From a candidate division WOR-3 bacterium (GTDB lineage: Bacteria > Hydrothermota > Tepidihabitantia > SM23-42 > JAOAFX01), in assembly GCA_039802265.1 (NCBI GenBank), contig JBDRWI010000013.1, positions 1-40,487 on the forward strand: 40,487 bases of DNA, in the 5' to 3' direction. This document shows positions 1 to 40,487 of the stretch, piece after piece. The notes beneath the pieces are model-generated. The model searched no databases. It saw only the letters and a list, made by a program, of their open reading frames with translations, and was not told the DNA's origin. Made by a program: the position numbers and the translations under genes. The stretch's first letter is position 1; the number at the start of each line of letters is the position of its first letter.

Positions 1-14
1 GTTTTGACCAATAC

Positions 15-43
15 TGTCATTCTGAGCGTTAGCGAAGAATCTC
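15..43. repeat. REP-like palindromic element (TGTCATTCTGAGCG..GCGAAGAATCTC type)
   Basis: tgtcattctgagcgttagcgaagaatctc with internal attct/agaat pairing, flanked by ccaat/attgg; related degenerate element at 37846-37920. Confidence 0.55.
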
Positions 44-68
44 ATTGGTAACATCAAAACCTTATTGT

Positions 69-96
69 ATTATACCATAAAAACAAAATCTGTCAA
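69..96 (-). promoter_or_regulatory. sigma70-type promoter pointing out of the window
   Basis: minus strand TTGACA (96-91), 16 bp, TATAAT (74-69). Confidence 0.6.
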
Positions 97-426
97 GTCA
101 ACATTTTCAACACAGAGTGAAAATTGTTGACATTGAGCAATTGATAAGCCACCTGTTTCTTTTATTCCGCCAGCATAAGTAATTGACGAGTTTACAGATT
201 TGCCTGTTGTTGCAAAATTACAAATGAAAGCCAATAAAAAGCCCTTTTGTGCCTATTTTTAGTGGTTTAGAAGATAATAATATTATAAAATTCGCCATAG
301 ATATTCCCGGGTTTTAGCTAATTTTATTAAATTTTTAATATCTCTGGGTAATCCAATTACTTCAAGTATTACTTTAACTTCTTTCTTAGGGTGTAAATAA
401 GTTCCCTTTAAGTTTGCATAAAACCA

Positions 427-454
427 TTGACAATCACTAAAAGAAGGATATAAT
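427..454 (+). promoter_or_regulatory. sigma70-type promoter of selC
   Basis: TTGACA 427-432, 16 bp, TATAAT 449-454, 10 nt upstream of the tRNA. Confidence 0.8.
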
Positions 455-464
455 AATTCGTCTC

Positions 465-558
465 GGAGGCGGATGGGTGCTGGTGTGCCTGACGGGCTTC
501 AAACCCGGTTGTCCTTCGAAAGGGGGACGGTAGGTTCGATTCCTACACGCCTCCGCCA
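465..558 (+). tRNA. selC: tRNA-Sec (anticodon UCA)
   Basis: 8/5 fold: GGAGGCGG/ACGCCTCC acceptor; 6-bp D stem with TGGT loop; anticodon loop CTTCAAA (TCA 499-501); long variable arm with GAAA loop; GTAGG-TTCGATT-CCTAC T arm; G discriminator plus encoded CCA; adjacent to selB/selA. Confidence 0.96.
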
Positions 559-2453
559 CCTGCAAGAATTCTTACCTCGCCACGTTTAATGGTAATTCCC
601 TTTGAGTCAAAATAGATTAGTAAGGGTAGGGCATATTTTCTTGTAGTGTTTATCAGGTCACGAAATTCACTGACCCTGATTGAGTTGTGTGTTTTTAAGT
701 ATTGAATCAACTTTTCTCTTGCCTCGGAAAACCTATCCTTATGGAAAAAAATTCCTTCGCCGATGTGGATTAAAATTCCTGTATCAATAAGATGGCGGTA
801 TGCCTTCTTGACCAGATCCGCTGAACCAATATTTTTTTCTAATAATTCCTCAAGCGTTGGTGGCATGAATCCAGCTGAGTAGAATATCTTTTCTAATCTA
901 TCCTTCATTTCCTTAAGTTCCCCGGATACCACAAACTTGAAGTCATAACGGCTCACCTTGCCATCTTCACTAATCTTTATTTTCTTTTCATTCAATAATC
1001 TATTCAGGGCAAAGTTAAAGAGAATATGGTCCATTTGACGGTCTATGGCACTGATTAGCTCAGTCTTGGCAATTCCGATATGGGTGGGATTATTCTGATG
1101 ATAAATATTTATTGCCTCAATTATTTTTGCTTCAAGTCTGTCAAGATTTCTCTTACTGTAGTATAGATTTCTTCTTTCATCAACAATTAGCGCTAAATTC
1201 TTCGTTACAAGTTCACCAATCAATGTTTGAACAGTTTCTGGAGGTAAATTGACATCCCGGGCAATCTCTTCAATCTTTTGGGGCAGGGTGAAATTGGAGT
1301 TGAGGTCTTCTTCAACCAGAACAATCGGGTCCTGCGTCTCAATCTTTTTCAGGTGTTCAAGGAGTTGCTCATCAAATTCCTTTATCTTCTTTGCCTTTGG
1401 TTCAAGAATAACCCCGCCCCCGATTGTTATCTGGGGTGAATATGTCCTTACTACATAACGGTCGCCAATATCGGATACTGCAGGTGTCTCAAGACGAAAT
1501 TGCACCATACCCTTTTCTCCCGGTTCCAAAATCTTTTTTTCCAAGATCACGACCCGCCCTAAAATTTCAGCGGTGCCCAGATGGATTCTCAATCGGGTAA
1601 AGGTCTTTAAAGGTGGGGAAGAACTTAAAAGATACAAACTGGCATTCATATATAGAGATGGTTCAAGATAACCCGGGGTGGCAATTACATTTCCCCTTTC
1701 AATCTCCTCTTTTTCTACCCCGATGATATTTACTGCTGCCCGATAACCGGTGCCAACTTCAATGACCTCCTTATTATGCACCTCAATCCTTCTTACCTTT
1801 AGGTGTTTCTTCTGTGGCAACAACTCAACTGTATCACCAACCTTCACTTTCCCCGAAAGGATAGTCCCGGCAATCACCGTGCCAAAACCCTTCATTGTGA
1901 AACAGCGATCAATGGGCATTCTGAATATCCCTTTATCCATTTTGGGTTCGAGCTGGGAGATAAGTTCGTTAAGGATACGCTTTAATTCATCCATTCCTTC
2001 ACCGGTTAGGTTAGAAACGGCAACAATTGGTGCATCCTTTAGAAAAGAATCTTTGGTAAGCTGGTTTATATCATCAATCACAAGTTCAAGTTGCTCTTTA
2101 TTGACAAGGTCTTTCTTCGTCACAACAATCACACCCTTTTTTACATCCAATAATTTTAAAATCTCAAAATGTTCAACAGTCTGGGGCATTACACCATCAT
2201 CTGCAGCAACGACGAATATCACAAAATCTATGGTGCTTGCACCGGCAAGCATATGCCGGACAAACTTCTCATGCCCGGGCACATCAATAATCGTTACATC
2301 ATCACCATAGAAGGCAAACCCCAGGTCTGTTGTCATTCCCCGCTCTTTTTCTTCTTTTAGACGGTCCGGGTCATAACCGGTCAAAGACTTTATGAGTGCG
2401 CTCTTACCATGGTCAATATGCCCGGCAGTTCCCACGACGATATGTCTTGCCAT
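543..2453 (-). CDS. selB: selenocysteine-specific translation elongation factor SelB
   Basis: GTAGHIDHGKS, DRLKEEKERGMT, DVPGHEKFV, IDRCFTMKGFGTV; C-terminal winged helix with TRKYALPLL; next to selA. Confidence 0.97.
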   Translation of the reverse strand: MARHIVVGTAGHIDHGKSALIKSLTGYDPDRLKEEKERGMTTDLGFAFYGDDVTIIDVPGHEKFVRHMLAGASTIDFVIFVVAADDGVMPQTVEHFEILKLLDVKKGVIVVTKKDLVNKEQLELVIDDINQLTKDSFLKDAPIVAVSNLTGEGMDELKRILNELISQLEPKMDKGIFRMPIDRCFTMKGFGTVIAGTILSGKVKVGDTVELLPQKKHLKVRRIEVHNKEVIEVGTGYRAAVNIIGVEKEEIERGNVIATPGYLEPSLYMNASLYLLSSSPPLKTFTRLRIHLGTAEILGRVVILEKKILEPGEKGMVQFRLETPAVSDIGDRYVVRTYSPQITIGGGVILEPKAKKIKEFDEQLLEHLKKIETQDPIVLVEEDLNSNFTLPQKIEEIARDVNLPPETVQTLIGELVTKNLALIVDERRNLYYSKRNLDRLEAKIIEAINIYHQNNPTHIGIAKTELISAIDRQMDHILFNFALNRLLNEKKIKISEDGKVSRYDFKFVVSGELKEMKDRLEKIFYSAGFMPPTLEELLEKNIGSADLVKKAYRHLIDTGILIHIGEGIFFHKDRFSEAREKLIQYLKTHNSIRVSEFRDLINTTRKYALPLLIYFDSKGITIKRGEVRILAGGGGV

Positions 2454-2454
2454 C

Positions 2455-3837
2455 TTAATCTCTCAGTATCTCATTCAATGCCCGAGCAATTATCTTTTCT
2501 TCACCCTTTAATACAGTGCGAAAGTCAAGAATTAAAGTGTCTTTTTCAATCCGACCAAAGATGGGGGGCTGGTATAGTCTCAACTCCCTTGCCAGTCTTT
2601 CTACCGGTATATTTTTCGGTCTGATTTCAAGGACATAGGTTGGTAATTCTTCAGTGCTTAAAGACCCCCCTCCTATTTCCGAAACCGATTCTCTGATTGT
2701 CCATTTTATTTTATCTTGCTTATTTAGTGCCCGGACACAATTCTTTGCCTGCCTTTTAATCAAATCTAAGGGTTTCAAGAGTATTGAGATTACACTATGC
2801 TCTTTGATTATCTGTTCTTCGTTCTTTAAGAATAGACAGAGGGTTGCCTCAAGTGCCGCACTGGTCAGTTTATCACAGCGCAATGCCCTATTAAGGGGAT
2901 TCTTTTTGATTTTCTCAATATATTCTTTCCTACCAATTATTATACCACACTGTGGTCCACCGATAAGTTTATCACCGCTGAAGCAGACAATATCAGCACC
3001 ACGTTCTACACTCTCCTGAACCAGAGGTTCCTTGGGAAGACCATATTTTGAGAAGTCGATAAGGGCACCGCTCCCAAGGTCATCAATCACCACAAGGTTA
3101 TATTTTCTGCCCAGTTCCACGAGTTCCTCCAGAGGCACATCTTTTGTAAAACCTGATATCCGGTAGTTTGACTGGTGGACCCTCATAATCGCTGCAGTCT
3201 TTTCCGATATTGCCGATTCATAATCCCGCAAGTGAGTGCGATTTGTTGTACCTACTTCATGTAGTATTGCCCCGCTCTGTGCCATTACCTCCGGAATTCT
3301 GAATGAACCACCAATCTCAATCAACTGACCGCGGGAGACGATAACCTCTTTACCACAGGCAACGGTATTCAATATAAGAAGAGTTGCCGCGGCATTGTTA
3401 TTGACGATCATTCCTGCCTCAGCACCGGTAATGATCTTGAGGAGTTTACTTATCTTTTTATAACGGTCTGCTCGCCTTCCTTCTTCATCAATCTGAAGCC
3501 GGGAATAGCCAATTGCCACTGAATTTAAAGCCTCCACCACCTTCCTTGAAAATGGTGCCCGGCCCAATCCGGTATGGAGCACAATCCCCAGACCGTTGAT
3601 TGCATAGGTAAAATATGGCGTTGTTAATTCATTCAACTCATTCACTATATTTTTCAGAAGTTGCTGGGGACTCATTTCTTCTCCGTCAGTCAACCTTTTT
3701 CTGAATTCTTCAACCTCATAACGTACAACTGTAGTAATGTAATTACGGTCCATTCTTTCAAAAAATATCTTTAAATCCGGAGAATTGAGGAGATGCTCTA
3801 CCGAAGGTATCGTCCTTAAAATATCTTCGCGGGCCAT
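2455..3837 (-). CDS. selA: L-seryl-tRNA(Sec) selenium transferase SelA
   Basis: LHTGLGRAP, VNNNAAA, SRGQLIEIGGSFRIP, EVGTTNRTH, FSGDKLIGGPQ (PLP lysine). ATG 3837 preferred over TTG 3843, which overlaps the -10 box. Confidence 0.96.
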   Translation of the reverse strand: MAREDILRTIPSVEHLLNSPDLKIFFERMDRNYITTVVRYEVEEFRKRLTDGEEMSPQQLLKNIVNELNELTTPYFTYAINGLGIVLHTGLGRAPFSRKVVEALNSVAIGYSRLQIDEEGRRADRYKKISKLLKIITGAEAGMIVNNNAAATLLILNTVACGKEVIVSRGQLIEIGGSFRIPEVMAQSGAILHEVGTTNRTHLRDYESAISEKTAAIMRVHQSNYRISGFTKDVPLEELVELGRKYNLVVIDDLGSGALIDFSKYGLPKEPLVQESVERGADIVCFSGDKLIGGPQCGIIIGRKEYIEKIKKNPLNRALRCDKLTSAALEATLCLFLKNEEQIIKEHSVISILLKPLDLIKRQAKNCVRALNKQDKIKWTIRESVSEIGGGSLSTEELPTYVLEIRPKNIPVERLARELRLYQPPIFGRIEKDTLILDFRTVLKGEEKIIARALNEILRD

Positions 3838-3842
3838 CGTCA

Positions 3843-3870
3843 ATTATAGTAAATTAAAGATAAAAGTCAA
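3843..3870 (-). promoter_or_regulatory. sigma70-type promoter of selAB (probably leaderless mRNA)
   Basis: TTGACT, 16 bp, TATAAT, 5 nt, ATG; no Shine-Dalgarno. Confidence 0.7.
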
Positions 3871-3876
3871 TCACTC

Positions 3877-4359
3877 TTACAATTTATAGCCAATCCTTCT
3901 CAAGAATTCATAGCGCTCTTTCTTCGCATGCTCATCTTCAATTCCCTTTGAGGCAAAACCATCAATAACGCCGATAATACCCTTGCCCTGCTCATCTTCT
4001 ACATAGAGTATCTCAACCGGATTTGCCGTGGCACAGAAGATATTGAGAATCTCCGGGCAGGCCTTTATTCGGTCAAGAACATTCAGCGGAAAGGCGTTTT
4101 TTATAAAGATAATAAAAAAATGTCCCGCCCCAATCTTGAAGGCATATTCTTTGGCGAGTTCGGTCAAATGCGGGTCATTTCCTTCATACCGCACCAGACA
4201 GGGTCCGGATGCCTCACAGAAGCCGATGCCGAATTTTATATTACTGACCGAATTCACCAGTGCCTCATAAAGGTCCTCCACGGTCTTGATGAAATGAGTC
4301 TGCCCGCATATTACATTTGTACCCTCGGGTGGTTCAATCTTAATCTTTTTTATCTCCAT
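3877..4359 (-). CDS. adenosine-specific kinase family protein (DUF355-like)
   Basis: GQTHFIKTVEDLYEAL, FCEASGPCLVR, IFCATANPVE, GVIDG, FLRRIGYK; GGAGG SD before ATG 4359. Confidence 0.85.
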   Translation of the reverse strand: MEIKKIKIEPPEGTNVICGQTHFIKTVEDLYEALVNSVSNIKFGIGFCEASGPCLVRYEGNDPHLTELAKEYAFKIGAGHFFIIFIKNAFPLNVLDRIKACPEILNIFCATANPVEILYVEDEQGKGIIGVIDGFASKGIEDEHAKKERYEFLRRIGYKL

Positions 4360-4375
4360 ATTACCTCCCACCAAT

Positions 4376-5245
4376 TTAATAGCCAAGTTCCCTTAAAAAT
4401 CTCTTGTCCTTACGCCATCCCTCCCTTACTTTTACCCATAAATCAAGATACACCCCCTTTCCAACCAATTCCTCTATCTCCTTTCGCGCCATTTCACCGA
4501 TCTTCTTTAAACCCGCTCCGTCTCTACCAATCAGAATTGCCTTTTGCGAATCTTTCTCCACATAGATTGTTGCCCGGATGTAGTCTTTCCCTTTTTCTCT
4601 TTCTTTGAATTCTTCAATAATAACTCCGGTGGAATAGGGAATCTCTTTTCTGTATAACTCAAAGATCTTCTCTCTTATTAATTCTGCAACGAAGAATCTT
4701 ACCGGACGGTCTGAGAGTTCTTCCGGCGGATAAAGAAACGGTCCTTCCGGTAGTTCCCGGAAAATAATATTTTCTAACTCTTCAACCCCCTCTCCGGAAA
4801 GGGCCGATATTGGAACAATCTCTTTGACTGCATACTCCTTCATTCGCTCAATCAATGGTAAAATATCATTTTTATTACTGACAAGGTCGATCTTATTTAT
4901 TACCAGAATCACCGGCTTATCACCAATCATCTTTAGGAATTTCGGGGGAAAATTTTCTACTTTGAACCAGGGGTCAATCACCCAGAGGACAACATCGGCA
5001 CCTTCTAAAGCCTCTTTTATTTCTTTAACCATATACTCCTGTAATAGGTATGCTGGCTCAATAATCCCGGGTGTATCAAGAAAAAGACACTGACAATCAC
5101 CTTTGGTGAGAATTCCGAGGATTCTGTAGCGAGTGGTCTGGGGTTTATTACTGGTAATAGAAAGTTTCGTCTTTAAAAGACGATTTAATAGTGTCGACTT
5201 ACCAACATTCGGCTCACCAATTATAGCAACAAAACCTGTCTTCAT
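4376..5245 (-). CDS. era: GTPase Era
   Basis: GFVAIIGEPNVGKSTLLN, KPQTTR, DTPGI, NKID; KH domain with EIPYS, SQKAILIG, LWVKV. Confidence 0.97.
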   Translation of the reverse strand: MKTGFVAIIGEPNVGKSTLLNRLLKTKLSITSNKPQTTRYRILGILTKGDCQCLFLDTPGIIEPAYLLQEYMVKEIKEALEGADVVLWVIDPWFKVENFPPKFLKMIGDKPVILVINKIDLVSNKNDILPLIERMKEYAVKEIVPISALSGEGVEELENIIFRELPEGPFLYPPEELSDRPVRFFVAELIREKIFELYRKEIPYSTGVIIEEFKEREKGKDYIRATIYVEKDSQKAILIGRDGAGLKKIGEMARKEIEELVGKGVYLDLWVKVREGWRKDKRFLRELGY

Positions 5246-5250
5246 TTTGA

Positions 5251-5288
5251 AATAAAAAGGGACTGCCCCGAAGATTGGCAGTCCCTTT
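5251..5288 (-). terminator. Rho-independent terminator
   Basis: aaagggactgcc / ggcagtcccttt inverted repeat (5256-5267 / 5277-5288) followed by a U-rich tract on the minus strand. Confidence 0.75.
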
Positions 5289-5302
5289 GGATGACTCTCT
5301 TC

Positions 5303-6574
5303 CTATTCTGTCTTCTTCTCCTCCCCGCTTTCTTCAGGTCTGGTCTCTCCTTCCTTCTTTTCTGGTTCTCCTTCTTTCTTCTTCCCTTTTGTCTTCTTCT
5401 CCTCCTTCTTTGGTTCTTCCTCAGGTTTTTCTTCTTCTTTTTTCTCTTCTTCTTTCTTTTCCTCAAAGGCCTCTTCTTTGATTTCGAGTAAATTCTTGTC
5501 GTCCTTTTTCTTTACAAGTACAGTAAAGATAATGGTATTACCCGCATAGAAGATTGAAAGTCCCAAAGAACAAACACCAAGGATTATAAGATAGTAGATT
5601 ATCCCCAGTAAAAAGGAGCTGATAGCACCAGCCCAGGTTTCATAGGCAGGCGAATACTCAGGAGGAAAAAGCAGATTGGGCATACCAACCCACTCGATAT
5701 ATCTGGTGATAAGTTCCTGTACTGATTCGGGATAGAAGGAGGGAATTGTTAATTTTACATAATAGGCAGCATTGAGCAGAATATTATCAAGTTTTGCTTC
5801 AGGAACGATAATTCCAATTACATCCTGTCCTAAAAAGATTGCCTTCACGGCAAAGAAACCGAGGATTCCCACACCCACAATTACGATAAGTTTCAACAGG
5901 AATTCGTAGATGATAAATCGCCAGGGTTGGTCATTGATCACCGAAAATGATTCAAAGAGTGTATCAAATGTATCATTGCCGGTTGTGCCCACAATTGAAG
6001 GACCAATAATCAGCGATACAACTGTAACAATAACCAGGTAGAGAATAAAGATGCAGACAAAAAAGGCTGGAATCGCCATAACTGCAAAGAAGAGCTGACC
6101 AAAATAGGGAATCCAGGTGATCAAAGCAAGAATAATGCCCATCACGATAAGGGAAATCATAAAGAGTATCAAGACCACCGGCGCGAGGAGTGCTGATTTA
6201 CCATTTTTTAGTGCAAACTTTATTGCCTCCTTAATCTCGTAAAACTCATCGCCCTTTAGTTGTTCATAGGTAATCTTTGATATTGCCACACCCGTGAGCA
6301 ATGCCACAAGTATCCACCAGATAATTCCAATAATCCACAATAACCAGGAATACCAGGGCCAGGTCGTCTCTCCAGAATAATAGGGTACAAGGCGAAAGGC
6401 TTCCCAGACCTCGCTGAGTTCCGTTCCCCCGGCTATGAATGCGAGATATGACAGGATTCCGTATCCTATAAATGCAACGAGAAGACCTAAAAAACCTACC
6501 CACATCTTTTTGGCGCTGAAGCCAAGTCGTCCAGCGCGAAAGACATCTTTATAATTAAAATGCATATTGGTCAC
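5303..6574 (-). CDS. polytopic membrane protein with Lys/Glu-rich C-terminal tail, function unknown
   Basis: 423-aa ORF, multiple hydrophobic segments, AAGGAGG SD before GTG, own promoter. Confidence 0.8.
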   Translation of the reverse strand: MTNMHFNYKDVFRAGRLGFSAKKMWVGFLGLLVAFIGYGILSYLAFIAGGTELSEVWEAFRLVPYYSGETTWPWYSWLLWIIGIIWWILVALLTGVAISKITYEQLKGDEFYEIKEAIKFALKNGKSALLAPVVLILFMISLIVMGIILALITWIPYFGQLFFAVMAIPAFFVCIFILYLVIVTVVSLIIGPSIVGTTGNDTFDTLFESFSVINDQPWRFIIYEFLLKLIVIVGVGILGFFAVKAIFLGQDVIGIIVPEAKLDNILLNAAYYVKLTIPSFYPESVQELITRYIEWVGMPNLLFPPEYSPAYETWAGAISSFLLGIIYYLIILGVCSLGLSIFYAGNTIIFTVLVKKKDDKNLLEIKEEAFEEKKEEEKKEEEKPEEEPKKEEKKTKGKKKEGEPEKKEGETRPEESGEEKKTE

Positions 6575-6595
6575 CTTACCTCCTTAAAGTATCTT

Positions 6596-6623
6596 ATTAT
6601 AACCACAATTGAACAGATGTCAA
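6596..6623 (-). promoter_or_regulatory. sigma70-type promoter
   Basis: TTGACA, 16 bp, TATAAT upstream of the SD of the 5303-6574 gene. Confidence 0.75.
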
Positions 6624-6640
6624 TACTTTAACTAAATATT

Positions 6641-7225
6641 TTATATCAATATTAATAGCAGACTCATCACCGTCCCGGTCAGGATGGGAACCGAAAAATT
6701 GTCATCCCAGGGTAATGGTAATACCTCAAAGAATGTAGCTGATAAGGCGCCCACAATAAGACAGATAATGGGAAGGTCCAACAAACCATACAGGACAATT
6801 ACCGAGATAAGGTTGGACCCGAAAAAACCAAGACTGCCAATGAGTGATTTCTTAAATATTCTCGGACTTTTGATATTCTGACCGAGCATTGCGGCAAATG
6901 TATCCCCGATTATTATAAAGGTACAGGCAGCAATGACAATAGACCTTGAGAATAAAAGGGCAGTAATCAAACATCCTAAAAGTAGATAGGTTGCGCCACT
7001 TAATTGGTGGAGTTCCCGCCGCCTCAAGAATGATCCAAAAAGAATAATGAATCCCTCTTTAAAGCCGTTGACATGGAGGCGGAAAAAATCTATAACCACA
7101 ATAATAACGGTCACCAAAAATAGTAATAACCGTGCAGAACCAATACTGGGCAATTTATAATAAAGCACGGGAATAAAAATCGCCCAGAGATTCAGCAATT
7201 TCCTGAATATCTCTGCCTTGATCAC
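6641..7225 (-). CDS. dolichol kinase / phosphatidate cytidylyltransferase-like (SEC59/DGK1/VTE5 family) membrane protein
   Basis: EIFRKLLN, LSGATY, GDTFAAMLG, KKSLIGS, DDNFSVP motifs. Confidence 0.8.
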   Translation of the reverse strand: MIKAEIFRKLLNLWAIFIPVLYYKLPSIGSARLLLFLVTVIIVVIDFFRLHVNGFKEGFIILFGSFLRRRELHQLSGATYLLLGCLITALLFSRSIVIAACTFIIIGDTFAAMLGQNIKSPRIFKKSLIGSLGFFGSNLISVIVLYGLLDLPIICLIVGALSATFFEVLPLPWDDNFSVPILTGTVMSLLLILI

Positions 7226-7231
7226 CTTTTA

Positions 7232-8128
7232 TCAAAACTCCAGTTTAAGAGAAAGTTTGTTGGAATGCCCGAGGTCCTTATGGGTAAGAAAGGCATAATC
7301 AAAATTCAACTTCCGGTAGCGTAGACCTGCCCCAAATGTATAACGGGCATTTGTCTTGCCTATGCGTCCGGCAATTATGCCTTTGTAGCGATATTCAAGT
7401 CCGGTATTTAACTCAAAACCTCTTTCAGCAAATTTCTTTATCAGGTCAGATTCAAGGGTAAAAAAGGAGTTCATCCTGGGAAGGGGAATTTGAGGCGCAA
7501 GTCCGATTGAGAATTGTGGAAAGATTGATTCCCGTGATTTATTATCCCAGACAATTGGTGCAAGTATAAAATCCCTGATGGCAAATCCAAAATTCAAATT
7601 ATTTAAAATAATCTTAAGTCCAATGTCAAATCCACCACCGAATCCATTTAGAACATATAGATCCCGATAATAGACCTTGAGATTGGCACCGTAGGCGAAA
7701 AGTCCCTTGCTCTGGGATGCATTTAGATAGAAGATAACATCCTTGGTAGATACTGTATCATCAACAATCGGCGGATTATCGGGTCCTAAGGGTAGACTGT
7801 CGTTGAGCAGACTTGTCAACTTGATATTGTTGACAATTATTGCCTGAAGTCCAAGACCAAAGGCACTGTTATCCTTGGGTATTACTACCGAACCGAATTC
7901 GTTTTTTACAATACCGGAAAAATTCTCGGCATGCATCAGCACGAACGAACGGGTCAGAGAGGCTGAACAGGCGGGATTTAAGGAAATCACCGATGGGTCC
8001 TCTCCCTGGGCAATACCGGTATTCCCCATTGCACATATCCTTGCCCCAACACCAAGATTCTGAAATTCACCGGCATAATTATCAGCTGCCATTAAAGAAA
8101 GAAAGATGATTGACTTAAGAACCAACAC
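7232..8128 (-). CDS. PorV/PorQ-like outer-membrane beta-barrel protein
   Basis: signal peptide; LGVGARICAMG..NPA N-terminal motif; alternating beta strands; C-terminal FDYAF..LGHSNKLSLKLEF ending in Phe. Confidence 0.7.
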   Translation of the reverse strand: MLVLKSIIFLSLMAADNYAGEFQNLGVGARICAMGNTGIAQGEDPSVISLNPACSASLTRSFVLMHAENFSGIVKNEFGSVVIPKDNSAFGLGLQAIIVNNIKLTSLLNDSLPLGPDNPPIVDDTVSTKDVIFYLNASQSKGLFAYGANLKVYYRDLYVLNGFGGGFDIGLKIILNNLNFGFAIRDFILAPIVWDNKSRESIFPQFSIGLAPQIPLPRMNSFFTLESDLIKKFAERGFELNTGLEYRYKGIIAGRIGKTNARYTFGAGLRYRKLNFDYAFLTHKDLGHSNKLSLKLEF

Positions 8129-9407
8129 AGCGCACCGTTCCTCTTAATGACTTTTTTATTCTTGTGCCATGTCCATGGCGTGCCTTCAATTCAATGCGAA
8201 ACTCATAATCACCGGGGGGAACAAGGTTATTATGCTCATCAAGACCCTCCCAGACAATCAAGAATTCTCCTGGTGGTCTTTTTAATCCCTTAACAAGTTC
8301 CTTAACCATCTCTCCCTTCTGATTATAGATATATATGTCCACCCTAGCCTCATCGGTAAGATAAATTGCCAGGGTAGTTCCCGGCTGTTTATAACTAAAC
8401 TCCTTGGGAAATGTACCAACCACAAAACCGTCAATTGCAATCCAGAGGTATTGACCCCCCTCCCTTTCGCTGATAAAGACCTGACCATACCTTCGGTTAA
8501 TGGTAATTCCCCGGGGTGAGATAAATTCGCCCTCCTCGACCCCGGTTCTTCCTTCGGTTATTATGTAATTCAAATTCCGGTCAAATTTGTGAATTTGATT
8601 ATTGACCTCATCCGTAACATATATGTTGCCGAAATAGTCCACTGCACAATAGAGAAAATTTGACTCAGTAAGGCCAATTTCAAAATTATAGACCGAATTA
8701 AGAAACCGGCCACCTGTGGTAAACTTGGAAACCCGGCTCCCCTTATTATCGGTTATTACAATAAAATCGTCTTTATAATGATTGTGCGGGGCATCGGCAT
8801 CAATTACCTCAATCCCCATTGGCTGGTATATTTCACCCCAGGCAGTTCCTTCCTTTCCAAACTCAAGGATTTTATTGCCTTCTGGCGAATAAACATAGAC
8901 CTTGGAATTATCAAAATCGGTTATATAAAGATTATTCTTTGAATCAAAGCAGACATCAAACGGTCGTCCAGGTAGTAAAATTTCACCTGAATATTGAAGA
9001 TTGCCATTTTTATATTGCAATTTTACCACCCTTTTATTTCCGTAATCCGCCAGGGCAATCAGACCATCCTCATCGGCCGTGATTCCTTTGGGACTGGAGA
9101 AGACCTGGGTGCTGCCATAGACCTTCAATCCGGAAAAACCGACATTATAGACAATCTGACCGGACCCGGAATTTACGGCAAATACTGTTAATTCATCATC
9201 ATCCTTTTTCGTCTTAGGGTCATCAAGCTCCTTTAATTTTACTGCCGCAATCCCCTGGGGGTCGTTATAGTTGAAATTTGAGCCCAGAAAGAGTCGGAGA
9301 TAATATTTTGATGCACGATAGAATCCCAGGGTATGCTCAAATGGCGGAACCGCAAGGGTCTGGGGATTATACTGCTGGGCAAAAAGAATTAGAAGGATAA
9401 ACAGCAT
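8115..9407 (-). CDS. secreted NHL-repeat beta-propeller protein with C-terminal FlgD Ig-like domain
   Basis: repeats FSSPKGITAD, FISPRGITIN, GNIYVTD; C-terminal IYNQKGEMVKEL..WEGLDEHNNLVPPGDY. Confidence 0.8.
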   Translation of the reverse strand: MLFILLILFAQQYNPQTLAVPPFEHTLGFYRASKYYLRLFLGSNFNYNDPQGIAAVKLKELDDPKTKKDDDELTVFAVNSGSGQIVYNVGFSGLKVYGSTQVFSSPKGITADEDGLIALADYGNKRVVKLQYKNGNLQYSGEILLPGRPFDVCFDSKNNLYITDFDNSKVYVYSPEGNKILEFGKEGTAWGEIYQPMGIEVIDADAPHNHYKDDFIVITDNKGSRVSKFTTGGRFLNSVYNFEIGLTESNFLYCAVDYFGNIYVTDEVNNQIHKFDRNLNYIITEGRTGVEEGEFISPRGITINRRYGQVFISEREGGQYLWIAIDGFVVGTFPKEFSYKQPGTTLAIYLTDEARVDIYIYNQKGEMVKELVKGLKRPPGEFLIVWEGLDEHNNLVPPGDYEFRIELKARHGHGTRIKKSLRGTVRCVGS

Positions 9408-9413
9408 ATTTTA

Positions 9414-9441
9414 AGTATAAGGATTTTTACAAGATTGTCAA
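9414..9441 (-). promoter_or_regulatory. sigma70-type promoter (probably leaderless mRNA)
   Basis: TTGACA, 16 bp, TATACT, 6 nt, ATG 9407. Confidence 0.7.
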
Positions 9442-9443
9442 CC

Positions 9444-12005
9444 CTAAATTCTTCTGGGAAATTTTTTCTTTAAGTATTCAATAAGTTCTGAAATCTTTTC
9501 TGGATTTCCACCGCCACCTTCAGCAAGATGGGGTTTTCCACCGCCCCCCCCACCGATAATCTTGCTTATGACTTTTATCATTACATTAGCAGGGAATTCC
9601 TCCTCCAATTTGCCTGTAGTGAATACTAAATAATTTACTTTATTATTGACTATTTCATAAAAGAAACCAAAAATACCCTTTACCTTTTCCCGAATAATAT
9701 CTGCCACGAGTCTCATACCTTCAATGCCATAGTCATCAAATCGCTGCACCACCAATCCGCTATCTTCCGATTCTATTCTTTCCAGCAGTCTTTCCGCCTC
9801 AACCCGGGCAAGTTTTAATTGATTATTCTGATTAATACCTTCAAGCCTTTTTACCTGTTTCTGGAGTTCCTCAACTCGATTTATTAGATTCTTATCCACT
9901 CCTAAAAGTTCGGAGAGTCCCTTTATTATCCGCTTTTGATTGCGCATCTCCTCAAGCAATTTCATACCCACCACCGCCTCTATCCTTCTTATCCCGGCCG
10001 CAACGGATTCCTCACCGGTAATCTTAAAAAGACCAACCTCACTGGTATTATCAAGATGGATTCCACCGCATAGTTCAATGGAGAAATCACCAATTCTTAC
10101 TACCCGTACCTTTTCGCCATATTTTTCACCGAATAATGCGGTTGCACCGAGCCTCTTTGCCTCCTCAAGACTGGTCCAGAACTTCTCTACTTTTATTGCC
10201 TCAAGTATCTTGGCATTAACCAGATCCTCAATCGCAATTAGCTGGTCATCGGTCAGTGGTTTAAAGTGCATAAAATCAAAGCGGAATCTTCCTGGCTCAA
10301 CAAATGACCCTTCCTGCCGGGCATGTTCACCCAGAATCCTGCGCAAGGATGCATGTAAGAGGTGAGTTGCAGTATGCGCCCGCGCACTCTCTCTTCTCCT
10401 TTGTATATCCACCCGGGCAATTACCCGTTCGGGTTTGAATCTTCCCTTTTTTATCTTGCAGTGACAGGTAATCATACCGCCCGACCAGTATGTATCCAAT
10501 ACACTCAAAAGAAAATCCTTACCCACAATCTCACCCTGTTCTCCAATCTGCCCACCACCTTCGGGATAGAACGGAGATTTTTCAAGCACAACCTCTATCC
10601 CCTTATCATATTCGTTATACCTTAAAATCTCTGTCTCTATCTCATCCCTTTCATATCCCACAAATTCACCATTACCCGCTTTAAGAATCTTCCATTCTCC
10701 CCTTGGTATGAACTTTGTCCTGGTCCTTGATACCTCCCTTGCCTTTTGGAGATACTGTTGGAACCCTGCCTCGTCAATTGGTATATTCCTTTCCTTTGCC
10801 ATTTCAACAGTCAATTCAAGAGGAAAGCCGTATGTATCATAGAGTTTGAATGCATCCTCACCGGAAATTTGCTTCTTTTTTGAACATAACTCTTCAAATA
10901 GAGCAAGCCCCTTTTCCAAGGTGTTTAAGAATCGTTCTTCTTCGGATTTTACTATCAGGCAAACCTCTTCCCTCCGTTCAACAAGTTCGGGGTATGCCAA
11001 TTTATATAAATCAACAACCCTGGGAACAAGTTTATATAACCCTGCCCCACTTATTCCCAATTTTCTACCCAGTCTAACTGCCCGACGCAAAAGTCTTCTT
11101 AAGACATATCCGCGTTCTTCATTTGATGGTATAATCCCATCACCTATCGCAAATGTCAGGGCACGGATGTGGTCAGCAATTACATTTATTGAAACATCGG
11201 TTTGATATTCCCTGCCGTACCAGACATTTGACATACCGGCGATCTCCTGAATTATGGGATAAAATAGGTCGGTCAAAAAGTTTGATTCTTTATTCTGCAG
11301 GATTGCAATCAGCCTTTCAAATCCCATCCCTGTATCAACACCGCGGTTTTTTAAAGGTAGCCGTTCACCGGTAACCTTCTGGTCAAACTGGGGAAAGACT
11401 AAATTCCAGATTTCTGGATAACGGTCACAATCACAGCCCGGCGCGCAGGTCTCTTTACCGCAGGAAAATTTCTCTCCCAGATCATAATAAATTTCCGAGC
11501 AGGGTCCGCAGGGTCCAGAATTTCCGGCGGGCCCCCAGAAGTTTGTCTCATCTCCGAGTTTAAAGATCCTTTTCTCATCAAGGCCAATCTTCTTATGCCA
11601 GATTTCGTAAGCCTCCCGGTCATCTTTATGAACCGAGACATAAAGTCTCTCTTTATCAATCTTTAGTATCTCCACAAGATACTCCCATGCCCAGGTAATT
11701 GCCTCTTCCTTGAAATAGTCCCCAAAAGAAAAATTACCGAGCATCTCAAAGAATGTATGGTGACGCCGAGTCCTCCCCACATTGTCTAAGTCTGAAAGTC
11801 TCAGACACTTCTGGATGCTCGCCGCCCTTTTATAGGGCAGGGGAACACTTCCGGTCCACAATGGTTTAAACTGGACCATACCCGCACTGGTAAATAATAG
11901 AGTCGGGTCATCCTTGGGAATCAAAGACATAGAAGGGACGATGGTATGACCTCTATTCCTGAAAAAATCCAGAAAACTCTTGCGAACTTCCTGACTGGTT
12001 ATCAT
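9444..12005 (-). CDS. alaS: alanine--tRNA ligase
   Basis: DPTLLFTSAGMVQFK, HHTFFEMLGNFSFGDYFK, DTGMGFER, HTATHLLH editing motif, ELCGGIH, GGGGGGKP. Confidence 0.98.
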   Translation of the reverse strand: MITSQEVRKSFLDFFRNRGHTIVPSMSLIPKDDPTLLFTSAGMVQFKPLWTGSVPLPYKRAASIQKCLRLSDLDNVGRTRRHHTFFEMLGNFSFGDYFKEEAITWAWEYLVEILKIDKERLYVSVHKDDREAYEIWHKKIGLDEKRIFKLGDETNFWGPAGNSGPCGPCSEIYYDLGEKFSCGKETCAPGCDCDRYPEIWNLVFPQFDQKVTGERLPLKNRGVDTGMGFERLIAILQNKESNFLTDLFYPIIQEIAGMSNVWYGREYQTDVSINVIADHIRALTFAIGDGIIPSNEERGYVLRRLLRRAVRLGRKLGISGAGLYKLVPRVVDLYKLAYPELVERREEVCLIVKSEEERFLNTLEKGLALFEELCSKKKQISGEDAFKLYDTYGFPLELTVEMAKERNIPIDEAGFQQYLQKAREVSRTRTKFIPRGEWKILKAGNGEFVGYERDEIETEILRYNEYDKGIEVVLEKSPFYPEGGGQIGEQGEIVGKDFLLSVLDTYWSGGMITCHCKIKKGRFKPERVIARVDIQRRRESARAHTATHLLHASLRRILGEHARQEGSFVEPGRFRFDFMHFKPLTDDQLIAIEDLVNAKILEAIKVEKFWTSLEEAKRLGATALFGEKYGEKVRVVRIGDFSIELCGGIHLDNTSEVGLFKITGEESVAAGIRRIEAVVGMKLLEEMRNQKRIIKGLSELLGVDKNLINRVEELQKQVKRLEGINQNNQLKLARVEAERLLERIESEDSGLVVQRFDDYGIEGMRLVADIIREKVKGIFGFFYEIVNNKVNYLVFTTGKLEEEFPANVMIKVISKIIGGGGGGKPHLAEGGGGNPEKISELIEYLKKKFPRRI

Positions 12006-12601
12006 TCCGCTAATACCTCATAAACGACGCCCGGGGTAAAACCCCTTGAAATCAACCTTCTTATAATTTTTGCTTTATCTTTTGGATTTTTTACATTCAA
12101 ATCTTTAAACTTTGTCCTGAGCAGCTCATTTATCAATCTTTTTTCGTCACGGGAATTTATTACTTCTTTTATCTTTTCTTCGGCGATACCTTTTTTCTTT
12201 AACTCGCTCAAGATGAAATAATTTCCCTTTGGTTTCAGATTTGTATAATCACTCACAAAATCACGGACAAACTTCTGATCATCTAATATCCCCTCTCCAA
12301 CCAGTTCATTTACAACCTCTCTAACAATTTCAGGTTCATAACCCAGTCTTTGTAATCTTTCATTCATTTCTGCAATTGAGCGACCACGATATCTCAAAAG
12401 TCTATAAGCCCGCTGTTTAATCTTCTGTTTTTCTTCAGCGAGAAGTATATTTTTGATTTGGTCTTCACCGATTTCACTACCTTCTTCAAGCCCATATTTT
12501 AATATGATTTCGTTATCAAGTCCAAATTTGAATTCACCATCAATATAGACTGAAGACCTTTTCTTATTTCTCTTTTGAACTTCTATCTTGCTTATCTTCA
12601 A
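12002..12601 (-). CDS. recX: regulatory protein RecX
   Basis: directly downstream of rec[33 protein letters not shown]. Likely TTG start at 12601 ((M)KISKIEVQK) rather than 12652. Confidence 0.85.
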
Positions 12602-13598
12602 CTGGCTTCTTGAATAACTTCTCTCTAATCTCTTTTTCAATCTTCTGGGCAATATCCTGATTTGTCTTTAAGAATTCTACAACCGCATCACGCCCCTGGC
12701 CAATGCGCTCATCCTTAAAAGAATACCAGGTGCCTGATTTTTCAATAATTCCCTGCTCAACACCGATGTCTACAATCTCACCAAGTTTAGAAATTCCCTC
12801 ACCATAGACAATATCAAATTCTGCCTCTCTGAAGGGAGGGGCAAGTTTGTTCTTCACTACCTTGACCTTGGTGCGCGAACCAATTATATTCTCACCCTTC
12901 TTCAGGGTGGCGATCTTACGAATATCAAGGCGAACAGAAGCGTGGAATTTCAGAGCAAGTCCCCCGGGCGTTGTCTCCGGCGAGCCATACATAACACCAA
13001 TCTTCATTCTTATCTGGTTGATGAATATTGCTACAGTCTTTGATTTGCTTATTACCCCAGTGAGCTTTCTCAAAGCCTGGGACATAAGCCTTGCCACAAG
13101 ACCAACCTGCATATCGCCCATCTCCCCGGCAATCTCTGCCTTGGGGACCAATGCGGCAACTGAATCCACAACAATAATATCAACCCCACCCGAACGCGTC
13201 AAAATCTCAGCAATCTCCAATGCCTGCTCACCGGTATCGGGTTGTGAGATGTAAAGGCTGTCAAGATTCACCCCGATTGCCCGAGCATACTTGGGGTCAA
13301 AGGCGTGCTCCGCATCAATAAATATTGCATTACCACCCAATTTCTGTGCCTGGGCAATTGCCTCTAAGGCGAGCGTCGTCTTCCCCCCAGCCTCGGGACC
13401 GAATATCTCAACAACCCGCCCCCTTGGGTACCCACCAATCCCTAATGCCGAATCAAGCGCCAGAGAACCAGTGGGAATCACACCTACCTCAACCTTCGTC
13501 TCCTCAGCACCCAGACGCATCACTGCACCCTTACCAAACTGCTTTTCAATCTGGCTTATTGCCATTGACAGAACCTTATCCTTTTCCTCTTTCGCCAT
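12564..13598 (-). CDS. recA: recombinase RecA
   Basis: [67 protein letters not shown]. Confidence 0.99.
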
Positions 13599-13617
13599 AA
13601 CTCTCCTTGGTTAGTAT

Positions 13618-13645
13618 ATATTAATTAAATTTTATCTCAAGTCAA
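13618..13645 (-). promoter_or_regulatory. sigma70-type promoter of recA-recX-alaS
   Basis: TTGACT, 16 bp, TAATAT; AAGGAG SD follows. Confidence 0.6.
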
Positions 13646-13855
13646 GAAGGTGTGAACCCTGCATAGATTGACAGGCTTAGCAATCTCTAAAATTCTTACG
13701 AATTAACTCCTTTTTATGGGAATTAAAAGTTATGGCTTTAATCTCCTTACGGTTAAAGGCGGAGGTCATTTTATAAAAGGACTGAAATAGTATTAATAAT
13801 GTGGATTAGATAATTCAAAACAAAAATATATAGCAGCGGAAATCCGGAATTTTGC

Positions 13856-13883
13856 TTGACTTTGATATGTAATTTGTTATAAT
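13856..13883 (+). promoter_or_regulatory. sigma70-type promoter with extended -10 (probably leaderless mRNA)
   Basis: TTGACT, 16 bp, TATAAT with a TGn extension, 5 nt, ATG 13889. Confidence 0.75.
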
Positions 13884-13888
13884 AAATT

Positions 13889-16800
13889 ATGAGCAAAAAT
13901 TCTGAAGCAAAATTCAAGGCGGTTATTGAATCTTATTTAAACAATTTATTTCAAACCTATCGCACTGGAGAGGCAACCGAAGCATCTTATTATTCCCTCC
14001 TTAAGAATTTCTTAGAAGGATATATCGCTCTTTATGAAAAGCATACTGAAATAACGATTCAACCGAGAAAGACCACAGTTGGTATCCCGGATTTTCTTTT
14101 AAAGTCTAAAAAGAACCAAATCGTAGGCTATATTGAATGCAAAGATATTACGGAAAAAGATTTGAGTTATATTGAAGATTCAGAGCAATTGAGGAGATAC
14201 CGTGAATCCTTGCCCAATCTGATTTTAACCAATTTTTACGAATTCAGACTTTATAGAAATGGCAATTTGATTGCACAGGTTGAACTGGCAAATCCTGTAT
14301 TTTTAAAGTTGATGAAGCCACCGGTCCTGATTCCACAGAATCTTGAAAAATTTAAAGACCTCCTTGGTGAGTTTTTCTCATTTCCAACACCAAAGGTATA
14401 TAAGGCAAAGGCCCTTGCCACTGAACTTGCAAAGAGAACAAGATTTATGACCACAATAATCACTGAAGAACTTTCTCGTAATACAAAGTCTTTATTAGAT
14501 TTCTATAATGCCTTCAGAGAAGAACTGATAGAATCTTTAAATTACGAAAAATTTGCTGATATGTATGCCCAGACCATTGCCTATGGTTTATTTGCCGCAA
14601 GGGTAAAGGCACAAAAAAATGATTTCGGCCGGGATACTGCATACCGATATATTCCATCAACGATTCCTTTGTTAAGAAAACTGTTCTATTTTCTAACTGG
14701 CCCAGAACTTCCTGAATCCTTATCCTGGATTGTTGATGATATTACAAATGTCCTGTCAAATGCGGACATCTCATCTATTTTGAGTGAATTTCATGACCTT
14801 TTTGGTGTGAAGGATGACCCGATTATACATTTTTATGAAACATTCCTGACAGTTCTCAATCCTAAAGAAAGAAAGAGGCTCGGTGTTTATTATACACCAG
14901 TGCCGGTTGTCTCATATATAGTGCGTTCGGTTCATAAAATATTAAAAGAAGATTTTACTAAAAGCGATGGTCTGGCAGACAAAACTGTTATTTTACTTGA
15001 CCCAGCTGCAGGGACCTTGACCTTTCCGACGATTGCTGTTCATCAGATAATTGAAGAGCTTAGGCAAAACGGTAAAGAAGGTTTGTTTAATGCACTCGTT
15101 TCTGAACACATCCTAAAGAATTTTTATGCCTTTGAACTTCTTATCGCACCATATGCAATAGGTCATTTAAAGATTTCTATGGTTCTTGAAGACTTTGGTT
15201 ACAAAATGAAAGATGAAGATAGATTTCAGTTCTATCTGACTAATACATTGGAGACAAAGGAATTACATGAACTGCCATTTTTGCCTGATTTGGCAATAGA
15301 GGGAAAGAAGGCAAAGGAAATTAAGGAGAAGATACCGGTTTTGGTCATTGTTGGGAATCCACCTTATTCAGTCAGTTCTGAGAATAAATCCGATTTCATT
15401 GAAAAACTTATGGAGGATTATAAAAAGGATGTGCGTGATGAACGAAATATCCAGCCCCTCAGCGATGATTACATAAAGTTTATCAGATTTGCCCAGTGGA
15501 AGATTGAGCAAACCGGAAAAGGGGTAGTTGGTATAATCAGTAACAATTCTTATCTCTCTGGTTTAATCCATCGTGGTATGCGTAAACAATTATTAGATGT
15601 ATTTGATGACATTTATATACTCAATTTACATGGCAGTTCCAGGCTCGGTGAGAAGGCACCTGATGGTTCAAAGGATGAGAATGTCTTTGATATAATGCAG
15701 GGAGTGGCAATTGTAATATTTGTGAAAAAGAATAAAGGAGAAAAAAATATTCTGTATGCCGACCTTTACGGCACAAGAGAAATTAAATATCAATGGCTCA
15801 AGGCAAACGATATAGAAACCACAAAATGGAAGAAGATTAAGCCAGCAAAACCCTATTATTTCCTTGCTCCAAAAGAGTTTAAGGGGAAAAGAGAATATCA
15901 GAAATTTTGGTCGCTTGTTGAGATTTTTAATGAATATAGTAGCGGGATTAAGACTCATAGAGACCATTTTATTGTTGCATTTACACCTAAAATATTACTT
16001 AATAAACTCGCCATTTTCGCCGGAAAAGAAAGTGATGAAATAGTTGCAAGATCACTGTATCTGAAAGACACCCGTGATTGGATTTTGTCAGTTGCGCGAA
16101 AATCCACCGATTTTAGGAGATTGAAAGAATCTATTGTTAGTTATACTTATAGGCCGTTTGATAAGAGGTTTATTTGTTACTCACCTCATTTGATTGATAG
16201 AGGATGTGATCGTTATCCTCTAATGAAACACCTATTGCAAGAGAATATTGCCCTGGTCACAACCAGAAAGACCCCGTCAACGCAAGAATTTTCTGCATTT
16301 GTTGCTGATTCTATCGGTGATATACACTTAATCGGAGATCAGAACTATTACTTTCCCCTTTATCTTTATAGAGAATCTGAAGACCACAAGAAGAAATCAA
16401 ATCCCGGAAATTACATTTTGATGTTTGAAGAAAAAGAAAAATACACAGTCAAAACACCGAATTTCAAACAGGAATTTTTAAAATTTATAACTGCTGTATA
16501 TAAAAAGAAAATTTCGCCTGAGGAGATTTTTAATTATATTTATGCAATTCTTTATACACCTTCCTATCGGGAAGCATATAACGAATTTTTGAAGATTGAT
16601 TTCCCAAGAATCCCGTTTACGAATGATTACCAAATGTTTAAAAAACTAAGTGATCTGGGTGGCGAACTTATTAGCCTGCATCTTTTGAAATCTCCGGCAT
16701 TAGATAATTCATTTGTTAAATTTCCAGTTAAGGGAACTGATAGAGTTGATAAGATAGTCTATGAAGAAAAGACGGAGCGGGTTTATATTAATGATAAACA

Positions 16801-17026
16801 ATATTTTGAAGGCATTTATAAGGAATTGTGGAGTTATTACATCGGGAGTTATCAGGTGTTAGAAAAATGGCTAAAAGACCGAAAAGAGCGGATTCTTTCT
16901 TTAGATGAAATCGAACACTACTTTAAAATCGCAATGGCGATAAAAGTGACCATAGAAATACAGGACAAAATTAACAAAATTTACCCGGAAGTTGAAAGGA
17001 AAATAATACCGATAATAACAAAATAG
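13889..17026 (+). CDS. single-polypeptide restriction-modification enzyme (PD-ExK nuclease + N6-adenine methyltransferase + Type ISP-like specificity domain; Type IIG-like)
   Basis: PDFLL..GYIECK; GVYYTP; LDPAAGTLTF (motif I); GNPPY (motif IV); C-terminal YRPFD, YIYAILY..YR..Y..FLKIDFPRIP, IGSYQVLEKWLKDRK; no helicase motifs seen. Confidence 0.88.
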   Translation: MSKNSEAKFKAVIESYLNNLFQTYRTGEATEASYYSLLKNFLEGYIALYEKHTEITIQPRKTTVGIPDFLLKSKKNQIVGYIECKDITEKDLSYIEDSEQLRRYRESLPNLILTNFYEFRLYRNGNLIAQVELANPVFLKLMKPPVLIPQNLEKFKDLLGEFFSFPTPKVYKAKALATELAKRTRFMTTIITEELSRNTKSLLDFYNAFREELIESLNYEKFADMYAQTIAYGLFAARVKAQKNDFGRDTAYRYIPSTIPLLRKLFYFLTGPELPESLSWIVDDITNVLSNADISSILSEFHDLFGVKDDPIIHFYETFLTVLNPKERKRLGVYYTPVPVVSYIVRSVHKILKEDFTKSDGLADKTVILLDPAAGTLTFPTIAVHQIIEELRQNGKEGLFNALVSEHILKNFYAFELLIAPYAIGHLKISMVLEDFGYKMKDEDRFQFYLTNTLETKELHELPFLPDLAIEGKKAKEIKEKIPVLVIVGNPPYSVSSENKSDFIEKLMEDYKKDVRDERNIQPLSDDYIKFIRFAQWKIEQTGKGVVGIISNNSYLSGLIHRGMRKQLLDVFDDIYILNLHGSSRLGEKAPDGSKDENVFDIMQGVAIVIFVKKNKGEKNILYADLYGTREIKYQWLKANDIETTKWKKIKPAKPYYFLAPKEFKGKREYQKFWSLVEIFNEYSSGIKTHRDHFIVAFTPKILLNKLAIFAGKESDEIVARSLYLKDTRDWILSVARKSTDFRRLKESIVSYTYRPFDKRFICYSPHLIDRGCDRYPLMKHLLQENIALVTTRKTPSTQEFSAFVADSIGDIHLIGDQNYYFPLYLYRESEDHKKKSNPGNYILMFEEKEKYTVKTPNFKQEFLKFITAVYKKKISPEEIFNYIYAILYTPSYREAYNEFLKIDFPRIPFTNDYQMFKKLSDLGGELISLHLLKSPALDNSFVKFPVKGTDRVDKIVYEEKTERVYINDKQYFEGIYKELWSYYIGSYQVLEKWLKDRKERILSLDEIEHYFKIAMAIKVTIEIQDKINKIYPEVERKIIPIITK

Positions 17027-17262
17027 ATAAGACAATTCAAGTTAGTTGTCATTATAAGATTTTAAGTTCTACCATGTCAGAATGTTAAAACAAAAGTAAT
17101 CTCTGTGATTTTTTCCCAAATAGAGCAAGCCTTGCGCTGATTATGGTTGAAAGGTTAGGGTTGGGAAGATGGATTGGTTATTGGGCCTGGGAGATAGTCA
17201 AACACCATAGGTTGAGGTACCGGAATTTATTTTCTACAAACAAAACTACCAAAAATTTCCAT

Positions 17263-18186
17263 TTATCTTTTGAATATCTTTATGTTATCAAAGTAGACTG
17301 CTCCCCCTGCGCCGTATTCGGTGGATAGGGCAAAGGTGTCAGAAATTGATTTCTCTGCCGCAGGAACATTATCAGCAATCTTCTGTTTATTTATCCAGAC
17401 ATCCATCAATAAACTATCATAATCAAGGTGCACTTTTACATTATACCACAGATTTTTTTGCCACTTATATCCGGTTGGCTGTGGATCAACACCCCGCACA
17501 TACACCAGACTATCGTTGAAATCAAAAAGAACACCGTTATATATCGTACCCAGAGTTGGGCTCAATTTTACAAAAAATCCTGCAAGCGCACCTGCCGGGC
17601 TCGTTTCCGGGATCATTAAGGCATATTCATAGGTAAGTCTATTCAATTTTTTTAAATCAAGTTCAATGCCATCAGTTCTTACCCATTGTGAAGAGCCACA
17701 TATTCGGAAACTCTTAAATCCCTCATAGGAAAAAAGTGAATCAACATAGGTACTTTCACCGATTCCGGGCCAGATTTGAAACCAGTATTTTGACGGATAA
17801 TCACCTGGATAATATTCTTCAAAGCCATCATAGAACAAAAGAATGTTATATACCATTACTGAGATTGTCTCAGAATATAAGTAGTTTCCATCTTCAAGTG
17901 ATGCCTTTGCGTATATTGTATGGATTGAACTATCAGGGAGCGGTACTGTATTCCATGAATATGAATACGGTTGTTCTTCAAAGAACTTTACCAGTGAATC
18001 ATCAATGAAGAATCCAAGAGTAGAAATTTTTTCACCGTCGATTACCCGAACTTTAATCTCAACAATTCCGTTAACAGTTTCACCATCTTGAGGATTGGTG
18101 ATTTCAACTATTGACTCCCTATTACTACACCCCGTGGAGAACGTTATTAATATAAACAATAAAACTGCTTGACCAATTTTGCACAT
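17263..18186 (-). CDS. putative lipoprotein with bacterial Ig-like domain and beta-sandwich (lectin-like) domain
   Basis: lipobox FSTG-C; VEITNPQDGETVNG..FFIDD..PYSYSWNT; C-terminal WYNVKV..VWIN..VYFDNIKI. Confidence 0.75.
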   Translation of the reverse strand: MCKIGQAVLLFILITFSTGCSNRESIVEITNPQDGETVNGIVEIKVRVIDGEKISTLGFFIDDSLVKFFEEQPYSYSWNTVPLPDSSIHTIYAKASLEDGNYLYSETISVMVYNILLFYDGFEEYYPGDYPSKYWFQIWPGIGESTYVDSLFSYEGFKSFRICGSSQWVRTDGIELDLKKLNRLTYEYALMIPETSPAGALAGFFVKLSPTLGTIYNGVLFDFNDSLVYVRGVDPQPTGYKWQKNLWYNVKVHLDYDSLLMDVWINKQKIADNVPAAEKSISDTFALSTEYGAGGAVYFDNIKIFKR

Positions 18187-18192
18187 ATTTAA

Positions 18193-18220
18193 ATTATATT
18201 TAAAATTTAAAATCTGGCAA
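18193..18220 (-). promoter_or_regulatory. sigma70-type promoter (probably leaderless mRNA)
   Basis: TTGCCA, 16 bp, TATAAT, 6 nt, ATG 18186. Confidence 0.65.
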
Positions 18221-18257
18221 GCACAGGTTAAAAAATAAGAGAGGTGTTATTCTTAGA

Positions 18258-18285
18258 TTGACAAAATATTGTTTTTGATTATAAT
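18258..18285 (+). promoter_or_regulatory. sigma70-type promoter of tRNA-Leu
   Basis: TTGACA, 16 bp, TATAAT. Confidence 0.8.
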
Positions 18286-18338
18286 TATAAATTATTAAAC
18301 GACGGGTGTCTATGCCAAAAACCAAAAACTATTTTTAA

Positions 18339-18420
18339 GCCGGGGTGGTGGAATTGGCAGACACATACGTTTGAGGGGCGTAGGCCTTCGGGCATGGGGG
18401 TTCAAATCCCCCCTCCGGCA
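18339..18420 (+). tRNA. tRNA-Leu (anticodon GAG), CCA not encoded
   Basis: GCCGGGG/CTCCGGC-A acceptor; GGTGGAATTGGCAGACAC D region; TACGT-TTGAGGG-GCGTA anticodon arm; variable arm; GGGGG-TTCAAAT-CCCCC T arm. Confidence 0.95.
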
Positions 18421-18434
18421 TAGTGGAGGTTTCT

Positions 18435-20348
18435 ATGAGTGTATTACTTCTTGTCTGTATTCTGATAAATTTCCCCTCAGAAATTCTTAAAACTGACCTT
18501 GACTGCAAGACTTATTCAATAGGAAAATACGATATTGGTTGGGCTCGCCCATTCATTCCCCCGGAACAGATGCCGAACTGGCCAAAGAGTGTGGGAGTGA
18601 ATCCCTATTATGCACCCAGTGGTGTAAATCTTGCCGATATAGACAATGATGGCGATTTAGAAATAATCCTCGGCTCAACGAATAATCAGGTCTATATATG
18701 GGATTATCAGGGAAATCTTATCCCAGGCTGGCCGGTAACGGTGGGTGGTATGGTTCAAGCAAAGGTTGCGGTCGGAGATATAGATAATAATGGTGATATG
18801 GAGATAGTGGTCGCCGCCCGCAATGGTTATGTCTATATCTATAATCACGATGGCACGAGTTATCCTAACTGGCCCCAGAATGCCAATGGTACAATTGGTT
18901 TTGTTGCGCCAGTCCTTTTTGACCTTGACCGAGATGGAGACTTAGAGATAATAATGGCACAGATGCAGTCTGGACAGCCCGGACATGTCTATGTCTGGCA
19001 TCACAATGGAACTATCTATCCAGGTTGGCCACAGAACACCGATTACCTTGCGGTTGCTTCAGTTGCAGTTGCGGACATTGACAATGATAATCTATTTGAA
19101 ATAATCTGTCTATCTTATTACTCAGTTTATGTCTGGGACCAGAATGGTAACACCAAACCGGGCTGGCCCAAATTGAATGTCGCCGGTGGAATGAGTTATG
19201 CCCAGCCGGTCCTTGCGGACCTTGATGATGATGGCGACCTTGAAATACTACACTCATACTATTCAAGTGGACAGAATTATGTGGGCATCTATCATCACGA
19301 TGGCACAAATTTTGCAAACTGGCCACAGACCTATCCTGGACCCCAGACCTATACGATGCCCGTGGTTGGTGATATTGATGGAGACGGCGATTTAGAAATA
19401 TTCGGCGGTGGACATGTTTGGGGTGGACCCAGCCTGTCTGCTCGCCACCACAATGGGAATCAGGTTGGTGGTTGGCCGGTTATCTGTGATATGTTAGAAT
19501 GTTCACCGGTTGTTTTTGATGTTGATAATGATAATTTACGCGAAGTCTTGATTGCCGATAATCTAAACCCCGGTAATTTTTATGCCTACGAAGGAAATGG
19601 TTCACTTGTTGCTGACTGGCCCATTGCCATAACCTCGGCTGCAATCGTTAATAGCCCTTCGGTCGGCGATGTTGACCTTGATGGAGATATTGAAATTGCT
19701 CTTTTGGTAAGTAACGGCACTGTAAATCTCTGGACAATCCCCAATATTTCATATCGTGGATATTATACTGATTGGGGAACATATTATCACGACCAGTGGA
19801 ATACCGGCTGGTTCCATCCCAAACCACCCCAGAATCTGAATGCCACCGGAAATCCAAATCATATTAACCTTGCCTGGAATAAAAATAATGAACCCGACAT
19901 CGCAGGTTATAATCTCTATCGCAGTCAAACTTCCGGCGGTCCTTACACAAAGATTAATACTACATTGATTACAGACACAACATACAATGATTACAATGTC
20001 ACACCGGGAATCACATATTATTATTGTGGTACTGCCCAGATCAAAGCATTTACCGAATCCCGTTTGAGCAATGAAACATTTGCACAGGTTGGTATTAAGG
20101 AACAAAATAGTTCAAATCCTTCACATTTTGCAATCAGCCCTAATCCATTCAAAAAGTCAATCCAGATTTATGGTGATGGTAATATGGAAATCAGGATTTT
20201 CGATGCCAATGGGAGATTAATTGAATCAATGGATGGCGCGAATAGTATTTATTGGGAACCAAAGACAGGGATAAAATCGGGAGTCTACTTTGTTGAAATA
20301 AAGCAGGATAACATAAGAAAAGTGGAAAAGATTATAAAGATTCCCTAA
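18435..20348 (+). CDS. secreted FG-GAP/VCBS-repeat protein with fibronectin type III domain and T9SS type A-like C-terminal sorting domain
   Basis: repeated DIDxDGDLEII..GWP units; [49 protein letters not shown] before ATG 18435. Confidence 0.88.
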
Positions 20349-20625
20349 CTCTCGCCATAAATTTGCCACCGTAATCTTCCACAAATAATTGAAATAATGC
20401 ATATAAAAATATAATCATAATAATTCGTCCGTGGTAAGCGTTTGGTAAGTGGCAGGCAGTAAAATTTATTATGATTAGAAGGCTATATAATGCCCGTTCC
20501 AAGGACAAATCTTTTAAAAAAAGCGGAAGTCTTTGTCGATAATAAATTTAAGAAATTATGGCGTTTAAGAATATATAAGGACTATGAAATTCTTGATTCG
20601 GCAGTAGATTGAAAGGAGATAGGTT

Positions 20626-21297
20626 ATGCAGGAATCACGCTCTTTGTGCAGAACAAAATTGTTCATCTTTTTGATTATCTGTATTTTGTCTATAACCTGT
20701 GAGAAAAAAGACCGGAGGTTTGTTATGCAAAACAGAATAAAATGCCAGGTGATAAAAGATACCTGGATATATAAAGGACAGCCGAATAAGAACTATGGGG
20801 ATGGTGGCGGCTGGAAGGACATCACCGACCCTTACCATCCAGTCACAATCCCAAAACTATTTCTTGGATTTTCCGGTACCGATAAAGAAATCGTCCTGTT
20901 ACAGTTTGATATTACAAATTTGCCTAAAGATAAAAAACCAAAGCGCGCAATAGTGAAGTTATATAACGATTTTTCTGGCTCTGATGCGGCGATTCAGGTT
21001 GCGGCAAAACAGATTCTATCTCCCTGGGAAGAAATGGCAGTAACTTATAAAACCGCACCCAAAATTGCCAGCAGTCCTGCCTCTATTATTACTTTGAAAG
21101 GTGCGCATAATTATCGCGAACCCGGGAGATGGTATGAATGGGATGTGACACAAATCTTAGAAAAATGGCTTTCCGGAGAACCCAACTATGGCATTGCCCT
21201 TGACCCGGTTGGTGAATATGGTGTTGACCATGAGATTGTGTGTAAGGAGAATAAAGATAAAGCCGATTTCGCTCCGGTCCTTGAGGTGGAATATTGA
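20626..21297 (+). CDS. DNRLRE-domain (CBM96-like) putative lipoprotein
   Basis: lipobox LSIT-C; DTWI..PNKNYG, LLQFDI..A.VKLY, WEE..VTY..AP, WYEWDVT, NYGI, PVLEVEY; AAGGAG SD. Confidence 0.75.
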   Translation: MQESRSLCRTKLFIFLIICILSITCEKKDRRFVMQNRIKCQVIKDTWIYKGQPNKNYGDGGGWKDITDPYHPVTIPKLFLGFSGTDKEIVLLQFDITNLPKDKKPKRAIVKLYNDFSGSDAAIQVAAKQILSPWEEMAVTYKTAPKIASSPASIITLKGAHNYREPGRWYEWDVTQILEKWLSGEPNYGIALDPVGEYGVDHEIVCKENKDKADFAPVLEVEY

Positions 21298-21412
21298 ATT
21301 GACAAATTCTAAACATCTTAACCCTAACCCAATAACCATCTTACTCGGGTCGTTGAGATTTAGACGGCAAAATATTAAAATTAAGAAGGTATGAAGTTGA
21401 TCAGCTGGTTGC

Positions 21413-21440
21413 TTGACTTCAATTAAAAAGTGGCTATAAT
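21413..21440 (+). promoter_or_regulatory. sigma70-type promoter
   Basis: TTGACT, 16 bp, TATAAT. Confidence 0.7.
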
Positions 21441-21496
21441 TTTTAAGATTTTTTAGAATGCCAGGTAGTCTAATAATTAATAACAAAGGAGGTCCA

Positions 21497-24442
21497 ATGA
21501 AAAGAGCATTAATACTTGGCATTGTAGTTGGCTTGGTTTTTGTCGGCTGTGGAGACAAGGAACCACCGCAGGTCTCAATAACACAGCCCGCAAGTGGTGA
21601 TACCGTAGGTGGAACAGTTACAATTACCGCCGAAGCCACAGATAATAAAGGCGTAACCGAAGTGGAGTTTTATATTGACAATATCCTCGTATCCACTGAC
21701 CAGTCTTCGCCTTATTCCCATTCCTGGAATACAACCACCCTACAGGACAATTCCCAGCACAATATCTATGCCAAGGCTTTTGATAAGGCAAATAACGAAG
21801 GAACATCGGAAATAATTACTGTAATAGTAATTAATGCACCCAATACCCCGGCCACGCCCTGGGGTCCCTCAAGTGGTTATCAGGGTTCTCAATATTCTTA
21901 TGAATTTTATACCTATGCAACTGACCCCGCAGGTCAGGGAGTGGCGATAAGATTTGCCTGGGGTGATGGAGATACTTCAAACTGGAGTTCATACCAAGTA
22001 AGCGGTGATACGATTGCGATGGAACACTCCTATCTATCAACCGGTACATTCAATGTCACTGCCCAGGCAAAGGATGTAAATGGCGCAACCTCAGGATGGT
22101 CAGGTGCACATCAGATTACCATCACCACCGGCTCGAGCCAGGCGCCTTACGCACCTACAATTACCGGACCAACGAGCGGCAATCCAAATGTCTCTTATGA
22201 CTTTAATGCGACGACGACCGACCCGGATAATGATTTGATTTCAATAAGATTTTATTGGGGTGATGGTGATACATCAGAATGGAGTGGCTATGTGTCAAGC
22301 GGTTCTACAATAACAATGTCACATTCCTATTCTAATACTGGAACTTATAATATCACTGCCCAGGCAAGGGATATCCATGGTCTAAGGTCATCCTGGTCAT
22401 CACCGCATCAGATTGTCATCTATACAGGGACAAATAACCCACCAAATACACCAACAATAACCGGTCCGACGAGCGGATATGTCACTGTTGTCCAGACATT
22501 CTCTGCAACCACGACTGACCCTGATGGACAGAATATCTCAATCCGATTCGCCTGGGGTGATGGGGATACCTCAAGCTGGAGTTCTTATGTACCCAGTGGT
22601 GGAACAGTTCAGGATACCCACACCTATACCTCAACTGGCACATATTCAGTCCGTGCCCAGGCAAGGGATGTCCAGGGTGCAACATCTAACTGGTCAAGCC
22701 CGCATTCCATAAATATCACTGAAGGAATTGTTATTACCAGGCCAAATGGTGGAGAGACATACTTATCTGATGAGTACCTTCCCATCCACTGGAACTGGTA
22801 TGGTAGTTTTAGTACGGTAAAAATTGACTACTCCACTGATGGTGGAACTTCTTGGACAACGATCGTCTCCAACACCGATAACGATGGTTGTTATCACTGG
22901 TTAGCGGCTTACACCAGCACCACATACCCTAATTGCCGAATTAGGGTGAGCCATTCCACGAATCCGAATATTTATGATATCAGCGATGCGAATTTTACAA
23001 TTGCTCGAGATACCATAACCGTGGTAATGCCCAATGGTGGTGAAAATTACTATGTTGGTAATTACTATCCAGTCCACTGGGATTGGACCGGAAACTTCTC
23101 CACCGCAAGCATTGATTATTCAACAGATAATGGAACTTCCTGGACATCAGTAATTTCATCTACTACGAATGATGGATGTTATGCCTGGGATGTAGCAAAT
23201 GCACCTTCTACCACTGCCCTTGTTCGAGTTAAAAATCAGAGTGACGTCAATCTCAATGATGTAAGCAATTCAGTCTTTACGATTGCCAGACCCGCATTTA
23301 CAGTTAAAAGGCCAAATGGTGGTGAGATCTATCGGAGCGGTGAACATTATCCAATACACTGGGAATGGGTCGGCGGCGTCAGCTCGGTTAATATTCAGTA
23401 TTCAACAGATGGTGGGACGATCTGGACAAATATCGTTACCGGTGCAACCAATGACGGTTCTTACACATGGACCGTGCCGAATTTGAATTCAACCAATTGC
23501 CGTATCCGAGTGGTGAGTTCTCAGGATCCAAATGCCTATGACATCAGTGATAACAATTTCACAATCACCACAACCCAGGTTTCTGATTCAATTCAAGTCA
23601 CATCCCCCATGCTCAATGACAACTGGATACAGGGTGGAGATTATTATATTACCTGGACCGGGACATATTCTGGAACCGTGCGTATTGACTATTCCACTGA
23701 TGGTGGTTCTTCCTGGAATCAAATAACATCAAGCACAACTGGTGGTTATTATCTATGGTCAATCAGCGGTAACTTTGCAAGTAATAACTGCAAGATAAAA
23801 GTTACCAGCACCTCAAATCCCAGTAACTATGATGAAAGTGATATATTCACCATAAATCTCCAGACCATCACAATCACATCGCCCAAGACAAGTGATATAT
23901 GGCTGAGCGGCAGGGATTATTATATCACCTGGTACTGGAATGGTGAATTTTCCACTGCCCGAATAGACTATTCAACTGATGGTGGTTCAACCTGGAATCA
24001 GATAACCAGTGCCACAACAAACGATGGTTATTATCGATGGCAATTGACTGATGCAATAAATGGAAACAACTGCAAAATCCGGGTTGGGGTTGCCAATACC
24101 ACAAATTATGGCGTCAGCAACACATTCACAATCGCACCACAGACCATAAAAGTAACTTCACCACTCAATGGCGATATCTGGTATGCAGGAAGGAGTTATT
24201 ATATCACCTGGGACTGGACCGGCGACTTTTCTAATGCCCGAATAGACTATTCTACTGATGGTGGAGCGACCTGGAATCAAATTGCCGCAAATGCCGGCAA
24301 TTATGGTTATTATCTCTGGACCGTTCCCAATGTCTCAAGCACGAACTGCCGGATTAGAATTGCCAATACCCAGAATACCAACGCCTATGGTTTGAGCCAG
24401 ACATTTGAAATCCGCAGTGGTGGAAAAATAAGGCGACGATAA
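21497..24442 (+). CDS. large Ser/Thr-rich surface lipoprotein: Ig-like domain + 3 PKD domains + 6 PNGGE-type Ig-like repeats
   Basis: AGGAGG SD before ATG 21497; lipobox VFVG-C; three WGDGDTS units; six units with I.W..I(D/Q)YSTD.G..W. Confidence 0.88.
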   Translation: MKRALILGIVVGLVFVGCGDKEPPQVSITQPASGDTVGGTVTITAEATDNKGVTEVEFYIDNILVSTDQSSPYSHSWNTTTLQDNSQHNIYAKAFDKANNEGTSEIITVIVINAPNTPATPWGPSSGYQGSQYSYEFYTYATDPAGQGVAIRFAWGDGDTSNWSSYQVSGDTIAMEHSYLSTGTFNVTAQAKDVNGATSGWSGAHQITITTGSSQAPYAPTITGPTSGNPNVSYDFNATTTDPDNDLISIRFYWGDGDTSEWSGYVSSGSTITMSHSYSNTGTYNITAQARDIHGLRSSWSSPHQIVIYTGTNNPPNTPTITGPTSGYVTVVQTFSATTTDPDGQNISIRFAWGDGDTSSWSSYVPSGGTVQDTHTYTSTGTYSVRAQARDVQGATSNWSSPHSINITEGIVITRPNGGETYLSDEYLPIHWNWYGSFSTVKIDYSTDGGTSWTTIVSNTDNDGCYHWLAAYTSTTYPNCRIRVSHSTNPNIYDISDANFTIARDTITVVMPNGGENYYVGNYYPVHWDWTGNFSTASIDYSTDNGTSWTSVISSTTNDGCYAWDVANAPSTTALVRVKNQSDVNLNDVSNSVFTIARPAFTVKRPNGGEIYRSGEHYPIHWEWVGGVSSVNIQYSTDGGTIWTNIVTGATNDGSYTWTVPNLNSTNCRIRVVSSQDPNAYDISDNNFTITTTQVSDSIQVTSPMLNDNWIQGGDYYITWTGTYSGTVRIDYSTDGGSSWNQITSSTTGGYYLWSISGNFASNNCKIKVTSTSNPSNYDESDIFTINLQTITITSPKTSDIWLSGRDYYITWYWNGEFSTARIDYSTDGGSTWNQITSATTNDGYYRWQLTDAINGNNCKIRVGVANTTNYGVSNTFTIAPQTIKVTSPLNGDIWYAGRSYYITWDWTGDFSNARIDYSTDGGATWNQIAANAGNYGYYLWTVPNVSSTNCRIRIANTQNTNAYGLSQTFEIRSGGKIRRR

Positions 24443-24460
24443 AAGAAGCAGAAAAATAGT

Positions 24461-24486
24461 AAAGGGGAGTGGCGCCACTCCCCTTT
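24461..24486. terminator. bidirectional Rho-independent terminator
   Basis: perfect 26-bp palindrome aaaggggagtggcgccactccccttt plus T tract, between convergent genes. Confidence 0.85.
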
Positions 24487-24526
24487 TTGTTTGTAAAAGA
24501 AACTTTCTCCACTTATGGAGGAGCAA

Positions 24527-26446
24527 TTAAAAGATTTTGTAAAAAATTCCTAAATATCCTTTAGGTATTATGTAGTTTACATCCCGAGTGCCCATATTGG
24601 GTTTGGTCTTATTGAGTAGATAGCCTGCACCACCTTCAAATAATAGAGAAAATTTTTGAGAAATGTCTTTTTTAACGCCTAAAATCCCGCCTCCATAAGG
24701 ATTTATTGCCCATTCATATACGGCGTTATCATAGAACGATTTCCAGTAGCCCGCACCAACTTCGGTCCCGGTATAAAAAGATAAATTTGCATACGGGTTG
24801 AAGATGTATTTTAGTCTGAGACCACCGATGTATATCTGGGTTTTAAAATGTTCACCTTCGGGTTCCCAATCAGTAGTCTTGCATCCGATTGTTCCTGTAT
24901 TCACAAAAATTCCAATTCCTATCTTATCACTTAGATAACCTATATTCCCTGCCAGTATCAACCCAATCTTTGAGGCATCAAGCCCACCACCTGCAAGCAT
25001 TGATAAACCACCGGATATTTCTATCCCCATTCCCCCTCTTTTGCTTATCGGTATCCTGAGACTTGTCCTTCTTCCCTTTTTATCAATAGAAACTAAATTA
25101 ACGGATTGAGTATTGGGCAGGATTTTTGCCCGGAATGAAAATCTTCCATTTGTTTGAACCTTTACCTTAAAATTGTTTATTAAAAGTTCACAATCAGGCT
25201 CGGTCTTGCCTTCAAGAAGGATAATCCTTCCGCTTTCTGTATTCTCAATTACCTGTTTTGTAATTTGTAGTGTAGGACCCGTATATCTTTTCTTTGGATT
25301 TATGACCTCAAAACAATAAACCTTCAAACTCCTTGATTCGAGCCCTGATTCGTCAACCGACCCAAGATAGAGATATATGTGAGGTAGATCTATTGATTTC
25401 ACAACACAGGATTCTGATTCAGTCACTGTCTCATAAATAACATCACCAAATTCCGGGTCTTTGCCCAGTATGAAATGGACCTTTTCACCGGGTTTATTAA
25501 AGAAAAATTTAAAGGGATTTTTCTCGTCGTATTCAAAATAATCTTTCTGGTGTATGGTATCCAGGATTGGTGCTTGAGGAAGCAGCCTGGGAGATGCCGG
25601 CTTTTTTCCATAATAACAGATTGTGCCATAATTTTCATTCACTACTTCTGAAACACCACTGGCAGATATCTTTGCCGAACCTGACCAGACCGAGAGCAAA
25701 TCCTGGTAATACATCTCAGATTCAAATAAGAATTCACCCTGATTCGTTGTTACTGTGCAGGTGGGGGTAGTAACCGATAGATTCGTATTGGAAACTGTTA
25801 CTTTTATCTTGCCTGCCTTCATATAAATTCCAAGTCCCTTCTCCGGCATGCTCAATTTTTTTAATGCAATATCGGAATTGGGTAGGACATTAATCGTTAT
25901 GCCGTCAAACTGGATATCTGCCCTGCCTAAAGAATCGGTCAATATTCTATCAAATAGTGTCAAATAACGGAAATCGTTTATCTCTTCGGGCTCAGAAATA
26001 CCTTCTTTATGAACCAGAATCTTACCTTTAATAAACTCAAGTCTTGCCACAGGAATAGGTGATAACACCTTTATCTCAACTCGATTATTCCTTGCCCGAC
26101 CTTCCGGCGTCCGGTTTGTAGCAATGGGCATTGAAGGACCGTAACCCTTGTAGGTCAAATTTGATTCGGGTATTTTGTGCTTTGATTTTAAATAATCACA
26201 AACCGCCCTTGCCCTTGCCTCGGATAATTTCTGTTTCTCGGAAGGTACACCAACATTGTCAGTATGACCGCCTATTTCAATCTTTGCACCGGTCAATTCC
26301 AGGAATTCCGCAAGGGAGTCAAGGCTGGAAAGACTCGCTTCTTCCATCTGGATAGTCTCACCTATAAATTTGAGATAAGAAAGGGGGAATTTTATCTCCT
26401 GGGGAACGGAGATTATGGACAGAATGAGAAATAGTGCTAACTCCAT
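24527..26446 (-). CDS. OmpA-family protein with FecR-like domain and putative C-terminal beta-barrel
   Basis: IEIGGHTD..LSEARARAV..GYG..PIATN.T.EGRARNNRVEI; FecR-like DRILTD..RADIQFD..PNS..AGKI..VTTPT; C-terminal strands ending in Phe. ATG 26446 preferred (track start 26482 is the -35 box). Confidence 0.8.
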   Translation of the reverse strand: MELALFLILSIISVPQEIKFPLSYLKFIGETIQMEEASLSSLDSLAEFLELTGAKIEIGGHTDNVGVPSEKQKLSEARARAVCDYLKSKHKIPESNLTYKGYGPSMPIATNRTPEGRARNNRVEIKVLSPIPVARLEFIKGKILVHKEGISEPEEINDFRYLTLFDRILTDSLGRADIQFDGITINVLPNSDIALKKLSMPEKGLGIYMKAGKIKVTVSNTNLSVTTPTCTVTTNQGEFLFESEMYYQDLLSVWSGSAKISASGVSEVVNENYGTICYYGKKPASPRLLPQAPILDTIHQKDYFEYDEKNPFKFFFNKPGEKVHFILGKDPEFGDVIYETVTESESCVVKSIDLPHIYLYLGSVDESGLESRSLKVYCFEVINPKKRYTGPTLQITKQVIENTESGRIILLEGKTEPDCELLINNFKVKVQTNGRFSFRAKILPNTQSVNLVSIDKKGRRTSLRIPISKRGGMGIEISGGLSMLAGGGLDASKIGLILAGNIGYLSDKIGIGIFVNTGTIGCKTTDWEPEGEHFKTQIYIGGLRLKYIFNPYANLSFYTGTEVGAGYWKSFYDNAVYEWAINPYGGGILGVKKDISQKFSLLFEGGAGYLLNKTKPNMGTRDVNYIIPKGYLGIFYKIF

Positions 26447-26454
26447 TATAATAA

Positions 26455-26482
26455 AATATACCGAAAAATAGAAAAAAGTCAA
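26455..26482 (-). promoter_or_regulatory. sigma70-type promoter (leaderless or very short leader)
   Basis: TTGACT, 16 bp, TATATT, 8 nt, ATG. Confidence 0.55.
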
Positions 26483-26526
26483 TGCCTCTGCAAATTATGT
26501 ATTAACGGGAGTATTGATTTATTTAG

Positions 26527-26585
26527 TGTAGGACAAACCTTCGTGTTTTCAATCTCTTTTCGCAGGGCTAAAGTCCTGCCCTACA
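26527..26585. repeat. GTAG-type REP-like element
   Basis: terminal inverted repeats tgtaggaca / tgccctaca; internal hairpin gcagg-gctaaagt-cctgc; related copy at 37965-38031. Confidence 0.6.
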
Positions 26586-26808
26586 TTTGCTTTTTAGCAC
26601 AGCCGAGGGGCCGACTCACCATAGGTAAATGTAAAAATCATGTAAAATTTGTAGTGATAGACCTTACTCGGCAAATTATTTAAAACCCGTGTAAACTTGG
26701 CGAAGACAGCTAATTCATATTGACATTGTGATTATATAAATTCGATAGCCAGTTTAAGAGCTAAAAATAAAATAGAAAAAATCGGCAATGACTAAGTAAA
26801 CAAAATCA

Positions 26809-26836
26809 TTGACATAAAAATATTTTTTATTATAAT
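26809..26836 (+). promoter_or_regulatory. sigma70-type promoter
   Basis: TTGACA, 16 bp, TATAAT; AAGGAGG SD follows. Confidence 0.8.
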
Positions 26837-26856
26837 TCTATCATCAAGGAGGTAAA

Positions 26857-29052
26857 ATGAACCTTATCAGTGTGTTTTTAATATTCAGCGCGTTTATGCC
26901 CGGTCCGTTTAAAACGATTCGGGCTCTCCAGAAAGAATATTATGCTCCAGAATATGTGAATAAAAAAACCGCAGATTTTAATCCCTGGACTTGGAATCTG
27001 GTTAATCTACCCGGTGGTGAAATCCTCGGCACATTCAGCAATCCCAATTCACAAAACCTTGTATTCGCCATTTCTTTTCGTGATGTCTGGCGCACGACCG
27101 ATGGTGGCGCAAACTGGGGTCTGTCATTCGAAAACTGTATGCCTGCTGGGGGTGTGTTGTCAACACCCCAGAGAGGAATCGTGGTTGATGGTGGCGGAGT
27201 AGTCTGGATAACCTTGAATAGTGGAAATGACTGGGCAGAGGTCTTATACACCAACGATTTTCAGACTGCAAGTTTTGATGTTGCGGATACGGTAATCTAT
27301 CTTGTTGACAGTATTCCCCCAAGGCTCTGGCGGAGCACAAATTCAGGATTATCCTGGCAGTTTCTCGGCACATTTAATAATCTCTATAACATTGACCAAA
27401 TTACCCATCTCAAGAGTAATCCTGATGTATTCTGGCTTACGGGGCACGCATCGCCTGTAGATTCGTTTACTTATGTATATTTTTCGCCGTCCGGTACATT
27501 TGTGGATACAATCGTTGCAGGTGAGGTTATGGATATCCAGCCCAATCCCTATAATCCCAATCTTGTACTAATTGCTACTGACAACGGAATATACCAGTCA
27601 ACATCAGCCTCAGGTCCCTGGACAAGAATAAATGAACCTTATGTATTTGGAATATTCCAAGCAGTGGATATTGAGTTCACGGGCAACGATACAATTCTTG
27701 TTTCAAGTTTTATCAACCCAGGAATATTCCGGGGTGTAAGACAGTACGGAATCTGGATTTTCAACTATGTTGAATCAAGGGAAATTGCAACCTTAATAAG
27801 TCATGCGGGCTCAGGGACATTCTATGCCGGCAGCCTTGGAAAAGGTGTATTTAAGACGACCAATAATGGTCTATCCTGGACCGTCCAGAGGAACAATCTT
27901 TATGCCCATACAATTATCAGTCCTGGTGCCGCAAGTTGTCCTTCACTGGATACAGTCGTTTATGCCATCGGCCTTGGTGGAACCATATATCGCATCAAAA
28001 ATTATGGTACATCCTTTGATACATTGATGAACTTCCTCTTGATGGGTTCGGCAATAGAATCCGCGCCAACAAATCCGAATTTTATCATCGCATCCTGCAT
28101 CCATATGGAGATTTCCGGAACAACATTCTCAATGGGCACAATATTTACCTCTTCAGATGGCGGTGTAAACTGGACAAAGGTGGATTCTACATATTTGCCT
28201 ACAGATTTTCTGATTACAAGTGACCCAAATGTTATCATTGGCCTTTGTGATACATTCCTGATTCGCTCTACTACTGGCGGGACAAACTTCACACCCGTAT
28301 TTGCAAAGCCTGTATCCCTTTCCAATCTTGCAGGGCGTGATACAATATTTGTAGCAACCTATGATTCAGTCTTTGTTAGTTACGACCGCGGTGCAACCTG
28401 GCAATTCTTGACGATTGACCCAGGTCAGGAGACCGATGAAATCTCGTATGACAACAATCAAAAAATCCTCTATCTCACCGATATCCCACTTTACCGCTAC
28501 TATCTATTAACTGGCACCCTGGATAGTATAGCGATTAATGGCTATGCCAATTTTTCTACTGATGTCGCCCCAAATGGCAATCTATATTTCCTCTATTATG
28601 GTACGGATACTATCTATATTGCACGTTCATTTGATACCGGCAACACAATTGAACAGGAACCATTCCCCATCCCCCATTTCTTTGGTGGTTTACTTGCCTG
28701 TAATGGTGCATTATTCTATTACGAAGGTGGCAGGAGATTCTGGGTGAGCACCGATATTACGCATGGAGTTGCTGAAAACATAATAAGAGAAAATAAATTC
28801 TCCTTCTTTATTCCCACGCTCGTCAAGAAAAATTCGCTGGCGAAGATTTCCTTCGCGATAGACCATTCGCGCACTTGTTCAATAAAATTATATGATGGAA
28901 CCGGACGTCTGGTTAAGAATATCTATGAGGCAGATTTCGCCCCTGGAATCTATAATCTTGAATTCAGCACTAAAGGATTAAATAGCGGGGTATATTTTGT
29001 TAGGCTGAATAGCGAGCAAGAACAGAGAACAAGAAAATTTATAGTCTATTAA
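26857..29052 (+). CDS. secreted BNR/Asp-box beta-propeller protein with T9SS type A-like C-terminal sorting domain
   Basis: signal peptide; RTTDGGANW, RSTNSGLSW, KTTNNGLSW, SSDGGVNW, SYDRGATW; C-terminal LYDGTGRLV..LNSGVYFVRL..RKFIVY. Confidence 0.88.
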   Translation: MNLISVFLIFSAFMPGPFKTIRALQKEYYAPEYVNKKTADFNPWTWNLVNLPGGEILGTFSNPNSQNLVFAISFRDVWRTTDGGANWGLSFENCMPAGGVLSTPQRGIVVDGGGVVWITLNSGNDWAEVLYTNDFQTASFDVADTVIYLVDSIPPRLWRSTNSGLSWQFLGTFNNLYNIDQITHLKSNPDVFWLTGHASPVDSFTYVYFSPSGTFVDTIVAGEVMDIQPNPYNPNLVLIATDNGIYQSTSASGPWTRINEPYVFGIFQAVDIEFTGNDTILVSSFINPGIFRGVRQYGIWIFNYVESREIATLISHAGSGTFYAGSLGKGVFKTTNNGLSWTVQRNNLYAHTIISPGAASCPSLDTVVYAIGLGGTIYRIKNYGTSFDTLMNFLLMGSAIESAPTNPNFIIASCIHMEISGTTFSMGTIFTSSDGGVNWTKVDSTYLPTDFLITSDPNVIIGLCDTFLIRSTTGGTNFTPVFAKPVSLSNLAGRDTIFVATYDSVFVSYDRGATWQFLTIDPGQETDEISYDNNQKILYLTDIPLYRYYLLTGTLDSIAINGYANFSTDVAPNGNLYFLYYGTDTIYIARSFDTGNTIEQEPFPIPHFFGGLLACNGALFYYEGGRRFWVSTDITHGVAENIIRENKFSFFIPTLVKKNSLAKISFAIDHSRTCSIKLYDGTGRLVKNIYEADFAPGIYNLEFSTKGLNSGVYFVRLNSEQEQRTRKFIVY

Positions 29053-29235
29053 AATTCCCCGCTTTGTAATAGAAGAAATTCTAGTTCTCCCTCCACTTAC
29101 GAAGTTGTAGATAAGGATATTCTTTTACCACTGGCAATAAATATATAATCCTTGTCAAGGGCAATTTTTCAGACAACTTAAGTCTTGACAAAACTGATGT
29201 CTTGAATATTAATATAGTATCTGAAAGGGGGTGCG

Positions 29236-31488
29236 ATGAGACTCATTTTTCTTCTCATAGCAGTAACTCTTACTGCCTCATTATATGCAGACTGGCAGTC
29301 AATCTGCCCTCCGGGTGGTAATATGAATGTAATAGCTATCTCACCGACTGACGATAACCTTGTTTACGCTGCATCCTACTCTTACCCAACACGGATATTC
29401 AAATCTACAAACAAAGGAGTATCTTGGAGTGAAGTAGGTTCGTTCAATAGCTATTGCTATGCTATGACGGTAAGTCAATCTGGAGTCATATTTGCAGGTT
29501 ATTACGGATATATCTATAAATCCACAGATGGTGGAAATACCTGGACACAGTCATCATCTTTGGGAAGCACAGGGATATACGACCTGGAGGCACATCCCAC
29601 TGATGCCAATACAATCTATGGCTGCGGTTACCGATATATCAGTTCAGGGAATTATGCAATAGTCTTCATAAAAACAACCAATGCAGGAAATAACTGGACT
29701 ACCCTTGACATATACAGCGGCGGATATTCTTATGGTTATGGTATCGGAGTGGACCGCAACAATCCAAATGTCATTTTTATCGGTGGTAATGGTTACTCAA
29801 CTACTTATGAACCAAAAATATTCAAATCTACCAATGGCGGGTTAAGTTTTACTGAAGTCTATTCCTCAACAACTGGCTACTATGTCTATGATGTTGCAGT
29901 CAATCCTGGTAATTCAAATATTGTCTATGCCTGTACATATTATGATGGAATATACCGCTCAACCAATGCCGGAACGGATTGGACAAAGGTATCATCCTCA
30001 TACTACAATTATCGTCTTGGAACTACTCCAGCAAATGCCAATTATGTCTATTGCTCTGGATATTACTACTTTTATCGCAGTACTGATGCAGGCGCCACCT
30101 GGAGCGACTTAACATCCGGGCTCCCCTCTTACTATCACTGGGGTCTGGCGGTGAGCCGAACCAACCATCTGGAAGTCCTGATTGCCAATAGGGCTGGAGT
30201 CTTCAAAACAACAAGTGGTGGAACAACCTGGTCATTAAGCAGTGATGGCATTTATCTCGGATTACCAGTTGTTGCTGCCACCGCTGCACCTTCATTACCT
30301 ACCACCGTCTATATCCAGGTTGAGGATGTCGGTGTATACAAGACGACAAATTGTGGTAACAGCTGGATTATCTGCCCTTCATTCTCAAGTTGCGGAGATA
30401 TGTGTGCGATTGCGGTTAAATACACCGACCCCAACTATGTAATGGCGATCGAAGGTATGGGTTGAGGGACTGCCCAAGCTTATAAAAGCACAGACGGCGG
30501 GTCCGTCTGGTCATTGGCCGACCCTGGTTATTATGATACTGGTGGGGATATAGTTGCAGACCCCTTTAGCACCAATACATTCTGGAGTTGCGGTAATTAT
30601 TTGAACGGTTCGATCTATATAATGGCCGCATCAAAGACTACCGACAATGGAACAAATTGGACCAGGTATAATCTTGCCACTGGTGCCGGAATGGCGCATA
30701 CGCTTGCAATTGACCCAACGAATTCCAGTATAGTCTATGTGGGTGGGAATGAGAATAGTTTATCTGCGATATATAAAACCACCAATGCCGGATACAACTG
30801 GGCAAAGCTTCCTGCCACCGGTCTGGGTGATACTGTGGTCCTGGCACTGGCGATCGACCCTTCTTATCCAAATACAATATATGCCGGCACAAACAATGGT
30901 TGTTATAAATCAACCGATGGTGGTAATAACTGGGTAAATACCGGGTGCCCTGGTGGCTGGGTCAATGCCATCGTCGTTAACCGAGGGTCTTCTGTCTATG
31001 AAGGTGTATATGTTGGCACTAATTCCAATGGCGTATATTTGAGCACAAACTGGGGAACATCCTGGACACAGATAAATCAGGGTTTACAGGATCTCCAGGT
31101 CAATTGTCTTGGTAAAAGTCAGGCCACCTATATTTATGCGGGTACCCAGACTAAAGGTATTTATCGCTGGTCAGTTCAGGTAGGTAATGAAGAAGTAGAT
31201 AATAATTTTACAACTAAGGATAATAGACTGATTATTAAACCCAATCCTGCTCGCGGCGAATTGAAAATTTCATACCAGGTACACAAGTCAACAAATGTCC
31301 TTCTTGGTATTTACGATACCCAGGGAAGATTGATACGGATATTAAAAGATGAATACCACCCTGCAGGTACATACTCTCTATTTTGGGATTTCGATAATAT
31401 GAGCAAAGAAATTCCAGCAGGGATATATTTCTGTAGATTGCATACTGAGAATTTCAATATCTGGAAACGGTTTATTGTAGTAAAATAG
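29236..31488 (+). CDS. secreted BNR/Asp-box beta-propeller protein with T9SS/FlgD-like C-terminal domain, containing one in-frame TGA (codon 410; putative selenocysteine)
   Basis: ORFs 29236-30465 and 30514-31488 share a frame (offset 1278 = 426 codons). The sequence after TGA reads GTAQAYKSTDGGSVWSL, an intact BNR repeat. Signal peptide only in the 5' part, sorting domain only in the 3' part; SECIS-like hairpin; selABC in window. Confidence 0.75.
30491..30509 (+). promoter_or_regulatory. putative bacterial SECIS hairpin
   Basis: CAGACGG-CGGGT-CCGTCTG: 7 perfect bp, G-rich loop, 32 nt between the UGA and the loop. Confidence 0.6.
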
Positions 31489-31514
31489 GAATTTAGTCAG
31501 AGGGTGTTTCTTAA

Positions 31515-31558
31515 AATCCCCCTTAATTCTTCTTTTAATAGGGAAATTAAGGGGGATT
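31515..31558. terminator. inverted repeat / probable terminator
   Basis: perfect 14-bp IR aatcccccttaatt (31515-31528) / aattaagggggatt (31545-31558) just downstream of the TAG at 31488. Confidence 0.65.
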
Positions 31559-31635
31559 AGCTTTATTTCGACGAATAAATAAATCGGCTGCATCAAGACT
31601 ACCTACTAAATTGAAGTCCTCAGGACCGTAATATA

Positions 31636-31663
31636 TTGACGCTGAAGAAATTTTAATTATACT
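31636..31663 (+). promoter_or_regulatory. sigma70-type promoter of tRNA-Arg
   Basis: TTGACG, 16 bp, TATACT, 9 nt before the tRNA. Confidence 0.75.
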
Positions 31664-31672
31664 AAGATTCAG

Positions 31673-31746
31673 GCGCCCGTAGTTCAATTGGATAGAACGG
31701 CGGACTCCGGCTCCGCAGGTTAGGTGTTCAAATCACCTCGGGCGCG
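31673..31746 (+). tRNA. tRNA-Arg (anticodon CCG), CCA not encoded
   Basis: GCGCCCG/CGGGCGC-G acceptor; GTTC-AATTGGATA-GAAC D arm; GCGGA-CTCCGGC-TCCGC anticodon arm; AGGTG-TTCAAAT-CACCT T arm. Confidence 0.95.
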
Positions 31747-31771
31747 TGAGAATAACCATCGGAGGTAAAAG

Positions 31772-32287
31772 ATGGAATTTTATGAGGTGATAAGGAAAAG
31801 AAGGAGCGTTAGAAAATATAGACCCGACCCAATTCCTGAAGATGTTTTAAATCGCATCCTTGATGCCGGTCGTATTGCCCCTTCGGCAAAGAATATTCAG
31901 CCTTGGAAATTTATTGTCATAAAAGACCCGGAGAACAAAAAAAAGGTTGCTGAAGCCTGCCGGGGTCAACACTGGATGGCAGATGCAGATGTTATCATAT
32001 GTGGCTGTGCCTTAGAGAAGATTGCCTGGGGAAGGATGGGTGGTTATATGAGTTCGTTTGCAGTGGACCTGGCAATCGCATTGGACCATATAATCCTTGC
32101 TGCAGCGAATGAAGGACTCGGGACCTGCTGGATCGGTGCCTTTGAAGAAAAGAGGGTAAAAGAAATTCTTGGTATTCCGGATGATGTTCGGGTTGTAGCA
32201 TTGACCCCCATCGGCTACCCCGCTGAAGAACCAAAGGACCGGGGAAGAAAAAACATAGAAGAGATTGTTTCTTATGAGAGATATTGA
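31772..32287 (+). CDS. nitroreductase family protein
   Basis: RRSVRKY, APSAKNIQPWKF, LAAANEGLGTCWIGAF, PIGYP; GGAGG SD. Confidence 0.93.
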   Translation: MEFYEVIRKRRSVRKYRPDPIPEDVLNRILDAGRIAPSAKNIQPWKFIVIKDPENKKKVAEACRGQHWMADADVIICGCALEKIAWGRMGGYMSSFAVDLAIALDHIILAAANEGLGTCWIGAFEEKRVKEILGIPDDVRVVALTPIGYPAEEPKDRGRKNIEEIVSYERY

Positions 32288-32335
32288 CCTGATAACAAAG
32301 AGGTAAGACGAACGCCTTAATAATTCGATATATGA

Positions 32336-32363
32336 TGGGCAGATTAAGGCTGCCCAATTTGTT
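32336..32363 (+). terminator. possible Rho-independent terminator
   Basis: tgggcag-attaagg-ctgccca followed by atttgtt. Confidence 0.45.
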
Positions 32364-32646
32364 AAAAGAAATCCAAAAATTTCAAAGGGCTCATTTTTGT
32401 TTCCAGTATGAGAACCCCGGATTTCAATACTGCAGCCTCGGAAGTTTTTTTCAAAAATGTAGGGTAAACCTTACCCTCTCTTTTCTCCTCTTCGCCTGAC
32501 AAAACGGGGATATGGTGAGGGTGAGGAGTCCATTAAAATTTCTTAATTACCGAAATTGTTAAAATGATTGGGGAGAAATTAAATGATTCCAATTCCAAAA
32601 TGCAACTTTGAAAATTCAGCAGAACAAAAATTCTGTTCAAAAACTT

Positions 32647-33993
32647 ATGGATAGATCCAGACTGTACTTATTCCTGAAGTCCTGTGAATCACTCGGTGAT
32701 ATTTACAACTTAACGGGTGCATATAAAGAGGCTATAAAGAACTATGAAAGGATGCTGCGCTTTAGTAACGACATAATAATTCAGACAAGGTCAAGGAGGA
32801 AGATTGCAGAGGTATATGGAAATCAGGGCAGACTGGATGATGCATTGAAGATTCTTAGATCGGGGCTGGGAATCCTCAAAGGCAATGCCTACGATGTTAT
32901 AATAGAAAAGACTGAAATTCATATACTAAGATGCCGAGTTTTAATGCAAAAAGGCAAATTGGAAGAAGCAATGAGAGAGGATGGGAAAGGACTTGAGATG
33001 ATAGAAAAGACGGGAGTTGATGATAAGAGGATGAAGTCTATTAAAGCAAAGGGATTTAATAATTTGGCCGCGATTTCTTATGTTAAAGGTGAATATGATA
33101 GGGCAATTGAACTTTTTGAGAAGTATCTAAAAATCTCCGAGGAAATTGGTGATAAGCGAGAGATTGGCAATGCAAGTAGCAATCTGGGAATTGTGTATCA
33201 AGAAAGAGGTGAATATGATAAGACAATTGAACTTTTTAATAAGGATTTAAAAATCTCTGAGGAAATTGGGAATAAACCCGGAATTGGTATGATAAGTGGG
33301 AATCTGGGAAATGTGTATTTTGAAATAGGTGAGTACAATAAGGCGATAGAACTTTATGAAAATAGTTTAAAAATCTCGGAGGAAATCGGCGATAAACAAG
33401 GAATTGGCATTGCAAGTGGCGGCTTGGGAGCGGCTCATTTGGAAATTGATAAACTCAAAGAAGCTGAAAAATATCTAAGAAAATCTAAGAAATCCCTTGA
33501 GCAAATTGGTGATAAATATTATTTAATATATACCTATTGCCCCTTTTCGGAACTAATTATAAAAAGAGGAGGAAGGCTTGAAAATGCACTTGAAAAGATG
33601 GCTAAGGCACTAAAACTTGCAGAAGAGATAGACTCAAAAGATGGAAGGGCATTTTGTTATTTTACCTATGGCAAAGTATATGCACAGGAAGTAAAAAATA
33701 GGAAATCAGGGGTAGAAAAAGCGAAACAGAAAAATGAATTAAGACGAGGTATGGAATATTTCAAGAAGGCGATCAAAGTTTATCAAGAATTGAAAAAGAA
33801 AAAATCGCTTGCAGATTGTTATTTAGAATATGCCAAGATGTTAAAGGAGATTGAGGAGTTAAGATATTTAAAACTCAAAGAAAAAGCCGAAATATACTTC
33901 AACAAGGCCCTTAAAATATACCAGGAACTGAAATTAAACAAAAAAATAAAGGAGATAGAGAAGAACAAAGAATCAGAAGTGTTGCCCCCTTGA
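32647..33993 (+). CDS. tetratricopeptide repeat protein (start uncertain; possibly a 5'-truncated gene)
   Basis: repeats NLG.VY..GEY.KAIEL...LKISEEIG; first in-frame ATG at 32647, no clear SD. Confidence 0.75.
   Translation: MDRSRLYLFLKSCESLGDIYNLTGAYKEAIKNYERMLRFSNDIIIQTRSRRKIAEVYGNQGRLDDALKILRSGLGILKGNAYDVIIEKTEIHILRCRVLMQKGKLEEAMREDGKGLEMIEKTGVDDKRMKSIKAKGFNNLAAISYVKGEYDRAIELFEKYLKISEEIGDKREIGNASSNLGIVYQERGEYDKTIELFNKDLKISEEIGNKPGIGMISGNLGNVYFEIGEYNKAIELYENSLKISEEIGDKQGIGIASGGLGAAHLEIDKLKEAEKYLRKSKKSLEQIGDKYYLIYTYCPFSELIIKRGGRLENALEKMAKALKLAEEIDSKDGRAFCYFTYGKVYAQEVKNRKSGVEKAKQKNELRRGMEYFKKAIKVYQELKKKKSLADCYLEYAKMLKEIEELRYLKLKEKAEIYFNKALKIYQELKLNKKIKEIEKNKESEVLPP
33061..33420 (+). repeat. 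three imperfect 120-bp tandem repeats (40-aa TPR units)
   Basis: ggtga(a/g)ta..ata...gaacttt...taaaaatctc.gaggaaat.gg recurs at 33088, 33208 and 33328. Confidence 0.8.
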
Positions 33994-34017
33994 CAAATCT
34001 TAAATTGTGGATATAAT
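33990..34017 (+). promoter_or_regulatory. sigma70-type promoter of nrdR-nrdD
   Basis: TTGACA, 16 bp, TATAAT. Confidence 0.8.
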
Positions 34018-34027
34018 AGGGGCGATG

Positions 34028-34043
34028 GCTCTATATATAGTGT
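34028..34043. promoter_or_regulatory. NrdR box
   Basis: gctCTATATATAGtgt matches the consensus acaCwAtATaTwGtgt, just downstream of the promoter of an RNR operon. Confidence 0.75.
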
Positions 34044-34158
34044 TTTTTTCAGATATTTTTAAACAAACAGAAATGGATGCAGAAGGGCAGGATAAATTTA
34101 TTTATAGCGGTCTTTATCGTTTGAATTGCTAATTAACTGAAAGTAGTGAGGTTATCTT

Positions 34159-34632
34159 GTGAAATGCCCCAGATGTGGCAAGGACTCAGACCGGGTTTTA
34201 GAGACAAGGGCCTCCCAGGCAGGAAGTGTCATCCGAAGGCGTCGGGAATGCGGCAGGTGCCATTTCAGGTTCACCACTTATGAAACAGTAGAGAGGATGC
34301 CGCTGGTGGTAATTAAACGGGATGGGACAAGGGAACCTTATGACCGTTCAAAATTATTGGGTGGAATAGCACTCGCCTGCCGCAAGAGACCGGTTTCGGT
34401 AGAAAAGATTGAAAGAATCGTCAATGAGATTGAAGATATTCTCTCCGACCGCTACCAGACTGAGATTAAATCATCAGAACTCGGTCAGATGGTTCTGGAA
34501 AGATTATTTAAGATTGATGAAGTCAGTTATGTGCGTTTTGCCTCAGTCTATCGGAAATTCAAGAATATTGATAACTTCCTAACTGAGTTGCAGCAATTAA
34601 AAAGGGGGAAAAAATGGAAGAAAAGGCATTGA
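34159..34632 (+). CDS. nrdR: transcriptional repressor NrdR
   Basis: MKCPRC, IRRRRECGRC..RFTTYE, ATP cone VIKRDG.REPYDR.K, YVRFASVYR. Confidence 0.97.
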   Translation: MKCPRCGKDSDRVLETRASQAGSVIRRRRECGRCHFRFTTYETVERMPLVVIKRDGTREPYDRSKLLGGIALACRKRPVSVEKIERIVNEIEDILSDRYQTEIKSSELGQMVLERLFKIDEVSYVRFASVYRKFKNIDNFLTELQQLKRGKKWKKRH

Positions 34633-37037
34633 GAATTGGTATTGATGAGACAATTCCACATGAAAAAATTTTTCAATATGTTATAAAGAGAGATGGCAAA
34701 TTGGTACCATTTGACAAATCAAAGATTACCAATGCGATCTTTAAGGCTGCCAGGGCCGTTGGTGGTGAAAATAAAAAAATTGCTGAGGCACTTGCTGATG
34801 AGGTGGTGTTATTTTTATATACCTTAAAGGGCGATAAACCACCAACCGTAGAAGAGATTCAGGATGCGGTAGAAAAGATTCTGATTGAAAATGGTAATGC
34901 CCGCACAGCCAAGGCATTTATTCTATATAGAAAACAGCGCGAGATATTGAGAAAGAAGCGCTTATTAGAGAAGAGGCCCGAGGAGCGGGAGACCACTGAC
35001 TATGCCCTTTTTGTTCGGACCTCCGATGATGACTTTGTCTCCTGGGACCGCCATCGGATTGTAGATGCCTTGATAAATGAAACAAATATTGATAAGGCAA
35101 CTGCGGAAAAGATTGCCCGGGAGACCGAAGATACCATTTTAAATTCTGATGTAAAACTGATATCTTCTTCCTTAATCCGGGAAATTGTCAATATGAAACT
35201 TATTGAACATGGACTTGAGAATGCCCGTTTAAGACATACCCGACTGGGTGTCCCCTTATATGATGCAGAAAAGATTATTCTTTTTGCAAACCGAGAGAAC
35301 GCCAATATCCCCCATAATCCAGAAGCCACAAACATGACCCTTGCCGAGACGATAAAGAAGCAATATATGCTCTCTGAGGTCTTTAGCAGAGAAGTGGCGG
35401 ATGCCCATGTTCGGGGCGATATTCATCTACATGATTTGGGTTTTGGTGACCGTCCCTATTGCTCCGGACAATCCTTAGAATATGTGAAGAAATTTGGACT
35501 AAATTTGCCCAATGCCTTATCAATTGCTCGACCCGCCCGACATCCTGATACATTACTTGCCCATATGGTAAAGTTTTCTGCAGCACTGCAGGGGCATTTT
35601 GCTGGTGCAATAGGCTGGGATGCGGTAAATATCTTCTTTGCTCCATTCTTGGTTGGCATGTCAGATAAAGAGATCCACCAGATTGCCCAGATGATGGTCT
35701 TTGAGTATTCCCAGCAATCAGTTGCCCGTGGCGGTCAGGCAATATTCTCAGATTTGAATATATACTGGGAAATACCCAAACACTTCCGGAGTGTTGAGGC
35801 AATTGGACCCGGTGGGGAATACACCGGAAAGAAATATGGTGAATATCTTAATGAAGCACAGAAATTTGCCTGGGCATTATTTGATGTCTATCTTGATGGA
35901 GATGGAACCGGCCGACCCTTCTTCTTTCCCAAACCTCTGGTCCATTTGACCGAAGAATTTTTCAAAACCCCGGGTCATGAATCATTTTTAAACCACATTG
36001 CCGAGGTTTCGTCAAAGAGGGGTAATACCTATTATGTATTTGACCGGGGTGAAACTGCAAAGATTTCCGAATGCTGCCGGCTTTCATTCAAACTGGAGGA
36101 ATCGGACATGAACGATGCCCATACCCCATGGAAGATGCGCTATACTGCATTGCAGAATGTCACCCTGAATCTACCCCGAGCCGCATACTTTGCCAGAGGT
36201 AATGACGAACTCTTGTTTAAGAAACTTGACGAATTGCTGAACTATGCAGTTATGGCCCATATCCAGAAGAAGGCATTCATTGAAAAACTAATTAATCTTA
36301 AAAATGAAGGTCCTTTGGCACTTTTGACCATGGAGCTGGATGGCGAGCCTTATCTGCGATTGTATCGTGCCACATATTTAATTGGACTTTTGGGATTGAA
36401 TGAACTCGTTCAATTCCATACCGGTAAAGAGATGCACCAGAGTAAAGAGGCATTAAGATTCGGACTTAGGGTTCTTGCCTACTTATATTTAAAAGTTAAG
36501 GAACTGGCAAAAAAACATAATATGCGTTTTGTTATGGAGCAGACACCTGCCGAATCTGCTGCACACCGTTTTGCCCGGCTGGACCTTGAACACTATACCA
36601 ACGACGCAAAAAGTGTAGTAAAGGGCGATATAAAAACAAATTCTGTTTACTACACAAACTCCACATATTTAAATGTTAGTGAACCAATTGACCCGATTGA
36701 ACGAGTTAGAATAGAAGGGAAGTTCCACGATTTAATTGAGGCTGGTGCTCTAACCCATGTCTGGCTTGGGGAATCTCAGCCACCGAAGGAGTCCATTGCG
36801 AATTTTGTTATAAAGACATTTAGATTTTCGCGTAACGCTCAGATTGCCTTCTCGCCTGAGTTTACTACCTGTAATACCTGCTTCAAGACTGCACGCGGAT
36901 TGAAAGAATCCTGTCCATTCTGTAATAGTTCAAATATTGACCATATCACAAGGGTAACTGGCTATTTCAGTAAGGTGTCAGGCTGGAACAAAGGCAAGAA
37001 GGCAGAACTTAAAGATCGGTATCGGGTGAAATTATAA
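34614..37037 (+). CDS. nrdD: anaerobic (class III) ribonucleoside-triphosphate reductase
   Basis: two ATP cones; H..GDIHLHDL, RPYC, SECCRL, QTPAES, YYTNS; CxxC..CxxC zinc site; RVTGY glycyl-radical motif. Confidence 0.95.
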   Translation: MEEKALRIGIDETIPHEKIFQYVIKRDGKLVPFDKSKITNAIFKAARAVGGENKKIAEALADEVVLFLYTLKGDKPPTVEEIQDAVEKILIENGNARTAKAFILYRKQREILRKKRLLEKRPEERETTDYALFVRTSDDDFVSWDRHRIVDALINETNIDKATAEKIARETEDTILNSDVKLISSSLIREIVNMKLIEHGLENARLRHTRLGVPLYDAEKIILFANRENANIPHNPEATNMTLAETIKKQYMLSEVFSREVADAHVRGDIHLHDLGFGDRPYCSGQSLEYVKKFGLNLPNALSIARPARHPDTLLAHMVKFSAALQGHFAGAIGWDAVNIFFAPFLVGMSDKEIHQIAQMMVFEYSQQSVARGGQAIFSDLNIYWEIPKHFRSVEAIGPGGEYTGKKYGEYLNEAQKFAWALFDVYLDGDGTGRPFFFPKPLVHLTEEFFKTPGHESFLNHIAEVSSKRGNTYYVFDRGETAKISECCRLSFKLEESDMNDAHTPWKMRYTALQNVTLNLPRAAYFARGNDELLFKKLDELLNYAVMAHIQKKAFIEKLINLKNEGPLALLTMELDGEPYLRLYRATYLIGLLGLNELVQFHTGKEMHQSKEALRFGLRVLAYLYLKVKELAKKHNMRFVMEQTPAESAAHRFARLDLEHYTNDAKSVVKGDIKTNSVYYTNSTYLNVSEPIDPIERVRIEGKFHDLIEAGALTHVWLGESQPPKESIANFVIKTFRFSRNAQIAFSPEFTTCNTCFKTARGLKESCPFCNSSNIDHITRVTGYFSKVSGWNKGKKAELKDRYRVKL

Positions 37038-37100
37038 AACAAATTTTTGTTAGGACAGGGTATAAACTTTACGCTTGAGGCTAAAAATCTGAAATACCTG

Positions 37101-37128
37101 TTGACTTTTTTATTACTTTGGATAAAAT
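37101..37128 (+). promoter_or_regulatory. sigma70-type promoter (leaderless or very short leader)
   Basis: TTGACT, 16 bp, TAAAAT, 8 nt, ATG 37137. Confidence 0.6.
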
Positions 37129-37136
37129 TTTATACT

Positions 37137-37832
37137 ATGGAAAAGAACTTAAAAGTTTTGGGAATTTTAGTTATTCTGTATTATAGTTCCTGTGTTTATT
37201 CAATACAAATACCTCGTCAATACGAGAGATTAGATCTTGTTATTGTTAGTGATTATATCGGTGAGTCCTTTGATTTTACAGAAGCAAAGAAATATAATTT
37301 ATTTCCCAAAGTAAAGGATTTTGTAGAAGCTCGCCTGTATAAAATAGAGCCCGGATGTTTTGAATTGGAAGTAATTACCAAATCGGCAAAGTATAAAGCA
37401 GTATATGGTGAAGAACAGTTGCCCGCAATCTTAAAGGATTACATTGAAAACTACGATGAAATCACTAAATCGGATAATAGTTATAAAAAGAAATGGAATA
37501 TTATGGCATTTGACGACCAAAAATTGCCAATAACTTATAATGAAGTTGAAAAAATCGCCAAAGACCATATATTTTACTCCAATCCCTGTCTTATGGGTAC
37601 AACCGGAGCTGCTTGCGGTGGTTTGATAGGTGGGTGCATTGCCGGCGCATATTCTATCTCTCCTCTTTATGGACCGTCGCGCGAATTCAATTATGACATT
37701 GTATTAATTGGTACCGCAATAGGTGGTTCTATTCAAGTTCTCCGGAGTTTGACAACTGGTAAAGAAGAAGACTTCAGGGAAGCAATTAAGGCAATAAATA
37801 ATTCTCGGAGATTGGAAAAAGTGAAGTCATGA
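37137..37832 (+). CDS. hypothetical lipoprotein with glycine-rich hydrophobic C-terminal segments
   Basis: ATG 37137 gives MEKNLKVLGILVILYYSS-C; GAACGGLIGGCIAGA glycine-zipper-like stretch. Confidence 0.7.
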   Translation: MEKNLKVLGILVILYYSSCVYSIQIPRQYERLDLVIVSDYIGESFDFTEAKKYNLFPKVKDFVEARLYKIEPGCFELEVITKSAKYKAVYGEEQLPAILKDYIENYDEITKSDNSYKKKWNIMAFDDQKLPITYNEVEKIAKDHIFYSNPCLMGTTGAACGGLIGGCIAGAYSISPLYGPSREFNYDIVLIGTAIGGSIQVLRSLTTGKEEDFREAIKAINNSRRLEKVKS

Positions 37833-37845
37833 AATAATGCGCGAA

Positions 37846-37920
37846 TGTCATTGGGTGCGTGATAATCTCGTTTTCCACAAACAAATGAGATTGTTTCATA
37901 GTTTTACATCTCGCAATGAG
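37846..37920. repeat. degenerate REP-like palindromic element
   Basis: tgtcattg...aatctc ... gagatt...ctcgcaatga nested inverted repeats between convergent genes. Confidence 0.5.
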
Positions 37921-37964
37921 AAAAAAAGGCATAGAAAATTAGAAATAATATTTACCCTGTAGCA

Positions 37965-38031
37965 TGTAGTAAAAAGTTCACGCCTGTTCCCTGGATACTT
38001 ATTTTATGCAAGGCTAAAACCTTGCCCTACA
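37965..38031. repeat. GTAG-type REP-like element
   Basis: tgtag ... gcaaggctaaaaccttgccctaca, homologous to 26527-26585. Confidence 0.6.
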
Positions 38032-38034
38032 TTA

Positions 38035-38427
38035 TTACTTTGCTTCGGTCTTTGCCTTGGGGCTTGCCTTTGTGTAGATATATTCTGCCTTTAAGTCCCA
38101 ACGGCTTAAGGCTGCGAGTTCAAACTCGGTATTTAATTTTATGGCATCCACCGGACAACTCTCTGCACACTGCTCACAATGGACACAACGGTCATTATGA
38201 ATCACCATTTTATATTTTTTCTCCGCCTCGTTTACAGTTGTTATTTCAATCGCCTCAGCCGGACAATCACGCTGGCAGGCATAGCAGACAATGCATTTTT
38301 CTGGTGTTAAAATCGGCGTCCCCCTGAATCCCTTAGGCACCTCAAGTTTTTCAAAGGGATATTTTACAGTGGCAGGTTTTTTGAAAATATGGCGAACTAA
38401 CTCAGGTAAGAATGCTGCAATTTTCAT
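38035..38427 (-). CDS. 2x[4Fe-4S] subunit of membrane-bound hydrogenase (MbhN/EchF/NuoI-like)
   Basis: KPATVKYP..FRG, CIVCYACQRDCP, CVHCEQCAESCP; GGAGG SD before ATG 38427. Confidence 0.9.
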   Translation of the reverse strand: MKIAAFLPELVRHIFKKPATVKYPFEKLEVPKGFRGTPILTPEKCIVCYACQRDCPAEAIEITTVNEAEKKYKMVIHNDRCVHCEQCAESCPVDAIKLNTEFELAALSRWDLKAEYIYTKASPKAKTEAK

Positions 38428-38441
38428 AATACCACTCCTCC

Positions 38442-38478
38442 AAATCCGAAATTCGAAGCACGAAATCCGAAACAAATC
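38442..38478. repeat. 37-bp heptamer-periodic direct repeat, copy 1
   Basis: aaatccg aaattcg aagcacg aaatccg aaacaaa tc; identical to 39664-39700. Confidence 0.9.
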
Positions 38479-38674
38479 CCAAATTTCAATAATTCAACCG
38501 ACACTCTATCGTTAGTCGGTTGCGAAAAGCGTATCGTTTGTCGCTGTTCGCTAAACGAAGCCGTTTTTTGAAACCGAATCGCATTTCGCAACCGCAAAAC
38601 GTTTAACCATTTTTCTAAATTCCGCATTTCAGATTTTGACTTTCTAATAAATACGGACATTCTCATTTCTCCAT

Positions 38675-39643
38675 TTATAAAACAAGGTATTTAACGATTA
38701 TCACAATCAATAACTGCAGAACCGCAAGCGGAGCAAGATAACGCCAGGAGAATGATACGACCTGGTCAATACGAATTCTTGCACAAACCGCACGTATCGC
38801 AGAAAGTAGTAAAATCACAATCAAGGTCTTAATAATAAAGAGTATAAATCCAGGAATCAAACCACCCGGAAATCCACCAAGGAATACCGCAGCAATCAAA
38901 CCTGCACCAACAACCATTTCAATATCTGAAAGCAATCTGAAAAATGCGAGTTTTTTCCCTGAATATTCGGTGAATGTACCACCAACGATCTCGGTCTCAG
39001 CATGAGGAACATCAAATGGAACGCGCTCAAGTTTTGCCTGTAAGGCGATTAACGCCACAAAGAAACCGATTATATTGACCAAAAGAAGCAGTGGATTTTC
39101 CTGATAAAACCAGGTTATCTCCAAAATGCGCCAGGAACCAGCAAGTATCGCAGGACTCAATACTGCCAGGAATAGAGGCACTTCATAACCAAACAACATC
39201 GTCAGAACACGGACACCACCAACAATAGAAAATAGATTTGTTGAATGCCAGCCTGCAAGGAAAAAGGCAAGGGTCGGCAGACTCAATAAAAATAATACCA
39301 CAATCAAATCACCATCAAAAGAATTGAAGGTTGACCATTTTTCATAATGCCAGACTGGAAGATACATTGCTGCTGTGGCAACAACTGCCAGGGAAAACAC
39401 CGGTAGAGCTGAAAACATCCCCTTATCCGCCTTTTCAGGAATAATATCTTCCTTTGCCATAAGTTTTATAAAATCTGCAATTGGCTGTAATATACCACGA
39501 TGTCCGGTATATAATGGACCAATTCTATTCTGCAAACGTGCATAGAATTTTCTATCCACCCATTCAGCAAAGGTGGAATAAAGGAATAGGAAGAGAAAAC
39601 CAGGATAAATGAGAAGATATAGTATTGTTTTTAAAACTGCCAT
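38675..39643 (-). CDS. membrane subunit of complex I-like hydrogenase (MbhM/EchB/NuoH-like)
   Basis: RKFYARLQNRIGP, QPIADFIKLMAKE, RVPFDVPHAETEIVGG..TEYSG, RIRIDQ. Confidence 0.92.
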   Translation of the reverse strand: MAVLKTILYLLIYPGFLFLFLYSTFAEWVDRKFYARLQNRIGPLYTGHRGILQPIADFIKLMAKEDIIPEKADKGMFSALPVFSLAVVATAAMYLPVWHYEKWSTFNSFDGDLIVVLFLLSLPTLAFFLAGWHSTNLFSIVGGVRVLTMLFGYEVPLFLAVLSPAILAGSWRILEITWFYQENPLLLLVNIIGFFVALIALQAKLERVPFDVPHAETEIVGGTFTEYSGKKLAFFRLLSDIEMVVGAGLIAAVFLGGFPGGLIPGFILFIIKTLIVILLLSAIRAVCARIRIDQVVSFSWRYLAPLAVLQLLIVIIVKYLVL

Positions 39644-39663
39644 ATGCCCTGCCTTGCTCGATT

Positions 39664-39700
39664 AAATCCGAAATTCGAAGCACGAAATCCGAAACAAATC
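39664..39700. repeat. 37-bp heptamer-periodic direct repeat, copy 2
   Basis: identical to 38442-38478. Confidence 0.9.
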
Positions 39701-39857
39701 TTTAAAAATTGTTTAAAGGTTTGGGTTTAGAAACAGGATAGGGTTTTGTTTACAGGTTTAGGGAATTGTCTGGTCAACAAAACCCACAAACCAAGCCCTA
39801 TCACATTTCTAAACCTAAACCAAAAACCTTTGGTACGATATTGTTTAGAACTTGCAA

Positions 39858-40487
39858 TCACAATGGCCATATTACTTCCTTCTTCGGTGGATTCTTTTTA
39901 TAAAAATCAATTGACCATTTGCGCAATTCCGCCATCGTCATAATCTTTGTCTTTTTTGTCTTTATGTCATCAATCTGAATCACCCGCTCGGCACAGCAGA
40001 TGCACGGGTCTATCGCTGCAAAAATCAATGGTATATCTGCAATAAATCCATTCTTTAACATATATATCGTTGCTGGATAGTTCGCAAGGGTTGGTGCACG
40101 AACCTTTAATCTTTCGGGTTTATCTGTGCCATTTGATTTGATATAATGAATATTCTCACCGCGCGGTGCCTCATATTTACTCACCACCTCTCCTGGCTTG
40201 ACCTTACGTGGTGCCTTTACTTTAACATCACCTGGCGGTAAATTCTTAAGAATATATTCACACATTTTGTAAGATTCAAATAACTCTTTAACGCGCACAA
40301 TTACCCTGCCGAGCACATCACAGGTATCCGCAGTGCAGACCTCAAATGGGATCTCACCATAAGCCGCATGAGGGTCATCTTTGCGCACATCCCTTGGAAT
40401 ACCTGATGCCCTAAGCGTCGGTCCCACAGCACAGAGTTCCATTGCCTTTTCCTTAGGCAGTTTACCAACACCCACAAGCCTTGCGAC
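39858..40487 (-). CDS. group 4 [NiFe]-hydrogenase large subunit (MbhL/EchE-like), partial (5' end outside window)
   Basis: GPTLRASG..DVR, EAPRGE..HY, RLKVRAPT, IDPCICCAER (C-terminal Ni-binding CxxC) plus C-terminal extension; frame open to the window edge; L-M-N gene order as in mbh operons. Confidence 0.9.
   Translation of the reverse strand, partial: VARLVGVGKLPKEKAMELCAVGPTLRASGIPRDVRKDDPHAAYGEIPFEVCTADTCDVLGRVIVRVKELFESYKMCEYILKNLPPGDVKVKAPRKVKPGEVVSKYEAPRGENIHYIKSNGTDKPERLKVRAPTLANYPATIYMLKNGFIADIPLIFAAIDPCICCAERVIQIDDIKTKKTKIMTMAELRKWSIDFYKKNPPKKEVIWPL

Follow-up and report, generated by a model that had tools for sequence, protein, structure and literature searches.

The window analysed here, 40,487 nucleotides of contig JBDRWI010000013.1 (assembly GCA_039802265.1) from a candidate division WOR-3 bacterium, carries genes of the selenocysteine (Sec) machinery together with a gene for an Asp-box propeller protein that contains an in-frame UGA codon. 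The features discussed are as follows, plus-sign positions being counted from the first nucleotide after the UGA.

465..554 (to 558), forward strand: tRNA-Sec with anticodon UCA (RF01852, 76.9 bits, cut-off 47; ARAGORN)
543..2453, reverse strand: selB, with SECIS-binding winged-helix domains (TIGR00475, 349 bits; PF09106, PF09107)
2455..3843, reverse strand: selA, Sec synthase (TIGR00474, 556 bits)
29236..31488, forward strand: full propeller gene read through the UGA, encoding an N-terminal hydrophobic leader, 14 Asp-box blades and a T9SS type A-like C-terminal domain
30391..30405, forward strand: motif C386-G-x-x-C390, likely partner of Sec (CG in 130/136 genes, CGxxC in 118/136)
30451..30453, forward strand: Glu406, four residues before Sec (135/136 genes; invariant in alignments A2 and A3)
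30463..30465, forward strand: in-frame UGA for the predicted Sec410, on the top face (loop 2-3) of blade 9
30478..30489, forward strand: hairpin 1, GCUU-AUAA-AAGC, at +13..+24 (family consensus GCUC-N5-GAGC at +12..+24)
30491..30509, forward strand: hairpin 2, CAGACGG-CGGGU-CCGUCUG, at +26..+44, formed by the Asp-box codons for T-D-G-G-S-V-W

Reading the UGA as Sec joins the ORF at 29236-30465 to its downstream frame and yields one ORF of 750 amino acids, with domain matches to Sortilin-Vps10/Asp-box repeats and Por_Secre_tail. The product also matches NCBIfam NF045728 (F510_1955 family glycosylhydrolase) with a whole-protein score of 180.3 (cut-off 175), a score that is summed over four repeat stretches of a 246-position model and is silent on Sec or activity. 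Public annotation stops the protein at the UGA, so that homologues, whose source labels read candidate division WOR-3, appear as 408-residue hypothetical proteins; gene callers split members of the propeller family in two at this codon. Ended there, the product of the present gene would have 409 amino acids and, by the structural model, would stop inside blade 9. The upstream neighbour (26857-29052, forward strand) is another Asp-box protein with a T9SS-type tail and has no internal UGA. Three runs differ in sequence in the intergenic stretch at 29168-29185, upstream of the propeller gene, and one contig has a single-base deletion at 30418; either may be strain variation or error. At the TGA itself no alternative letter was found in the contigs of four runs from two studies that cover the site and, because these agree, the codon is not an assembly error.

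A 150-residue query against 271 genomes of the phylum gave matches in 75. For six of these none of the matches listed bore a TGA, the matches being weak repeats in five and in one a fragment in which the site is unread (only the 3' half of the gene is present, and this genome was excluded from all counts), which leaves a UGA-bearing gene in 69 of the 271 WOR-3 genomes. We retrieved 130 loci, covering most of the matches listed. Among 151 alignments extending over the site, 137 had TGA, nine were to other blades of the same proteins, one was to an outgroup propeller and four had gaps; TGA is thus found in 137/137 alignments to the orthologous site, from 136 distinct genes. Furthermore, a DNA pattern that left the codon free gave 115 matches in 60 genomes with TGA in every one, a pattern that includes the hairpin codons and that hairpin-less Cys forms could escape. 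The frame is open past the UGA in 136 genes, down to 28% identity among full-length ones, and in these genes we found no conserved restart after the UGA and a Shine-Dalgarno-like sequence in only 3. A metagenome scan that demanded TGA, and that therefore shows abundance and is no test of other codons, returned 119 stretches, with the upstream motif in 116 and the other three cut short. The search of genome contigs for related loci returned just three distant Ignavibacteria repeats, and the ESM Atlas only generic Sortilin/BNR clusters. Propeller genes also occur in tandem on one contig (four copies on G110:C29, three on G133:C29 and three on G141:C4), each copy keeping the UGA and both hairpins; G110 has eight pattern matches. 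Wholesale reassignment of TGA in the genome was rejected as TGA stops 326 of 978 ORFs longer than 300 codons.

selA, selB and the tRNA-Sec gene share the window with the propeller gene, selD lies on a separate contig and has an in-frame TGA of its own, and selA, selB, selC and selD are all found in the genome. The tRNA-Sec and selB genes converge, and the former reaches into the final codons of selB, which lies on the other strand. We detected selA in 119 of the 271 genomes. It is present in 67 of the 69 carriers of the UGA propeller gene, and the other two (G122 and G220) have tRNA-Sec, together with selB in one and a TGA-bearing selD in the other. These two are the only carriers among the 152 genomes without a selA match, a comparison in which related genomes are not independent. 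Many genomes of family f14 also hold a second, divergent selD paralogue, with TGA in some and absent in others.

A preliminary description made from the window alone had placed a stem-loop at 30491-30509, just after the UGA. The stem-loop is present there (CAGACGG-CGGGT-CCGTCTG in the DNA), with its loop starting at 30498 after a 32-nt spacer, and both sister repeats quoted for comparison were found, Val standing here where they have Thr, Ser or Asn. The lower stem that had been suggested did not hold: the letters ccaa and ttgg exist, but their pairing is absent from the minimum free energy (MFE) fold, and only 32.6% of cells pair among 128 homologues. The MFE of hairpin 2 alone is -9.3 kcal/mol and reaches -13.7 with hairpin 1. 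Fold z-scores were -1.27 for 30455-30540, -1.71 for 30466-30517 and -3.37 for 30475-30512 (0/200 shuffles reach the latter), so the fold signal on the single sequence is modest. In single-sequence ensembles the mean pairing probability of hairpin 2 was 0.49 when folding began at +1 and 0.78 from +10, as a rival pairing no longer competes once the first nine nucleotides are masked, as they would be by the ribosome. A long stem between +5..+9 and +31..+35 reached a mean probability of 0.30 but was rejected because its 5' side varies freely. A minus-strand terminator at hairpin 2 was likewise discarded, its terminator-like score (three found, 2.0 expected) being taken as a by-product of the symmetry.

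Hairpin 1 was absent from the first reading. It is paired in 93.4% of cells across the family and has a mean pairing probability of 0.83-0.87 in single-sequence ensembles. Six genes, this one included, form its four pairs one base out of the usual register and have Ala in place of Leu; in one gene GGC and TCC codons restore the pairing. Independent compensatory events in this hairpin are few, and it could be a sequence motif rather than a structure.

The codons after the UGA had been proposed to be selected for RNA structure, and controls within the family, fixed synonymous codons and compensatory changes bear this out. Among the Asp-boxes of one and the same set of genes, all six pairs of hairpin 2 are formed in 112/124 that adjoin the UGA compared to 1/1441 sister boxes, and Val precedes the Trp in 113/124 compared to 10/1441. 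When the proteins were held fixed and recoded with each gene's own codon usage, both hairpins were seen in 116/129 genes against 2.0 expected. Synonymous recoding of the window protein alone produced hairpin 2 in 20% of draws and the two hairpins together in 1%. Near-fixed codons extend from +4 to +14 (CTC 129/129, AGC 134/136, GAG 116/118, GAC 117/119, GTC 115/119), with a family-wide usage of 0.15-0.6; those from -7 to +2 are mostly not near-fixed.

Covariation across homologues, suggested earlier as a check, pointed the same way. In alignment A1 (128 rows), 94.1% of cells pair, a value matched by 0/500 shuffles and compared to 25-46% in slid controls, and 8/12 pairs show two-sided change. 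For hairpin 2, 94.6% of cells are paired and 4/7 pairs changed on both sides; among 129 distinct +1..+66 sequences, six of its pairs survive in 118-128 and the remaining one in 100. On a tree of 127/136 genes built without these codons, 9/10 parsimony events at pair +28/+42 involve both of its sides, and protein covariation does not explain this, because a change is non-synonymous at one of the two and falls mostly on a third position at the other. Eight loci retrieved later (seven new genes and one repeat) all had 4/4 and 6/6 pairs, and a UGA-less outgroup gene had 2/4 and 3/6. RNAalifold, unaided, recovered three pairs of hairpin 2 and no more. The loop has GG in 129/129 sequences, which is no evidence in itself because the Asp-box glycine codon also demands GG. 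Outside both stems, codon +16 after the Trp (30511-30513) is ACA in 62/66 Thr cases against a usage of 0.18, perhaps a further RNA constraint.

As given in passages of PMC13188914, the model of bacterial SECIS elements has an apical loop of 3-9 nt, an upper stem of 4-16 bp, a G at loop position 1 or 2 (N1-G-[G/U]-N-N2), a UGA-to-loop distance of 16-37 nt and an MFE of -7.5 kcal/mol or lower. Set against the four constraints in those passages, the propeller element has a 5-nt loop C-G-G-G-U, a 7-bp stem, a distance of 32 nt and -9.3 kcal/mol, all within range. We hold with high confidence that the hairpin is a genuine selenocysteine-insertion signal. At UGA410, SelB-GTP-Sec-tRNA bound to the GG loop of hairpin 2 would deliver Sec, and translation would then proceed through the second propeller and the C-terminal export domain. 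From the gene content and the conserved RNA pattern, SelB-dependent insertion at UGA410 is very probable, and nearly as probable is the fuller reading, in which an Asp-box repeat of a secreted propeller selenoprotein encodes a bacterial SECIS made up of two hairpins.

The genome and its relatives hold other Sec candidates, listed here with the positions of the propeller gene pairs.

G000:C28:16941-17240 (L343) and G000:C2:7963-8229 (L332): C-U family in this genome
G114:C104, G115:C18, G118:C22, G119:C7, G121:C23, G122:C20, G123:C9 and G124:C90: C-U gene paired with propeller gene
L328:475-1500, L329:422-1477, L330:237-2018 and L331:102-818: Omp28-like candidates
L333:229-1578 (G000:C95): secreted C-U-S-C candidate with propeller-like repeats and a T9SS-type tail

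The C-U family is a second apparently uncatalogued secreted Sec family, in which a CBM4/9-like domain ends with the C-U motif and a T9SS-type tail is present. It occurs in 97/131 genomes of the class, with an in-frame TGA in all matches listed but one and a single hairpin whose GGUC loop lies at +21. Eight genomes, all from a single genus, have the C-U gene on the propeller gene's strand and about 2.7 kb upstream of it, and the pair is likely a two-selenoprotein operon. The four Omp28-like candidates are secreted UxxC proteins, three of which match NF045500 weakly, far below cut-off.

A comparison of the hairpin with the SECIS candidates after UGA in the genome's other Sec genes, also suggested earlier, placed their G-loops at +21 to +24 and that of the propeller gene at +33. 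In detail, the loop of the SelD element is at +23 in 29/30 loci listed, that of the C-U family at +21 in 19/20 listed, and those of three Omp28-like genes at +23, +23 and +24, so that the propeller loop lies about 10-12 nt beyond the SelD and C-U elements. In E. coli fdhF, the upper stem starts about 11 nt after the UGA. The Asp-box Gly-Gly codons would force the loop to +33; hairpin 1 would fold 13 nt at the edge of the ribosome, remove about 10 nt of effective spacer length and thereby put the loop where the +21 to +24 loops sit. We give even odds to this shortening of the spacer by hairpin 1. The main alternative, at about half that weight, is that hairpin 1 acts as a pause element, a role that is also plausible because, in passages of PMC7026636, the arriving ribosome unwinds the lower portion of a SECIS and insertion is about 40% efficient in E. 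coli.

AlphaFold2, run on an input alignment of 26 of the 102 available sequences, gave a mean pLDDT of 90.7 and a pTM of 0.79 for a structure with 14 blades, in two 7-bladed propellers, and a C-terminal beta domain. Sec410 lies in the model on a top-face loop between strands 2 and 3 of blade 9; in Asp-box glycosidases, according to passages of PMC2716378, catalytic and binding residues lie in loop 2-3 of the top face. The first Cys is 22-25 residues from Sec. Cys386 precedes strand 1 of blade 9 in the model. By general propeller topology, we take its loop to be on the top face as well. We lean slightly towards a redox role for the top face of propeller 2 in a surface-exported protein, where Sec410 and Cys386 would form a selenenyl-sulfide pair helped by Glu406 and Cys390. 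The next reading, a Sec/Cys/Cys/Glu metal site, appears rather doubtful. Regarding export, the C-terminal tail scores above cut-off with both PF18962 (33.9 bits) and TIGR04183 (29.1 bits), as do SprA and PorV genes in the genome; an N-terminal signal (judged by eye), a sorting domain and secretion genes, the marks of T9SS type A cargo, are thus all present, and the SprA and PorV genes support the predicted export of the propeller protein. With 15 PorV-family places (10 loci above cut-off) and some 90 matches resembling the T9SS tail, the genome has a large T9SS-like secretome.

In P0166, a cluster of four sequences 44% identical to the closest family member, Sec is replaced by Leu or Pro, both Cys residues by Asp and the Val by Ser. 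P0166 is nested among Sec members (support of the enclosing clades, 0.997 and 0.914); a search of 131 genomes of the class did not turn up its DNA. Since P0166 lost all of these together, in what is one event, the Cys residues appear linked to Sec, and the Val appears linked to the RNA. Cys is absent from these places in the nearest outgroup propellers. No Cys form of the Sec site was found in the 271 genomes, by alignments or by the codon-free pattern, and no full-length Cys form among the matches listed (the best 120-150, crowded by generic repeats); the usual Sec/Cys support is therefore lacking.

Other explanations of the locus were weighed against Sec insertion at hairpin 2. SelB-independent read-through, in which the hairpins slow termination and a near-cognate Trp or Cys tRNA decodes the UGA at a low rate to give short and long isoforms, could draw on a hairpin that begins at +12 and might pause the ribosome, on a loop more distant from the UGA than those of the genome's remaining SECIS candidates, and on the failure to find a Cys form among the matches listed. 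Yet the codon-free pattern returned neither TAG nor TAA, every carrier has Sec genes, the short product would break off within a blade, and P0166 gave up both Cys residues along with the Sec codon; we regard this explanation as very unlikely. Slightly less probable still is that Sec is inserted with SelB bound to hairpin 1, hairpin 2 being an accessory for stability or pausing. Hairpin 1 starts at +12 with a loop at about +16, inside the 16-37 nt range, and has the higher mean pairing probability and nearly fixed codons, but its loop varies freely and seldom has G in the first two places, and it is hairpin 2 that fits the N1-G-G-N-N2 loop pattern, N1 and N2 pairing (C-G, A-U, U-A or U-G) in 38/129 genes.

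The least probable alternative, to which we give hardly any weight, is that two genes, a pseudogene or a sequencing error lie at the site and that the hairpin is a by-product of Asp-box codons. Public annotation does end the protein at the UGA, as do 44/115 further database proteins, and chance gave hairpin 2 in a fifth of the recodings of the window protein. This is opposed by a frame kept in distant members of the family, by the want of a conserved restart, by the agreement of four runs on the TGA and by the near absence of the hairpin from sister repeats. We therefore retain Sec insertion directed by hairpin 2. A broader reading, which we put forward tentatively and at somewhat less than even odds, is that these proteins may be a Sec-obligate family of cell-surface selenoenzymes with a GH74-like twin propeller and no Cys form, using a new two-hairpin class of SECIS in which the upstream hairpin would fold the spacer and the SelB loop would be borrowed from the repeat glycines, and that WOR-3 may have several uncatalogued families of secreted selenoproteins, this being one of them.

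In the open literature we found no paper that pairs WOR-3 with selenoproteins and none listed on this propeller family, subscription papers being outside this scope. None of the 119 families catalogued in Table 1 of PMC13188914 is named as a BNR/Asp-box propeller or has such a domain id. Passages of the BSepDB paper (PMC13326102), with the portion of its supplement searched, contain no WOR-3, BNR, propeller or T9SS, and main-text passages of bioRxiv 10.64898/2026.09.15.751765 do not mention WOR, while its supplements could hold such loci. Rfam SECIS models gave no match up to E 10 in the window region and up to E 5 in five homologous loci. Like the catalogued families, the propeller family combines a UGA, a SECIS and a nearby conserved Cys, but it has no CxxU motif. 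The nearest family in context is the Omp28-related NF045500, represented in this genome by the weakly matching UxxC proteins.

Structurally, the closest known proteins are the GH74 xyloglucanases, which share the tandem 7-bladed Asp-box propellers (best Foldseek E 4e-27, TM about 0.55) and are also the best PDB sequence matches (E 3e-40, identity 13-19%); VIA-align returned only generic 7-bladed propellers. The RTDxGG and GDxGG motifs of 4lgn, which we take to be the catalytic Asp motifs of GH74, are absent from the propeller family consensus (A2), a comparison made by motif as HMMER alignments were out of register. In their stead the family has the Sec/Cys/Cys/Glu cluster and the T9SS-type tail.

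The mechanism class is known; what is new is the two-hairpin form of the element, the fold and the lack of a Cys counterpart. These observations add a large selenoprotein family whose fold and location (an exported Asp-box propeller) go unnamed in the 2026 inventory; they also indicate the likely active site of proteins annotated as truncated hypotheticals. According to a passage of PMC12013277 (2025), every known selenoprotein seems to possess Cys homologues, a rule that the absent Cys form challenges; because no Cys form is detectable, pipelines based on Cys/Sec pairs would miss the family. Like the bacterial SECIS consensus of PMC13188914, whose prototype is that of E. coli fdhF and which is read by SelB, the propeller element lies in the coding region just 3' of an in-frame UGA, and its 5-nt loop with G second, its 7-bp stem and its 32-nt spacing agree with that consensus. 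In contrast to the one stem-loop of the consensus, the propeller element consists of two adjacent hairpins. It offers a natural case in which SelB would have to handle a loop far from the UGA, and in which a signal in the RNA reshapes a protein repeat, through its Val, its Leu and its AGC-encoded Ser.
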